A stretch of 64,000 nucleotides of DNA from Bdellovibrionales bacterium (GTDB taxonomy: Bacteria; Bdellovibrionota; UBA1018; CAIMNF01). Where the stretch lies: contig JAFEAO010000002.1 in assembly GCA_018266375.1 (NCBI GenBank), forward strand, positions 189,582-253,581, given 5' to 3'. A program made the translations under genes and the position numbers. Of the stretch, positions 1-64,000 are shown in pieces (within the stretch, counting starts at the first letter, position 1; each line of letters opens with the position of its first letter). The notes below the pieces were generated by a model. The model was given only the letters and a program-made list of their open reading frames with translations, made no database searches and had not been told where the DNA came from.

Positions 1-1179
1 GAACTACGCGACGGCGATCCAAAACGTTATCACGGCAAAGGCGTACTGAAAGCCGTCCATTACGTCGAGCGCGAGATCGCTCCAGCCATTGTGGGCAAAG
101 AATTCGTACGTCAGTCGATCTTCGACGATCTCTTGCGCGAGCTCGATGGCACACCCAACAAATCTCGCTTGGGTGCAAACTCGATCCTTCCGGTGAGTAT
201 GGCATTTGCCCGCTTGCATGCGATGACCGCGTATCCGAATAACCCGATGCCTCTCAGTCAAAGCATCGCGCACCTCTACGGATGCCATGGCGTGACTTTG
301 CCGGTTCCACTCATGAACGTATTCAACGGCGGCAAACATGCCGACAACGGAATCGCGATTCAAGAGTTCATGATCGTGCCTCGCGGGTTCAACAAGTACT
401 CAGAAGCGCTTCGTGCGGGTGCGGAAGTGTTCCACCAACTTAAAAAGATTTTGCACAAAAAAGGTCTGACGACTGCGGTGGGTGACGAAGGCGGCTTCGC
501 TCCGAAAATCAGTGACGAGGACGAAGCAGGCCCGGGCTCGCACGAGAAAGTACTCGCGCTTCTTCTCGACGCGATTGAAAGCACCGGTTACAAAGCGGGC
601 TCTCAAATTTTCTTGGCGCTCGATTGCGCTTCCAGCGAATTTGCAATCAAGGGTGGCGCGCCGGGCGCGAAAGTCGAGTACGGCTTTGAAGGTTCAAAGC
701 GTTCGAGCGCCGACATGATCGACATCTACGAAAAGTGGATGAGCAATTTCCCCATCATCTCAATCGAAGACGGCTTGGCCGAACACGATTGGGACGGTTG
801 GAAAGAAATGACCCAACGTTTGGGTAAAGGCCTCCAAATTGTCGGCGACGACTTGTTTGTGACCAATCCGACGTTCTTGAAAAAGGGCATCGACATGGGT
901 GTTGCGAATTCTCTCCTCGTGAAGCTCAATCAAATCGGCACCGTGACCGAAACTTTGGAAGCCATGAAGATGGCTCACGGAGCAGGGTACACGACCGTGA
1001 TCTCTCACCGTTCGGGCGAGAGCGAGGACGCATTTATCGCCGACCTAGCGGTGGGCACCGATGCCGGCCAGATCAAAACCGGATCCCTTTCTCGTACCGA
1101 CCGTACCGCCAAGTACAACCAGCTATTAAGACTTGAACAACACTTAGGTTCTCGTGCAAAATATGCTGGTAGGCAATGA
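1..1179 (+). CDS. eno: Enolase (phosphopyruvate hydratase), 5' end cut by window edge
   Basis: Frame 1 is open from nt 1 (ELRDGDPKRYHGKGVLKAV...). The listed ORF 91..1179 starts at an internal GTG. Enolase hallmarks: SHRSGESEDAFIADLAV and IKTGSLSRTDRTAKYNQLLR. Confidence 0.96.
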   Translation, partial: ELRDGDPKRYHGKGVLKAVHYVEREIAPAIVGKEFVRQSIFDDLLRELDGTPNKSRLGANSILPVSMAFARLHAMTAYPNNPMPLSQSIAHLYGCHGVTLPVPLMNVFNGGKHADNGIAIQEFMIVPRGFNKYSEALRAGAEVFHQLKKILHKKGLTTAVGDEGGFAPKISDEDEAGPGSHEKVLALLLDAIESTGYKAGSQIFLALDCASSEFAIKGGAPGAKVEYGFEGSKRSSADMIDIYEKWMSNFPIISIEDGLAEHDWDGWKEMTQRLGKGLQIVGDDLFVTNPTFLKKGIDMGVANSLLVKLNQIGTVTETLEAMKMAHGAGYTTVISHRSGESEDAFIADLAVGTDAGQIKTGSLSRTDRTAKYNQLLRLEQHLGSRAKYAGRQ

Positions 1180-1469
1180 GCAATCTGAACCCTAATCGCG
1201 CTTGGCTTTTCTTTTTCGGTATTTGGGCGCTCCTATTAACGGGGATGTTCGACTCCTGGTTACAATCTCCAGGCTTAAAGCAGTGGTATAAGGTCAAAAC
1301 CAGCCTCCAGGCTCGTCGTCAAGAGATTGACGAAGTCGAAGCCCGCTCCAATATGCTCCAGCAGATTGCGGTCCAACTCGATAGCAATCCGATCGCTCAG
1401 GAGCGTGAGATCCGTAAGGTCTTGGGTTTTTTGGGTGATAAGGAAGTCGTCTTTGACTTTGTGCCCTAA
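1176..1469 (+). CDS. ftsB: Septum formation initiator, FtsB/DivIC family
   Basis: 97 aa with an N-terminal TM helix followed by a coiled coil. ATGA overlap with the eno stop. eno-ftsB adjacency is common in proteobacteria. Confidence 0.7.
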   Translation: MSNLNPNRAWLFFFGIWALLLTGMFDSWLQSPGLKQWYKVKTSLQARRQEIDEVEARSNMLQQIAVQLDSNPIAQEREIRKVLGFLGDKEVVFDFVP

Positions 1470-1526
1470 ACTCGTCAAAATATTTATAGGCAGGAGGCAT
1501 CCATATGGATTTGGATGCGATGATAG

Positions 1527-1730
1527 ATGCATACAGGCAAAGTCGTTTGGTTCAATGATTCCAAGGGATTCGGATTGATTGAAACGGACAGCGGGCAAAC
1601 CGTGTTCGTCCATTACAGTTCGATTATGGCAGATGGTTTCCGATCACTCGCAGCGGGGCAAAAAGTCGAGTTTGATCTCTACGAGGACTCCGAGAAGGGT
1701 TACCTCGCCAGAAACGTCGTGAACTGCTAG
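1527..1730 (+). CDS. Cold-shock protein, CspA family
   Basis: 67 aa. Motifs GKVVWFNDSKGFGLI (RNP1-like) and VFVHYS (RNP2-like). Confidence 0.93.
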   Translation: MHTGKVVWFNDSKGFGLIETDSGQTVFVHYSSIMADGFRSLAAGQKVEFDLYEDSEKGYLARNVVNC

Positions 1731-1821
1731 ATCGAGATTTACAGCTGAATTTGTCGTGTGTTTAAAATGTGCCGAATGACCGCGAAACAACGACGATGAT
1801 TGATGCCCTGAAAACGACTAC

Positions 1822-1851
1822 GCCGAGTTTTGCACCATTGCAAAACTCGGC
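1822..1851 (+). terminator. Perfect 13-bp hairpin downstream of csp, with no clear T-tract
   Basis: gccgagttttgca-ccat-tgcaaaactcggc read directly. The following bases are not U-rich, so the terminator role is uncertain. Confidence 0.4.
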
Positions 1852-1973
1852 GACCGAGGAGGTTGTGATTGACTAGAGAGAGAACTCGGATTTAAGTCGT
1901 GGTTCGAGCTGTGGCCTGGAGTCCAGGTGTTAGCTCAATCTCTTGAAATCAAAACTTGGTTTTTAGTCTAGTT

Positions 1974-2591
1974 CTAGTAGAACGGGATCGGACCGATAGT
2001 CTGACCGTTGTTCAAGGTCAGGTACACGAGAGCTTGGTTGATGTAACCGTAACCTTGTGTGTATCCGCCGTAACCCGCTTGGCTCATTTGAAGCGTGTGA
2101 ACGATATCAAAAGACATCGATTGTACGCAGAGCTGAGATTGTTGGTTCGGATACGCGCCGTAGCCGTAGTTATATCCGGTTAAAGAATAAAGAACTTGTG
2201 GTTGCAATTGAACTACACCGGTCATCACGCCGCCTTGTGGAGCGATCGCGATTTGAAGTGTGCCGTATTGACTTTGCTTCGGTTGATATTGAATCAAACC
2301 TTGAGTAGCGCCGGCACTTCCCATAGCGACGGTGCCGTGTGCGCCGGGACTAGTGCTGTTGGCTGGCAATGTACCTGCAAGGATGATTGCCGAGTTCATT
2401 TGTGCGTTTGTAGCGGTGAAGCCGAAAGCGCCTGAAGTGAGTGGAACGCAACCGCCTTGGGTCGCGCCGTAATAGCCGGTTTGGTTACCGTAGTAACCTT
2501 GGCCGTTAGGGTAGGGGTTATTGTTGTTGTTGCCGCAAGCGGTGAGGCCGACGGCAAGTAACGCCAATAGGATATTGTTAATCGTTTTCAT
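1974..2591 (-). CDS. Lipoprotein, G/Y/N/Q-rich low-complexity, unknown function
   Basis: Signal peptide with lipobox LTAC. Mature part starts GNNNNNPYPNGQGYYGNQTGYYG. RBS aaggagagagagt precedes the ATG. Confidence 0.7.
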   Translation of the reverse strand: MKTINNILLALLAVGLTACGNNNNNPYPNGQGYYGNQTGYYGATQGGCVPLTSGAFGFTATNAQMNSAIILAGTLPANSTSPGAHGTVAMGSAGATQGLIQYQPKQSQYGTLQIAIAPQGGVMTGVVQLQPQVLYSLTGYNYGYGAYPNQQSQLCVQSMSFDIVHTLQMSQAGYGGYTQGYGYINQALVYLTLNNGQTIGPIPFY

Positions 2592-2791
2592 ACTCTCTCT
2601 CCTTAGTAATACCCTAAGTAAAGCAAGGGGGATGCCAACTCCTGTGTCTAAGACTCAGTCACTCGAAGTCTTCGAGAGTATTGCGATTTTTCCATAATAA
2701 ATAAATAAAATTGATGCCAATGCGGCCAGAGTTTAGGCAGCAAATCGTCTAAAATTTAGACATATGTTACGCATAAACGGGGAAACACGGA

Positions 2792-3841
2792 TCAAGCGAC
2801 CGGACTGACACGTTTGCTCGTCTGTGACTTTGCGATCTGATCGAGCGCAGGAAAGAGATGATCTCCGCTTCCGTCGAGTCGCAACGATTTGGATTGAAGA
2901 AACGCCGGATTGAATATCTTCGAGATGTACTTCTGGCCGCTATCGCACAGGATGGTCACGATGCGATTGCCCGGCCCAAGCTTGCGAGCCATGAGGTATG
3001 CGCCGCAAAGGTTTGCCCCGGTCGAGGAGCCCACGAAGAGGCCTTCGGTCCGCACTATATAATGGACCATGTCCAAGATGTTCTGGTCACTCAACTGAAA
3101 CGCATGATCGACTTCGCAAGGACGGACGTTTTCGGTCACGACGCCTTGGCCGATCCCCTCCGAGATCGTTTCGCCCGGAGTGACTTCGGCCACGCCGCGG
3201 GTAAAGTAGTTATACATCGACGAGCCGACCGGATCGGTGCAGCCGACTTGGATTTTCGGATTCTTCTCTTTTAAGAATTTAGAAATACCTGCAAGCGTAC
3301 CGCCGGTACCGATCGCGCACACAAAGCCCGTGACTTGTTGGTCCGACTGTTCCCAAATCTCAGGACCCGTCGTTTTGTAGTGGGCCATGTAGTTGGCTTG
3401 GTTATCGAACTGATTGATGTAGTAGCCGCCTTCCTCTTTTGCGATCCGCTCCGCGACTTTGCGGTAGTTGGCCGGATCAGGATAGGTCGCCGGCGGAATA
3501 AGCAGAACCTCGGCACCCATGCCACGCATGGTATCGATTTTTTCGGGAGCTTGGTTATTTGGAATCGTGATCTTGGTTTTGTATCCGAGGATGTTGCCGA
3601 TGAGCGCAAGCCCGATGCCGGTATTGCCTGAGGTGCCTTCGACGATGAGTCCGCCCGGTTTCAAGCGTCCGTCTTTCTCCGCTTGGCGAATCATGCCTAG
3701 CGCCGCGCGATCTTTTACGCTACCGCCCGGATTCATGAACTCGGCTTTGCCGTAGATCTCACAGCCGGTGAGCTTGGAGAGCGACTCAAGGTAGATGAGC
3801 GGCGTGTTCCCGACCGATTGAATGAAGTTGGATTTTTTCAT
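2792..3841 (-). CDS. PLP-dependent cysteine synthase / cystathionine beta-synthase family enzyme
   Basis: Motifs NPGGSVKDRAA (PLP lysine), GTSGNTGIGLA and GTGGTLAG. Start placed at MKKSNFIQ (ATG 3841), which forms an ATGA overlap with the upstream gene's stop. Confidence 0.9.
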   Translation of the reverse strand: MKKSNFIQSVGNTPLIYLESLSKLTGCEIYGKAEFMNPGGSVKDRAALGMIRQAEKDGRLKPGGLIVEGTSGNTGIGLALIGNILGYKTKITIPNNQAPEKIDTMRGMGAEVLLIPPATYPDPANYRKVAERIAKEEGGYYINQFDNQANYMAHYKTTGPEIWEQSDQQVTGFVCAIGTGGTLAGISKFLKEKNPKIQVGCTDPVGSSMYNYFTRGVAEVTPGETISEGIGQGVVTENVRPCEVDHAFQLSDQNILDMVHYIVRTEGLFVGSSTGANLCGAYLMARKLGPGNRIVTILCDSGQKYISKIFNPAFLQSKSLRLDGSGDHLFPALDQIAKSQTSKRVSPVA

Positions 3842-4668
3842 ATAAAAACCATGACACCGTAAAACAGTGCACAGAGGATACACCAATTTCTTGTGTTTTT
3901 ATAGGTTGCTTCGTTCATCGTGCGCTGTAAATTCTCCATAAGCATATAAACGACGGTGAGGCTGACTACGATAACCGCAATCGCATTTAAATAGCCGACG
4001 GCATGAAGGGATTCGACAAATCCGGTCGTCCGGAGATGGTTGAGCATGATGGTCACGAGTTCCACCGTGATCAAAATGTAAGAGTATTTAAAAATAGATT
4101 CGAAGTGATAATTGGTGAGCGCAAAGCCGATCCAAAGAATCGCGAGCCATGAAATGCCGTCATAAGACGCAAGGAGTGAGAGAGCGCCGATTGTAAAAGC
4201 GTCGCCGAGCTTGAGGTGGTTCAGCCCTTTGATTCGCTTGTTCCAATTCTTAGCGAAATTAAGGCCAAGCGCTACACCCAGGTAAATCACGGCGCGAACC
4301 GGAAAAGAATTGAAAATTTCGATTTCGCGTAAAATCGGGTGTGCGTACGCCGCTCCCACGAACACGAACGGAAATACGGTGAGAATAAAAAGCAGCGTGT
4401 GTTGATCGAGCGAGCGTTGCTCGGAACCGAGCGATGCAGGTTTGACGATGGACTTAAGAAGCGCCGACAGCAATCCCAAGAAATCGTATCGAAAAAAATA
4501 GACCAAGTAGAAGGCACATACCGTACTGACTAAGGTCGCAAGTTCGGCTGACGACTTGTTCCAATGTAGGAGGTGCTGGCTCACGTCGCTGACCAAGGAT
4601 TGCGGAATCGGGAGAATGGCGGCGAGGGTCGCGAGGAAGCCTTCTACAAGGTATTGAAATGTGGTCAT
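3838..4668 (-). CDS. Polytopic membrane protein, distant UppP/BacA-like (catalytic motifs not conserved)
   Basis: About 8 hydrophobic segments. By-eye colinearity with E. coli BacA (VEGF..LP near the N-terminus, GDAFTIGALSLLA region). The SSTGH and SRSG motifs are absent. Start placed at MTTFQYL. Confidence 0.55.
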   Translation of the reverse strand: MTTFQYLVEGFLATLAAILPIPQSLVSDVSQHLLHWNKSSAELATLVSTVCAFYLVYFFRYDFLGLLSALLKSIVKPASLGSEQRSLDQHTLLFILTVFPFVFVGAAYAHPILREIEIFNSFPVRAVIYLGVALGLNFAKNWNKRIKGLNHLKLGDAFTIGALSLLASYDGISWLAILWIGFALTNYHFESIFKYSYILITVELVTIMLNHLRTTGFVESLHAVGYLNAIAVIVVSLTVVYMLMENLQRTMNEATYKNTRNWCILCALFYGVMVFI

Positions 4669-4789
4669 GTTGTGCTCAAGTCTAGCATAAAACACATAGC
4701 ATAAAAGAACGTATAAACGGGCGGGTGACTTACACTGAACTTACATTGCAATGCTTCATGGATTAGGGCGGACGTGGTCCAATAAGGGT

Positions 4790-5701
4790 ATGAAGACAAC
4801 ATATCGAGACTCATTGTTTTACGCGTTACTGGGGACGATCTGGGTAGGCCTCATTTACTGGATTCCACGCCTCCTCGGACCAAACGGCCTTTACGGCGAT
4901 TGGTTTACGACCAATACCCTGCTCAAATTTTCCGTGCTTTTTATCGGATTGTCGCACCTGACGATCGTTGCGATGAGCCTTGCGTTCCACCGTAGCCACA
5001 CACACCAAGCGGTGAAGTTTAATCCCATCATCGACGGTATCATGCAGACCTGGCTTTGGATGATGACCAGTATGTCGAAACTCGACTGGGTGAGCGTCCA
5101 CGTTTATCACCACACTTATTCGGACACCGAAAAGGATCCTCACAGCCCGGTCCAAAAAGGCCTCGCTCGCGTCTTTTTTTGCGGGGTCGTGGATTACAGC
5201 CGCGCAAAAACCTGGCCTGAAGTTTTGAAAATTCGTAATCGCATTCCGACCAATGCTTACGAGCGCTACATTGCTCGCCACTTGTTCCAGGCGCCGATGA
5301 TTCTCGCGGGTGTGCTCATGGTTTGTTTCGGACCGCTTTACGGCACGATCTTCGCGGCGATGAACTTTGCGATTTCCCCGCTCTTTGCGGTGGGGGGAGT
5401 GAACGCACTCGCGCACTCGATCGGTTATCAAAATTACGACGCCAAGGATGAGAGCCGCAACCTCGGTTTCTTGTTTTTTTTGAACTGGATCATCTCGGGT
5501 GAGCTCGATCACAACAATCACCACAAGTATCCAAAGAGCCCGAGCTTCGCGCATCGCTGGTTTGAATTCGACATCGGTTGGATTTATATTCGCATGCTGC
5601 GCCAAGTCGGTCTTGCGAAAGTGACCGGTAAAATTCCGAAGTATGCACCGGCAGTCGCTAGCGAAATCTCAGTGGTCGAACCGCTTGCCGAATTGTCTTA
5701 A
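4790..5701 (+). CDS. Membrane fatty-acid (acyl-CoA/acyl-lipid delta-9 type) desaturase
   Basis: Three histidine boxes: HRSHTH, HVYHHTYSDTEKDPHSP and HNNHHKYP. An alternative start is at 4751. Confidence 0.87.
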   Translation: MKTTYRDSLFYALLGTIWVGLIYWIPRLLGPNGLYGDWFTTNTLLKFSVLFIGLSHLTIVAMSLAFHRSHTHQAVKFNPIIDGIMQTWLWMMTSMSKLDWVSVHVYHHTYSDTEKDPHSPVQKGLARVFFCGVVDYSRAKTWPEVLKIRNRIPTNAYERYIARHLFQAPMILAGVLMVCFGPLYGTIFAAMNFAISPLFAVGGVNALAHSIGYQNYDAKDESRNLGFLFFLNWIISGELDHNNHHKYPKSPSFAHRWFEFDIGWIYIRMLRQVGLAKVTGKIPKYAPAVASEISVVEPLAELS

Positions 5702-5743
5702 ATAGAATAGCTTCAGTTAACGTGAAAACGTAAACCATAAGAG

Positions 5744-8273
<2,530 letters not shown>

Positions 8274-8332
8274 GTACAATTTTTTAGTCAATCAGACACA
8301 ACGTATTCAACGATAAACAACAAGGAGGTTTT

Positions 8333-8977
8333 ATGTTGAAACTCTACACATCACCCGGAGCGTGCGCGATGGCGTGTGATATTTTGCTCGAAGAAACAGG
8401 TGTACCTTTCGAGCGCAAGCTCGTGGAATTCGATGAAGGCTATTTGGATTCACCTGCGTTTCGCAAGTTGAATCCAAACGGCACGGTTCCGACTCTCGAA
8501 GTCGAGCCGGGCTTAGCGTTGACCGAAGGCCCGGCGATCTTGCAATGGGTTGCTTTCCAAAAACCGGAAAAGAGCTACTTTCCCCAGCCGGTCGTCGGCG
8601 GCAAGCCGAACAACGAGTATTTCCGCGCCGTGGAGTGGATGAACTTTATCGCGACTGAGTTGCACAGCCGCGCTTTCGGCAACCTCTGGGGTGCTGACTA
8701 CTATGTCGCCGATAAGAAAAGCCAAGAAGGTTTCCGTAACGTCGTGACTCACAATCTGCACGAGAAGCTCGACATCGTGAACAAACGCTTGGAAGGCAAA
8801 ACTTACTGCATGGGTAACAACTTCACCGCAGTGGACGCTTACTTGTTTACAATCGTGGGTTGGGCGAAGCCGATGAACATCGACCTCACGCCGTACAAAA
8901 ACATCACCGCGTTCCAAAATCGGGTGTTCGAGCGCCCGGCGGTTCAGCGCGCGATGAAAGCAAACGGTTTGATCTAG
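8333..8977 (+). CDS. Glutathione S-transferase
   Basis: 214 aa. N-terminal thioredoxin-like part (LYTSPGACAMA, NPNGTVPTL) plus a helical C-domain. RBS aaggagg upstream. Confidence 0.85.
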   Translation: MLKLYTSPGACAMACDILLEETGVPFERKLVEFDEGYLDSPAFRKLNPNGTVPTLEVEPGLALTEGPAILQWVAFQKPEKSYFPQPVVGGKPNNEYFRAVEWMNFIATELHSRAFGNLWGADYYVADKKSQEGFRNVVTHNLHEKLDIVNKRLEGKTYCMGNNFTAVDAYLFTIVGWAKPMNIDLTPYKNITAFQNRVFERPAVQRAMKANGLI

Positions 8978-8980
8978 ACC

Positions 8981-9715
8981 TTACTCCGTGATGTAGCCGA
9001 TGCCGGCTTCATCGACCAACTCTTTGTATCGCACGTGCTTTTGACGGACGCGGTATGATCCAATGTTGTTGTGGTAAGACGAAGCATGAGGCCGCACGCT
9101 ATTTCCTCGCGGGTTTATGCTTCGTCTTTTTGTTGGAACAATCCTCATGTCTTGGAGATCGCTCGCGGTGCCGCCTTTGAAGCGGACGACGTGCATCACC
9201 TGAATCTCAGGAATATAGATGTTGGTCGGAACGTCGTTTTGATTCACCAGATATTCGGGGCCGCGGGATTTGAGAGTGAGCTGGCACCCGTTGATGCCCG
9301 GGAGTGGCTCGGCCTCGATCTTGAGCGCGGTTTGCATGGTCTTGTTGCGGAGGACGCTGCGGCTTTCGAGATCCACTCGAATGCAATACTGGGGCGCGAT
9401 GCTCGAAACTTCGTTCGGGATGTTTTGAACGCTGATGTACTTCTTGCCGCGCCAGTTGTTGTGATGGAGTTGCGACACAACGGCTTTAGCAAGTTCGATG
9501 CGATATTGATGGAAGAGGGATCTCGATACGCGTTCATCATCGAGGAGGCGGGCATTGCACACGTTATCTACTGGGAGTTTGTGAGCTGCCTTCACCTGCG
9601 TATCGGTCACGGTTTGATAATCGGTGTGCGCATTTTTAGAGCAAGCGACCATCGCGAGCAGGAGAATGAGTCCTGCCGAGAGAGAGGCGATGCCGGGCGT
9701 ACGTTCCTGTTTCAT
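8981..9715 (-). CDS. Lipoprotein, unknown function
   Basis: Signal peptide with lipobox MVACS. Chosen over the antisense ORF 9071..9901. Confidence 0.68.
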   Translation of the reverse strand: MKQERTPGIASLSAGLILLLAMVACSKNAHTDYQTVTDTQVKAAHKLPVDNVCNARLLDDERVSRSLFHQYRIELAKAVVSQLHHNNWRGKKYISVQNIPNEVSSIAPQYCIRVDLESRSVLRNKTMQTALKIEAEPLPGINGCQLTLKSRGPEYLVNQNDVPTNIYIPEIQVMHVVRFKGGTASDLQDMRIVPTKRRSINPRGNSVRPHASSYHNNIGSYRVRQKHVRYKELVDEAGIGYITE

Positions 9716-9786
9716 GGATGCGGCGATCTTAAAAGAATACGCTTAATGTTACAAGATAAAACCAGTCGGGCATTGTGGGCCCGGCA

Positions 9787-10254
9787 TTATTCAACGGAAA
9801 ACGTAGATTCGAAGAGATCAGAAAGCGTACGGAGGCTGCCTTCGAGCTGCGCGAGATCCTTGCTTGAGACTTCTTTCATGCGTTTGGCGAGAAGGTTTTG
9901 AACGCGAGTGCGGTTCTCGATGTAGATTTTTTTACCCGCAGCGGTGGGGTTGAGCAAAATTTGCCGTTTGTCCGTGGGATGCGGATTGCGAGTGATGAGG
10001 CCTTTGCCGACAAGCAGGTCCACCATGCGCGTGAGCGTCGGAGGCGTGACGCCCATCCATTCGGCGACGTCGCGGTGAGAGGAGCCGGGTTCGCGGTTGA
10101 CTCGGCCAACGACTCGGAACTGAGGAATGGTTAAAGCTTGGTCAAAATTTTTACGGGTCGTGTCTCGAACCGATTTACGCATCTCATTTTTGATGAAACG
10201 CATTAGCGCTGGGATCGTATCTAATACCAATTTCGCCGTTTTTTTCTCGTCCAT
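9787..10254 (-). CDS. MarR-family transcriptional regulator
   Basis: Winged-HTH region LTIPQFRVVGRV...VAEWMGVTPPTLTRMVDLLVGKGLITR..DKR. Confidence 0.9.
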   Translation of the reverse strand: MDEKKTAKLVLDTIPALMRFIKNEMRKSVRDTTRKNFDQALTIPQFRVVGRVNREPGSSHRDVAEWMGVTPPTLTRMVDLLVGKGLITRNPHPTDKRQILLNPTAAGKKIYIENRTRVQNLLAKRMKEVSSKDLAQLEGSLRTLSDLFESTFSVE

Positions 10255-10276
10255 ACCGCAAACTCAGAGTAACATC

Positions 10277-10291
10277 GTTAGTGCAGCTAAC
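10277..10291. promoter_or_regulatory. Inverted repeat GTTAG-N5-CTAAC in the 40-bp marR/tolC divergent gap (candidate MarR operator)
   Basis: Read directly from the sequence. The location between divergent start codons fits a MarR autoregulatory site. No experimental support. Confidence 0.3.
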
Positions 10292-10294
10292 GAA

Positions 10295-11581
10295 ATGAAA
10301 AGAATGAACGCGAGCGTGAGTTTTGCAGTTGTGGTCCTCGTTGTACTCTCCGCCAGGAACGCTTTCGCGGCGATTTCGCTGGATGACGCCTACCAGGCAA
10401 CCGTGGTTCGAAATGAAGACGCGGCTTCGCAAAACGAAGCGGTCCTTCAGGCCGAAGAGCGTTACAAGCTCGCGCGTTCAGCGCTTTTTCCGAACATCAA
10501 TTTAGTTGGGTCGATCGCCAAGCAGGATAATCCGCCTGCGGGGACCGGTAGTTCGATTTCGCCCGCCGATCAGCGAACGTTAAAAATTACCGCTGTTCAG
10601 CCTTTATTCCGCGGTTTTCGTGAATGGGCGGGGCTCAAGCAGCAGGCGATTTTGTCCGAAGCGGCCAAACTCAGTCGCGAGCAAGCCCTCACGCAGCTTT
10701 ATCTGGATGTGAGCGACGTCTACTTTCAATCCCTGCTCGCGCAAATCGACACCAATGATTTGCAAAAAGAACTCGAAGCCAACAAAAAACGTCGCGAAGA
10801 GCTCCTGCGTTTCCGCAAGCTCGGCCGGAGCCGCGACACCGAAGTGCTCAGCACCGAAGCAAACGTGGCGGCACTCGAAGCCTCGCTTGAAGCGTCTTCG
10901 GCCGCTCAGCAAAACAGTTTGACCGCTTTTACGCTTTTGACCGGCTTGCCTGCGAATTCGGAGCTCGTCGATCGCGAGTCGTATCCGGACACCCTTCCGC
11001 CGCTTGCAAGTTACATCGCGAAAATCGAAGACCGTCCCGACATCCGCACGCTCGTTCAAAGCGTCGAGGCATCAGATAAAGGCATCTCAATCGCGCGCGG
11101 TGGGCACCTGCCATCGCTCGATCTTGGAGCCAACTATTATTTTGCACGTCCGGGGGTGCTTGATAACGTGAAGTGGGACGTGACGCTCTCGCTGACATTC
11201 CCGATTTTCCAAGGGGGTGCGGTCCTATCGCAAACGCGCCAAGCAGTATCGGTTCACAAGCAGGATGAACTTGCGCTCGAGAAAGCGAGACGAATCGCCC
11301 GTCAGCAAATCGAGACGCTCTATGCTTCGGTTCAAAGCGATCGTGCGCAGATCATCAAACAAAAACGCTCGACTGAAGCTTCGGACAAAAGTTATCAGGC
11401 GCAGCTGCGCGATTATCGGCTCGGAATCGTGACCAACATCGACGTGCTTCAGCAGCTCACCGGCGCTCAAGCTGCCCAGCGCGCGCTCGACCGCGCCGAG
11501 ATTCAATTCAAATCGGATTACATCAAATTGCTCGGAGCGACGGCCGCGCGGCCGTATCCGGAGAAGGAAACGAAACAATGA
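10295..11581 (+). CDS. TolC-family outer-membrane efflux channel
   Basis: Signal peptide MKRMNASVSFAVVVLVVLSARNAFA. Two OEP repeats (FPNINL..., GGHLPSLDLGANYY). ATGA overlap with the RND gene. Confidence 0.88.
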   Translation: MKRMNASVSFAVVVLVVLSARNAFAAISLDDAYQATVVRNEDAASQNEAVLQAEERYKLARSALFPNINLVGSIAKQDNPPAGTGSSISPADQRTLKITAVQPLFRGFREWAGLKQQAILSEAAKLSREQALTQLYLDVSDVYFQSLLAQIDTNDLQKELEANKKRREELLRFRKLGRSRDTEVLSTEANVAALEASLEASSAAQQNSLTAFTLLTGLPANSELVDRESYPDTLPPLASYIAKIEDRPDIRTLVQSVEASDKGISIARGGHLPSLDLGANYYFARPGVLDNVKWDVTLSLTFPIFQGGAVLSQTRQAVSVHKQDELALEKARRIARQQIETLYASVQSDRAQIIKQKRSTEASDKSYQAQLRDYRLGIVTNIDVLQQLTGAQAAQRALDRAEIQFKSDYIKLLGATAARPYPEKETKQ

Positions 11582-14500
11582 CATTGTCGGATATCTCCAT
11601 CCGTCGGCCGGTCTTTGCGTGGATGTTGATGGTGGGGATGCTCGTGTTCGGGGCGATCGGATTCTCCCGCATGGGGATCAGCCAGTTGCCCGATGTCGAC
11701 TTTCCGGTAGTGAACGTGTCGGTCACTTGGACCGGCGCCAGCCCGGGGACGATTGAGACTGCCGTGACCGATGTTATCGAAGACGCCGTGATGAGCGTCG
11801 AGGGCGTTCAGAGCGTGTCCTCCCGCTGCCAAGAAGGGATCTCGAACACTTCGATCGAATTCGATTTGAACCGAAACATCGACGTTGCTCTTCAAGAGGT
11901 GCAAACCAAAGTTGCGCAAGCGCAGAAGCGGTTGCCCGATGACGTTGACCCGGCCGTCGTGACCAAGTCTAACCCCGAGGATCAGCCGATCATCTGGGCC
12001 GCGCTCTCGGGCGGTAAAGATCTGCGTGAAAAAATCTTGTTTGCGCGCGACCGCTTGAAAGATCAGCTGACGACGATCGCGGGCGTGGGCGACGTCCGTC
12101 TCGGCGGTTACGTCGATCCCAATATGCGCGTGTGGCTCTCGACCGATAAAATGCAGGCCCGCCAGATTTCGGTAGAAGACGTGAAGAACGCTTTGACCGC
12201 GGGAAGTACGATCGTGCCGACGGGTTATTTGGATAGCGGTGAGCAGGAAACAAACCTGCGCGTGATCTCGGAAGCGTCGACTCCAGAGGATTTCAGGAAA
12301 GTCGTGATCCCGACTCGGGGCGGAGCCCCGATTTGGTCGCAGATCCGCCTGGGCGATGTAGCGCGGATCGAAGACGGTTTGGCCGATATCCGTCGAATCT
12401 CGCGCATCAACGGCAAATCAGCCGTTGGTTTCGGGGTGATTAAACAGCGTGGTTCGAACGCGGTCGCGGTCGGCCGAGCGGTCAAAGAGCGCATCCGGTT
12501 TTTGAAGAGCGGCCTGAAAGACATGGACCTGACCCCGGTCAATGACAGTACCCGGTTCATCGAAGAATCCACGCACGAGCTTTTGTTTACGCTCGCGCTT
12601 TCGGCGATTTTGACTTCGATCGTTTGTTACCTCTTTTTGGGTACGGTCAGCGCCGCGTTTAACGTGGTTCTCGCGATCCCGGTTTCGTTGATCGGTTCGT
12701 TCATCGTTTTGTATTTCTGCGGATTTACGATCAACACCTTCACGCTCCTCGCGCTCTCGCTCTCGATCGGGATCGTCGTCGATGACGCGATCATGGTGCT
12801 TGAAAACATCGTCCGGCATTTCGAGCAGGGGATGGGCAAGGTCAAGGCCTCGCTAGTCGGCGCGCGCGAAATTACGGGCGCGGCAACAGCCTCCTCCATC
12901 GCGATCTTGGCGATTTTCTTACCGGTGATTTTCATGAAGGGGATCGTCGGGAAATTCTTTTTCCAATTCGGGGTCGCGATGTCAGTCGCGGTGATTTTTT
13001 CGTTGCTTGAGGCATTGACCCTCGCACCGATGCGCTGCTCGCAGTTCCTCTCGTCCGCCAAGGCGCATGGCAACAAGCTCACTCGTGCCGTCGACTCGTT
13101 CATGAACCGGTTGGTGACGTTCTATCGCAAGGTGCTGGAGCGCGCTCTTGAAAATCGCTGGAAAGTGATCGGAGCAGCCGTCGCGTGCTTTATACTGTCG
13201 CTTTTTTTGGTGACGTTTGTTCGCCAGGAGTTCGTTCCGGCCCAGGATCAGAGCCGGCTCATGTTGAACGTGTACACCAAGATGGGATCGTCGCTTGAGT
13301 TTACCGATAGCGTGTTCAAGAAAATCGAAGCCATCATCATGAAGCGCCCCGAAGTCGAGAATATCTACGTTGCGGTCGGCGGAACGCAGGGCGGTCTCGT
13401 CAACCAAGGGATCATCTTCGTCATGCTCAAACCCAAAGGCGATCGCGGGGTGAATCCTCCGTTTACCCGAGAACCGAATCAGCAAGACTTCATGGGTTTC
13501 TTGCGTAAGGAGCTCTCGGTCGTGAAGGAAGCGCAAAAAATCGCGATCAGCGATCCGTCGCAAGGCGGCTTTGCGGGTCGAGGGAAGTCTTACCCGATTC
13601 AGTTCCAAGTGCAAGGTCCGGATTGGTCCGTCCTTTCGGAAAAATCGATCCAGATCATGGAGAAGATGAAGGAATCGGGGTTTGCCACCGACGTCGACTC
13701 CGATTACAACCCGGACATGCCGGAAACCCAGATCCTTCCGGATCGCGCAAAAGCCGAAGCTCGCGGCGTAACGATTTCAAACATCGCAAACACGATCAGC
13801 GCGATGGTCGGCAGCTTGCAAGTCGGCAAGTACACCGATGAGTCGGGCCACCGCAACGACGTGCGCGTGAAGCTCGAGGACCGGCTCAACAAGTACGCCA
13901 AAGACGTGACTCGGATTTGGATTCGAAATAGCCACGGCGAGATGCTGCCGCTCTCGGACGTCGTGTCGGTTAAAGAAGGTTCGTCGCTCTTGACGATTAG
14001 CCGTTACAACCGCGAGCGCTCGATCACGATTACAGGTAACTTGGTCAAGGGCAAGAGCCAGGCGGCCGCGACCGAAACCATTCAAAAGATCGCGAGTGAA
14101 ACCCTGTCGGACGGCTATCACATCGTACTGACCGGGAACTCGCAGGCATTCCAAGAATCTTTCCAAAGCTTGATCGTGGCGTTGATTCTCGGCATTTTAG
14201 TCGCTTACATGGTACTGGCCTCTCAGTTCAATAGCTTCGTCCACCCGGCTACCGTGTTACTTGCGCTGCCGTTCAGCGTGATCGGCGCCTTCGCGGCGTT
14301 GCTGGTGTTCGATATCTCTTTGAACATCTATTCGATGATCGGGATTTTGCTCCTGATGGGGATCGTCAAGAAGAACTCGATCTTGCTCGTGGAATTTACC
14401 AATCACCATCGGCATGAGGGAGCCGGCGTGAAGGAGTCGCTACTCGAAGCCTGTCCGATGCGTTTGCGCCCGATCCTGATGACGTCGATTGCAACCGTGA

Positions 14501-14706
14501 CCGCGGCGATCCCTGCCGCACTTGCGATCGGTCCCGGAGCCGAGACCACTCGTGCCATGGCGGCGGTCGTGATCGGCGGCGTGATCACCTCGACGCTTTT
14601 GACTTTGGTCGTGGTTCCATGTGCGTATAGCTTGTTCTCGGCCCTTGAGCGTCCTCAGCACGGGCAAGAGCTCAAACAAGCGCTGACGGAACTCGGCGAA
14701 CGATGA
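11578..14706 (+). CDS. RND inner-membrane efflux transporter (AcrB/HAE family)
   Basis: 1042 aa with an AcrB-type N-terminus (ISIRRPVFAWMLMVGMLVFG) and a 12-TM layout with two large periplasmic loops. Confidence 0.95.
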   Translation: MTLSDISIRRPVFAWMLMVGMLVFGAIGFSRMGISQLPDVDFPVVNVSVTWTGASPGTIETAVTDVIEDAVMSVEGVQSVSSRCQEGISNTSIEFDLNRNIDVALQEVQTKVAQAQKRLPDDVDPAVVTKSNPEDQPIIWAALSGGKDLREKILFARDRLKDQLTTIAGVGDVRLGGYVDPNMRVWLSTDKMQARQISVEDVKNALTAGSTIVPTGYLDSGEQETNLRVISEASTPEDFRKVVIPTRGGAPIWSQIRLGDVARIEDGLADIRRISRINGKSAVGFGVIKQRGSNAVAVGRAVKERIRFLKSGLKDMDLTPVNDSTRFIEESTHELLFTLALSAILTSIVCYLFLGTVSAAFNVVLAIPVSLIGSFIVLYFCGFTINTFTLLALSLSIGIVVDDAIMVLENIVRHFEQGMGKVKASLVGAREITGAATASSIAILAIFLPVIFMKGIVGKFFFQFGVAMSVAVIFSLLEALTLAPMRCSQFLSSAKAHGNKLTRAVDSFMNRLVTFYRKVLERALENRWKVIGAAVACFILSLFLVTFVRQEFVPAQDQSRLMLNVYTKMGSSLEFTDSVFKKIEAIIMKRPEVENIYVAVGGTQGGLVNQGIIFVMLKPKGDRGVNPPFTREPNQQDFMGFLRKELSVVKEAQKIAISDPSQGGFAGRGKSYPIQFQVQGPDWSVLSEKSIQIMEKMKESGFATDVDSDYNPDMPETQILPDRAKAEARGVTISNIANTISAMVGSLQVGKYTDESGHRNDVRVKLEDRLNKYAKDVTRIWIRNSHGEMLPLSDVVSVKEGSSLLTISRYNRERSITITGNLVKGKSQAAATETIQKIASETLSDGYHIVLTGNSQAFQESFQSLIVALILGILVAYMVLASQFNSFVHPATVLLALPFSVIGAFAALLVFDISLNIYSMIGILLLMGIVKKNSILLVEFTNHHRHEGAGVKESLLEACPMRLRPILMTSIATVTAAIPAALAIGPGAETTRAMAAVVIGGVITSTLLTLVVVPCAYSLFSALERPQHGQELKQALTELGER

Positions 14707-14855
14707 GTGGGAGCGTTTTTACACCACTTTCCACAGGCTCATGTGACGGGATTTTGACGGACGGGATAAGTCCCGAATCACACAGACGTTTGGCCAATAT
14801 AAATACACTTTGTGTAATGGCACCCTCTTTGCGAAACTAGTAGGTGAGGTATCGT

Positions 14856-15461
14856 ATGATGTGCCAAGGATGGCGGCTCGGTTCCCTTGTTGTATACTCT
14901 TGTTTAACCCTCTTACTCAGTGCTTGCGGTAAAGGTCATTCGGGTTGGGATTCGTTCCCGATCCCGATTTACGTGGATGCATCCATGATGAATAACGCCG
15001 CGACTCGCGCGGATCTCGAAGACGGAATGAGCTTTTGGGAGCAACGTACGGGTAAAAAGTTGTTTGACGTCAGAGGCGCTTGGAATGGCGCGAATCAACC
15101 GTTTTCGGGCGATGTGAGTAATCCCGATTCCATTTTTGAGAACATTGTTTACATGCCGCCAAGCTGGCCGTTTGCTCCAGGCTATGTCGGCATGACCGTA
15201 TTGAAACCGTTTGACTCTGGTCAGATGGCGATGGTGATGATCAATCCGAACACCGCTTTTTGTAACGGTGATTGTGCCTTTGACTACAACCGCACGAGCT
15301 TGCGCAAGACTTTCGCGCACGAGTTCGGCCACTTCTTGGGATTGCAGCACGTGGCGGACCCGAGCAACATCATGTACGCGACTTCGCGTCCGGGCGGCAC
15401 GCTCAATACCTTGAACGTGGATGATCACGCGCTCCAGTCCGTAACGTCCGGCGCGCACTGA
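14856..15461 (+). CDS. Metzincin-type zinc metalloprotease lipoprotein
   Basis: HEFGHFLGLQH (HExxHxxGxxH) followed by a Met-turn candidate IMY. Lipobox LSAC. RBS aggtgagg before ATG 14856. Confidence 0.8.
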   Translation: MMCQGWRLGSLVVYSCLTLLLSACGKGHSGWDSFPIPIYVDASMMNNAATRADLEDGMSFWEQRTGKKLFDVRGAWNGANQPFSGDVSNPDSIFENIVYMPPSWPFAPGYVGMTVLKPFDSGQMAMVMINPNTAFCNGDCAFDYNRTSLRKTFAHEFGHFLGLQHVADPSNIMYATSRPGGTLNTLNVDDHALQSVTSGAH

Positions 15462-16758
15462 TCCAGTAAATGATCGCGGCGATCGTCCCGAGCAAAATCA
15501 CCGGCTCCAGCGGCCGATGCACTCCGAGCCAGTGCGCGCGATCGCGCCAGTAAACCCAGAGTGGGAACTCGATGAGGTTTGCGCAGTACATGCTTGAGCC
15601 CGATGCGCCTACCAAGTTTACCCCGAATGACCAGATGAGCGCCGCAAACATCACGAGCTTTTGCGCCGCTGATTCAAACCACGCCGAGACGCCGATCATC
15701 GCAAACGGAATCAAAGGAATCAGATAGCGCGGCCCGTACTGGCAGTGGCCTTCGGCTTCGATGCTGAACAGATAAAACAAATGAATCGCAACCAGAACTA
15801 AAATTATCGCCTGCATCCGGCGAAGCTTCGGCTTTAGAAAAAACAATCCCGCTAGGCCCAGGACAAAAATTGGCATGCATTTCATCGCCGTTATGTAAGA
15901 GTTGAATCCGAAGTAAAGATTGAGCTGTGTCCAAAAAAGATCGAGGCTGGGCTTGAAAAAAGTGTCGTTGTAATTGCCGGCCTGATTTGCCTGCCGAAAC
16001 GGACTCCCAAAGTAGTGTGCGTTGTAACATGCGAGCGGGAGGTAGCCGAGCAAGAAACCGAACCCAACGACGACGGTTTTACGAAACTTTAAATGGTAGA
16101 GCGAAAACAAACAAAGCGCCGCCACCAGGAGTGCCGGTAACATCGACGTAAAAATCGTAAATCCGAGCAAGAATCCGATAAAGGCCACGCGCCGGTTTGA
16201 GCTCATGGGCGAGGATAGAAACATGAGCATGAATGCAAGTAGCACAAACGTCGTCGCGATCACGTCATGATGGGGGACGCCCGTGTACGGAAAAATCGTG
16301 CTCGCGAACCCATAGGCAAAAGCGCAGGTCGCGGCCACCTTGCGGGCGTAACCCATGGTCAGTAAAAAATGGAAGAGCAGCACCACGGAGAGTGCCGCCA
16401 AAAATCCGCAGGTCCACCACGTCGTCATCGCCGAAACCAGTCGGTAATCGTCCGAGTAGTTATAGCCAAACAAATGAAAAATCGCGTAGGGGACCGAAGC
16501 CATCACAAACGAACCCGGTTGCTTGGCCGGAAGCCACATATCGCGGGCGTTGAAGACATCACCGAATTCGCGAAGATCGGGTGCACGACTGTTACCGATC
16601 GCGAAAGTATGGCGCTCGACAATGGATTCCGCGACGCCTTGGTAGAGCGAGTAGGTATGAAGGTCGTCGGCCTCGGTCATGAGCCCATAAGCGAACCAGA
16701 CCGCTAGAAACGCCAGAACCGAACGGTAATGTTCAATGAAGAAGCGACGTGAAACCAT
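15403..16758 (-). CDS. Polytopic membrane protein, GT-C fold glycosyltransferase-like (ArnT/PMT_2-like)
   Basis: More than 10 hydrophobic helices, with an acidic first-loop motif TEADDLH. The family call is by general resemblance only. The 3' end overlaps the convergent protease gene by 59 nt. Confidence 0.55.
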   Translation of the reverse strand: MVSRRFFIEHYRSVLAFLAVWFAYGLMTEADDLHTYSLYQGVAESIVERHTFAIGNSRAPDLREFGDVFNARDMWLPAKQPGSFVMASVPYAIFHLFGYNYSDDYRLVSAMTTWWTCGFLAALSVVLLFHFLLTMGYARKVAATCAFAYGFASTIFPYTGVPHHDVIATTFVLLAFMLMFLSSPMSSNRRVAFIGFLLGFTIFTSMLPALLVAALCLFSLYHLKFRKTVVVGFGFLLGYLPLACYNAHYFGSPFRQANQAGNYNDTFFKPSLDLFWTQLNLYFGFNSYITAMKCMPIFVLGLAGLFFLKPKLRRMQAIILVLVAIHLFYLFSIEAEGHCQYGPRYLIPLIPFAMIGVSAWFESAAQKLVMFAALIWSFGVNLVGASGSSMYCANLIEFPLWVYWRDRAHWLGVHRPLEPVILLGTIAAIIYWISARRTLRTGARDHPRSRY

Positions 16759-16907
16759 TTATATAGAGTGTACCGCTCCAGGGTTGTACTGCACAGGCTT
16801 AATCTGCAATATAAGGGACGTAATGTTTTGACTGCCTACTGGGATCGCTTGCGATCGAGCCGAGCATTTGCTTGTGGCGATCGCGGGGGCGATGCTAGTA
16901 TGCCCCC

Positions 16908-17969
16908 ATGAACTCCCGTTTTTATTTTGCCTGTTGCCAGTTCGGCGCCGAGAAAGTCGTGAAGGCTGAAGTGCTCGAACGGTACCCTCATTTGCGATTT
17001 GCGTTTTCACGTCCGGGGTTCATCACTTTTAAGGAAGAAGATGCCGATAAGTGTCCGTTGATCAAAAAGTTCGATGGCATTTTTGTTCGTCTTTGGGGCG
17101 AATCACTCGCGCAGGCCAAGGCTCCGGAAGCTCTGGCGGGGCTGTTGGACAAAATCCCATCCGGCGCCGTCGTGCACGCGTTCGAGCGCGATACCTTCAT
17201 CCCCGGTGATGACCCGCTTGGGTTTGTCGTGAACGCACGGATCCCGCGAGTCGAATTGCCCGTCGGTGCGCGCTTAAATGCAGCACCAAAACCGGGCGAG
17301 AGGGTTTACGATTTGATCTGGCTTGACGATAAGACTCCGGAAGGTAAAACCGAAATGGAAACGCATATCTTTTTGGGCTCGCACGAGCATCACGCCGGTC
17401 TCGATCCGGCTCCCGGAAACAAGCCGTCGATTGAATTGCCGAAGACTGCGCCGTCGCGCGCGTATTTGAAGCTCGCCGAGGCCGTAAAGCGGTTTCAAAT
17501 CCCGGTCAAAGCGGGGCAGGGCGCGCTCGAAGTCGGCGCGTCGCCGGGTGGGGCGACCCACTATATGCTTGAGCAAGGCATGGGCGTGCTCGGCGTGGAT
17601 CCGAAGACCATGGCGCCCGCGGTTCGTGAGCATCCCAAGTTCCGCTACGTACAGAAGCCGGGAAAGGCGACGACTGCCGAGGATCTTTCGCAGTTCAATC
17701 CGGATTGGCTCGTCGTGGATATGAACATTGCGCCGCTCGAAGCCATCGACGAGATCGGTCACGTGGTGCGACTCCTCCGCAAAAACTACGGAAAGAACCT
17801 GGCGCTCAAACGCGCGTTCATCACGCTCAAACTCAACGACTGGAAATTTACCGAGACGATCCCCCTTTATCTCAAGCGGTTACAGGAGCTTGGATTTCGC
17901 GAGTTAAAGCCGATGCAACTCGCATCCAATCGCCAGGAAATTTTTGTGATGGCCCGGTCATTCTCCTAG
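16908..17969 (+). CDS. rlmM: SAM-dependent rRNA 2'-O-ribose methyltransferase, RlmM (YgdE)-like
   Basis: N-terminal THUMP-like start FYFACCQFGAEK. Motifs PSRAYLKLAEA, GASPGGATHYM and LVVDMNIAP are colinear with E. coli RlmM. Confidence 0.78.
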   Translation: MNSRFYFACCQFGAEKVVKAEVLERYPHLRFAFSRPGFITFKEEDADKCPLIKKFDGIFVRLWGESLAQAKAPEALAGLLDKIPSGAVVHAFERDTFIPGDDPLGFVVNARIPRVELPVGARLNAAPKPGERVYDLIWLDDKTPEGKTEMETHIFLGSHEHHAGLDPAPGNKPSIELPKTAPSRAYLKLAEAVKRFQIPVKAGQGALEVGASPGGATHYMLEQGMGVLGVDPKTMAPAVREHPKFRYVQKPGKATTAEDLSQFNPDWLVVDMNIAPLEAIDEIGHVVRLLRKNYGKNLALKRAFITLKLNDWKFTETIPLYLKRLQELGFRELKPMQLASNRQEIFVMARSFS

Positions 17970-18045
17970 GTCCGTTCTCCAGTCAGCTTGGTTGGTCAAT
18001 TTGTTGTCGATGGTTTTTGTCCGCTACTCTGAGTACAATCATCTC

Positions 18046-18783
18046 ATGCGCATCGCGGTCATTTCGGACCTTCATGGCAATTCGGTCGCTCTCGATCACG
18101 TTCTCAAGGAAATCGAGGGCTCGAACGTCGATCAAGTGGTTTGCTTGGGCGACGTCGCGACCCTCGGGCCTCAACCTTTGAAGACGACGCATCGTTTACA
18201 GGAGGCCGGTTGCCCGTGCCTGCTCGGCAACCACGATGAGTTCATGATCGATCCGGCCAGGGTGCGCGAGTATAGTAAGGTTCCAGTCGTGGTCAAGTCA
18301 GTCGAATGGTGTCACTCCCTGATGACTCCCAAAGAAATCGCGTTCTTTAAAAGCTTCAAAACCGAGCACGACATGATCACCGGTTCCAAGCGCCTCCGGT
18401 TTTTTCACGGTTCGCCGACGTCAAACTCGGAAGACGTGATCGCGAGCATGAGTCCGGCCAAGCTCGAGCAGCTCATCGGTAAAACCGAAGGCGACGTGCT
18501 GGTGTTCGGTCACACGCATTTGCAGATGCTGGTGCAGCATCACGGCCGTCACATCTTCAATCCGGGAAGTCTCGGCTCGCCGTTTAAGGATTTGTTTTTC
18601 TGTGAAGCGCCGACGATCTTCAGCCACGCGGAATACGCGATCATCGATGTGAAAGGCCAACAGGTCGATATTTTACTTCGTCGCACTCAGCCCGACATGC
18701 AGAAGCTGAAAAAATCGGTGCGCGACTCTGAATACCCTCTCAAAGAATTCCTCCTTCAACAGTACGAATCGGCGGCGGGATGA
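18046..18783 (+). CDS. Metallophosphoesterase (YfcE/MJ0936-like)
   Basis: Motifs MRIAVISDLHGN, GDVATLGP, GNHD and GHTH. Confidence 0.87.
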   Translation: MRIAVISDLHGNSVALDHVLKEIEGSNVDQVVCLGDVATLGPQPLKTTHRLQEAGCPCLLGNHDEFMIDPARVREYSKVPVVVKSVEWCHSLMTPKEIAFFKSFKTEHDMITGSKRLRFFHGSPTSNSEDVIASMSPAKLEQLIGKTEGDVLVFGHTHLQMLVQHHGRHIFNPGSLGSPFKDLFFCEAPTIFSHAEYAIIDVKGQQVDILLRRTQPDMQKLKKSVRDSEYPLKEFLLQQYESAAG

Positions 18784-19172
18784 AAATCCCCGAGCACGAG
18801 CTCGAGTTTACTTACGCTCGAAGTTCGGGTCCCGGCGGGCAGAATGTCAACAAAGTCAACAGTAAAGCGATTCTTCGTTGGAACGTGATGACGACCCGCT
18901 CTCTGCGGGACGATGTCAAAGCCCGCTTTATCGAGCGATTCGGGGCACGTTTGAACGACTTCGGGGAGATCGTGATTCAAAGCGATCGCCATCGGGATCA
19001 GCCGCAGAACCGCGACGATTGCATCGAGAAGCTCCAGGAAATGATCGCGCTGGTGCTCCATCCGCCGAAGAAACGGAAGAAAAGTAAACCAACTCGATCG
19101 AGTCAGAAGCGTAGGCGCGAATCTAAACGATTACATTCCGAAAAAAAGGCCTCGCGTCGGAGAAACTTTTAG
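18780..19172 (+). CDS. arfB: Peptidyl-tRNA hydrolase ArfB (alternative ribosome rescue factor, YaeJ)
   Basis: 130 aa with a GGQ motif (SGPGGQNVNKV) and a basic C-terminal tail. ATGA overlap with the upstream gene. Confidence 0.88.
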   Translation: MKIPEHELEFTYARSSGPGGQNVNKVNSKAILRWNVMTTRSLRDDVKARFIERFGARLNDFGEIVIQSDRHRDQPQNRDDCIEKLQEMIALVLHPPKKRKKSKPTRSSQKRRRESKRLHSEKKASRRRNF

Positions 19173-19212
19173 CCGGGATTGTGGAGCGGATTTGTGCTAA
19201 GATCCAGTGCCG

Positions 19213-19734
19213 ATGACCGTCCAAGAATGTATCAATTGCCGGAAACCGAAAGTCACGCGCACCTGCGAGGCCTGCGATGAGCCCGTCTGCAAGAATTGTT
19301 TGCAGGTGCTCGACGTCGCGACTTTCGCCTTTTTGAAGAATATCCCGGATGAGTTGAAGTTCACCAACTACTGCAGTGGCTGTTACGATGTTACGGTCGC
19401 GCCGAAGCTTGATGAGTACGGTGAGATTTTGGATCGCGCGAAGCAGGCTTTTGTATTTTTTAAAACTCAGCGCAAGGAAATTCCGCTAATCCGAAAATCT
19501 CGCGAAATCTACCGTGTGCCTGAGTGTCACGATCGCGATGAGACGATTTTGCGTCTCGCTTTCTTAGCGGCTCAAGACGGATACAATGCCGTCATCGATA
19601 CCGAAGCGCTTTCGGTAAAGGTTCGCCACCACGCTTATCAGACCTCAAAGTGGAGCGGATCCGGCGTCGGCGCGATGGTCGACGGCTCGAAGATCGAACG
19701 TCAGGATTTGCTCGAACAAGTCTACGGACGATAG
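19213..19734 (+). CDS. Cys-rich zinc-ribbon protein with a YbjQ-like C-terminal domain
   Basis: CINC-x8-CEAC-x3-C-x2-C then CSGC. The C-terminal segment LRLAFLAAQDGYNAVIDTE...GSGVGAMV resembles the YbjQ/UPF0145 fold by eye. Confidence 0.6.
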   Translation: MTVQECINCRKPKVTRTCEACDEPVCKNCLQVLDVATFAFLKNIPDELKFTNYCSGCYDVTVAPKLDEYGEILDRAKQAFVFFKTQRKEIPLIRKSREIYRVPECHDRDETILRLAFLAAQDGYNAVIDTEALSVKVRHHAYQTSKWSGSGVGAMVDGSKIERQDLLEQVYGR

Positions 19735-19764
19735 GTTCCGCTTCGCGGTCAACTCAGATTGAGC

Positions 19765-20331
19765 CTACTCAAGCCTCTGGTCGCGCAAGTCTTCCTGCAC
19801 TTCTTGGATCTCGTGTTGAAGCGGCTTGAATCGCATCAGGAGTTTCGGGCTGTGCGAGGCAAGCCAACAATAGAGCCCATACTTGAACAAACGGCCGATG
19901 AGCATGGCGACGGCGACTTGCGTGAGTGGAAGCCGCGCGAGTGCCGCCAAAGCTAAAATCGGATGACAGATAATGGGGAGTGCCGAGGTGAGTAGCACCG
20001 CGCCGATTCCGTAACTTTGAATCCAGCCTTCGGCCCGGTGCCACGCCGAGCTTTGCGGCAGATCGGGCCCCATCCACTGAAGGGCCGGCATGCCGTAATG
20101 CGAGACCGCCGTAAAAAGCAGTACCGCCCCGAGGGTCGAGCCGACCGACGACCAGAAGGTCAGCGCGATTCCGCGCTTGGGTTCGCTGATCGCGGAGGTC
20201 ACGACCAGTCCATCCGTCGGCACGATGAGGACAAACATGTCGGCGAGCGCGAGTAAACTCAGGAGGATGGGGTACCAAGGCTTTCGCACGTAATGTCCGG
20301 TGCGGTGGATGATGCGATGGAGCCACTTCAT
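19765..20331 (-). CDS. YqaA/DedA-type (VTT domain) membrane protein
   Basis: 4-5 TM helices, resembling E. coli YqaA (..YGIGAVLLTSALPI..). ATGA overlap with the upstream EEP gene. Confidence 0.68.
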   Translation of the reverse strand: MKWLHRIIHRTGHYVRKPWYPILLSLLALADMFVLIVPTDGLVVTSAISEPKRGIALTFWSSVGSTLGAVLLFTAVSHYGMPALQWMGPDLPQSSAWHRAEGWIQSYGIGAVLLTSALPIICHPILALAALARLPLTQVAVAMLIGRLFKYGLYCWLASHSPKLLMRFKPLQHEIQEVQEDLRDQRLE

Positions 20332-21107
20332 TTGCGGCTCTCAGCGCCGGCCTCGAATTCGGCAACGAGAGGGAGGTGATCGCTCAAGGTGTTCCAGGTG
20401 TTGCCTTCAAGCGGGTCCGCGCGAACGCAATGAAGATTGCGATAATAGATCCGGTCGAGCGCCAATAACGGAAAATTACTCGGGTAGGTGTAAGCATGCT
20501 TCCCCGAAGTATGCATGAAGGCTTCGTCCATGCGGAGGTCCTTTTTGATGTGGGAGCTTGCATCCTGGCGCCAGTCATTGAAATCACCAGCGATGATGAC
20601 GGGCGCTTCATTGGGGATCATCTTCGATATCCGTTCGGCAAGCTTGACGATTTGCTTCGTGCGGTCCCGCTGAAATAACCCGAGGTGCACGCTGAACGCA
20701 TGCAGCGGATGATTCGATTTCGGAAAATCGATCGTGACGTGGAGGAGCCCGCGTCGTTCGACCTTGTTGGACGAGACATCCTGGTTTTCGGTAAAGAGGA
20801 TCGGATACTTGCTGAGTACGGCGTTGCCGTGGTCGCCCTCGGTGTAAACTGAGTTTTTGCCATACGAGAAATGCGGCCACACTTTATCGGCAAGAAACTC
20901 AAACTGCGAACTCTTAGGCCAGTCTTTAATTTCTTTGGCGTTTTTGCTGTGACTGCCGACGACTTCTTGCAAACACACCAGATCGGCTTGAGTCTGTTCG
21001 ATTGATTTTTTGATTTGCTCGAGAACGAATTTGCGGTTGAAGGCGGTAAAGCCCTTGTGGATGTTGTAGGTCAGAATTCGCAAGCGCGATTTGGAGGAGA
21101 GGCTCAT
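20328..21107 (-). CDS. Endonuclease/exonuclease/phosphatase (EEP) family protein, YbhP-like
   Basis: Motifs LRILTYNIHKG, DLVCLQEV, IIAGDFN and LSDHLPL. The start ATG shares 1 nt with the cls stop (TGATG). Confidence 0.85.
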   Translation of the reverse strand: MSLSSKSRLRILTYNIHKGFTAFNRKFVLEQIKKSIEQTQADLVCLQEVVGSHSKNAKEIKDWPKSSQFEFLADKVWPHFSYGKNSVYTEGDHGNAVLSKYPILFTENQDVSSNKVERRGLLHVTIDFPKSNHPLHAFSVHLGLFQRDRTKQIVKLAERISKMIPNEAPVIIAGDFNDWRQDASSHIKKDLRMDEAFMHTSGKHAYTYPSNFPLLALDRIYYRNLHCVRADPLEGNTWNTLSDHLPLVAEFEAGAESRK

Positions 21108-22246
21108 CAGATGATTCTCCGAAAGAGAAAGAAGAAGTTTTCGAGCGCGCGGGTCCAGAACGGCCGCTTTTGCCAAGGCAAAAACTCGATGGAGTTGGAC
21201 GCCCGGAGGTCGGCCTCAAATCGCTCGGTGAGACGCTTGATATTTTCAGGTTTCGAGATGACGACGTCGGCTTCGAGGTCGTGAAAAATGCTCCGATGAT
21301 TGAGGTTGGATGAGCCGACCGTAGCGAAATCATCGACGATCAATATCTTGGCATGCAGGATCGACGGTTGGTACTCGTAGATCTTTACGCCGTGCTTGAG
21401 CAGCGCCGTGTAGTAGTAGGCCGCCGCAAACCGGGACGGAAAGAAGTCGATCTTAAACGGGAGCAAAAGCCGCACGTCGACTCCGTGAAAGGCGGCGTGG
21501 CGGAGCGCGCGCGCTATTTTGCGTCCGGGCGCGAAATACGGATTCGTGATCCAAATCCGCCGTTTTGAGCCCGTGAGTTCGTGTACGAGTTGTTCGCGAT
21601 AATTCGCGCTTTGAGATTCCGAAAAATTAATCCGGAGCCATTTGAGCGAGGTGATGAGTTTCATCTGGCGGCGAATGCGATCGAAGTAGTCGTAGTTAAA
21701 TTCCCACGCGACCTGAAACGCTTGTTGCAGGATGCTGACATTGGGGCCGCTCACGCATACGGAAGTATCGCGCCAAGCATCATTGCCGGAAAGCGACGGG
21801 GCGTGACGCGCGCTCACGTTCATGCTGCCCACGAAAGCAGTGGTGCTGTCGATCACGCAAGTCTTGCGATGGTTACGATGATTGAGCTTGTAGAAACCGA
21901 GAGCAAGCTTCCTGATGGTCAAAAATTTCCAGAACGGGTAGGCGTGACGCTGCCACGGCATCGGGTGAAAGAATTTAATCTCGATTCCAAACTTCCGAAA
22001 CTTATCGGCTTCGCCGCTGGTCCAAGCGCTCGATCCCACGCCATCGAGCATCAGCCGTACTTTGACCCCGCGGGCGACGGCGCGCGCTAAGGTGTCGAGC
22101 ATGCGCTTACCGAGGGCATCTTCGTCAAAAATGTAGGTTTCCAGATCGACCGTGCTCCGGGCCTGATCAATAGCCTGCTCAAGGCTGCCGAAGAACGCGT
22201 CGCCGTCGTCGAATACGATTTCCTGAGTCCAAGGGTCAGCCTGCAT
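21107..22246 (-). CDS. clsB: Phospholipase-D family cardiolipin synthase, ClsB-like (no N-terminal TM helices)
   Basis: Two HKD motifs: HRKTCVIDSTTAFVGSMN and LHAKILIVDDFATVGSSNLN. Confidence 0.88.
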   Translation of the reverse strand: MQADPWTQEIVFDDGDAFFGSLEQAIDQARSTVDLETYIFDEDALGKRMLDTLARAVARGVKVRLMLDGVGSSAWTSGEADKFRKFGIEIKFFHPMPWQRHAYPFWKFLTIRKLALGFYKLNHRNHRKTCVIDSTTAFVGSMNVSARHAPSLSGNDAWRDTSVCVSGPNVSILQQAFQVAWEFNYDYFDRIRRQMKLITSLKWLRINFSESQSANYREQLVHELTGSKRRIWITNPYFAPGRKIARALRHAAFHGVDVRLLLPFKIDFFPSRFAAAYYYTALLKHGVKIYEYQPSILHAKILIVDDFATVGSSNLNHRSIFHDLEADVVISKPENIKRLTERFEADLRASNSIEFLPWQKRPFWTRALENFFFLFRRII

Positions 22247-22329
22247 GACAAGTTGATTGTAACCGAGGCACGCCGGTTCTGTATATGCGGAAACTTGCCC
22301 TCATCCCGTGCGGGGAGTATTCTAAACTC

Positions 22330-23511
22330 ATGTGGAAACTATCCGCGCTGCTATTGCTTCCGGTCCTCTCGCATGCGGAATGTATTGTGGTCGATGCGTA
22401 TGCGGTGCTTCGACAGGACCCGGATGGAAAGATCCTCCGGAGCATTCCCGAGTATTCGACGTTGAACGTGCTTAAGCGTAAAGACGGTTGGATCGAGGTG
22501 CAGTCGTTTCAGGATAAGAACCGCATCATCCGATGCGCAAATGAAGAAATCGGCACGAAATCCGAAGTCTCGGGCTGGATTAAGGAGTCGATGCAAAAGA
22601 AGATGGACTTTACCGAGTCGATGAAAGTCGATCCCCTCGGGATGCTGATGGGACATGCCCGACTCATGGAAAACTTGGGCTCGCACCTGGGAGCCACTCT
22701 GACCAAAGACGCCAGTTGCGGAACTTACCGGTTTTCGCAGACGGATCGGTCTTGGAAAGATGGGGCGATGAAGCTATTTTCAAAAGGGGCTGAGGTACCG
22801 GGGATCTGCGCTTCCGACGACGACGCTGTGGCGTGCACGCAGCCTGACAAAGACGGGGAGCATGCGACGGTTTGCCGCAAAGACGATGTCGAAACCAGCA
22901 AAATCAGCAGTTTCGGTAAGAGCGATCGGCTAAAAAAAATCTCGGACTTGTCCAAGATGCTGAAACCGGAACTCGAAAAAGTCTTGGGCCCGGAAATCAT
23001 TGATGCGATGACGGGTGCCTATCCCGATTGGACCGCGCTCGTTGTCCCTCATCCTCTTCGGGATTTGGATTATTTGTTTGATCTCGACCTGATCCCTTGG
23101 GAGATGGAGCGGGGGTTCGCATTCGGAACCGAAAAGTACAAGAAGCGAAAAGTTTGGTTGTTCTTTGCCACGCCGAAGGATGCGCTAGCGCAAGTTCCGA
23201 CGCTTGGGTTTGAAGGCGACTCTAAAATCGAATTTCGTAGAATCCCGTTTGCGCTCAAAGACGACGACAAAAAGAGCAGGACCGACAACCGGCCGGTACT
23301 CTGTCTGGCCGAGGGTGAATCGTTTCTCGCTTTGAATGCCTGCCGACCGCAAAGCGGCCTGAGCTATTGGATCGGTTCCCTCGACTTTAGAAGTAGCCCG
23401 CCGCGAGCCGTGGATGAAGACGTGATGAAACGCGCCGTAAATGCCTTGGACAAGACCACGAGTTGCTGCGAGTGGAATGACGAGCATTATGTGCCGTTCA
23501 AAAAACCGTGA
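22330..23511 (+). CDS. Secreted Cys-rich protein with an N-terminal SH3b-like domain, unknown function
   Basis: Signal peptide MWKLSALLLLPVLSHA. The SH3b-like segment is AYAVLRQDPDGKILRSIPEYSTLNVLKRKDGWIEVQ. Confidence 0.62.
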   Translation: MWKLSALLLLPVLSHAECIVVDAYAVLRQDPDGKILRSIPEYSTLNVLKRKDGWIEVQSFQDKNRIIRCANEEIGTKSEVSGWIKESMQKKMDFTESMKVDPLGMLMGHARLMENLGSHLGATLTKDASCGTYRFSQTDRSWKDGAMKLFSKGAEVPGICASDDDAVACTQPDKDGEHATVCRKDDVETSKISSFGKSDRLKKISDLSKMLKPELEKVLGPEIIDAMTGAYPDWTALVVPHPLRDLDYLFDLDLIPWEMERGFAFGTEKYKKRKVWLFFATPKDALAQVPTLGFEGDSKIEFRRIPFALKDDDKKSRTDNRPVLCLAEGESFLALNACRPQSGLSYWIGSLDFRSSPPRAVDEDVMKRAVNALDKTTSCCEWNDEHYVPFKKP

Positions 23512-23541
23512 CATCACGCACCCTTTGTTTATACTAAGGGT

Positions 23542-24396
23542 ATGCACATGGTCTGGAACATCTCGCCGATTATCGGAACGCTGGGACCGTTAACGCTCCG
23601 TTGGTACGGACTCCTGTTCGGCCTCGGCTTTATTTTAGCGGCCGGGATCATGAACAAGATCTTCATCAGAGAAAAGCAAAACGCCGAGGCGTTAGATAGC
23701 CTAGTCGGCTTCATGGTGTTGGGCACGATCGTCGGCGCCCGTCTCGGTCACACGTTGATTTATGAGCCGGAAGTCTATCTCGCCGATCCGATTCGGATTC
23801 TCTATGTGTGGGAGGGCGGTCTCGCCAGTCACGGCGGTGCCTTGGGTGCGCTTCTCGCGGCGTGGTGGTGGAACCGCAAACACGGCGAAGGAAGAACCTA
23901 CCTGCAATTTCTCGATTTGATTTGCGTGCCGACGGCGCTTGTGACCTCATTTATCCGTCTTGCTAACTTTTTTAACTCTGAAATCATCGGCCGTCCGACG
24001 GATTCCTTCCTCGGCGTGATTTTTTCGCGCGTCGATCAGTTGCCGCGCCACCCGGCGATGCTTTACGAGTGTTTTGTGTATCTCGCTAACTACTTCTTTT
24101 TAACGAACTTGTTGAACGCGCATAAAAACCGCCGCCCCGGGTATCTCTTCGGAATGTTCCTGACCGTGCTGTTCGTGGCGCGCTTTTTAATCGAGTTTGT
24201 CAAGGAGGTCCAGGTACAGGCCGAGAACGGAATGATGCTCGATTACGGGCAATTGTTGAGTATCCCGTTTATCGGACTCGGGATTTTCCTGATCGTTCGC
24301 GCCAATAGAAATCCGGAAGTCGAGTTGCCGGTTTCGGCGCATGTGACGCCGAAACCACAAGCATCGAGCGGCTCAGGCAAGAAGAGAAAGCGATAA
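23542..24396 (+). CDS. lgt: Prolipoprotein diacylglyceryl transferase
   Basis: Motifs LRWYGLLFGLGF, WEGGLASHGG and RHPAMLYE. Confidence 0.93.
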   Translation: MHMVWNISPIIGTLGPLTLRWYGLLFGLGFILAAGIMNKIFIREKQNAEALDSLVGFMVLGTIVGARLGHTLIYEPEVYLADPIRILYVWEGGLASHGGALGALLAAWWWNRKHGEGRTYLQFLDLICVPTALVTSFIRLANFFNSEIIGRPTDSFLGVIFSRVDQLPRHPAMLYECFVYLANYFFLTNLLNAHKNRRPGYLFGMFLTVLFVARFLIEFVKEVQVQAENGMMLDYGQLLSIPFIGLGIFLIVRANRNPEVELPVSAHVTPKPQASSGSGKKRKR

Positions 24397-24479
24397 TGAC
24401 TTCTTGGTTTGAAAACGGGCTATCCCCGCCGCATTAACCCTGTTGTTATTACCCGCGATCCTCTGGTACTCTAAACGGC

Positions 24480-24770
24480 GTGAAGATCACTCTTTCTAAA
24501 AACGCGAGCTGCGGTGGTAAGATCAATATTCCGGCAGCGGAGTATATGGTTTCTCTTGCCAACGGCAGCTCGGAGATTGTTTTAACCGGTGGTGGCAAAC
24601 AGTTCAAGCTACCGGCAGTGAGGCGGCGCCAAACGGGGAAGACCAAATCCACGAACGTGATGTTTTATTGCGGCGGCGGGCCGCTTTGGAGTATCGTTGT
24701 TTCCACTCCGAAGCTCGGCGAGTGGGTCTCGATGATTGAGTATGAGAAAGACGGTCCCGGCAGAAAGTAG
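24480..24770 (+). CDS. Hypothetical small protein (weak call)
   Basis: GTG start with no obvious RBS. Its composition looks more protein-like than the competing antisense ORFs. Confidence 0.35.
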   Translation: MKITLSKNASCGGKINIPAAEYMVSLANGSSEIVLTGGGKQFKLPAVRRRQTGKTKSTNVMFYCGGGPLWSIVVSTPKLGEWVSMIEYEKDGPGRK

Positions 24771-24827
24771 CTGGTCGAATTCGCGGCTCATGTCGCGTTT
24801 AAAATTTAACGCGTCTAAAATTTAAAT

Positions 24828-25004
24828 TTAGAAGTAACGGATGTTCGCACGGTTCAAGTAACGTTTGCGAATGATGAAGATTGCCGCGAGCAATAGGAGA
24901 GCTCCGCTAGCGAGGCGCATTTGTGAGCCGTTGGCCATGACCATGCTGATTAATCCGATGAGGCTGAATGCGTAAGGACGGAGTTCGTAGAGCACTTTTT
25001 CCAT
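24828..25004 (-). CDS. Small two-TM membrane protein
   Basis: MEKVLYELRPYAFSLIGLISMVMANG...LLLLAAIFIIRKRY, with RBS gggggaa upstream of ATG 25004. Confidence 0.5.
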   Translation of the reverse strand: MEKVLYELRPYAFSLIGLISMVMANGSQMRLASGALLLLAAIFIIRKRYLNRANIRYF

Positions 25005-25159
25005 TTCAGATTTCCCCCTGAAGGCGTCCAGCCTTCTCACTACAAAACGTTGCAGCCATCATGCCAGAAGAGGCAAAATTAGAAATGCATGATTTTGCAG
25101 GCAAAACGTCGGGACGTGTCTCTGCAGACCTGTTTTTGTATTGTTAGCGTGTCGAAAAC

Positions 25160-26059
25160 TTAGACAGATTTCTTCGGAGATTTCGGCGATGGTTTTACGG
25201 CGCCGTATCTGGAAGTGATGAATAGAAAGTCGCGCATCTTTTGCGGGACCGGATATCCGGCGTAGCCGGCGCCGAGACGGGCTTTACGAAGTGGGAGGAT
25301 TTCGTGACGCCAGAATCGGCGGATATCTTTGAGGAGTAATTCCGTCTCTTTGCTGTTTTTAAGCGCCGTCGGGCGGTCGAGCAATAACAGCGAAAGCTCC
25401 TCAATGGCCTTAAAGCTCTCGCCGGTGAGGAAGGATTCGAGGAGCGGATGCCATTCAGGCGGAATCTGTCGGAATCCGTAAACGTAAGTCATCGGTCGCG
25501 AGCTCGTCGGATAGCCCATCTTACGGAGATCGGGGAGCGATACCGAATGACCCAGGAGTCGTAGAAGCGAGTTTAGCGCAAAGAAACCTTCTTTGACCCG
25601 ACGGCGTGATCGGAAGGCCCCGTGATACTGGAAGCCTTCAAAGAGTTCGGGCTTAGTGGTGTAGCAGATAAACACTTCGCCTTCGCGACTGTTGCTGTAG
25701 TCGACTTTGAGGCCGACGACCGGATACATAAAGTAAAAGGCGCCCGCCACGTTCCACTTTGGCCGATGCTGTTGAATGAGCTTGGTCTCGAGGTGGAGTG
25801 CGGTGACCTCATCGACGCAAGTTTCAAACTCGAGACGATGTGCCTCCTGCGTGATCTTGCGCATTTTCATGTGAGCTTTGCGACGCTTGGCATTTTTGTA
25901 TTGCCCAAGGCGTCGGCGCAGGTTTTTGGCCTTGCCGACGTAAATGAGTTCGTCGTCTTGGTTATAGAAGCGATAGACGCCTGGTTCGGACGGAATCGTC
26001 TGGCTTATTCCAGCTTTGAACTGGGCGGTCAGGTTCACTCTTTGATCATAACATTGCAA
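25160..26059 (-). CDS. GIY-YIG nuclease domain protein (UvrC N-terminal / Cho-like)
   Basis: GVYRFYNQDDELIYVGKAKNLRRRLGQY ... E in LETKLI. 299 aa, similar in length to Cho. Confidence 0.78.
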   Translation of the reverse strand: MQCYDQRVNLTAQFKAGISQTIPSEPGVYRFYNQDDELIYVGKAKNLRRRLGQYKNAKRRKAHMKMRKITQEAHRLEFETCVDEVTALHLETKLIQQHRPKWNVAGAFYFMYPVVGLKVDYSNSREGEVFICYTTKPELFEGFQYHGAFRSRRRVKEGFFALNSLLRLLGHSVSLPDLRKMGYPTSSRPMTYVYGFRQIPPEWHPLLESFLTGESFKAIEELSLLLLDRPTALKNSKETELLLKDIRRFWRHEILPLRKARLGAGYAGYPVPQKMRDFLFITSRYGAVKPSPKSPKKSV

Positions 26060-26088
26060 ATGGCCCGGGGACCATCCATAATATTGCC

Positions 26089-27075
26089 ATGGGCCAAAAC
26101 TTCCTCAAAGGCAAACACCTCAATGTGATTCAGGCGCCAGTCGCGCTCGGTCAAAACGTCGAAGGCGTCGACGAAGGTCCGGAGATGTTGCTCTCAAGTG
26201 GGCTCGTGAAGCAGGTCGAGGCTCTCGGTTGGAAAGTCGACGAAGTTTCCGAGATCGACACCCATGATCTCCGTTGGAATTCTCCCGCGGGTCATCTTCC
26301 GGCGCACCAGTCGGGACTGAATATTAAATTTCCCGAGGAACTCGGACACGCCTGCGAAGACTTGGCTTGCTTGGCTCAAAAATCAAACACCAATAAAGCG
26401 TTCACACTCACGCTCGGTGGTGATCACAGTATTGCGATCGGTTCGATCGGCGGGGCATTGCTTGCGCGTCCCGATCTTGGCGTGATCTGGGTCGACGCTC
26501 ATGGGGATTTCAACACTCCTGAGACCAGCCCAAGCGGTAATATCCACGGCATGCCTCTCGCGTTTCTTGCGGGCCTCATGAAAAAATATCCTTTGCCGAG
26601 CTTCGCATGGCTTAAGAATTTCCTCACCCCGAGTCAGCTCGTGCTGATTGGCATCCGCTCGATCGATGTTGAAGAACGCACGATCATGAAATCCTGGGGT
26701 GTGCACGTGTTCTCCATGACCGAGATCGATCGTCACGGGATCGGTGAGGTAATGGAACAAGCCAAGAAAATCCTTTTTCAGAATGGTCCGCGGCCGTTGC
26801 ACTTGAGTTACGACATCGATGCGGTGGATCCGCACTTCGCACCAAGCACCGGCACCAAGGTCCGGGGCGGCCTGAACTATCGTGAGGCTCATTACATCGC
26901 TGAGGACCTCGCCAATACCGGCGCTCTCGTCGGAATGGACCTGGTCGAAATCAACCCACGATTAGGCTACCTCGATCCGGCTCAACGCCAGCTTCGGCAG
27001 GGTCAAGACGTGAACCCAACCGTCGAAATCGGCCTCGAACTCGTATTGAGCGCCCTCGGCAAGCGAATTTATTAG
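26089..27075 (+). CDS. rocF: Arginase (ureohydrolase family)
   Basis: Motifs GGDHSIAIGS, VDAHGDFNTP, SYDIDAVDP and GGLNYREA. Confidence 0.9.
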   Translation: MGQNFLKGKHLNVIQAPVALGQNVEGVDEGPEMLLSSGLVKQVEALGWKVDEVSEIDTHDLRWNSPAGHLPAHQSGLNIKFPEELGHACEDLACLAQKSNTNKAFTLTLGGDHSIAIGSIGGALLARPDLGVIWVDAHGDFNTPETSPSGNIHGMPLAFLAGLMKKYPLPSFAWLKNFLTPSQLVLIGIRSIDVEERTIMKSWGVHVFSMTEIDRHGIGEVMEQAKKILFQNGPRPLHLSYDIDAVDPHFAPSTGTKVRGGLNYREAHYIAEDLANTGALVGMDLVEINPRLGYLDPAQRQLRQGQDVNPTVEIGLELVLSALGKRIY

Positions 27076-27357
27076 CGACTCAGTCCACTTCAATGCGTTT
27101 ATGCCGGTTATTTACCAACACGCAAGTGCGTGTTAGAAATGGAGAGTGAGCGATTTACATCCGATTGGCGTTACCGAAGCGTCGCGACATCTTATCGAAG
27201 GCGTAAACTCAAAATTTATTAAAGAAGGCATGCTCAAAGGAATCGATGCCACGAGTAGAGTTCCATCCGAGCGCGCACCTTTGGATTTTAGAATTACAAA
27301 TCGTGCATCCTACCCTTCCTGTAGGCGCCTTCTACGAAGACCTTCTTTACTGAAATA

Positions 27358-28338
27358 ATGAAAAATTTAAGCGCGTCATTTGTTGTCAGTTTGATGAGTC
27401 TTACGCTGATGCTCTCGGCTTGCTCGAGTGCACCACTTGCATCTCCCGCGGGAAAGAAAGATCCGAACTCATTCCATCTCTGGATCGACACGCGTGCGGC
27501 CGTGGATTTTCTCGATAGCGTCTGCACCACTTCAACCAGCGAGGCTTTCCGCGCGGCTTGGCTTGCGCACGAGGAAAAGTTTTTCGATCTTTACTGGTCG
27601 ATCTATTATCGTCACCCGGATTTTTCGTCCGAGCGGCCCGGTCTATCGTATGAAGCGACTCCTCGTCGCCGCGAAATTTGTAAGAACGCTCGGACGTTCG
27701 TGATGGCCGCGCCGAAATTGATGGAAATGCTGGTTCCAAAAGCGCGGGAGTACATCGGCGCGAATCCGGACCTGCCTTTTTATTTTGTTTCGGCACTTCA
27801 ACCCACCGATGGCAAAGGCGAAGTCTATGATAGCCGCGATGTCTACTCTCTCAATATTTGGCGCGAAACATTTTCGCGTACGACCGGTATGGTCGCGACC
27901 TTATTCCATGAGCTGATTCACGCAGCGCAGTCGCGGGCTTATCCCGATCTTTCTGCGTTGACCCCGTTTGCGCGGTCTCTCTATCGAGAGGGCCTTGCTG
28001 TTTTTGCCGTGAAGCAGCTTTTTCCTGAAGCCGGAGATCGCGCGACAGGATTAAACGAAGAGCAGCTCGCGGTTGCGTACCGATATGTAGCGTCAGGAGC
28101 GCGTGAGGGACTAAAACACCTCGTCGATCCGAATCCCAGCATCTACGACATGGACCGGTATTTTTGGGGCACATGGCGTGATCCGGTACAACCGCCAAAA
28201 TTGGGATACCTCATTGGGACTAAAGTTTTCGAGTCCATCGCAGCTTCGCGCGGTGTGCAAAAGACACTGCGCCTATCACCTGCGGAATTTGGCGCCGTCA
28301 TCAAAGCCGAACTCCAAAAAATCGCCGATTCCAAATAG
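27358..28338 (+). CDS. Lipoprotein with an HExxH motif (predicted Zn-dependent protease, DUF2268-like)
   Basis: Lipobox LSACS and motif FHELIHAAQ. Confidence 0.68.
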   Translation: MKNLSASFVVSLMSLTLMLSACSSAPLASPAGKKDPNSFHLWIDTRAAVDFLDSVCTTSTSEAFRAAWLAHEEKFFDLYWSIYYRHPDFSSERPGLSYEATPRRREICKNARTFVMAAPKLMEMLVPKAREYIGANPDLPFYFVSALQPTDGKGEVYDSRDVYSLNIWRETFSRTTGMVATLFHELIHAAQSRAYPDLSALTPFARSLYREGLAVFAVKQLFPEAGDRATGLNEEQLAVAYRYVASGAREGLKHLVDPNPSIYDMDRYFWGTWRDPVQPPKLGYLIGTKVFESIAASRGVQKTLRLSPAEFGAVIKAELQKIADSK

Positions 28339-28557
28339 GAAGCGCCCGTCGAAGGAGTAGGCACGAGTCCGACCGAACAAGTGTTCTGCCAAAAATCGAT
28401 GAGGCAAATCGGTGCGGATGGAGCTGGCACGGAATATGTATATTATAAAGCGCGAGACAATTTTGAAAAATCATTAAAGTGGTAATGAAACACAGCTTAA
28501 ATGGTTTTGAAGTAATAAATTGAATCTCAAAGAATGCAACGATAGGTTGCATTTAGA

Positions 28558-28594
28558 AATGCCCCTTACCCACGCAGTGGAGGTAAGGGGCATT
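28558..28594 (+). promoter_or_regulatory. Perfect 13-bp stem-loop immediately 5' of the usp ribosome-binding site
   Basis: aatgccccttacc-N11-ggtaaggggcatt, followed by cttctttGGAGGatgctATG. Confidence 0.5.
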
Positions 28595-28611
28595 CTTCTT
28601 TGGAGGATGCT

Positions 28612-29580
28612 ATGAGCAAGATTCTGTTAGCCATCGATCCCTTGGAAAAAAAACTCAAACCCAGTGAGGGTAGTTTGCGCGTTCTTCGGAATTGGCTCCG
28701 CCAAACCGGAAGCAAAGTCGAAGCTGTTTACGTTCAATCCGAGTCGGTGGACTTGACTGAAATGGCCGAAGCGGTGCACCGTTTGGACCTTTCACTTGAG
28801 CACGATATCGAGGCCAGGGTGCTGGTGACTTCGGCAAATACGCAAAAAGAGGTCATTAAGAGGTTCGTGGAATACATACGTGAGTCGGAAGTGGAATTCG
28901 TGGTTTTGCTTTCGCACGGACGCAAATGGCTAAGTCGGCTCGTCCTCGGAAGCTTTTCTGAAGGAATTCTGGCGGATTCTCCCGTACCCGTGGTGTTTCT
29001 CGGATCGGAGCCCACTCCGGGAGCGCACGCGCTTTACCGGGTGATGTTTCCAACCGATTTTTCGGAAGCCTCTAAGAAGGCGTTTCAAAACTTCTTGGCT
29101 CAAGTCGAGACTTTCCGTCCGGATGTGATTTTATATCACTATCTGTCGACGACCGACTTTATCTACGAATATGCCGGAATCTCTTGGGACGGCTACCTTT
29201 TTACCGGCGCAACGATCAACGATCAACGCGATTGGGTCTATCAAGAAGGCGAGAATTGGGCACGCTTAGGCGTCGAGCACGGTCTTAAAGTGAAAGTCGT
29301 TGTCGAGGAAGGTTCGGAAAGCCCAGCGAAGGCAATCTTGAGCGCGGCTGATAAGTTTGAAGTCTCCTTGCTTGGGCTGGCATCAACCCAACGACCGCTT
29401 GAATCGGTCATCGTTGGATCGCTTGCTCGTGATGTCTTTCGGTCACGTAAGATGCCGGTGTGGGTGATGGGTCCGGCGTCCCTCAAGGAATACCGCTTCG
29501 TACCGGGGATCAGCGACGTCAATCGACCCAGCGTCGGACCGCTTCCAGCTGACGGCGCCGCCTTCGGCGATCATCCGTAG
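28612..29580 (+). CDS. Tandem universal stress protein (two UspA domains)
   Basis: ILLAIDP... and MFPTDFSE... start two Usp-like halves. GGAGGA RBS before ATG 28612. Confidence 0.82.
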   Translation: MSKILLAIDPLEKKLKPSEGSLRVLRNWLRQTGSKVEAVYVQSESVDLTEMAEAVHRLDLSLEHDIEARVLVTSANTQKEVIKRFVEYIRESEVEFVVLLSHGRKWLSRLVLGSFSEGILADSPVPVVFLGSEPTPGAHALYRVMFPTDFSEASKKAFQNFLAQVETFRPDVILYHYLSTTDFIYEYAGISWDGYLFTGATINDQRDWVYQEGENWARLGVEHGLKVKVVVEEGSESPAKAILSAADKFEVSLLGLASTQRPLESVIVGSLARDVFRSRKMPVWVMGPASLKEYRFVPGISDVNRPSVGPLPADGAAFGDHP

Positions 29581-29626
29581 GCGAAACGCTTCAGGAGGGG
29601 TAAGTAGAATTCAGGATGGAATTCGA

Positions 29627-29842
29627 TTAAGCGGCCCGACCGTGATGCAGTCTTGCCGGCATCGGGACGATCGGCGTGGCGGGTTTCCGGGCGGCGGCGA
29701 TATGCTCTTTCCACCAAATGCCGACGCCTTCGGCGAGACCGGGCATCACCAAGAAAAACAGAACTGACGTCCACGTCAGTAACACGATTTTCCAATGTTG
29801 GTAATCGGGACTGGTATTCATGTAATAGATTTCGTTCATCAT
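29627..29842 (-). CDS. Small membrane protein downstream of sodB
   Basis: 71 aa with one clear TM helix (WKIVLLTWTSVLFFLVMPGLA). Strong RBS aaggagg before the ATG. Lies 15 nt after the sod stop. Confidence 0.6.
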   Translation of the reverse strand: MMNEIYYMNTSPDYQHWKIVLLTWTSVLFFLVMPGLAEGVGIWWKEHIAAARKPATPIVPMPARLHHGRAA

Positions 29843-29857
29843 AATAAGCCTCCTTGA

Positions 29858-30535
29858 TCATGAAAAACCTAAATTGACTCCGCGGCTAATCCCCATGAAA
29901 TCTTCGTGTAGGATCACGCGCCCTTCCGGATTATACAAATTCTCCTTGTTGTTTTTCTCGACGAACTTCCAGTTCACGATACTCCAATAGTTTTCGAAAT
30001 ATCTTTCGCGTTCGTTCTTAACGTCGAGATAGTAAGCGTGCTCCCAGACGTCGCAGCAGAGGAGGGGGATTTTGTGATGTACGAGCGGGCACTCGGCGTC
30101 CTTCAAAGACAAGATTTCCAGCGCTCCGTCCTCGTCCTTGACGAGCCAAACGTATCCCGAGCCGAATAGTTTCTTGACCTGTGTTTTAAACTCATCGGCA
30201 AAAGCGCGGATCGATCCGAAACCGTCTTCCAGCTCTTTAGTCAGGGCCGTCGAGAGCTTGCTTTTCCTGGTCGGAGTGAGACTCATCCAGTAAAAATTAT
30301 GGTTCCAAAATTGCGCTGCATTATTGAAGATGCCCTCGTCGACCTCGCGCTGGAAGCTTTCGGTGATGATTTCCTCGAGAGACATGTCTTCGTACGCCGT
30401 ACCCACAATCAGTTTGTTGATATTGTCCAAATACTTTCTATGGTGCTTTTCGTAGTGCGTGGTGACTGTCTCGGCGGACAGGCTGGGTTCAAGAGCGTCA
30501 ACCGCGTACGGTAGCTCCGGCATTTTAAATTTCAT
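29858..30535 (-). CDS. sodB: Fe/Mn superoxide dismutase with a C-terminal extension of about 30 aa
   Basis: Motifs LPYAVDALEP, HYEKHH, WNHNFYW and DVWEHAYY. Confidence 0.93.
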   Translation of the reverse strand: MKFKMPELPYAVDALEPSLSAETVTTHYEKHHRKYLDNINKLIVGTAYEDMSLEEIITESFQREVDEGIFNNAAQFWNHNFYWMSLTPTRKSKLSTALTKELEDGFGSIRAFADEFKTQVKKLFGSGYVWLVKDEDGALEILSLKDAECPLVHHKIPLLCCDVWEHAYYLDVKNERERYFENYWSIVNWKFVEKNNKENLYNPEGRVILHEDFMGISRGVNLGFS

Positions 30536-30607
30536 ACGACCTCCTTAATGTGTTCACGCCTTTATGACGTGATCAATGTGCAGACTTCCGGGTTTTTAAT
30601 CGCGGAA

Positions 30608-30811
30608 TCAGTGTTTTTCATGGTTTCTCCTTCTCCCGAATACGAGATGGCTATAAAACTCTTGCGAGTCGTCTTCGATGTCGTAAGGCGAGTGATGGTT
30701 GAGCATCAAGTCAATATCCTCGTCCACACCGTGTTCGTACCCGAAATCCGCCACGTCGATCCGTGGAAAATCCAAAAGTTCAGTACTGGAGTTTTGAGAG
30801 TGAGTTCGCAT
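30608..30811 (-). CDS. Small acidic, His-rich protein upstream of sodB
   Basis: 67 aa. RBS ggaaggag before the ATG. D/E/H-rich and ends NHEKH. Confidence 0.5.
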   Translation of the reverse strand: MRTHSQNSSTELLDFPRIDVADFGYEHGVDEDIDLMLNHHSPYDIEDDSQEFYSHLVFGRRRNHEKH

Positions 30812-30948
30812 AAAAGACTCCTTCCTTTATTTAGTAGCGATATTGCCCACAGTGATAGGTAGCAAAACCCTTGCCAGAGAGAGCGGGGAGTTTTGGGACA
30901 AACTCTTTTGACAGGAGAGAGTCGAAACTGACGAATTATTGCGAAGAC

Positions 30949-31638
30949 TTATTTATCAGCATTGAAGCGATAGCCTTCGCCCGGAATGGATTGGATGAAG
31001 CGGGCAGAATCGTCCAACTTTTTACGCAAATAACAAACATGAGAATCAACGGTGCGATTGGTCACGAACACGTCCGTGCCCCAGACTTCTTTTAAAATAT
31101 GGTCACGGCCGAAAATCCGGTTCGGGCTCTTCATGAAGAGAAGCAAGATTTTGAACTCACGCGGAGTGAGGGAGACGTAGCCTTCTTTGCCGGCGATCTT
31201 CAAACGCTGCGAACCGAGTTCGAGCATGAGAGGGCCAACCGAAATGTGATCGCTTTCTTGGGACTCTTCTTGCAAGCGCTTTAGACGTCGCTCGACGCGG
31301 GCGCGAAGCTCCAGCGAATGAAACGGCTTCACGATATAATCGTCCGCACCCAAAGTGAAAGCGCTGATCTTGCTTGCGACGTCTTCTTTACCGGTCAAAA
31401 AGATCACCGGAGTTTTTTTGTGGTTGGGAATATTACGGATCTTTTGGAACAGCTCAAAGCCGTCCCCATCCGGAAGCATGAGGTCGATTACGATCAAAGA
31501 ATAGTTCTTTGAAGAAGCTTGTTTGAAGCCCAACGCAACGCTGTCAGCAGAATCGAGGGTGACGCCGATTGGAGTCAGGGACGCTACGACTGCTTCAATG
31601 ATTTCGTCGGAATCATCGATGACAAGAATGTTTTGCAT
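30949..31638 (-). CDS. OmpR/PhoB-family response regulator
   Basis: REC domain (ILVIDDS, VIDLMLPDGDG, DDYIVKPF) plus a winged helix (LTPREFKILLLF..., GYRF). Confidence 0.93.
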   Translation of the reverse strand: MQNILVIDDSDEIIEAVVASLTPIGVTLDSADSVALGFKQASSKNYSLIVIDLMLPDGDGFELFQKIRNIPNHKKTPVIFLTGKEDVASKISAFTLGADDYIVKPFHSLELRARVERRLKRLQEESQESDHISVGPLMLELGSQRLKIAGKEGYVSLTPREFKILLLFMKSPNRIFGRDHILKEVWGTDVFVTNRTVDSHVCYLRKKLDDSARFIQSIPGEGYRFNADK

Positions 31639-31706
31639 GCTCTCTTTTTACCTTAGTTTCATCTCAATGTTAACCCAAAATGCCCCTGATAAACTTTATG
31701 CATCCT

Positions 31707-33851
<2,145 letters not shown>

Positions 33852-34067
33852 GCGCGCGGTCCGTCCTCGTACTTATAAGATCCACTATTTATAAATGAAG
33901 TACCATTTATTCTCACGTTATAAGATTATTGGGTCGGTATTAAGTTTTCGTAACATGAGCGATTATCCATAGTATTTGTCATTGGCTTTCGTTTACGCTT
34001 TCAAGTGACTCAAAATCCTACTGAAGACTAAAGCAAAATTCGAACCAATCAAAGATGGGACAGTATA

Positions 34068-34436
34068 ATGGGTGACAAAAAAAACATTTTGATTATCGAA
34101 GACGATCGCGACATCCTCGAGGTTCTAAAGGATATCTTGGAATCGGAAGGCTACACCGTCGCCACGGCCGAAAACGGCAAGATGGGGATCGAGGTATTGC
34201 AGTCTTTGAGCGAACCTCCGAAACTCGTTCTGCTCGATTTGATGATGCCGATCATGGATGGGTTCCAGTTCCGTCAGGAACAGCTTAAAAACGATGCGTT
34301 CAAAACAATCCCTGTAGTCGTGATGAGTGCGGACGGACGCATGGAACTGAAAAAAGATAGAATCGGCGTCGATATTTTCTTGAAAAAGCCGCTCGATTTG
34401 GAAACTGTCCTTGATACGGTATCAGGTTTTTTTTAG
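34068..34436 (+). CDS. Stand-alone receiver (CheY-like)
   Basis: Motifs ILIIEDD, LLDLMMPIMDG, VVVMSA and LKKP. Confidence 0.9.
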   Translation: MGDKKNILIIEDDRDILEVLKDILESEGYTVATAENGKMGIEVLQSLSEPPKLVLLDLMMPIMDGFQFRQEQLKNDAFKTIPVVVMSADGRMELKKDRIGVDIFLKKPLDLETVLDTVSGFF

Positions 34437-34545
34437 ACCGGGTCGCATAAAACAAGCCATTTTTACGTTGTTAAAGCGTCATTATGTTTTCTTAACGAGG
34501 CGGATTTCACCTTGTACGGTCCCAGGAAAGGACTATCCTGGTCAT

Positions 34546-36099
<1,554 letters not shown>

Positions 36100-36114
36100 A
36101 GTCTCGTAATGGCC

Positions 36115-36149
36115 AAAGCGCCGGAGCGGAAACACTTCGGCGCTTTTTT
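36115..36149 (+). terminator. Rho-independent terminator after the ntrC-like gene
   Basis: aaagcgccggag / cttcggcgcttt stem with one mismatch, followed by a T-run. Confidence 0.7.
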
Positions 36150-36151
36150 GT

Positions 36152-36439
36152 CTACTGAACGCGATGTTCGGCGGTATAGACCTTGAGCAAGTCACGGAAC
36201 TGAATCAGTAGCGCGTGGATTTTGGCCCAATCCTGAGCATCGGCGGCCTCTTCCATTTGTCGGCCGATAATGCCGATGTCTTCAAACCCGAACGTCAGGC
36301 CGCTGCCTTTCATTTTATGGCCGATTCTGCGCAGGGTATCCGCGTCTTTACTTTCCTCGGCGGTAAAGGATTGCGCGAGGTCTTCGGCCCGGCGGCTCAG
36401 ATACTTTTCTTGCTGTTCTTTTGAAATGGTCATAGTCAA
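36152..36439 (-). CDS. Histidine phosphotransfer (Hpt) protein
   Basis: 95 aa with the Hpt signature RIGHKMKGSGLTFGF. Confidence 0.85.
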   Translation of the reverse strand: MTMTISKEQQEKYLSRRAEDLAQSFTAEESKDADTLRRIGHKMKGSGLTFGFEDIGIIGRQMEEAADAQDWAKIHALLIQFRDLLKVYTAEHRVQ

Positions 36440-36485
36440 TCCCTACCGAGTCCCTGAACAAGCGGCATGCTAACATGCCTCCGTG

Positions 36486-37661
36486 TCAAAATCGATATTT
36501 TATCTGTTTGAATGGCCGTCCTTCGAGTGAGTAACAAACTGCGGAGTAGATCGGGGATTTGCACACCGGACAGAACAAAGCGTGTGGTTTGTTGAGCCCT
36601 TCGATCAATACTTGCTCGATCATCGATTGCTTGGAGCAAATGCGACAGTCGACGGTGAACGAATTGCTCTTAATGTTTTCGCGCTTCTCCGGGATCTCTT
36701 CGCGGAGAAGGCGAGCTTTTTTATGAGCGGAATAGATTTGGAGATCCGCGATGTTCGCGCCGTTCGAGAAGACTGTGACCGGTCCGTCTTCGGAAATCGT
36801 GACGACCAGGGCATCGTCAAAATCATAAGAAAACCTTACGGAAGAGGTGTGACGCGTACCTTTAAATTCAGGGATTAAGCTGCGGCTTAATTCCGTGTAC
36901 TTGAGTTGCACCCCCGTGCAGAGGAGCTTTCCGTCCGGATCCAAGAAAGTGGCTCCGTCAACGTGGGAGAGGAGGTGGCAGATCATTTTGGTGTGAGAGT
37001 CGTTGGAGAGCGACAGATCCAGATCCCGTAAATCCTCGGGCTGGGCCGCATCAAGGATCGGGTCGGCGCAATCGTGTTTCAAGCACCAGACCAAGGTCGC
37101 ACCGACGCGGTCGGTGGGGCTCATGAAGTGGAACGCGAATTCGAGAATGCGGTTTAAAATCCCTTTGTCGATGTCAGCCACGCACTGAGAGACCTTCCAT
37201 GCCGCCGTTTTGACGTTGGGCTTGGTAAACCAGCGTCGATTGTCGTGGATGGTGAGACTGTCGCCTTGAAAAAACTTGGTGATGCCGGCAGAGCTCCGAT
37301 GAAACATGAGTCCGCCCGAAATCGGAAAACTCCGGATGAGTTGGATCTCGGTCGTGATGTAGCTCTTGAAGTTGACGAGCCCGGCAAAACGGTTCTTATC
37401 GTAGATTAGGAATGTCTGCTCCCCATCCGCAAGCTTGCGCGCGAGCGGGAGGTCGTCGGATTCGAGTGGCATGACCTCAACGTCTTCCAGATCTTCGATA
37501 TGCTCGGCGAAGATCGCTCCGTAGGAATTGATCTTGCCTTCATGCGTTTCCGGAATGAGCGTGTGTTCAATCTCCGAGAGTACCGACGGAGATTGAAGCC
37601 AGTATTGTTTCCGCATATTGACGCCGTTAGAGGTGAGTTCCTGTTGCAAGTATTCTTGCAT
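36486..37661 (-). CDS. DAC (DisA_N) fold protein with an unknown N-terminal domain and a C-terminal Zn-ribbon. Possible atypical diadenylate cyclase.
   Basis: By-eye alignment to the CdaA/DisA core: RVGATLVW, HVDGATF (DGA), KGTRHT (GTRHR with the last R replaced by T) and VVTISEDGPVTVF. The C-terminus has CRIC-x21-CPVC. Confidence 0.7.
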   Translation of the reverse strand: MQEYLQQELTSNGVNMRKQYWLQSPSVLSEIEHTLIPETHEGKINSYGAIFAEHIEDLEDVEVMPLESDDLPLARKLADGEQTFLIYDKNRFAGLVNFKSYITTEIQLIRSFPISGGLMFHRSSAGITKFFQGDSLTIHDNRRWFTKPNVKTAAWKVSQCVADIDKGILNRILEFAFHFMSPTDRVGATLVWCLKHDCADPILDAAQPEDLRDLDLSLSNDSHTKMICHLLSHVDGATFLDPDGKLLCTGVQLKYTELSRSLIPEFKGTRHTSSVRFSYDFDDALVVTISEDGPVTVFSNGANIADLQIYSAHKKARLLREEIPEKRENIKSNSFTVDCRICSKQSMIEQVLIEGLNKPHALFCPVCKSPIYSAVCYSLEGRPFKQIKYRF

Positions 37662-37796
37662 CCGATTATTTTACCAGTGGACGGCGGGGAATGGCTCGTT
37701 GCATTTTCTTAACAACGGACGTGGAGAAAATACCTCTGAAAAATGTGTACGGTTCTTGCTTGTACTACATAGCCATCTCATGGAAGGGGGGTAAAG

Positions 37797-38234
37797 ATGC
37801 CACAAGGGAGCAATCACAAGTCAGTGTACGTCGTTGAGGATGATTTGGAGCTCTCCACTGTTTTGGATCGCGTTTTAAAAAGCATTGATCATCGGGTGAC
37901 ACTGGACTGGTCGACGACTGCGGAGGAGGCGATTCAGACTCTGAACCGCGCTTGGAAGAACGGGGTAAAACGCCCCTACGACCTTATTATCGTGGACGTG
38001 TTTTTAGATGGGGATCAAAACGGGTTGGATCTCTGGAATTTGTGCAAGCGGGAGTATCCGGATATTCCGGTGGTGCTGACCAGTGCCCATAAATTAAACA
38101 GCCTTTTCCCAAAAGACATGGATCCGGACGATATTCCGATTTTCTTACAAAAACCTTTCAGTATTAACGAGTGCAAGAAGCTGTTTAAGACGCTGCTCGC
38201 CCCGCCCGACAACTCTGCTCAAGCGAGTGCTTGA
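37797..38234 (+). CDS. Stand-alone receiver domain protein
   Basis: Motifs VYVVEDD, IIVDVFLDGDQNG, VVLTSA and LQKPF. Confidence 0.85.
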   Translation: MPQGSNHKSVYVVEDDLELSTVLDRVLKSIDHRVTLDWSTTAEEAIQTLNRAWKNGVKRPYDLIIVDVFLDGDQNGLDLWNLCKREYPDIPVVLTSAHKLNSLFPKDMDPDDIPIFLQKPFSINECKKLFKTLLAPPDNSAQASA

Positions 38235-38268
38235 TTTCGGTTTCGTGAACGGCCAGATGCAAAGATTT

Positions 38269-40470
38269 CTAAAACCTTTTAAACCACTCAATGAGCGCTT
38301 TTTTGCTCTCGGTGTTGTTTTTGTCGGTTTCAAAAATCGTGGAGAGTACGAAGTTGCTGCCCAAGCGTTTGCGGAGCGCGACTTCCTGCGAGGTTTCCCA
38401 ATCGGTACCGAAGGTTGCGGTTAAACCGTTTGCGAGTTTGACCCGCGCCGAGTACACGCGAGACGCCGGATTGTAGTTAACCGCTTCGATCGGGGTGGAT
38501 GAGAGCGCCCAGATTGAAAACAGCCCGAGCGCGCGGTTCGTGATCGCGGACTGGGTGTTGGCCACCGACGAGCTCTCGTCGGGCGTGAGTTCGGCCGTGG
38601 TTTGGTTAAAGAGAAGCACCGACACGATATCGTCTTCGGAGAGAGGCGGACTGCTCTCAAGCGTGAGTTTTGCTTTTCCGCCGAGTTCCACCACATCCAA
38701 AAAAATCGTATACTCGGTCTTCGGAATCACGAGCCGGCCTTCAAAGTGCGCGTTCTTCTCGCCCGGCGTGAGCTGATAAAAGAAATTGTGCACTTTGGCC
38801 GTGCGGTTCAAGTATTGAATGTCAAACGGCTCGATCGTGAGTTTGCCTTCGTTGCCATCGGATGCGAGCATCCAGTTAAAGGTCATCGGCGCGTAAGGAT
38901 CAAAGAACGGATGAAAAATCCGGATCCCAGACGGTATCGTCGAGATCTTCCATCGATAGCTCACCTTGGTCTTTGAAGGAGGTGGGTTGGCTTTTACTTC
39001 TTTCTTGATCTGCGCTTTGGCGATCGCTACCTCGGATTGAATGCGCGAATCTCTTTTGAGTGAAACGTTACTCTGAAGCGGGTCGAAGTTCGGAAGAGTA
39101 AACTTGAACGACTTGATCTCGGTGCCGCCATCGATCTTAAATTCCTTACCTTGTTGCAAGCTCTCAACCGTTCCGCTGGAGGTCAGGATGAGCGTTTGCT
39201 CGGTCGAGCGCAGATCGGTGTTAAATGCCACCGGAATTTTAAAATTTATCCGATCGGCGGCGACTGCACCGGCCGAGCTCCCGATCCGCAGATCGATTTG
39301 GCCGGTCATGACGTTGAAGGGCGCGGGTATTGCGGCGCTCGTTCCTTTTAAGCTCTTCACGACCTTTTGGAAGTCGGGAACTCTAGCTTCGATGTCCGCC
39401 CTTTTAAGCGCAAGTGGGAGCTCACCTTCGACATCGGCGTGCAAAATGATACCGCGGGTTTGGTTCGGACCCAGGATGACGTGGAAGAGATATTTGGTTT
39501 TGTCTTGAAACGGAACTTCTTTGATATCGACCGTGCCGTCGAATTTTGCCAAGAGCGTGGCCGGCGGGAGGACAGATTTGATTTGGCCTTTGGGTTCAAT
39601 CTCTTGTGGGACAATGTTTACGCCAAACTTTGAGTTTACCGTCAACGTTTTATCCCAGTGGATACTGAGTGCGCCGAACTCGATTGTTTCAAGCCAAGGC
39701 ACCAGGTGCTTGCCTTGCAGCGATCCATCGAGCGAAAGCGACGGCCCCGCCCACGCGATTTGCCCTTTCAAAACGCCGGTCGCGCGCCAGCTGTCTTTGA
39801 CTTCAAATTGCAGCGTGAGCGGGGTCGCGCCGCTCTCGTAACTCATGCCCTCGATATTAACGCGAGCTTGAATGCCTTTTGGAATCGAATAGGTACCAAC
39901 GAGCTTAAAGAGGTCGGAAGTAGGCGCGGTCAGCGTGAGGGACGCGGTACTGATCTTGCCTGCGTTTTCGATCGTGGTCTTCGGCAATTGGACGTCGACG
40001 CCAGAGACTTTAAAGTTTTTAGCGATCGAGAGGTATTTGCCGAGTTCAAACGGCTCGGCCGGTTTTTTGTCGGGCTTGGGTTTTTTTGTCGGAGGAATGA
40101 TCTTGATATCTTCGCTTTTAACGATGAGTGGACCGACATCGAGAAGTTCGAAGTGGATGATTCCCGTGACTTTGAACGAAAACGCGGCCTCAACGTCGTT
40201 GAAGCATCCTTGCAGAGGCGAGGAGTCCGACACGGCCGTGCAAAATCGTGAGATCTTAAGATCGATGTGTTTCACCCGCCAACCGCGGTTGTCGATGGAG
40301 AGCGACACATGCTCGGGCGGTTGGGTGAGCGTGAGCGCTTGCGCCAAGGCGTCTTTCAATCTTGGCTCGGTAGCAATCCACTCTAGGTTAAACCAAACCG
40401 CGACGGCCGCGCCGACCGCCAGCACGACTAAACCACCGATGCTGAGGAGGATGATTTTTGCGGTCTTCAT
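38269..40470 (-). CDS. tamB: TamB-like translocation/assembly module protein (short form)
   Basis: N-terminal signal-anchor. C-terminal DUF490-like tail (SSPPLSEDDIVSVLLF...ALIEWFKRF). The start ATG shares 1 nt with the tamA-like stop. A TTG at 40473 is an alternative start. Confidence 0.78.
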   Translation of the reverse strand: MKTAKIILLSIGGLVVLAVGAAVAVWFNLEWIATEPRLKDALAQALTLTQPPEHVSLSIDNRGWRVKHIDLKISRFCTAVSDSSPLQGCFNDVEAAFSFKVTGIIHFELLDVGPLIVKSEDIKIIPPTKKPKPDKKPAEPFELGKYLSIAKNFKVSGVDVQLPKTTIENAGKISTASLTLTAPTSDLFKLVGTYSIPKGIQARVNIEGMSYESGATPLTLQFEVKDSWRATGVLKGQIAWAGPSLSLDGSLQGKHLVPWLETIEFGALSIHWDKTLTVNSKFGVNIVPQEIEPKGQIKSVLPPATLLAKFDGTVDIKEVPFQDKTKYLFHVILGPNQTRGIILHADVEGELPLALKRADIEARVPDFQKVVKSLKGTSAAIPAPFNVMTGQIDLRIGSSAGAVAADRINFKIPVAFNTDLRSTEQTLILTSSGTVESLQQGKEFKIDGGTEIKSFKFTLPNFDPLQSNVSLKRDSRIQSEVAIAKAQIKKEVKANPPPSKTKVSYRWKISTIPSGIRIFHPFFDPYAPMTFNWMLASDGNEGKLTIEPFDIQYLNRTAKVHNFFYQLTPGEKNAHFEGRLVIPKTEYTIFLDVVELGGKAKLTLESSPPLSEDDIVSVLLFNQTTAELTPDESSSVANTQSAITNRALGLFSIWALSSTPIEAVNYNPASRVYSARVKLANGLTATFGTDWETSQEVALRKRLGSNFVLSTIFETDKNNTESKKALIEWFKRF

Positions 40471-42275
40471 CAAAACTCCTTGCCGAAACTTAAAAAGAAC
40501 TGAAAGTGCGAGAGCTCCTGCCGGGCACTGTCGGTGTTGGTCACGTAGCCGTGAGCAAAGGTGGTGCGAACCGCGCCAAACGACGTGCTCAAACGCAATC
40601 CCAAGCCGGGCGACGCATACAGCGCGCCGTTTAGAGCGAACACGTTTTGCCCGAGCGCGCCGACGTCAAAAAATGCAAAGGGTTCCATCCAAACCGGGAG
40701 CGATTTTGCGTATCGGATCTCGGTGCCCATAAATCCGCTTGAGAGCGCGCCGATCGTACCGTTATTGAGCTCGTAGCGGCCGAAGCCGCGAAGATCGTTG
40801 TCGCCCCCCAAGACTTGATAATATTGAGCGGGCAAAATCGAAGCGGCCTCGGGCTTTGCCGAAGTCACCGTGGTCGAAAACCCGTAACGAAGCCCGAACA
40901 CCCATTGGTGGGGCTCGACGTCGTTGAGTTTGAACAAATGCGTGCCACGAAATTTGATATCGGTCGCGATCGGATGAAAGCTGGTGCCCGGTGAGAGCGA
41001 CTCGGCGTTTAAAGTCAGAAGCGTGCCCGAGCGGGGATCGGCCTGATAAAGCTCGTACTCGTGACTCATGAGTGAGAGATCCGCGATGAGCGAGAGGTAG
41101 GTGTCGGCGAGATCGATGCCGTAAGTTGTGGAGTAAACCCGGCTCAACGCGGGTCCGAGTGAGGTCGTGAGCGCGAACGTATCGTAATCCGCTTTATAAA
41201 TGAGGGGGGTGCTCACCTGAAACTCGCTTGATTCGTAGATCGGCTCGTTCCGGTGTTCGAACGTAAACGTGGGGTTTAGACTCAATCTCGGAACATATCT
41301 AAAGAGGTAGTCCGAGTAGGTGAACTGCGCTTTTTGATTCCGGTGCGATAGATACACCGACGCCAGCAAGCTTGAACCGAACTGATCGAGGCGCACGCTC
41401 TTCCATTTGATCTGGAAAATCGGGATTTCCTCGGTGCTGGCACCTGCGCCGATGGTCAGCAGGCGAGGCGCGCCGCCGATCACTTGTTGCTCGGGCTCGA
41501 GATGCGCCGGCGTGGAGGTAAATTCATGGGTGGAGCCTTCGCCCAGCGGACACTGATAACTGATTTGCGAACTCACGACGATGCCATCGAGTTCGGCGCG
41601 GGATTGTGTGAGCTGAATCCACGGGTAGGTAAACTCCTGCCCTTCGCGGAAGGCCTGAAACCGGGTGTACACCTCGGGATAGATTCCGAACGCGTCCTTC
41701 AGCTTCGGGTTTTCGAAAACGTATTTCGGTCCGCTCCGGACCGTTGCCGTGATCACACCCGTCTCCTGGATGGCGCTAAGATCCACGTCAGGACACGCGT
41801 AGCCCATGAGTTTTAGACGCGCGATCGTATCGGCTTGAATGCGGTCCAAGAGATCGGAGTTCAAGGGCTCGCCGATCACGTTTCGAAAACGGACTCGATC
41901 GAAGCCGGCAGGCGTGCCCACGAAATCAATGCGCGTCGAGCGAGCGATCCGGCCCGGATCGACGACGAGTGTTTCATCGCCCGAAGAATCCTTTTCGAGC
42001 GAGAACTGCGGATCAAAGTACGCGCGGTTGCGTAAAAACTGACGAAGACTGAACTCCGATTGCGAAAGCGGAATCAGCTTCCAGCTCTCGGTCTTCGGAT
42101 CTCCGCACACGAGGAGCATTTCGTTGCGGTTGAAATCGATTCCGTGATCCTTTTTATATTCAAATCTGACGCGCTCGCCGCAAATCTGATCGTGATTCGT
42201 GGCACATCCGCCGGCAGCGAGAATCATCGCGATTCCGACACCGGCGGATCTCACCGCATTGCTTTTTGATACCAT
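40470..42275 (-). CDS. tamA: Omp85-family outer-membrane protein, TamA-like, possibly lipidated
   Basis: 601 aa with a C-terminal beta-barrel ending LSFGKEF. The N-terminal signal ends LAAGGC. Adjacent and coupled to the tamB-like gene. Confidence 0.78.
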   Translation of the reverse strand: MVSKSNAVRSAGVGIAMILAAGGCATNHDQICGERVRFEYKKDHGIDFNRNEMLLVCGDPKTESWKLIPLSQSEFSLRQFLRNRAYFDPQFSLEKDSSGDETLVVDPGRIARSTRIDFVGTPAGFDRVRFRNVIGEPLNSDLLDRIQADTIARLKLMGYACPDVDLSAIQETGVITATVRSGPKYVFENPKLKDAFGIYPEVYTRFQAFREGQEFTYPWIQLTQSRAELDGIVVSSQISYQCPLGEGSTHEFTSTPAHLEPEQQVIGGAPRLLTIGAGASTEEIPIFQIKWKSVRLDQFGSSLLASVYLSHRNQKAQFTYSDYLFRYVPRLSLNPTFTFEHRNEPIYESSEFQVSTPLIYKADYDTFALTTSLGPALSRVYSTTYGIDLADTYLSLIADLSLMSHEYELYQADPRSGTLLTLNAESLSPGTSFHPIATDIKFRGTHLFKLNDVEPHQWVFGLRYGFSTTVTSAKPEAASILPAQYYQVLGGDNDLRGFGRYELNNGTIGALSSGFMGTEIRYAKSLPVWMEPFAFFDVGALGQNVFALNGALYASPGLGLRLSTSFGAVRTTFAHGYVTNTDSARQELSHFQFFLSFGKEF

Positions 42276-42631
42276 TCGCGACTCGGTAGGAGGGACGTTT
42301 CGGTTTTCTTAGGGGTAACGCGAATGCCGGTATCGAGGTGGGCATCCGAAAGTTTTAAGTTCACGTTGCTCATCTTTCGCTTCCACGCGTTCCGAGTTTT
42401 TTCTGGAATGACCCCATGGGCGGGGAGGCTTTGCGTGATCTTTGCTCTCCTTGTGAGCTACTTCTTTAGCACGAACAGCGTCAAGCGTCGAGTGTAGGCG
42501 AGAAGTGTTTTCGTTCTCAACCGTCCACAACGCCACGCCCGAGGCGGTTGCTTGCAAATTCGGGCTTTTCAGCAGTATCTGGCTGCGGCTCGTCGAAAAG
42601 CAAGTCCCTCAAACCGACCGGGAAACGAATC

Positions 42632-43006
42632 CTAGTGTTTTTCATTCTTGCTGAAATACTGCTCCACCTGATTGCCGAGTTGAAATAGTCTTTGTCCTAT
42701 CGTCTCGAGCTGTTTACCTGATTTTTCGATGAGACGACTGAGCTCGAGCATCTTGCCCATGATTTTTTCGTTGTTCATGGCGAGTTCCTTCCAGCGGGCG
42801 ACAGTGTCGACCTTCGGATCGTGATCGGGGTTGCTATCCGATGATTTAGCCGGAGCGTCGGTTGAAATCACGCTCGGATCGATGTTGAACTTTGATCCGG
42901 TCGCGAACTCATTATTGTCGTTATTGTCGGATTGCTTTGCTTTAGTAACTGCCGGTGGCGCTACTTTTTTAGCCGAGCGTGGCTCGGTATTTAGTGTAGA
43001 TGTCAT
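42632..43006 (-). CDS. Hypothetical protein with a disordered N-terminus and a coiled-coil C-terminus
   Basis: RBS aaggagg before the ATG. The C-terminal heptad-like segment is WKELAMNNEKIMGKMLELSRLIEKSGKQLETIGQRLFQL. Confidence 0.6.
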   Translation of the reverse strand: MTSTLNTEPRSAKKVAPPAVTKAKQSDNNDNNEFATGSKFNIDPSVISTDAPAKSSDSNPDHDPKVDTVARWKELAMNNEKIMGKMLELSRLIEKSGKQLETIGQRLFQLGNQVEQYFSKNEKH

Positions 43007-43120
43007 GGTTTGCCTCCTTGTATTTAGTTAAAACCACAGATGAAAATGCATAAACTAAGCCAGGGCGTAATTGGGATTTTTGCCCCGTGGCAGGATGATG
43101 GACTATTGAGTTGGGGCCGC

Positions 43121-43660
43121 TCAGGCAGCGAGGCCGTGAACTTGCTGTATGTAGAAGTTGAGCTTACGCATGATATTGAACAGCGTATTGTCCTTGTGGA
43201 TGTGGCCCAAGAAGCGGAAGTGGTGGGTGTTCACGAACTTGCATTTTTCTTGTTCGTCGCCTGAGAACACCACGACACGGGCTTTCTTGTTTTGCCATTC
43301 CATCGGAAGGATCGGATCGAAGCGGAATAGCTTCTCAGCTTCGAGGAGGGTCTTCAATCCGTTCAACTTCGGCAAATTCCAGTCGAGAAGAATCATGTCA
43401 AACGCTTGCCCGACCATGATGCTCATCGCTTCGTAAGGGTCGTCGGCGACGGTGACTCTTACGCCCGGGTTTTCGCGCAACGCAAGCCTGATCAAATCCG
43501 AGAGCTCGCGATCATCATCGATGATCAAGATACGCTTTACAACCTTGGTCATGCGATGCATTGGTTGGGCGTGGGTCGATTCTGTGGCACGTTGCTTTGA
43601 ACGATGTTCAAACGATTCGTAATCCGTCAAATCTTTCTCCAGTCTAATTGACGTATTCAT
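43121..43660 (-). CDS. Receiver-domain protein with an N-terminal extension of about 40 aa
   Basis: Motifs ILIIDDD, LLDWNLPKLNG and VVVFSG. RBS aaggagg upstream. Confidence 0.8.
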   Translation of the reverse strand: MNTSIRLEKDLTDYESFEHRSKQRATESTHAQPMHRMTKVVKRILIIDDDRELSDLIRLALRENPGVRVTVADDPYEAMSIMVGQAFDMILLDWNLPKLNGLKTLLEAEKLFRFDPILPMEWQNKKARVVVFSGDEQEKCKFVNTHHFRFLGHIHKDNTLFNIMRKLNFYIQQVHGLAA

Positions 43661-43906
43661 AACAACCTCCTTGTTTGTTATTATGCGGCGTGACCCAGCG
43701 ACGAGCGCGCGGAACTGACCTCAGCATTTTTAGTTACACGTGAGTTAAGAGCAACAGCTGTGCCAAGGCGTTTTTGGGGTAATTTGGTACGGCTGGGTAG
43801 CGAGCTTCCGGAGCGCGGACCGGCATGGATTTGACGATCAACAGGGATTCACTGTATTTACATTCGTATTATTTACAGGGCGAAAAGGGTATGGAAGCAT
43901 ATCCTT

Positions 43907-44839
43907 ATGAACAAAAGTTTCTCGAAGTCCCTTGTAGGCGCAGTACTTCTTGCAACCTTTTCGCTGTCGGCTGCTGAAGCCGCCGATATGCTCGACACGA
44001 GTAACCCAAGCTGTCACTTCGCCGCGTACAAAGGCGGCAAGTGGGTCCGAGTCTCGTCAAGCGAAGTTCCAACTACTGCATTTAGCTCACGAACGCCGTC
44101 GAAGACGCAGTCGGGCGTCTCGGTCACGAAGCTCAATAACGTTTGGTATTCCTTCAATGATTCCTGCGCCGTTTCTTCGGGCGGATCAGGGGGCGGTGGC
44201 GGTTCAAGCACGCACGTTTGGTTTGCGGAGCTCGGTTTAGTTTATCCGAAAGCCATGGGCGACGGCGTGGACGGCGGTCCGATCGCAAGCGGTAGCGCAA
44301 CGGGTGTGATGGGTGCTTATCAAAATTCGATCGGCTGGAGTATCGGCTTCGGTAAGCACCTGAGTCCGACCCAATCGATTTTCGCGACTTTTAAACATTA
44401 CGGCGGTAAGCAAGATACGACTTTGAGCTCTTCGGGCCAGACGGGTACACTTGCAGGCGCAGATAGTTTTACGCTCTTCGGTGTTGGTTTCCGTCACGCG
44501 TTTAGCACATCGACCTTTGCTCCGTTTTTGGAAGCGCAAGTCGGTTACGGAAGCGCGAGCACGACGATTACGACGACCGGATTCACGGCGGGCCTCGCCG
44601 GCTATAACGGCGTAACCGAGTTTTCAAGCAGCTCACTTTGGTTTGCTCTGAAGTTGGGAGCAAATTGGAATGTGTCCGACTCGATTAGTGTCGTTCCTTC
44701 GGTAGGTTACGAGAAATACTCGGGCAGCACCGCCACTGTAAAGTCCTCAACCAGTACGCTCTATACGACTGGGCAGAGCATTACCGCGTCCGCGAGTGGG
44801 TGGCTGACTTTCGGCGCGAACCTTCAGTATAATTTCTAA
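43907..44839 (+). CDS. Outer-membrane beta-barrel protein with a small N-terminal domain and a Gly linker
   Basis: Signal peptide ...SLSAAEA. Linker SSGGSGGGGGSS. Alternating-hydrophobic strands. C-terminus is NLQYNF. Confidence 0.75.
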   Translation: MNKSFSKSLVGAVLLATFSLSAAEAADMLDTSNPSCHFAAYKGGKWVRVSSSEVPTTAFSSRTPSKTQSGVSVTKLNNVWYSFNDSCAVSSGGSGGGGGSSTHVWFAELGLVYPKAMGDGVDGGPIASGSATGVMGAYQNSIGWSIGFGKHLSPTQSIFATFKHYGGKQDTTLSSSGQTGTLAGADSFTLFGVGFRHAFSTSTFAPFLEAQVGYGSASTTITTTGFTAGLAGYNGVTEFSSSSLWFALKLGANWNVSDSISVVPSVGYEKYSGSTATVKSSTSTLYTTGQSITASASGWLTFGANLQYNF

Positions 44840-44862
44840 CGGCGGCTCGCTATCCTGAACGT

Positions 44863-45285
44863 ATGGACGAGTTCTTGAAGAATAATTTGCGGTGGGCCGC
44901 GTTTGTCACGATTGCGGAGTGCATCTGCTATCCGGCGTTTTATGTGAAGTCGGATCCTTCGTGTTCGCTCCAGGTCAAAGGGGCCGTGCCGTTTAGTCCT
45001 GAGTTTTGGAAGTATCTGCCTTGGATCTTTGGAGTGGTGTTTGTTGCAGGCCTTGTGTGGAGTGGCGTTGCAAAGGCTTTGCGCCGTCCAGTCGTGCGCC
45101 CAATCATGATGATCTTGATGTGCTTGCCGTTCCTGGCGTTTGATCGCGATTATCCGATGTGTAATACCACTCCGCCCTGGATGACGATTGCACGGTGGAC
45201 GGGGACGTTTTTTCTTCCGACGCTGCTTGCGGCATTGCTCGAGAGTCGGAAGCTACTTCAACACCGCCGCACACTCGTCCGGTAA
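44863..45285 (+). CDS. Small membrane protein, unknown function
   Basis: 4 predicted TM helices. Lies 23 nt after the preceding gene. Confidence 0.5.
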   Translation: MDEFLKNNLRWAAFVTIAECICYPAFYVKSDPSCSLQVKGAVPFSPEFWKYLPWIFGVVFVAGLVWSGVAKALRRPVVRPIMMILMCLPFLAFDRDYPMCNTTPPWMTIARWTGTFFLPTLLAALLESRKLLQHRRTLVR

Positions 45286-46107
45286 TACCGGCATTGTCGG
45301 ATTTTGCTGCTTAAACGCGTTCTTCTTGGTTTCTTCTTTGGCTTCGGCACTCCACCACCAGGAGAGAGTGGCATCGCAGCCGTTACCCTCGGGTAACGGG
45401 TCGGCGCCTTGCTTGCACAATTTGTCGCCCGGGGCGCAGAGCAATCGCAGATGAAAATGATCGGCATGCCCGTACCAGGGACGCAGTTTGCGAATCCATT
45501 TCTCCGATGACTTGTCAGACGAATAGCGATCGCAGATCTCGCGCTTGATTGCGGGATTGACCAAAATGCGATCGACGGCATCGCGTTCGGCGATGGAGCG
45601 TAGGAGCTCGATCTGATCCGGTCCAAAGTGCTTATTGACTTTGGTGGTGGCCGCATCCGCCATGATTGCATTCGGAGTTTTGAGTCGCTGCTTGAGCGGG
45701 GCTTTCGTGTTCCATTTTTTGATCACGGCGTAGCCGATGTCGGCATCTAAGCCCGTTTGATGGCTTGCGTGCGCGGACATCGTCGGTCCGCCGCGCGCCT
45801 GACTCAAGTCACCGATAAAAAGCGGCGAGAGTTTGGTCCCTGCGCGCTCGTGCCCGATGTCGCGCAACATTTGCGTGAGCCTCGGATGCGCGAAATTTCG
45901 GTGGCGCTCGGGATGCATGATCAATGTTCCCGGCGTGTCTTGCTTCAGCTCTTCGGCGCCTTGCAGACATCCGGCTGAGGGGCTGCCGATGGATTCAGCT
46001 GGAGTGGTGCTTGGATTTTTGACCTTGGACCAAGGATTGTCGATCTTGGCTGCTAAGGTGGAAGTGGAACTCATGGAGAGAGAAGCAACGAGCGCGAGAA
46101 TGAGCAT
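45253..46107 (-). CDS. mepA: Penicillin-insensitive murein endopeptidase (peptidase M74)
   Basis: HASHQTGLDADI and HADHFHLRL match MepA signature regions. Start placed at MLILALVASLS (signal peptide). Confidence 0.87.
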   Translation of the reverse strand: MLILALVASLSMSSTSTLAAKIDNPWSKVKNPSTTPAESIGSPSAGCLQGAEELKQDTPGTLIMHPERHRNFAHPRLTQMLRDIGHERAGTKLSPLFIGDLSQARGGPTMSAHASHQTGLDADIGYAVIKKWNTKAPLKQRLKTPNAIMADAATTKVNKHFGPDQIELLRSIAERDAVDRILVNPAIKREICDRYSSDKSSEKWIRKLRPWYGHADHFHLRLLCAPGDKLCKQGADPLPEGNGCDATLSWWWSAEAKEETKKNAFKQQNPTMPVLPDECAAVLK

Positions 46108-46310
46108 GGGTAGAGTGTACTGGCCAAAAATCGATTCAACAATGTTCGTTGAAATAAAATTCCTCCAGGTTATAATGTTGATTGATTCTGTCAGATAATG
46201 TAAGCCGCCCCACACGTGCGGGATTGGGCCAGTAGGGTTGAAAGGCTCGAATCCGACTTAGCCGATGACGGCTCGACCATTGCCTTGAAGGGCCGCATTC
46301 GCCCGAAAAT

Positions 46311-46350
46311 CGCAAAATAAAAAACCGCCGGAGCAAGTTGCCCCGACGGT
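46311..46350 (-). terminator. Probable terminator after the lipoprotein gene 46372..47283
   Basis: On the minus strand, accgtcgg...ccggcggt stem (one mismatch) followed by ttttttatttt. Confidence 0.5.
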
Positions 46351-46371
46351 CCAGAAAGTATCAGGAAAAAA

Positions 46372-47283
46372 TTAATGAGCCGAAGGATCGTACAACGTGC
46401 CATCCAAGTAGTACTTGGTCGCGTTGTTACAATCGTATACCCACTTGAACACGTGGCCGTCGCCGAAATCAAACACCCAGCTCCCGCTACGGTAGTATTT
46501 CGAGCAAGTCGTATCGTAGGTGAGGTTCTCCGATTTCATCGTCATTGTGATGTCGTTGTAGGTCGCGGCCTCGCGAGCGCCTTGGTCGTCCTCGCGAGGG
46601 AAAGTGCCTGCGTAGTGCCAGCTTCCGCTGTAATCCACCGAGCCTTTGTCCCAAACGTTGACTGCGCCCGAATCAGGAGTCCACTTCGCATTCCAGGTGC
46701 CGTCGTAGGCATAATCGCCCGAGTACCCGTTGTAAGAATACTTCACGGTACCCGAGTAAGTGCTTTGAAAAACAGCGCTGATGCCCTGAATGATTTCCGA
46801 GAAAATCCCTTTGCCCGTGTACTCGTAGCCTGAAGCCGGAGTGCCGGCAGAAGCAGCGGTGCTGTTTTTACTTTCAAACACGTAGCTTCCCTCGTATCCA
46901 CCCGCCATCCACTTTTTGGTGTCGTCCTTGTCCTTGAGCGTATAAGTACCGTGATTGGTGTAGGTCGAGTTTCCGTTGACGACGGCGTCACAGTTGAATG
47001 TGTACGTCTGAGTCAGTGGGATTCCGTCACCGTCCGCATCTACCGGAGATGCGACCGAGTTGGAAACGCAGCCCAAGCCCGCCTTCATCAAAACGCCGGC
47101 GCCGGAAAGACCCGGAACTTGCGACAATGACGGGGCTGAGTTTGATTTCATACCGGTGATTTGAGCGATCGCGAGATTTGAAACCTGGAGTGCTTGGGAA
47201 GCCGACGTTACACCTGTCGAGCCTCCGCAAGCACTCACCACAACCGAAGATCCGACGGCAATGATGATATTGATGATTCTCAT
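46372..47283 (-). CDS. Lipoprotein, unknown function (Y/G/T/S-rich beta-type composition)
   Basis: Lipobox VSACGG. Confidence 0.7.
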   Translation of the reverse strand: MRIINIIIAVGSSVVVSACGGSTGVTSASQALQVSNLAIAQITGMKSNSAPSLSQVPGLSGAGVLMKAGLGCVSNSVASPVDADGDGIPLTQTYTFNCDAVVNGNSTYTNHGTYTLKDKDDTKKWMAGGYEGSYVFESKNSTAASAGTPASGYEYTGKGIFSEIIQGISAVFQSTYSGTVKYSYNGYSGDYAYDGTWNAKWTPDSGAVNVWDKGSVDYSGSWHYAGTFPREDDQGAREAATYNDITMTMKSENLTYDTTCSKYYRSGSWVFDFGDGHVFKWVYDCNNATKYYLDGTLYDPSAH

Positions 47284-47301
47284 ATCAACTTACCGCCTTT
47301 A

Positions 47302-48282
47302 TTAGAACTTGTAGACCAGGGACGCAGAAGTGAGGAAGCTGCTTCCGTTGACGTTACCGGTAGCGCCGGCAGCCATGAGGCCGTCGAGAGAGAAGTTTCC
47401 GTGAGTGACGGTTGCACCCAAGTTCACCGCTGTGTTGTTTTGGTTGATGTTAGTCGCAGTGGTTTTGTTCATGCGAATGACCGATTGAGACAATGAACCG
47501 CGGATTTGCGCCCAAGTGAACAAACCGGTTTCGATACCTGCGTAGATCGGCAAGTTAGCCGCGTCGTTGTTACTCGCGTGAGCGTAGCTGATCTCAGCAC
47601 CGTAGAAGAAGAAACCTTCGCCGATTTTTGTCGATTGGTTTTGGAGGCCGAGTTGCGCGCCGTAGACGTTATCGGTGGTGCCGGTAATGTCCGTGCGGTA
47701 ATAGTTCACGGTTCCGTAGAATTGGTTGTCGCCTGCAGGCGCGTTGTATGAGCCCTTGATGACCGGGAACACTTTTGCGTTTGCAGCTCCGCTCTCTGAT
47801 TTTGAGTAAGCGGTCGCGGCGAGACCGAGGTTGCCGTCGCCGACTTTGCTACCGAAAGTCGCACCGAAAGTCATTTCTTTCGCGCCGGTCGTTTTGATGT
47901 CCGCGTAAGACACGTTCAAGCCGTAACCGATATCGCCGTGTGAGTAGACGAGGTAGAACGGGTTGTTCTGAGTTTCGAGAGTGTTGGTGTTACGAACAGC
48001 GTCCACGATCGGGTCTTGGTGACCGAAGTAGACACCAAGGATACCGTCGCCTGATTTTTTGTAGAAACCGCCTTCAGCGCGTGGGCTGGTTGCGAATGTT
48101 CCGGTCGGACCCATTTCCATGGTGAGGTATTGTCCCAAGTTTCCGACGTATTGCGGATAGTCGAAAATAGTCTGAGTGTCGACCCAGAAAGACCCGAAAC
48201 CACCGAGAGCGGCTTGGCGGGCTTTAGTGGCGTGAGCAGTAGATGTCGCTAACAATGCGAGAATTACTAAGATGTTTTTCAT
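47302..48282 (-). CDS. Outer-membrane beta-barrel / porin-like protein
   Basis: Signal peptide MKNILVILALLATSTAHA. Strand-like periodicity. C-terminus is SLVYKF. Confidence 0.75.
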   Translation of the reverse strand: MKNILVILALLATSTAHATKARQAALGGFGSFWVDTQTIFDYPQYVGNLGQYLTMEMGPTGTFATSPRAEGGFYKKSGDGILGVYFGHQDPIVDAVRNTNTLETQNNPFYLVYSHGDIGYGLNVSYADIKTTGAKEMTFGATFGSKVGDGNLGLAATAYSKSESGAANAKVFPVIKGSYNAPAGDNQFYGTVNYYRTDITGTTDNVYGAQLGLQNQSTKIGEGFFFYGAEISYAHASNNDAANLPIYAGIETGLFTWAQIRGSLSQSVIRMNKTTATNINQNNTAVNLGATVTHGNFSLDGLMAAGATGNVNGSSFLTSASLVYKF

Positions 48283-48434
48283 GCTGTCCTTTCGTTGCAC
48301 AGTAGAGTTTTTTGTTGTGATGGAGAAATCGTATAAAAAAATCACTACAGCGCAATCCTTTTTTAAAGGATGGCTTTAGAAAAATTAAAGTTCTGATTCA
48401 AAAATTAACGGTTGTTAATTTTCAAATTCAAAAA

Positions 48435-49286
48435 TCATCTCAGAAAATCATCGACAATGAGAGCCGTCGCTTGCGCGGCATTGGGAGAAACATCGGCTGG
48501 AAATTCGGATTCGCCGATATACTGGCCGTGGGCGCCTGGAAACACCATGTACTGTCCGTGCTGCACGAGGCTTGCGAGTTTTCTCGCGTGCTCGACCGTC
48601 GCCACGTCACTTGAGGCAGTCATGACGAGAGTGGGTGCCGTGATTTTTTTGATCTGCGCGGTCGGAATATCTTTGAAGTGAACCATGCGGTAGACGTCGC
48701 GCTCAAACATCTTTTGAAGTGCCGCCGGATCGGGGTTCACGCGCAAAAAATCGGCTTTCAACTGGGCCGGCATCGCATCGAGAGTCGCATGGTTAAAGCT
48801 CTTCCAAAATCCCTTGATCGCGATTCCCGCGCGGGCGTATATTCCGGATGCCGGAATGATTTTGCGTACCCACGCAGGGTAATGAATCCCCATCACGAGA
48901 GACGTAGTTGCGCCATTGCTGAACCCCATGACGTCGACCTGTGGGATTTTTAAAAACTTGAGGAGAGCGACGATGTCACTCGCGGTGTTTTCAAACGATT
49001 CGACGCGATCGATGTCAGCCGTACGACCATGAGATTGCTCTTCGATCGCGATGATCTGCCGGGTTTTAGATAGAAACGGAATCATTCGTCCCCAAGTCGA
49101 GTCGATGGTCGATCCGCCACCATGGATCAGAACGAGCGGTACCTGACCCGTCTGGAGCGTGCCGTGAATCTCGTAATACATTTTGAGTCCGTTGACCGGA
49201 GCTCGAGTGGGTTTAACGATGGGTTTAGAGGTCGCGCATGCGGATAGCGCGCATGCGAGGGCGGCGGAGACGACGAGTTTGTTCAT
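48435..49286 (-). CDS. Alpha/beta hydrolase lipoprotein
   Basis: Lipobox LSACA. HGGG oxyanion region LIHGGGS. Nucleophile elbow GFSNG. Confidence 0.85.
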   Translation of the reverse strand: MNKLVVSAALACALSACATSKPIVKPTRAPVNGLKMYYEIHGTLQTGQVPLVLIHGGGSTIDSTWGRMIPFLSKTRQIIAIEEQSHGRTADIDRVESFENTASDIVALLKFLKIPQVDVMGFSNGATTSLVMGIHYPAWVRKIIPASGIYARAGIAIKGFWKSFNHATLDAMPAQLKADFLRVNPDPAALQKMFERDVYRMVHFKDIPTAQIKKITAPTLVMTASSDVATVEHARKLASLVQHGQYMVFPGAHGQYIGESEFPADVSPNAAQATALIVDDFLR

Positions 49287-50938
49287 GAACTCATTGTAGA
49301 GTTGGAGCCGCTGAGAGGCAAGCGGACATAGAAGGTGGTGCCGTCGCTTTTGCTGCTGGTGAGATCGACCGTACCGGAATGGGCCTCGGTGATCCCTTTG
49401 ACGAGAGTCAGCCCGATTCCCCAGCCTTTGATGTTGCTCGTGAGGACGGCGCCCGACCGACGGTAAAAATTGAAGAGCGTCTGTTGCTCGATCTCCGGAA
49501 TCGGATTGCCTTGATTGTGCACGGAGAGCTCGACCAAGTTCGGCGCCGTGCGGAGTCCGACCGTGATCGGGGTTCGTGGATCGCCGTACTTCATGGCGTT
49601 CGAGGTGAGATTTTCGATCACGCGTTGGATCGCGTCCGGGTCCCAGTTTCCCGAAACCGCACCCGCGCCGTTTTCAAACTGGAAGCGCGACGAGTTAAGG
49701 GAGTTCAGGTCCTCGACCACGCGGCCGACGAGTTCATCGAGGCGGAGCGTTTCGGTTTTGATCGGAATGCCTTCTCCTGCCTTGATGCGGTCGGAGTCGA
49801 GCAGGTCGCGGATCATTCTTTCGGCGCGGTCGATGGCGTTGACGATACGATCGGCCCCGCGCTTAACGCTTTCAGGGTCGAAGCCTTTGCGGGACAAAAG
49901 CTGTGCCGAGATCCTCGCGGCCGTGAGCGGTGTACGCAGATCGTGACTCAGGGTCGCGATGAATCGCTCGCGAAGTTCCCGCTCGCGATTCAATGTGCGA
50001 AGCGATTTCTCGAGGCGAAGCTTATCGAGCGCTTTGTCGGACACGTCGAGCACAAGCGCGATCAGGCCGCGTACTTCACCCGTGACTTTGTCAATGTCGG
50101 GGGTGTACGACCCATAAACAATTTTGTTGCCGCTCGGATACGGCATCTCCTGTTCGAATTCGCAGAAATGGCCGGCGAGTGCGCGGTCGAGATGGGGTTT
50201 GGAAAAGTCCATGGCCAACAAACCGCGGACTTCGAGAACCGTTTTGCCGATAAAGTCCCCATTTTTGAGTTTGAACGCTTTTCGGTAGGCGGCGTTGACG
50301 AACTGGTAACGATACTCGCGATCAAGGTATGCGATCATGGCTGGGACGGTGTCCGTCATGAGGAGCGCTTGCGTTGCCGTCAAACGACTCGTCTTCTCGC
50401 GCTCTTCGAGTTCGCGAGCATGCCGGTAGGCTTGAACGACGCCGGTCGTGAATCCGGCAATGGATTCGAGGAGACGCTGATCTTCGAGGTCGAAATGATT
50501 ATGGCTCGTGTGCAAAATCGCCCAGACTGTTCCGATGGATTGACCGTCTTGGAAAAACGGGGCCAGTAGCGCTTCGCTAACCGGAATACCCAGACTTGAA
50601 ATATGTTCATGCGGCAGGGTCGTATCGAGATGAGGAGCGAGCGTGCCTGCCGCCGCATGCCACCGATAAACGACTTCGTTACCGTCCACTTCGGCGATGC
50701 TGATGCCGGCAGACTCCGCGCGGCTCAGTCGGAGCACCTGCTCGACGAGTTCTTGAAGCGCCGCTTGAGGCGATTGGCCTAAAGTGCTTGAAATAGAACG
50801 AAGTGCCGTTGCTTCGGACTTGTAGTCTGGCTCTCGAGATGGACGTGCATTTAAATCGTCGGCGAAAATGACTTTATCCGCGGGCACCGGGCCTGAGAAA
50901 AAGGCAGTCCTCGCGGACTCGCTAGGCGTATTCGGCAT
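49283..50938 (-). CDS. Cytoplasmic sensor histidine kinase (GAF, PAS, HisKA, HATPase), with no adjacent cognate regulator
   Basis: H-box SHDLRTPLT, N box NLTSNAMKYG and G box GWGIGLTLV. Confidence 0.9.
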   Translation of the reverse strand: MPNTPSESARTAFFSGPVPADKVIFADDLNARPSREPDYKSEATALRSISSTLGQSPQAALQELVEQVLRLSRAESAGISIAEVDGNEVVYRWHAAAGTLAPHLDTTLPHEHISSLGIPVSEALLAPFFQDGQSIGTVWAILHTSHNHFDLEDQRLLESIAGFTTGVVQAYRHARELEEREKTSRLTATQALLMTDTVPAMIAYLDREYRYQFVNAAYRKAFKLKNGDFIGKTVLEVRGLLAMDFSKPHLDRALAGHFCEFEQEMPYPSGNKIVYGSYTPDIDKVTGEVRGLIALVLDVSDKALDKLRLEKSLRTLNRERELRERFIATLSHDLRTPLTAARISAQLLSRKGFDPESVKRGADRIVNAIDRAERMIRDLLDSDRIKAGEGIPIKTETLRLDELVGRVVEDLNSLNSSRFQFENGAGAVSGNWDPDAIQRVIENLTSNAMKYGDPRTPITVGLRTAPNLVELSVHNQGNPIPEIEQQTLFNFYRRSGAVLTSNIKGWGIGLTLVKGITEAHSGTVDLTSSKSDGTTFYVRLPLSGSNSTMSS

Positions 50939-51057
50939 CCATTAATCAATATCTCGAATCGACGTTCGGGTCTATAAACCTTTAGGTCTAAACTAAGATT
51001 AAAGAATGAAAGGTTTTCAATGCGTTAGGACTGTTTTGGCTGATAGACTGAAAGAAT

Positions 51058-53178
51058 ATGAAACTCACTGCTTATCTCGTAGCAGCACTCGCTGCGTTAA
51101 TGTCTTTGAACTCCCTCGCTTCGGAGAAGCCAATGAAATCTACAAATCCGCTTCTTGCTCCATGGCCCGGTCCGTACGGCGGGCTTCCGCCGTTTGATAA
51201 AATCAAAGTCACCGATTTTAAACCTGCGTTTGAAGTTGCGATGGTTGAAAAGCGCGAGGAAGTGAAAGCGATCACGAGCAATAAAGATGCGCCAACCTTC
51301 GACAACACGATTCTCGCGCTCGAAAAATCGGGCGAGACTTTTTCTCGGGTGGCTCCGATGTTCGGGGTGTGGTCCGGAAGCGTCGGTGGCGACGAGTTCC
51401 ACGCGGTCGAGAAGGAACTCTCTCCGGTGCTCGCGTCATTCGGTGACGAGATCATTCAAAACGCCGAGCTCTTTAAGCGGATCGAAGCCGTGGCCAAAGG
51501 CGATCAAAGCAAGCTCACGGCCGAGCAAAAGCGGCTCGTGTGGTTGTATGAGACTCAATTTGTAAAAAACGGCGCGAAACTCACGACGGAACAAAAAAAG
51601 CGCGTGACCGCGATCAACCAACGTCTCGCGGCGCTCTCGACTGAGTTTTCGCAAAACGAGCTCGGCGATGAAGAGGACGACGCGTTGATTCTGGACAAAG
51701 CCGATCAGCTCGCGGGTCTTCCTCAGTCGGTGGTTGACGCCGCCGCAGAAGAAGCTCTGCACCGCAAGCTTTCGGGTAAATGGGTGATCTCAAACACTCG
51801 CTCGGCGATGCAGCCGTTCCTCACTTACGCGACAAACCGCGATCTTCGCGAAAAGGCGTTTAAGATCTGGGCGTCTCGCGGCGACAACGACAACAAGCAC
51901 GATAACAACAAAATCGTGACCGAGACGTTGAAGCTAAGACTTGAGCGTTCGAAACTCATGGGTTTTGATACATACGCGCACTGGCAATTGTCCGACACGA
52001 TGGCGCGCGATCCGGCGGTGGCGATGAAGCTCATGCTCCAGGTGTGGAAACCGGCGGTCGAGCGCGCGAAAGAGGAAGTCGCCGACATGCAATCGATCGT
52101 CGATCGAGAAAAAGGCGGATTTAGGATTCAGCCCTGGGATTATCGCTTCTACGCCGAGAAAGTGCGTAAAGCAAAATACGATCTCGATCTCGAAACGCTA
52201 AAGCCTTACTTGCAGCTCGATAACATCACCAAAGCCATGCACTGGATGGCGGGCAAGCTTTACGGATTCAAGTTCGAGAAGCTCAGCCACATCGCGGTCT
52301 TCAACCCGGATATGTCGGTCTACAAGGTTTTGGGCGCAAACGGCAAACTCGTCGGGATTTGGTATTTCGATCCGTACGCACGCGCGGGCAAGCGCTCGGG
52401 TGCCTGGATGGATGAGTGGCGCGCACAGTCCAAAGAGTGGGGGCACGCCGTCACCCCGATTGTTTCGAACAACGCAAACTTCGTAAAAGCAAAGCCGGGC
52501 GAGCCGGTACTGATTTCTTGGGACGACGCGATCACCATGTTCCACGAGTTCGGTCACGCGCTTCATACCTTGAATTCAAACGTGTTTTATGCCTCGCTTT
52601 CGGGCACAAATACGGCCCGCGACTGGGTCGAGTTCCCATCCCAGTTCCACGAGCATTATCTCGACACGCCCGAAGTCTTGAAATTTTTAACGGACAAAAA
52701 CGGAAAAAACATTCCAGCCGATTTGATCGCGAAGATCAAAAAAGCAAAAACCTTCAATCAGGGATTCGCGACTGTGGAATTTTTGGCGAGCGGAATCTTG
52801 GACATGAAGCTCCACCTCTCGAAAGACCCTTCGATTGATGCGCGTAAATTCGAAAAAGCCGCACTCAAAGAAATCGGTATGCCGGCCGAGATCATCATGC
52901 GTCACAGGATTCCGCACTTCGGCCACATCTTTTCGAGCGAAGGTTACGCTGCCGGTTACTACGGTTATCTGTGGGCGCAGGTGCTGGAAAGCGATGCCTT
53001 TGAAGCGTTTACCGAAGCCAAAGGCCCTTATGATAAAGCAGTCGCCAAAAAATTCCACGATCACATCATGTCGGTCGGGAACACCGTGGATTCGGCCAAG
53101 ACTTATCGCAAGTTCCGCGGTCGCGATGCTACGGCCGATGCGCTCTTAAAAGAGAGAGGATTCCCGGTTGGACGGTAG
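51058..53178 (+). CDS. dcp: Peptidyl-dipeptidase Dcp / oligopeptidase (peptidase M3), secreted
   Basis: Signal peptide. Motif HEFGHALH plus a downstream E (EFPSQF). Confidence 0.9.
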   Translation: MKLTAYLVAALAALMSLNSLASEKPMKSTNPLLAPWPGPYGGLPPFDKIKVTDFKPAFEVAMVEKREEVKAITSNKDAPTFDNTILALEKSGETFSRVAPMFGVWSGSVGGDEFHAVEKELSPVLASFGDEIIQNAELFKRIEAVAKGDQSKLTAEQKRLVWLYETQFVKNGAKLTTEQKKRVTAINQRLAALSTEFSQNELGDEEDDALILDKADQLAGLPQSVVDAAAEEALHRKLSGKWVISNTRSAMQPFLTYATNRDLREKAFKIWASRGDNDNKHDNNKIVTETLKLRLERSKLMGFDTYAHWQLSDTMARDPAVAMKLMLQVWKPAVERAKEEVADMQSIVDREKGGFRIQPWDYRFYAEKVRKAKYDLDLETLKPYLQLDNITKAMHWMAGKLYGFKFEKLSHIAVFNPDMSVYKVLGANGKLVGIWYFDPYARAGKRSGAWMDEWRAQSKEWGHAVTPIVSNNANFVKAKPGEPVLISWDDAITMFHEFGHALHTLNSNVFYASLSGTNTARDWVEFPSQFHEHYLDTPEVLKFLTDKNGKNIPADLIAKIKKAKTFNQGFATVEFLASGILDMKLHLSKDPSIDARKFEKAALKEIGMPAEIIMRHRIPHFGHIFSSEGYAAGYYGYLWAQVLESDAFEAFTEAKGPYDKAVAKKFHDHIMSVGNTVDSAKTYRKFRGRDATADALLKERGFPVGR

Positions 53179-53274
53179 TCGTCTGACTCAAACCCCCAGT
53201 TTTATGCCGGTGGTCATTCCAAAAGGCTGATACCATGACCTCGTATCTAAATAATTGGGTATTGGAGAGGGGCC

Positions 53275-54372
53275 ATGAAAGTTTTTGTTCAGAGTGTATT
53301 CACGTCGTTGGTCATCGGTTTTTTTAACGTAGCGTTCGCCGGTCAACCAGTAGTTTCAAGTTACGTGATCCGCAATTTGTCGGATGTTCAAGTGCAAAGG
53401 ATCGCCGATCAATTTGAGATCACGCGGAGCCGCGCGGGCGCCTACGAAGTGATGGTGCCAGTTCCCAAACGCACAGTATTTTTACAACTGGCCCCGAGTG
53501 CGGTTCTGACCAGGGCTGATATCTCGGACGAGATCCGCCGGAGCTTCAAGCTAAACCGCGCGGATAAAACCAAATCGGGTTATCACAGCTTCAATGAGGT
53601 GGTGCAGATCCTTCAAGCCACTGCGGCCGCGAATCCTAAGCTCACGCAACTTGTGAACTATGGAAAATCACACGGCGGAAAACCTTTGCTCGCGCTTCGA
53701 GTTTCAAACCAGTTGCAAAACCCAGCAGGCGTAAAGCGCGTGGTTCTGACCGCCGCTACCCACGGTGACGAAATCATCACCACCGAAGTGCTCTTAAACC
53801 TCATGATCGAGTTCATCACGGGTGCCACGAGCAATCCTCGCTTCGCTGCAATCTTAAGCAAAATCGAAGTTGATTTTATCCCGGTCGTGAATCCCGATGG
53901 GTTCTCTACCCAAGATCGTTACGATGAGGGTCAGGATCCGAATCGTTCGTTCCCTTGGCCCGAAAAACCAGGGGCAACTCCGACGACCAGTATCTCGGGT
54001 ATGATCGCATTTACTCAAACGTACCCGATGATCGGAAGTATCGACTTCCATGCCTTCGGCGAGCTCACGATGTACCCGTGGGCGTACACCCGCGATCCGG
54101 TATCGACCAGCGACGAGAAGGTCTTTGCCGAGGTCACAGGTAAGATGTCAGAGACCAATAAATACACTTTCGGTCAGATTTCGAAAGTGATCTACGTGGC
54201 CAAGGGCTCGAGCGCCGACTACTACTATTGGAAATACCACTCGCTCTCGCTCGGGGTTGAAATAGGGAACTCAAAGGCGCCGAACGTAAATCAATTTCCG
54301 CAATACATCGAGTCTCAGCGGGAAAGCACGTGGCGATTCCTGGAGTCATTTACCGGCGGAAAACGCGGATAA
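53275..54372 (+). CDS. Zinc carboxypeptidase (peptidase M14), secreted
   Basis: Signal peptide. Motifs THGDEIITTE (HxxE), NPDGF and DFHAFGE. Confidence 0.87.
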   Translation: MKVFVQSVFTSLVIGFFNVAFAGQPVVSSYVIRNLSDVQVQRIADQFEITRSRAGAYEVMVPVPKRTVFLQLAPSAVLTRADISDEIRRSFKLNRADKTKSGYHSFNEVVQILQATAAANPKLTQLVNYGKSHGGKPLLALRVSNQLQNPAGVKRVVLTAATHGDEIITTEVLLNLMIEFITGATSNPRFAAILSKIEVDFIPVVNPDGFSTQDRYDEGQDPNRSFPWPEKPGATPTTSISGMIAFTQTYPMIGSIDFHAFGELTMYPWAYTRDPVSTSDEKVFAEVTGKMSETNKYTFGQISKVIYVAKGSSADYYYWKYHSLSLGVEIGNSKAPNVNQFPQYIESQRESTWRFLESFTGGKRG

Positions 54373-54419
54373 CGAGTGCAGGAAGGCTCCAGCGGTTGAC
54401 TCGGGGTATTTTTGTTTTT

Positions 54420-55808
54420 ATGCTGATCGCAATGCGTAATTTCATTCTTCTCCTGTTGGTTTTGACTCGGTCGAGTTTTGCCTCGACGGTAAAAGAGCCG
54501 CTCCCGTTTTTGTGGGGCGTGGGGAACGCGGCCTTTCAAGTGGAGGGATCGCCCCAAGACTCAGATTGGTACCGCTTTACTCACAAAGCAGGCGCGATCA
54601 AAGACGGAACGAACGCCGATGTGGCGACTGATTTTTGGAACCGGTACGAGGAAGACTTTAAACTCGCACGCGAGATGGGCGCCAACACGTTCCGAATCTC
54701 GATCGCGTGGGAGCGCATTCAGCCTGCGGCTGATAGATGGGACATGGCCGCACTCGCGAAATACGAGCGGATTCTGACCAAGATGCAGAGCTACGGACTC
54801 CTCCCGGTCGTAACACTCCAGCACTTTGTGCTTCCGGGTTGGCTTGCGGATCGAGGCGGGCTACTCGCTAAGAACTTTCCTGAGATCTATACCCAGTACG
54901 CGATGACGGTGATGAACCGCCTGAGTGCCGCACCTGCCAGCGTAAAATTGTGGATGACGTTTAACGAACCCGAGATCCTTGTGTTCTGCGGATATTTTTG
55001 GAGCTGCTGGCCGCCCAAGGTTTATCTTGAACCGGTCAAGGCGGTGAATGCGTCGGCTAATATAGCGCGCGCGCACTTGATGACAGTCACGCAACTGCGC
55101 AGAGCCGCGAAGAGCAAGCGTAATCTGAGCAACGTGCAGATCAGTGTTGCCAAGCACTGGACCCCGGTGCAACCCAAGACCAATAAAGACGGCGATGTGA
55201 AGGCGGCGCAGTTTTATGACGATATGTTTAACCGCCAGTTCATGGATGCTTTTTTGTACGGTAAGATCAGGTTTTTGATGCCAGGTAAGGATGCTTCGGT
55301 CACGCAAACGATTGCGCTTCCGGATCAGCGTCCAGGAATGGATTTCATCAGTATCAATTACTATCAACGCTCGATAGTCTCGAAGCTACCTGTATATCCA
55401 CACTACATGAGTGTCACTGGGCCCGGAACCAAGAACGACCTCGGGTGGGAAATGTATCCGACCGGTCTGTACACGTTGCTTAAGGATGTCGCTCGCTACA
55501 AGCTGCCGATCATGATTTCTGAGAACGGCGTTGCGGACAAAACCGATCAGTATCGCCCGGATTTCTTGAAGGCGCATCTCAATGCGCTCATAAAAGCTAA
55601 AAACGAAGGCGTGCCAGTCGTGGGATATCTTCATTGGTCGCTGACCGACAACTTTGAATGGGCGGAAGGTTTGAGCCCGCGGTTCGGGTTGGTCGAGATG
55701 GATTACAAGACGCTCGAACGCAAGCCGCGACCATCGTACTATATGTATCGAGATTTGATTAAACATTACTCTGGAACCATGCGGGGGTTGCCATGGGGCT
55801 TTCGATGA
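54420..55808 (+). CDS. GH1 beta-glucosidase, secreted
   Basis: Signal peptide. Motifs FLWGVGNAAFQVEG, MTFNEPE (acid/base) and MISENG (nucleophile). An alternative start is at 54432. Confidence 0.92.
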   Translation: MLIAMRNFILLLLVLTRSSFASTVKEPLPFLWGVGNAAFQVEGSPQDSDWYRFTHKAGAIKDGTNADVATDFWNRYEEDFKLAREMGANTFRISIAWERIQPAADRWDMAALAKYERILTKMQSYGLLPVVTLQHFVLPGWLADRGGLLAKNFPEIYTQYAMTVMNRLSAAPASVKLWMTFNEPEILVFCGYFWSCWPPKVYLEPVKAVNASANIARAHLMTVTQLRRAAKSKRNLSNVQISVAKHWTPVQPKTNKDGDVKAAQFYDDMFNRQFMDAFLYGKIRFLMPGKDASVTQTIALPDQRPGMDFISINYYQRSIVSKLPVYPHYMSVTGPGTKNDLGWEMYPTGLYTLLKDVARYKLPIMISENGVADKTDQYRPDFLKAHLNALIKAKNEGVPVVGYLHWSLTDNFEWAEGLSPRFGLVEMDYKTLERKPRPSYYMYRDLIKHYSGTMRGLPWGFR

Positions 55809-56029
55809 TGGATACGCGAGACGATCTCACCAAAAATGAAGTGATTGCTCTGGCGATGAGCTCCTTTAAATGGAAAGAAGCCAAGTGCCTGAGCTGGTAC
55901 AAGCTGCAAAACGTCCATCTTGGCGGTAATTCGCCGATGGAGCTTGTCCAGCGCGGCCAGACCGGGCTTATCGTCGAGTTTTTGCGTCGGAAGCGCGATG
56001 AGATGGAACGGTTCGAGAAGAGGGATTAG
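55805..56029 (+). CDS. Stand-alone DUF2384 (Xre/MbcA/ParS antitoxin C-terminal-like) domain protein
   Basis: KEAKCLSWYKLQNVHLGGNSPMELVQRGQTGLIVEFLRR fits the A..Wl...n..LgG.sP.ell consensus from memory. ATGA overlap with the GH1 stop. Confidence 0.62.
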   Translation: MMDTRDDLTKNEVIALAMSSFKWKEAKCLSWYKLQNVHLGGNSPMELVQRGQTGLIVEFLRRKRDEMERFEKRD

Positions 56030-56032
56030 GAG

Positions 56033-56773
56033 ATGTTCACCAAGAACGCAAACCAGGACGTCGATACCTTTATCATTGTCCATTGGTTGCTGATGAGTCT
56101 TTGCGCGGGCGTACTGAACGCGATCGCCTTCATCGGTCTTGGTACCTTTGCGACGCACGTGACGGGTTTTGGAACTCTCTTTGGCGTGAACATCGCGGGT
56201 TTTCATTTTGGGAACGCGATAGCTGCTCTCGCGGTTCCGATGTTCTTTCTCTGCGGTTCTACCATCTCCGGGCTTTTCGTCGAGGCCCGGGTCCGCGCTG
56301 GTAAACTCCCTCATTACGACTACATCATGTACGCGTGTTCGGCGCTGCTCGTGATTGGCGCCATCATCGGAAGCTCTAGGACCTCGGATCAAATCCCGAC
56401 GTATCTTCACATTCAGCACAACTTTGTCCTGTTGTCGCTGATCTGCCTCACGAGCGGATTGATCAATGCAGCGCTTTCGTATTCTTCGCGTTCTACCCTA
56501 AGGATAACCCATCTCACGGGTGTGACGACGGATTTGGGTCGGGGGATCGCCGAGGTGATCAGCTTAAAGCTCCGGGGGATTATGCCGGAGAAGGTCGATT
56601 TAAGGCTTAATTTGATCCGGACGCTGACGATTGTCTCTTTTGCGGCAGGCGGAATCTTGGGCGCGTTTTCGTTTCACTGGGTGGCGTTTAAGTCACTCCT
56701 GATCCCTGCCGCGTATTTTATCTATGCCGGCGGCCACGGCCGAAAAATAAAAAGGGGTTTGGTTGCGCCCTAG
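56033..56773 (+). CDS. DUF1275 (YoaK-like) membrane protein
   Basis: 6-7 TM helices. The N-terminal segment LLMSLCAGVLNAIAFIGLGTFATHVTG is typical of the family. Confidence 0.72.
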   Translation: MFTKNANQDVDTFIIVHWLLMSLCAGVLNAIAFIGLGTFATHVTGFGTLFGVNIAGFHFGNAIAALAVPMFFLCGSTISGLFVEARVRAGKLPHYDYIMYACSALLVIGAIIGSSRTSDQIPTYLHIQHNFVLLSLICLTSGLINAALSYSSRSTLRITHLTGVTTDLGRGIAEVISLKLRGIMPEKVDLRLNLIRTLTIVSFAAGGILGAFSFHWVAFKSLLIPAAYFIYAGGHGRKIKRGLVAP

Positions 56774-56876
56774 TAATCCTCTTTCGTTTAGGTGCTCCGT
56801 TTTGCCTGTCTGTCTGTGTGGGGGGTCAAAACGGACACATTTATTTTCATTTTTATCTACTTTATTATTTAAAGGA

Positions 56877-58379
56877 ATGGTACTTGGGGTGAGAAAAATT
56901 GTATTGCTTGTGGTGTTTAGCGGTGCCGTCAGTGGTTGTAAGACGACAGTAGTCGAAGTTTTATCTGGCGATTCGTCGATTCTCACACCAACGACAACTC
57001 CTGAGCCCACAATAGCGCCGGCCACCCCGACTCCAACCCCGACTGCGACACCGAAGCCCCCGACTCCAACCCCGACTGCGACACCGAAGCCCGCGACTCC
57101 AACTCCGACTGCGACACCGAATGGCATCGAGGCCGCAAAATATTATGTCTCACCGACTGGTAATGATTCAAATCCAGGCACGATCGACAAACCGTTTTTA
57201 CATCTCGAAAAATTGAGCAAACTCATGCTTCCGGGCGAGCTCGCTTATATCCGTGGCGGAACTCATCGAAGTGGTAAAACTGCCAGCACTCAAGAACAAG
57301 TCTTGTTAGAGAACTTGAACGGAACCGCGTCGAAGCCAATCCGCATCTGGGCTTACCCTGGCGAAAAACCTGTTTTCGACTTCGGTGATGTCCTCAAGAC
57401 TACGAACACTTTAGCGAGTGCGAGCATGGGCATCGTGATTAAAAATAGCGCCTACTTGCACTTAAAAGGTATCCGCGTCACCAATGTCCCTCAAAATGTC
57501 ACGGGCAACGTCACGATCAACTTCTGGTTTCAGGTCATCAATCACCTGACTGTCGAAGCTTGCGAAGCCGACCACGGCATGACGGGCTTTCGCCTCGATA
57601 ATTCGCCGAATGCGTTGTTTGTCAACAATGACGCTCACCACATGCAAGACCCTTACGATCCGGACGGCTATCCTTACGGTGGGGCGGATGGATTTGCACG
57701 TACGGGTTGTGACAACAACTCGCCTAATACAGTTTATCGTAACAATCGCGCTTGGTGGAACACCGACGACGGGTTTGATACGTTCTGTACGGACGGTAGT
57801 GTCACCTTTGACGGTAACTGGGCATTTTGGAACGGTTACATCCCGGGCACCTTCAACGCCGCCGCCGATGGAAATGGTATTAAGGCCGGACCAACCCATC
57901 ACAACTTGAGTACGGTCACTCGTTTTATGCGTAATAACGTTGTGTTTAAAAACCGCGCTAACGGCATCGATATGAACTACGACTCGGATCGAACCGATGT
58001 GGGTGCGCCAGTGATGCAAGTGTACAACAATACTGCTTGGTCTAACGGTAGTCGTGGGTACGCGATGGGATATGGGACGGGTTCAGGTGTCGCACACGTA
58101 GTAAAAAACAACATCGACTATCAAAACGGACAAACTCCGTGGCTGACTTCAGCTACCACGCAAAGCAAAAATTCATGGAATGGCATGAGTGTCACCAACT
58201 CCGATTTTCTCTCGCTCTCGACTTCGGGTGTGGATGGTCCGCGCCAGGCGGATGGTAGTTTACCGAATCTCAATCTATTGAAATTGAGCACATCTTCTAC
58301 GTTGAACGATGCAGGCGGTGACGTGGGCTTGCCGTATTTTGGCAGCTCTCCAGCAGTAGGCGCCTATGAGTCAAAATAG
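56877..58379 (+). CDS. Right-handed parallel beta-helix (pectate-lyase-like) lipoprotein with a Pro/Thr-rich linker
   Basis: Lipobox VSGC. YYVSPTGNDSNPGT start of the beta-helix. Motifs GADGFAR and TDDGFDTF. Confidence 0.8.
   Translation: MVLGVRKIVLLVVFSGAVSGCKTTVVEVLSGDSSILTPTTTPEPTIAPATPTPTPTATPKPPTPTPTATPKPATPTPTATPNGIEAAKYYVSPTGNDSNPGTIDKPFLHLEKLSKLMLPGELAYIRGGTHRSGKTASTQEQVLLENLNGTASKPIRIWAYPGEKPVFDFGDVLKTTNTLASASMGIVIKNSAYLHLKGIRVTNVPQNVTGNVTINFWFQVINHLTVEACEADHGMTGFRLDNSPNALFVNNDAHHMQDPYDPDGYPYGGADGFARTGCDNNSPNTVYRNNRAWWNTDDGFDTFCTDGSVTFDGNWAFWNGYIPGTFNAAADGNGIKAGPTHHNLSTVTRFMRNNVVFKNRANGIDMNYDSDRTDVGAPVMQVYNNTAWSNGSRGYAMGYGTGSGVAHVVKNNIDYQNGQTPWLTSATTQSKNSWNGMSVTNSDFLSLSTSGVDGPRQADGSLPNLNLLKLSTSSTLNDAGGDVGLPYFGSSPAVGAYESK
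57025..57120 (+). repeat. About 2.9 copies of a 33-nt in-frame tandem repeat encoding the (TPTPTATPKPx) linker
   Basis: Units 57025-57057 and 57058-57090 are identical. The third unit diverges at a few positions. Confidence 0.95.
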
Positions 58380-58625
58380 TTAGTGACAAGCCTGGCCCGT
58401 ATAACATCCAACCTGGACCAGTTTTACCCGAGCAGGTCAGTCATCTAAAATCTACCAAAAGAGACTGGTTACTTTTTTATGAAGCCATTTGTTTAATGTG
58501 CAGCGTAAAAAAATTGCGCATCAAATCATTTTCATGTAAGTTGCGCCTCATCGCCTTTGGTATCTCCAGTTTTCAGAAGAGAATGGTCTTCTTGTTTTCT
58601 GGTTCGAAGGTGAAAGAAGGGACCT

Positions 58626-59054
58626 ATGAAAAAAATTCTTATTATTTTGACCGCGTTCGTATCTGCTTCGTCCTTTGCTGGCACCTTTTCGGGGAGAGAT
58701 TACTCTAAGTTTTGTCGTGGTCAGAAAACGGCAAATTATGGTGAGACGCTCCTGTGTACCCAAGCGGCTGAGTATCGGGTGGTAATTGCTGGAAAAGCCG
58801 GTGGTGACGTTCGCCCGCCAGCGAAAGTTATAAATCGGATGCTTGATCCGATTTATGATCTTGAAGTCCTCCCTGATGACAGCACGAGTGGTATTTATAG
58901 ATATACGAAGAGCCTGAACGATCGAAATGGTAGACTCGTCGGATATTACGTCATCTCCGGTTACATCAATACCGAGATCGAAACGCGTGTGAAGGTCGTT
59001 GAGCAATATAACGTTTCCGGCGAATTGGTCTCCGCGGCCGTCTCGAGCTTTTAA
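58626..59054 (+). CDS. Small secreted protein, unknown function
   Basis: Signal peptide MKKILIILTAFVSASSFA. RBS gaagggac upstream. A gcccc-ttga-ggggc hairpin lies downstream. Confidence 0.62.
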   Translation: MKKILIILTAFVSASSFAGTFSGRDYSKFCRGQKTANYGETLLCTQAAEYRVVIAGKAGGDVRPPAKVINRMLDPIYDLEVLPDDSTSGIYRYTKSLNDRNGRLVGYYVISGYINTEIETRVKVVEQYNVSGELVSAAVSSF

Positions 59055-59105
59055 GCTCATTGCTCCCATTGCCCCTTGAGGGGGCGGTCACAAAGACGAG
59101 GGATT

Positions 59106-59567
59106 TTATTTTTTCTTGGAGGTCTTTTTCTTTTTGGCAGGCTTTGCTTTAATAGTGAGAATGTAAAAGATTTTGTGTAAACCGGCGGTTTTTGTTGAGA
59201 TCACATTCTCTGGAGTGCGGTCGCCGAACACAATTTTCAACTGGCCGAGCATGACTGGCCAGTCCCGTTTATTCCTGAACGAGCCCTTCAAGTCAAGAGT
59301 CGCGAGATAGAGCATTTTTTTCAAGCTGTCGTCGGTCGGGAATGCGCCCTTGGTTTTCGTCACTTTCCGGAATTGCCGGTGAAGCGCCTCGACAGCGTTT
59401 GTCGTGTAGATCATTTTCCTGATTTCTGCCGGGAACTGGAAGTAGGTCGCCAGATTCGTCCAGTTTGTGCGCCATCCGTTCACGGCAGTTGGGCATTTGG
59501 CACCCCACTTTTCTTCAAGTGATTTCAGATTTGTCTCCGCGACCTCATGGTCGATCGCGCGGTACAC
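59106..59567 (-). pseudogene. IS256-family (mutator-type) transposase, C-terminal third only
   Basis: EEKWGAKCPTAVNGWRTNWTNLATYFQFPAEIRKMIYTTNAVEALHRQFRKVTKTKGAFP matches the conserved IS256 C-terminal region. The N-terminal 250 aa or so are missing. Confidence 0.8.
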
Positions 59568-59736
59568 TTACCGTTACACCGATTTTCTTTTCGAGATTTT
59601 TCGCATCGTTGAACTCCTGGCTTCGGTCGTTGGTGATCGAGCGGACCGGCAAGTCTTTGAGAGCTGCGACTGACCTGCCCGGGCAAAACTGGTCCAGGTT
59701 GAATGTTATACTGGACCTGCTTGGAAGGAGCAGGAC

Positions 59737-59892
59737 ATGCCAAAAAAACGATATACCCCGGAGGAGATCATCACTCATCTCCGGACAGTGGAAATTGAAC
59801 AAACCAAAGGGGCGAAACTCGAAGAGGCCGCCCGCAAGGTGGGCGTGACCTCGCAAACAATATCGCACTGGAAAGCGGAATTTGGCTTCTAA
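59737..59892 (+). pseudogene. IS3-family transposase OrfA stub (51 codons, HTH part only)
   Basis: Not in the ORF track because it is under 60 aa. My translation is MPKKRYTPEEIITHLRTVEIEQTKGAKLEEAARKVGVTSQTISHWKAEFGF*. It is preceded by a TG-initiated IR-like end TGAATGTTATACTGGACC and the RBS GGAAGGAG. Confidence 0.7.
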
Positions 59893-60176
59893 AAATTGAC
59901 CCTCTAGGAAAAACAGCGTTTTCTCCTAGAGGAGCCGACAAAGTCGCCCTAGAAATTTTGATTTTGGGGTGTATGTGCTATCGGAATTTTTGGTAGCACA
60001 CGAAAGAGAGAATCCTACAGTCTGGTAGCCAGAAGTAGCACACTTGGTAGCCACGCAGGAGTCTTTTGCGTGACTTCCAGATACCTTCGAGAAGTGAGAA
60101 AACTCAATCGAATAACCACGTTTTTGCCCGTGTTTTCGTTGTTTTACTAATGTTTTTGATGATTTGTTTTAAAGGC

Positions 60177-60205
60177 GGGTTGATGATCTTTCCAATCATC
60201 AACCC
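60177..60205 (-). terminator. 11-bp perfect hairpin just 3' of the tRNA-fMet
   Basis: gggttgatgat-N7-atcatcaaccc. On the minus strand it follows the tRNA 3' end by about 23 nt. Confidence 0.5.
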
Positions 60206-60228
60206 TTATGCCGAATTTTGGTTGCGGG

Positions 60229-60305
<77 letters not shown>

Positions 60306-60470
60306 ACGAGTAGCTGAAGCGTAGCTCTTTGCTCAACGATATGTCAATGAAATAGAGGAGTTGGCGTGTAATTGATGAATGGTGCGCTGCGTGTAAAACA
60401 TCTAACGCTTAAACATCGCCATCTTGCCATAAATGACCTGTAATCGAGAGATGATATCAACCTGAAATCT

Positions 60471-60955
60471 CATCGGGCGCTCGTGACTGGCGCTTCGAGT
60501 GGTATTGGCGAGCAGTATGCGTATCAACTGGCGGCACTCGGCTCCGATCTCGTGATCGCAGCCAGGCGCGGTTCAAAAATTATTTGAACGCGCGATCGCG
60601 GGCGGGAAGCCCGACACGATCTTGACCAACAACGCAGGCGTCGGAAAATTCAATCCCTTCACCGCAACGATGTTTGCCGACATCCAAGAGACGATGCAAC
60701 TCAACATGGTCGCACCGACCGAGCTAGCGTACTTTGCGGTCAAACACATGCTGGCGCTCAAGCGCGAGTGCTTTATCACCAACATCTCGTCCATCGGCGC
60801 GTTCCAACCGGTGCAGAGCTTTGCGGTGTACACCGCGACCAAAGCGTACCTCACTCAGTGGAGCGGGCGGGGCAATCGCTGACGACGACGGGCCGGTCCG
60901 GGATGATGTCGGCCGAGCGATGCGCGCAGGGGTGAAATCCGTGTCGACGTCATAA
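60471..60955 (+). pseudogene. Short-chain dehydrogenase/reductase (SDR) pseudogene with internal deletions and frameshifts
   Basis: The first fragment HRALVTGASSGIGEQYAYQLAALGSDLVIAARRG runs into a stop at about 60584. The NNAG...YTATK core (ORF 60622..60882) lies in another frame with about 40 aa missing between the two. The C-terminal tail is again shifted. Confidence 0.75.
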
Positions 60956-61251
60956 ATCGATGCCGACCGGCTCGGCTCGTCGGCTATCGTTGCGGCGCCG
61001 ATCCCGCCCAAAGTCGATGAATGTCATTTAAAGCGGTTCTTGACTGTTTGCGTTGGTGCCTGAAAGTTGCTCAATTTTGCGATTTTACGCTGGAAATGCC
61101 TCTTTTTGGCGTTGTCGAGTGTGGGTATCTGTGTCATTGTCTTTGAGAAACATCCAGGTTTTCAGTTCTGTTCCGACCGAGTTCGCGACCCGACCTCCTA
61201 AAGATAGATTGAGTCCTGTTACTAATAACAATCCATTTAAGGAGACATTTA

Positions 61252-61653
61252 ATGGGTAAACGTATTTTCGTAGGCAACCTTCCATTCTCAGCAACAGATC
61301 AAGTTTTGAACGACACATTCGCTCAATACGGTGCAGTTGAATCTGCAAAGATCATCATGGACCGCAACACCGGCCGCTCTAAAGGCTTCGGGTTCGTGGA
61401 AATGGCTGACGATGCAGGCGCTGCAGCTGCGATTGAAAAATTGAACGGTGCTGAGTACGAAGGTCGTACGATCACTGTTTCTGAAGCGCGCGAAATGCAA
61501 CCACGTGAAGGTGGCGGCGGTGGCGGACGTCGTCCATACGGCGGCGGTGGCGGCGGTGGTTACGGCGGCGGTCGCGGTCGTGACGGCGGTGGCGGCGGAT
61601 ACCGTGGCGGCGGAGGCGGTGGTGACCGCGGCGGTCGCGGCGGTGGTTATTAA
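61252..61653 (+). CDS. RRM (RNP-1) RNA-binding protein with a Gly/Arg/Tyr-rich tail
   Basis: RNP2 IFVGNL and RNP1 KGFGFVEM. The C-terminal tail is GGGGGRRPYGGGGGGGYGGGRGRDGGGGGYRGGGGGGDRGGRGGGY. RBS aaggag upstream. Confidence 0.92.
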   Translation: MGKRIFVGNLPFSATDQVLNDTFAQYGAVESAKIIMDRNTGRSKGFGFVEMADDAGAAAAIEKLNGAEYEGRTITVSEAREMQPREGGGGGGRRPYGGGGGGGYGGGRGRDGGGGGYRGGGGGGDRGGRGGGY

Positions 61654-61690
61654 TCCCTGCTGACTCGCTCACGCGAATCAAAGTTTAAGA

Positions 61691-61720
61691 GCCTCGGTCC
61701 TTCGGGACCGGGGCTTTTTT
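61691..61720 (+). terminator. Rho-independent terminator of the RRM gene
   Basis: gcctcggtcc-ttcg-ggaccggggc followed by tttttt. Confidence 0.8.
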
Positions 61721-61743
61721 CTTTTTGCCCGCCCTAAAGGTGA

Positions 61744-62025
61744 CCAGCCGGGAGTTTTTGGAACTTCTTGCTCAAGACCTCGCTCGTGATCTTTTGGTTC
61801 CTGCTCGCTCAGATCGTGATTCGTTATCTTTTGCCGATGGGGGCGACCAATGATTTCAGGTATATGTTCCCGATTATTCCCTCGCTTGCATGTTTGGCGG
61901 TAAATGGGCTGACGTTGTTTGAGGCGCGCGGGCGCATCAAGTGGGCACGGTACGGATCGATGGCGATGATGTACCTCTTTATCGGGTCGTCGCTACTGTA
62001 TTATTTGGTGACGGTTAAACGCTAA
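61744..62025 (+). pseudogene. Probable C-terminal remnant of a GT-C-like membrane protein (paralogue of 15403..16758)
   Basis: The frame is open only from 61744, with no ATG or RBS (a TTG lies at 61768). FRYMFPIIPSLACLAVNG resembles PRYLIPLIPFAMIGVS near the C-terminus of the 451-aa protein. Confidence 0.4.
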
Positions 62026-62028
62026 CAA

Positions 62029-63258
62029 TTAAACGCTAACGGTGGCGCGCGAGCGCGAAGCGATGGCCGTCCAAACGCAAAGATTGGCGACACCAACGGT
62101 GGCAATCCCGGTTGCGAAGCCGGTCATCCACGTCGGAACCAGCACCATGAGTGATCCGTAAAAGAGCGCGATGCGAACATACTCGGCGGTTCGAATCCAT
62201 GAGCGGCGCTCCAGGATCGCACCCCAGGTGGTGACATTTAACCAAAGCACAAACGATAACCAAAGCTGCTCACCGGTCGTGAGGAACGTATCTTTACGAA
62301 TGACCAAGAACATCGCCGCCATCGAAATTGCGAGTTGCGCGACGAGATACGCGGTGGAACCCGGCATGGCTTTAGTTTGATACTTGATTTGCGTGTCGGC
62401 GTTTTTCCACTGAGATTTTTCGAACGGCGGGAGATTGCGCGGGCGCCAGCCCGGAGGCATAAAGCAAACTTTGATTTTATCGATGAAGTGATCGGCGGCC
62501 ATCATGTCTTTCCAGATCACGATAAACCAATGCAGGTTTAAGTAAGTCGCATCCCAAGATTTAGGGTGGATCGTCACACCGTAGTAGGGTTCCTCGGTTT
62601 GATCGCGATACGTTCCAAACATCCGGTCCCAGATAATAAAGGTACCGCCGTAGTTGCGATCCCAGTAAATCTCGTTTGCAGCGTGGTGCACTTGGTGGTG
62701 GTACGGAGTATTGAGCCAGAGCTGAATCCATTGCGGGAGCTTACCAATCACGCGAGTGTGCGGAATAAACTGGAGCACGAGATTGAGCGCCACCATCGGG
62801 AGAATAATCTCCGGTGAAAACCCCAGCACCGCAAGCGGCCAGTAAAACAAGAAGCTCGCTGCACGCTGGGTAAAGCTTGAGCGGAGCGCGACTGCGTAGT
62901 TGAGTTCCTCGGCCGAATGGTGCGGAACGTGAGCGGCCCAGAGAATATTGATGCGATGGCCGGCACGGTGGAACCAGTAAAACAAAAAATCCACACCGAG
63001 GTAGCACAAAATGTAATTGAGTGTCGTCGGTTCCAGGTGTTGAATCGCAAAGCGGTCGTAGAGCCATCCGTAGACGCCGATCACGGCAACCGCGACCGCG
63101 ACGTTCACGCATTGGGCGATGATCGCCGTGCCGAGTCCGATCAAACTATCTTGAAACGAGTAGTAGCCGTTGCGTTTTTTCAGGCAGTATAAAAACTCGG
63201 CAAGGACCAGAACGAGGATGACCGGCGCGACCAGGGCGTAGACGTTGACAGCATTCAT
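62029..63258 (-). CDS. Fatty-acid hydroxylase / sterol desaturase superfamily membrane protein with an extra C-terminal TM domain
   Basis: His boxes HRAGHR, HVPHHS and HHQVHH. About 130 additional hydrophobic residues lie C-terminal of the catalytic domain. Confidence 0.82.
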   Translation of the reverse strand: MNAVNVYALVAPVILVLVLAEFLYCLKKRNGYYSFQDSLIGLGTAIIAQCVNVAVAVAVIGVYGWLYDRFAIQHLEPTTLNYILCYLGVDFLFYWFHRAGHRINILWAAHVPHHSAEELNYAVALRSSFTQRAASFLFYWPLAVLGFSPEIILPMVALNLVLQFIPHTRVIGKLPQWIQLWLNTPYHHQVHHAANEIYWDRNYGGTFIIWDRMFGTYRDQTEEPYYGVTIHPKSWDATYLNLHWFIVIWKDMMAADHFIDKIKVCFMPPGWRPRNLPPFEKSQWKNADTQIKYQTKAMPGSTAYLVAQLAISMAAMFLVIRKDTFLTTGEQLWLSFVLWLNVTTWGAILERRSWIRTAEYVRIALFYGSLMVLVPTWMTGFATGIATVGVANLCVWTAIASRSRATVSV

Positions 63259-63319
63259 ATCAATAAGAATGCCAGGGATTCAGGGGGAGCCAACTAAAAA
63301 CAGAGGACTGGGGTTTGAG

Positions 63320-64000
63320 TCAAGGCTTGGACTTAGTCTTTGCAGCCGGGCCGCGGCGGCGAAGCTCTTTTTCGGCGCGTTCCTGCTTCTTGACCTGTTC
63401 TTCTTCGATGGCCTTCATGCGGCGAGCTTCGCCCTCGAGTGCCTTGCCGATGATGCGTTTTGCGAGCTCCGGCTGAGACAGAAGTGCCTCGACACTCGAT
63501 TTTTCGAGCTTACGGAACGTGCCTGGCGCCATATCGTCGGCCTTGATGTGGCCGATGCCGACGCGAGCGACCTTCTCAGGGAAGAAACCTTTGTTTTCGA
63601 AAAACTTGCGCACGTCGATCGTGCCCATGCCTTCAAATGAGATTTCAATGAGAGCGTTCCGTGCATACGCTTTGACCACGCGAACATGGCTCGGAGTCAT
63701 GGAGCGGCCTTCGATGCGGCCACCGCGACCGAGGCGCTGCAACTCATCGTTGCTTGGAATGCGATCCACCTTGATGTGATAGCGGCGGATGATGTGGTCG
63801 GATTTGAGGATTTTTTGAGTGAGGTCGCCGTCGTTGGTGAGAAGAATCGCACCTTCGCCTTGATAATCCATGCGGCCAACCGTGAAGATGCGCTCTTTGA
63901 TGATTTTCTTGGTGTAGTCCTTGATGGTTTCGCGGCCTTCCTCATCTTCGTTGACCATCGCGATCACGTGCTTGGGTTTGTAAAAGAGGTAGTAAACTTT
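63320..64000 (-). CDS. rluB: Pseudouridine synthase, RsuA/RluB family, N-terminus beyond the window
   Basis: The frame is open to the window edge (..KVYYLFYKPKHVIAMV..). Catalytic motif GRMDYQGEGAILLTNDG. Lys/Arg-rich C-terminal tail. Confidence 0.87.
   Translation of the reverse strand, partial: KVYYLFYKPKHVIAMVNEDEEGRETIKDYTKKIIKERIFTVGRMDYQGEGAILLTNDGDLTQKILKSDHIIRRYHIKVDRIPSNDELQRLGRGGRIEGRSMTPSHVRVVKAYARNALIEISFEGMGTIDVRKFFENKGFFPEKVARVGIGHIKADDMAPGTFRKLEKSSVEALLSQPELAKRIIGKALEGEARRMKAIEEEQVKKQERAEKELRRRGPAAKTKSKP

Follow-up and report, generated by a model that had tools for sequence, protein, structure and literature searches.

Control of c-di-AMP synthesis is understood for few diadenylate cyclases (DACs): GlmM and CdaR act on CdaA, and DNA structures act on DisA. 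Two-component control of c-di-GMP synthesis is exemplified by PleD and WspR, which are REC-GGDEF diguanylate cyclases, and the sensor kinase KdpD binds c-di-AMP through its USP domain; we know of no case of a relay acting on a DAC. The 2023 census of Galperin (J Bacteriol 205:e00023-23) is said to sort DACs into 22 architecture families, one of which is the combination of PF21753 ("DACNK") with PF02457. DS-2C proteins (DACNG+DACNH+DAC) and the minimal DACs of PanS are anti-phage systems; PanS cyclases are active despite DGF/GGR motifs, and c-di-AMP is the product of DAC proteins whose N-terminal 'sensor' domains are DACNG and DACNH (bioRxiv 10.64898/2026.08.10.743927 and ...743972).

The 64,000-nucleotide stretch of DNA analysed here (the window) was examined for DACs by comparing the family DAC profile with all six-frame segments, and only the gene at 36486..37661 was found, with no second DAC. 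By its sequence, the 391-aa product of this gene is a cytosolic, three-domain member of the DACNK-type diadenylate cyclase family (PF21753 + PF02457), with the following features:

36486..37661, minus strand: gene of the DACNK-DAC-zinc-ribbon protein, 391 aa (open reading frame, Pfam, homologues, AlphaFold model)
37218..37646, minus strand: DACNK domain, aa 6-148, putative sensor or regulatory domain (PF21753, conservation, model)
36759..37112, minus strand: DAC (DisA_N) catalytic-type domain, aa 184-301 (PF02457, Foldseek, motif census)
36507..36674, minus strand: beta-rich zinc-ribbon domain, aa 330-385 (cysteine positions, conservation)

Both Pfam domains exceed their gathering scores: PF21753 ('DACNK, probable sensor domain') matches aa 6-148 with 54.8 bits (cut-off 27), and PF02457 matches aa 184-301 with 39.3 bits against 27 (E 5.5e-10). 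The Pfam scan found no HhH and no other domain. An earlier note on this DNA had placed a DAC core in the central part of the protein, which is borne out by the PF02457 score and by a fold that matches DisA and DacA; it had also called the N-terminal domain unrecognised and the architecture foreign to known DAC classes, neither of which stands, since the domain is DACNK of Pfam and relatives of the protein are already named "diadenylate cyclase" by NCBI and, for some, 'DisA' by JGI. The same architecture is present in 78 homologues (coverage 97-100% for the close ones), and nearly all of the 95 representatives of family clusters are 310-420 aa long. AlphaFold predictions were made as monomers, for the full-length protein (pLDDT 93.3, pTM 0.88) and for the DACNK domain alone. 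The DACNK-type family, which is spread over Bdellovibrionota, cyanobacteria, Planctomycetota and Acidimicrobiia, is already catalogued by Pfam and is uncharacterised; searches of the literature on DACNK and CdaK gave nothing relevant, and no biochemistry of any family member was found. CdaK may be the name of this family, after 'CdaG' for DACNG proteins.

Three described types were considered as identities for the protein and rejected: CdaA/DacA, which has three N-terminal TM helices and a DAC domain (TIGR00159, 14.2 bits against 188.8; no TM segment); DisA, in which a helical linker joins the DAC domain to a C-terminal HhH DNA-binding domain (NF010009, 12.2 bits against 201; no HhH; a zinc ribbon at the C-terminus); and the DS-2C/CdaG-type defence DAC, marked by DACNG and DACNH domains and a CBASS-like or defence-island setting (NF053872, 16.9 bits against 630, in the DAC region only; no PADLOC match; relay and housekeeping neighbours). 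These equivalog scores, together with the absence of any TM helix (maximum Kyte-Doolittle 19-residue mean 1.17), agree with the earlier description of a protein that lacks TM helices and the DisA linker/HhH and is not CdaA, DisA or CdaS.

The DAC gene is followed on the same strand by an Hpt gene, at a distance of 46 nt if the TTG start is used (the spacing originally noted, confirmed by the coordinates) or 52 nt with the ATG at 36433. The pair is indeed embedded among receiver proteins, with stand-alone REC, NtrC-type and OmpR-type proteins and a REC-containing kinase around it:

36152..36439, minus strand: Hpt phosphotransfer protein, 95 aa from TTG or 93 aa from ATG 36433 (PF01627, His motif)
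36115..36146, strand not assigned: GC-rich hairpin flanked on each side by T and A runs (terminator scan)
37662..37796, strand not assigned: divergent intergenic (promoter) region of 135 nt between the DAC and REC genes (coordinates, sequence)
37797..38234, plus strand: stand-alone REC, 145 aa, most conserved of the genes that neighbour DAC (PF00072)
34068..34436, plus strand: second stand-alone REC, 122 aa (PF00072, 75.5 bits)
34411..36099, plus strand: NtrC-type sigma-54 activator, REC-AAA+-HTH_8, convergent with Hpt (Pfam)
31707..33851, minus strand: sensor histidine kinase, REC-PAS-GAF-HisKA-HATPase, candidate phosphodonor of the relay (Pfam)
30949..31638, minus strand: OmpR-type response regulator (open reading frame, tblastn)
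43121..43660, minus strand: REC (Pfam)

The Hpt protein matches PF01627 with 32 bits (cut-off 24.6) and carries His41 within IGHKMKGS (HxxKG context), this His being conserved in 12 orthologues. In a Logan contig, the start picked by an independent gene prediction is the ATG at 36433, giving 93 aa. The 145-aa REC has the pocket residues D15/D16, D67, T95 and K119, and all 16 of its orthologues keep EDD, KPF and the phospho-acceptor Asp unchanged. The retention of the phospho-accepting Asp and His counts in favour of a reading in which these proteins belong to a relay. The NtrC-type gene probably starts at an ATG near 34546. A tandem-USP protein is encoded at 28600..29580, 7 kb from the DAC gene.

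The DAC and Hpt genes are probably co-transcribed. The terminator scan found no terminator-like site between them on the minus strand, and the hairpin at 36115..36146, which lies after Hpt, is likely to serve as a terminator shared by the DAC-Hpt transcript and by the NtrC-type gene that converges on it; both observations support an operon. No sigma-70 or sigma-54 consensus was found in the divergent region 37662..37796, and no sigma-54 promoter was found upstream of the DAC or REC gene, matches across the window being at chance level. A comparison of the window with Rfam gave tRNA only, and no c-di-AMP riboswitch or other RNA.

A metagenome scan with the single protein gave 0 loci, and 77 were obtained once a clade alignment served as the query. 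A REC gene lies beside the DAC gene in 16 of the 22 loci of the Bdellovibrionota-like clade compared with 2 of 62 in other clades (Fisher p 1.5e-10), and an Hpt gene lies nearby in 13/22 compared with 0/62 elsewhere (Fisher p 8e-10). Linkage of REC and Hpt to the DAC gene is conserved and is specific to the Bdellovibrionota-like clade; the pairing of a DAC-zinc-ribbon protein with Hpt, the recurrence of which the earlier note had proposed to survey, recurs within this clade and not in the others. The REC orthologues (38-74% identical) are directly upstream of the DAC gene, divergently oriented in 15 of 16 loci, and the Hpt orthologues of the 13 clade loci are downstream of it. In a Bacteriovorax MAG gaps of 5-6 nt are all that separates DAC from Hpt and Hpt from REC, and in locus L086 Hpt is fused to a hybrid kinase encoded two genes downstream. 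REC is kept in the closest relatives (L085/L089, 62% identity), with no Hpt nearby, and neither gene is present in 4 of the 22 clade loci.

Genes outside the REC-DAC-Hpt module vary by locus. Orthologues of the NtrC-type gene (44-46% identity) are near the DAC gene in L001, L006/L087, L007, L086, L090 and L093; in L006/L087 and L007 an orthologue of the OmpR-type gene (tblastn, 43-46% identity) separates DAC from Hpt; and the REC located just after Hpt in the Bacteriovorax loci L003, L004, L005 and L008 has the 122-aa REC as its best match (tblastn, 32-35% identity). The cyanobacterial and actinobacterial members of the family have no Hpt/REC linkage, and a mixed set of genes surrounds DAC in cyanobacteria, Acidimicrobiia and others (CAP, GAF, Ser/Thr kinase, SnoaL and ABC ATPase, with occasional histidine kinases). 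No paper linking a DAC with Hpt or a phosphorelay was found in the literature searched, from which the 2023 DAC census was absent, and nothing there contradicted the earlier note's view of such an arrangement as undescribed.

The presence of the same cluster in related genomes suggests that a two-component relay controls the putative cyclase, and the reading that we favour, with modest confidence, is that the protein makes a cyclic dinucleotide and that a receiver of the phosphorelay gates this activity. The coupling is argued from gene neighbourhood, because the DAC protein itself has no receiver domain. What the analysis shows is the order of domains, the fold, the invariance of active-site positions across the family, a probable common transcript of DAC and Hpt, and the linkage with REC and Hpt in one clade; we infer the enzymatic activity, the identity of the product, and the direction and mechanism of the coupling. 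The central DAC domain would be catalytically competent and would make a cyclic dinucleotide, by default 3'3'-c-di-AMP, for which two DAC domains facing head to head would be required, as in all DACs, and the DACNK domain and zinc ribbon would govern how the active site is reached or assembled. Within the Bdellovibrionota-like clade, the cyclase would form the output of a multistep His-Asp phosphorelay, running from a sensor kinase through a receiver and Hpt to the conserved stand-alone receiver encoded divergently beside the DAC gene, which when phosphorylated would switch the cyclase through protein-protein contact. In favour of this reading are the Pfam and fold matches, the invariant active-site positions, the activity of cyclases with other motifs or 'sensor' domains, the probable operon and the linkage within the clade. 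Against it stand the weak sequence similarity to solved DACs, the missing second Arg of RHR, the clade loci that lack Hpt or both partner genes, and the lack of linkage in the cyanobacterial and actinobacterial members. The conserved REC-DAC-Hpt module is a directly testable case of a link between a phosphorelay and a DAC, and a handle on the uncharacterised DACNK-type family.

The DAC domain was examined for conservation of the active site. A Foldseek search of the full-length model against the PDB, which followed a suggestion to compare the model with CdaA and DisA structures, gave DisA or DacA as the top 7 matches (E 2e-6 to 2e-5), and these were the only significant ones. All four DAC sequence blocks that had been claimed were located, namely RVGATLVW (aa 185-192), HVDGATFLDPDGKLLCTGVQL (aa 233-253, the DGA block), KGTRHTSS (aa 267-274) and LVVTISEDGPVTVFSNG (aa 285-301), with the motifs DGA at 235-237, GTRHT at 268-272 and SEDGP at 290-294. 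The protein has DGA together with RHT in place of RHR (R270-H271-T272), the second Arg being replaced by Thr. Profile alignment pairs G187-A188 with the GAL block of CdaA structures, D235-G-A with DGA, G268-T-R-H with GTRH and S290-E-D with SEE; in sequence, the family profile resembles solved DACs weakly (E 8e-4 to 0.03).

A motif census of 152 unique family sequences from at least four phyla found D235, A237, G268, R270, H271, S290, D292, G293 and P294 to be invariant (152/152), which fits a site under selection for catalysis. At the third position of RHR, 39 of the 152 have R and about 112 have one of T, S, N, A and G, and R occurs there solely together with DLA, the combination of DGA with RH[T/S/N] being otherwise typical; canonical DGA and RHR occur together in 0/152. 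Because the second Arg is missing in most of the family and the canonical pair in all of it, the chemistry of the DAC domain could differ or be lost. Mutational tests of DAC contacts have addressed the first Arg of RHR and, in DGA, the Asp and Gly; the only RHR change demonstrated to kill DisA is a triple mutant to AAA, and single-residue data on the second Arg were not found in the literature. E. coli has served as a DAC-free host for assays of DacM activity. Since the tested contacts exclude the second Arg, and since PanS enzymes with DGF/GGR are active, the change from RHR to RHT is weak evidence for inactivity.

These results bear on an alternative, raised already by the earlier note, in which the protein is a pseudo-enzyme or receptor: its DAC-like domain would bind ATP, c-di-AMP or another nucleotide without making a messenger, and the protein would act as a regulatory adaptor of the relay, perhaps through binding of Hpt or the receiver. 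The change of RHR to RHT, the lack of canonical DGA and RHR together in any family member, and the weak similarity to proven cyclases would all fit such a protein; however, the Asp, first Arg, His and SEDGP-loop positions are invariant over all 152 sequences, which is more than binding usually requires, the SEDGP loop aligns with the SEE(T)G block of CdaA structures, and DACs with more degenerate motifs are active. We consider a non-catalytic receptor unlikely.

The DACNK domain, with invariant residues E41, G48, G80 and W144, matched nothing but DACNK when searched alone against Pfam (57.5 bits). The best PDB fold matches of its separate model (pLDDT 93.3) are to DisA, with E 0.04-0.08 and probability 0.8-0.89, and in a permissive profile alignment the domain is collinear with the DAC domain, by a count made post hoc. 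An hhalign comparison of the N-terminal domain profile with the DAC profile was not significant (P 0.35; 63% of column shuffles reach the score), and no DAC was found when that profile was compared with PDB sequences. The weak Foldseek matches and the post hoc collinearity count are weak evidence that DACNK may be a degenerate DAC-like fold. A bolder proposal, which is speculative and probably wrong, is that DACNK is a degenerate DAC duplicate without the RHR helix and that the protein is an intramolecular pseudo-dimer of a dead and a live DAC, which the relay receiver would open or re-pair, thereby turning on production of c-di-AMP or of a nucleotide that is asymmetric or otherwise non-canonical. 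The latter kind of product is hinted at by the departure of the whole family from DGA and RHR, and the C1/C2 halves of class III adenylyl cyclases are comparable to the proposed dead and live pair. If true, predatory Bdellovibrionota-like bacteria would have the first DAC signalling pathway under two-component control. The motif deviation and the possible DAC-like origin of DACNK bear on the remodelling of DAC active sites, which is topical after recent work on cUA-making defence DACs.

It is also conceivable, with a probability that we put as low, that the cyclase is active and the coupling is reversed or indirect, its product acting on the kinases or regulators of the relay, or the genes being merely co-regulated, so that the receiver does not control the enzyme. 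The established binding of c-di-AMP to the USP domain of KdpD provides a precedent, a tandem-USP protein is encoded 7 kb away, and a conserved neighbourhood gives no direction; USP domains are among the named c-di-AMP-binding domains (PMC10249747). Against this, the partner that recurs most constantly is a receiver that stands alone and lacks an output domain; such proteins normally bind a target protein, and the DAC protein is the sole non-relay gene product of the module.

The C-terminal zinc ribbon that had been recognised as CRIC-x21-CPVC was located at C339, C342, C364 and C367, with a further cysteine, C376. The four cysteines are invariant in 44 clade members, and the motif recurs in about 102 of 177 family sequences, so the tail is optional within the family; it matched no Pfam family, the best being double zinc ribbon at E 0.11. 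A DisA-like scanning protein, in which the ribbon would take the place of HhH, bind nucleic acid and modulate the cyclase while the relay genes only set expression, has in its favour the analogous order of a DAC followed by a small C-terminal binding domain, the general knowledge that zinc ribbons often bind nucleic acids, and the JGI name of some relatives, but it is very improbable in view of the NF010009 score (12.2 bits, cut-off 201), the absent linker and HhH, the optional tail and the absence of linked DNA-repair genes. Equally remote is a conflict or anti-phage signalling cyclase like the DAC proteins of DS-2C and PanS, to which a weak NCBIfam match to the DS-2 DAC protein and a Williamsia homologue among a large helicase, HicA, KAP NTPase and relaxase might point, but the match (16.9 bits, DAC region only) is far under its cut-off of 630, PADLOC gave no match for the protein or three relatives, and the Bdellovibrionota-like neighbours are relay and housekeeping genes (TamB, BamA, SOD), with no effector gene linked.

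With the DACNK-type DACs the 391-aa protein shares both Pfam domains, their order, a cytosolic nature and the length of 310-420 aa. The DACNK-DAC family itself is already known; the family-wide motif split and the clade-specific REC/Hpt linkage are new, and neither these nor the zinc-ribbon tail were found described in the literature searched, the 2023 DAC census lying outside that search. The DAC fold is common to the protein and to CdaA/DacA and DisA, with which the DGA, GTRH and acidic S-E-(E/D) loop align, and the differences are RHT for RHR and other regulatory domains. The DAC domains of DS-2C and PanS are likewise divergent, in some cases with degenerate motifs or with 'sensor' domains at the N-terminus, yet these proteins are active cyclases; they have N-terminal domains of their own, a defence-island context and a membrane effector, whereas the present protein has no effector and a relay context. 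KdpD provides the known contact between c-di-AMP and a two-component system, although there the messenger acts on the kinase. In PleD and WspR, as in the explanation favoured here, a phosphorylated receiver switches a cyclic-dinucleotide synthase that requires dimerisation; their catalytic fold is unrelated and their receiver is fused to it, whereas the receiver at this locus is separate and divergently encoded, and an Hpt protein is present.

The 391-aa DAC protein and the Hpt protein are encoded by neighbouring genes on the minus strand of the window, in the following arrangement.

36486 to 37661, minus strand: DAC gene, a 391-aa ORF with Pfam DACNK and DAC domains
36152 to 36439, minus strand: Hpt gene, a 95-aa ORF with a Pfam Hpt domain
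36115 to 36146: strong hairpin 3' of the Hpt gene, which also serves the convergent NtrC-type gene
37797 to 38234, divergent from the DAC gene: stand-alone receiver gene, 145 aa, with a complete receiver set (D15/D16, D67, T95, K119)
between the DAC gene and the stand-alone receiver gene: divergent intergenic region of 135 nt

The spacer between the DAC and Hpt ORFs is 46 nt, as the earlier note had it, or 52 nt with the Hpt start at ATG 36433 that was chosen by an independent gene call on the identical public contig. All three Pfam domains score above their cut-offs (27 bits for DACNK and DAC, both curated, and 24.6 for Hpt). The DAC core proposed in the earlier note was recovered with PF02457 (aa 184-301, 39.3 bits), and all of the sequence blocks quoted for it are present in the ORF; in the alignment of the family profile with CdaA and DisA chains, G187-A188 corresponds to the GAL block, D235-G-A to DGA, G268-T-R-H to GTRH(R), and S290-E-D to the S-E-E loop. 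The N-terminal domain, previously thought to be unrecognised, is DACNK (PF21753, "probable sensor domain"; aa 6-148, 54.8 bits). The protein was rightly described as having no transmembrane helices and no HhH domain: neither was found, nor any other Pfam domain besides DACNK and DAC. The downstream ORF contains an Hpt domain (32 bits) with its phosphorylatable histidine within IGHKMKGS. An AlphaFold2 model of the 391-aa protein (pLDDT 93.3, pTM 0.88, from 73 family sequences) had significant PDB matches only to DisA of three species and DacA of S. aureus (E 2e-6 to 2e-5), all remaining matches having E values of at least 0.1; by sequence, the family profile matches CdaA and DisA chains weakly (E 8e-4 to 0.03). 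Equivalog models of the CdaA, DisA, DacZ and DS-2 anti-phage DAC classes scored 12-17 bits against cut-offs of 189-630, which places the protein outside these classes.

DACs were sorted in 2023 into 22 architecture families, according to a secondary source, and the DACN* domains of Pfam are hypothesised to be sensory modules. Among 5.8 billion proteins searched there were 78 relatives, nearly all consisting of DACNK and DAC, some already named diadenylate cyclase and others wrongly named DisA. When one genome per species was scanned, 320 species proved to have relatives, and the best 80 of these comprise Bdellovibrionota (Bdellovibrionales, Bacteriovorax and Oligoflexia MAGs), cyanobacteria, one planctomycete and many Acidimicrobiia. 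The DACNK domain alone matched only 95 cluster representatives among 1.84 billion, with a length of 310-420 aa in nearly every case. The 391-aa protein adds a new member to a small family, essentially of one architecture, that bioinformatics has already catalogued and annotation already calls diadenylate cyclase; no experiments on any DACNK protein were found in the searchable literature.

The active site was examined in 152 unique DAC domains aligned to the family profile. D235, A237, G268, R270, H271, S290, D292, G293 and P294 are invariant, and the hallmark motifs occur in two combinations only. About 112 sequences have DGA with G[T/M]RH followed by T, S, N, A or G, and these include the protein of the window, in which threonine indeed replaces the second arginine of RHR. 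The other 39, all from Acidimicrobiia-type loci (e.g. protein P0060 and loci L039, L046, L051, L062 and L075), have DLA with GMRHR. The DLA and RHR changes were never seen separately, and none of the 152 sequences has the canonical DGA together with RHR; compensatory change is not proven by this, because the sequences with DLA and RHR may all belong to one lineage.

Loss of the second arginine might suggest that the 391-aa protein is a non-catalytic nucleotide-binding adaptor. It is weak evidence of inactivity, because the searchable literature assigns substrate contacts to Asp and Gly in DGA, to the first Arg of RHR and to the residue preceding it (DacM is inactivated by single mutations at these positions), and because divergent DACs of anti-phage systems are active (bioRxiv 10.64898/2026.08.10.743927 and 10.64898/2026.08.10.743972): PanS cyclases work with "DGF" and "GGR" motifs, and DS-2C proteins, with N-terminal sensor domains other than DACNK, make c-di-AMP. 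In DisA of M. tuberculosis, RHR was tested only as a triple RHR-to-AAA mutant. The strict invariance of the remaining active-site positions argues for catalysis, and the best-supported, though inferred, reading is that the DAC gene product is an active DAC-family cyclase.

The pairing of DAC, Hpt and receiver (REC) genes recurs in other genomes. Loci from genomes, metagenomes and assemblies were pooled and duplicates removed, giving 22 loci of the Bdellovibrionota-like clade (DAC protein sharing 39% identity or more with that of the window, upstream sequence of 600 nt or longer) and 62 comparison loci of other clades (at least 1.5 kb on each side). In the clade, a receiver lies within 1.5 kb of the DAC gene in 16 loci, and is the divergent gene directly upstream in 15; these upstream receivers are orthologues of 37797 to 38234 (38-74% identity) that keep the phospho-acceptor Asp. 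In 13 of the 22 the DAC gene is followed on its own strand, no more than 4.5 kb downstream, by an Hpt gene, either directly after the DAC gene or behind OmpR-type or other receiver genes; the Hpt domain of locus L086 is fused to a hybrid kinase, and in one Bacteriovorax MAG the DAC, Hpt and REC genes are spaced 5-6 nt apart. Among the other clades, a receiver was nearby in 2/62 (Fisher p = 1.5e-10) and a clade-type Hpt in 0/62 (p = 8e-10), the Hpt profile having been built on clade members so that very divergent Hpt genes could escape it. The closest relatives (L085 and L089, 62%) keep the receiver and lack Hpt, and four clade loci (L091, L092, L002 and L088) have neither. The outer flanks vary (flavodoxin/EamA, MscL/Omp85, CsbD/LCAT, ferritin/FliG; TamB/BamA in the window), and therefore the REC-DAC-Hpt module moves as a unit. 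Coupling in the reverse direction, or co-regulation alone, is an alternative explanation of this linkage.

Individual loci are of note. In the clade member L088, a 1099-aa LRR-Roc-COR (ROCO) protein (2319-5618) is encoded upstream in place of the receiver (DAC protein P0050, 40% identity). In the cyanobacterial MAG locus L020 (6565-7968 and 4870-6561), the DAC gene begins within the last part of a gene for a cNMP-binding histidine kinase, itself preceded by a REC-thioredoxin-reductase fusion; this different two-component linkage is not kept in the other cyanobacterial loci examined. Contig CALPVV020000001.1 (L006), binned as "Nitrosovibrio sp. Nv4", and a metagenome scaffold with the Bdellovibrionota-like module (L087) have an identical Hpt sequence and the same tblastn matches, shifted by a constant coordinate offset, so that the contig may have been put into the wrong bin.

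Within the window, no terminator-like site was found between the DAC and Hpt genes on the minus strand. The spacer contains a perfect 6-bp hairpin (36464-36479, minus strand; GGCATG-TTAG-CATGCC) with no T-run behind it, which may serve processing or stability, or be functionless. Within 7 kb of the pair are a second stand-alone receiver, an NtrC-type activator, a REC-PAS-GAF-HisKA-HATPase kinase and an OmpR-type regulator. As called mechanically, the ORF of this activator (34411-36099, plus strand) begins with a TTG that overlaps the REC gene before it, and has its receiver domain from aa 59; the gene more probably starts at an ATG near 34546 (MTTQNSN...). At 43750-43765 (minus strand), about 90 nt upstream of a receiver-domain gene (43121 to 43660, minus strand), TGGCACAGCTGTTGCT matches the sigma-54 promoter consensus perfectly and may be a target of the NtrC-type activator; over the whole window, matches with up to two mismatches occur at chance level. 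A tandem universal-stress-protein (USP) gene (28600-29580, plus strand) is located 7 kb away from the DAC gene, and USP domains belong to the known c-di-AMP-binding domains; this proximity may carry no meaning.

The C-terminal zinc ribbon was correctly recognised in the earlier note (C339-x2-C342-x21-C364-x2-C367, plus C376). Its four cysteines are invariant in a 44-member clade alignment, and the CxxC...CxxC tail is found in about 102 of 177 unique family sequences, with both motif types, being missing from short actinobacterial forms; it matched no Pfam family. A further alternative is that the protein senses nucleic acids as DisA does, with a zinc ribbon.

DACNK modelled alone (pLDDT 93.3) had DisA chains as its best PDB matches, which were not significant (E 0.04-0.08, Foldseek probability 0.8-0.89, TM 0.41). 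In a permissive profile-profile alignment of DACNK with the DAC domain of the same protein, the two are collinear over 114 columns with secondary-structure elements paired in order and a single deletion, which takes out the RHR helix. The invariant or near-invariant glycines G48 (SYGAIF), G80 (LADG) and G126 of DACNK pair with G187 (RVGATL), G236 (VDGA) and G293 (SEDG) of DAC; three such pairs arose in 1 of 150 shuffles by a post-hoc count, and the alignment score was no better than that of column shuffles. Sequence searches gave no support for kinship. That DACNK is a degenerate DAC-like fold has about an even chance of being right, and is a lead rather than a finding.

A defence cyclase has no support in the window, although homologue P0061 of Williamsia sp. 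D3 (locus L167; AYTE01000004.1, 1-11374), a DACNK-DAC-zinc ribbon protein of 457 aa, is flanked by a 1760-aa helicase gene on one side and by HicA toxin, KAP NTPase, MobC and relaxase genes on the other. This mobile, defence-like context differs from the relay context in the window, and because of it the family may be used differently across phyla.

The searchable literature appears not to describe the REC-DAC-Hpt module found across the clade, the lack of the canonical motif pair throughout the family, or the possible DAC-like nature of DACNK. Head-to-head assembly of DAC domains is a requirement of all DACs, and the flanking domains would gate it. In the clade, the cyclase would have become an output of a multistep phosphorelay, and the most plausible link is that the stand-alone receiver, once phosphorylated, binds to it. 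Such a mechanism would work like REC-GGDEF control of c-di-GMP synthesis, although the fold of the DAC protein is unrelated and its receiver is a separate protein.
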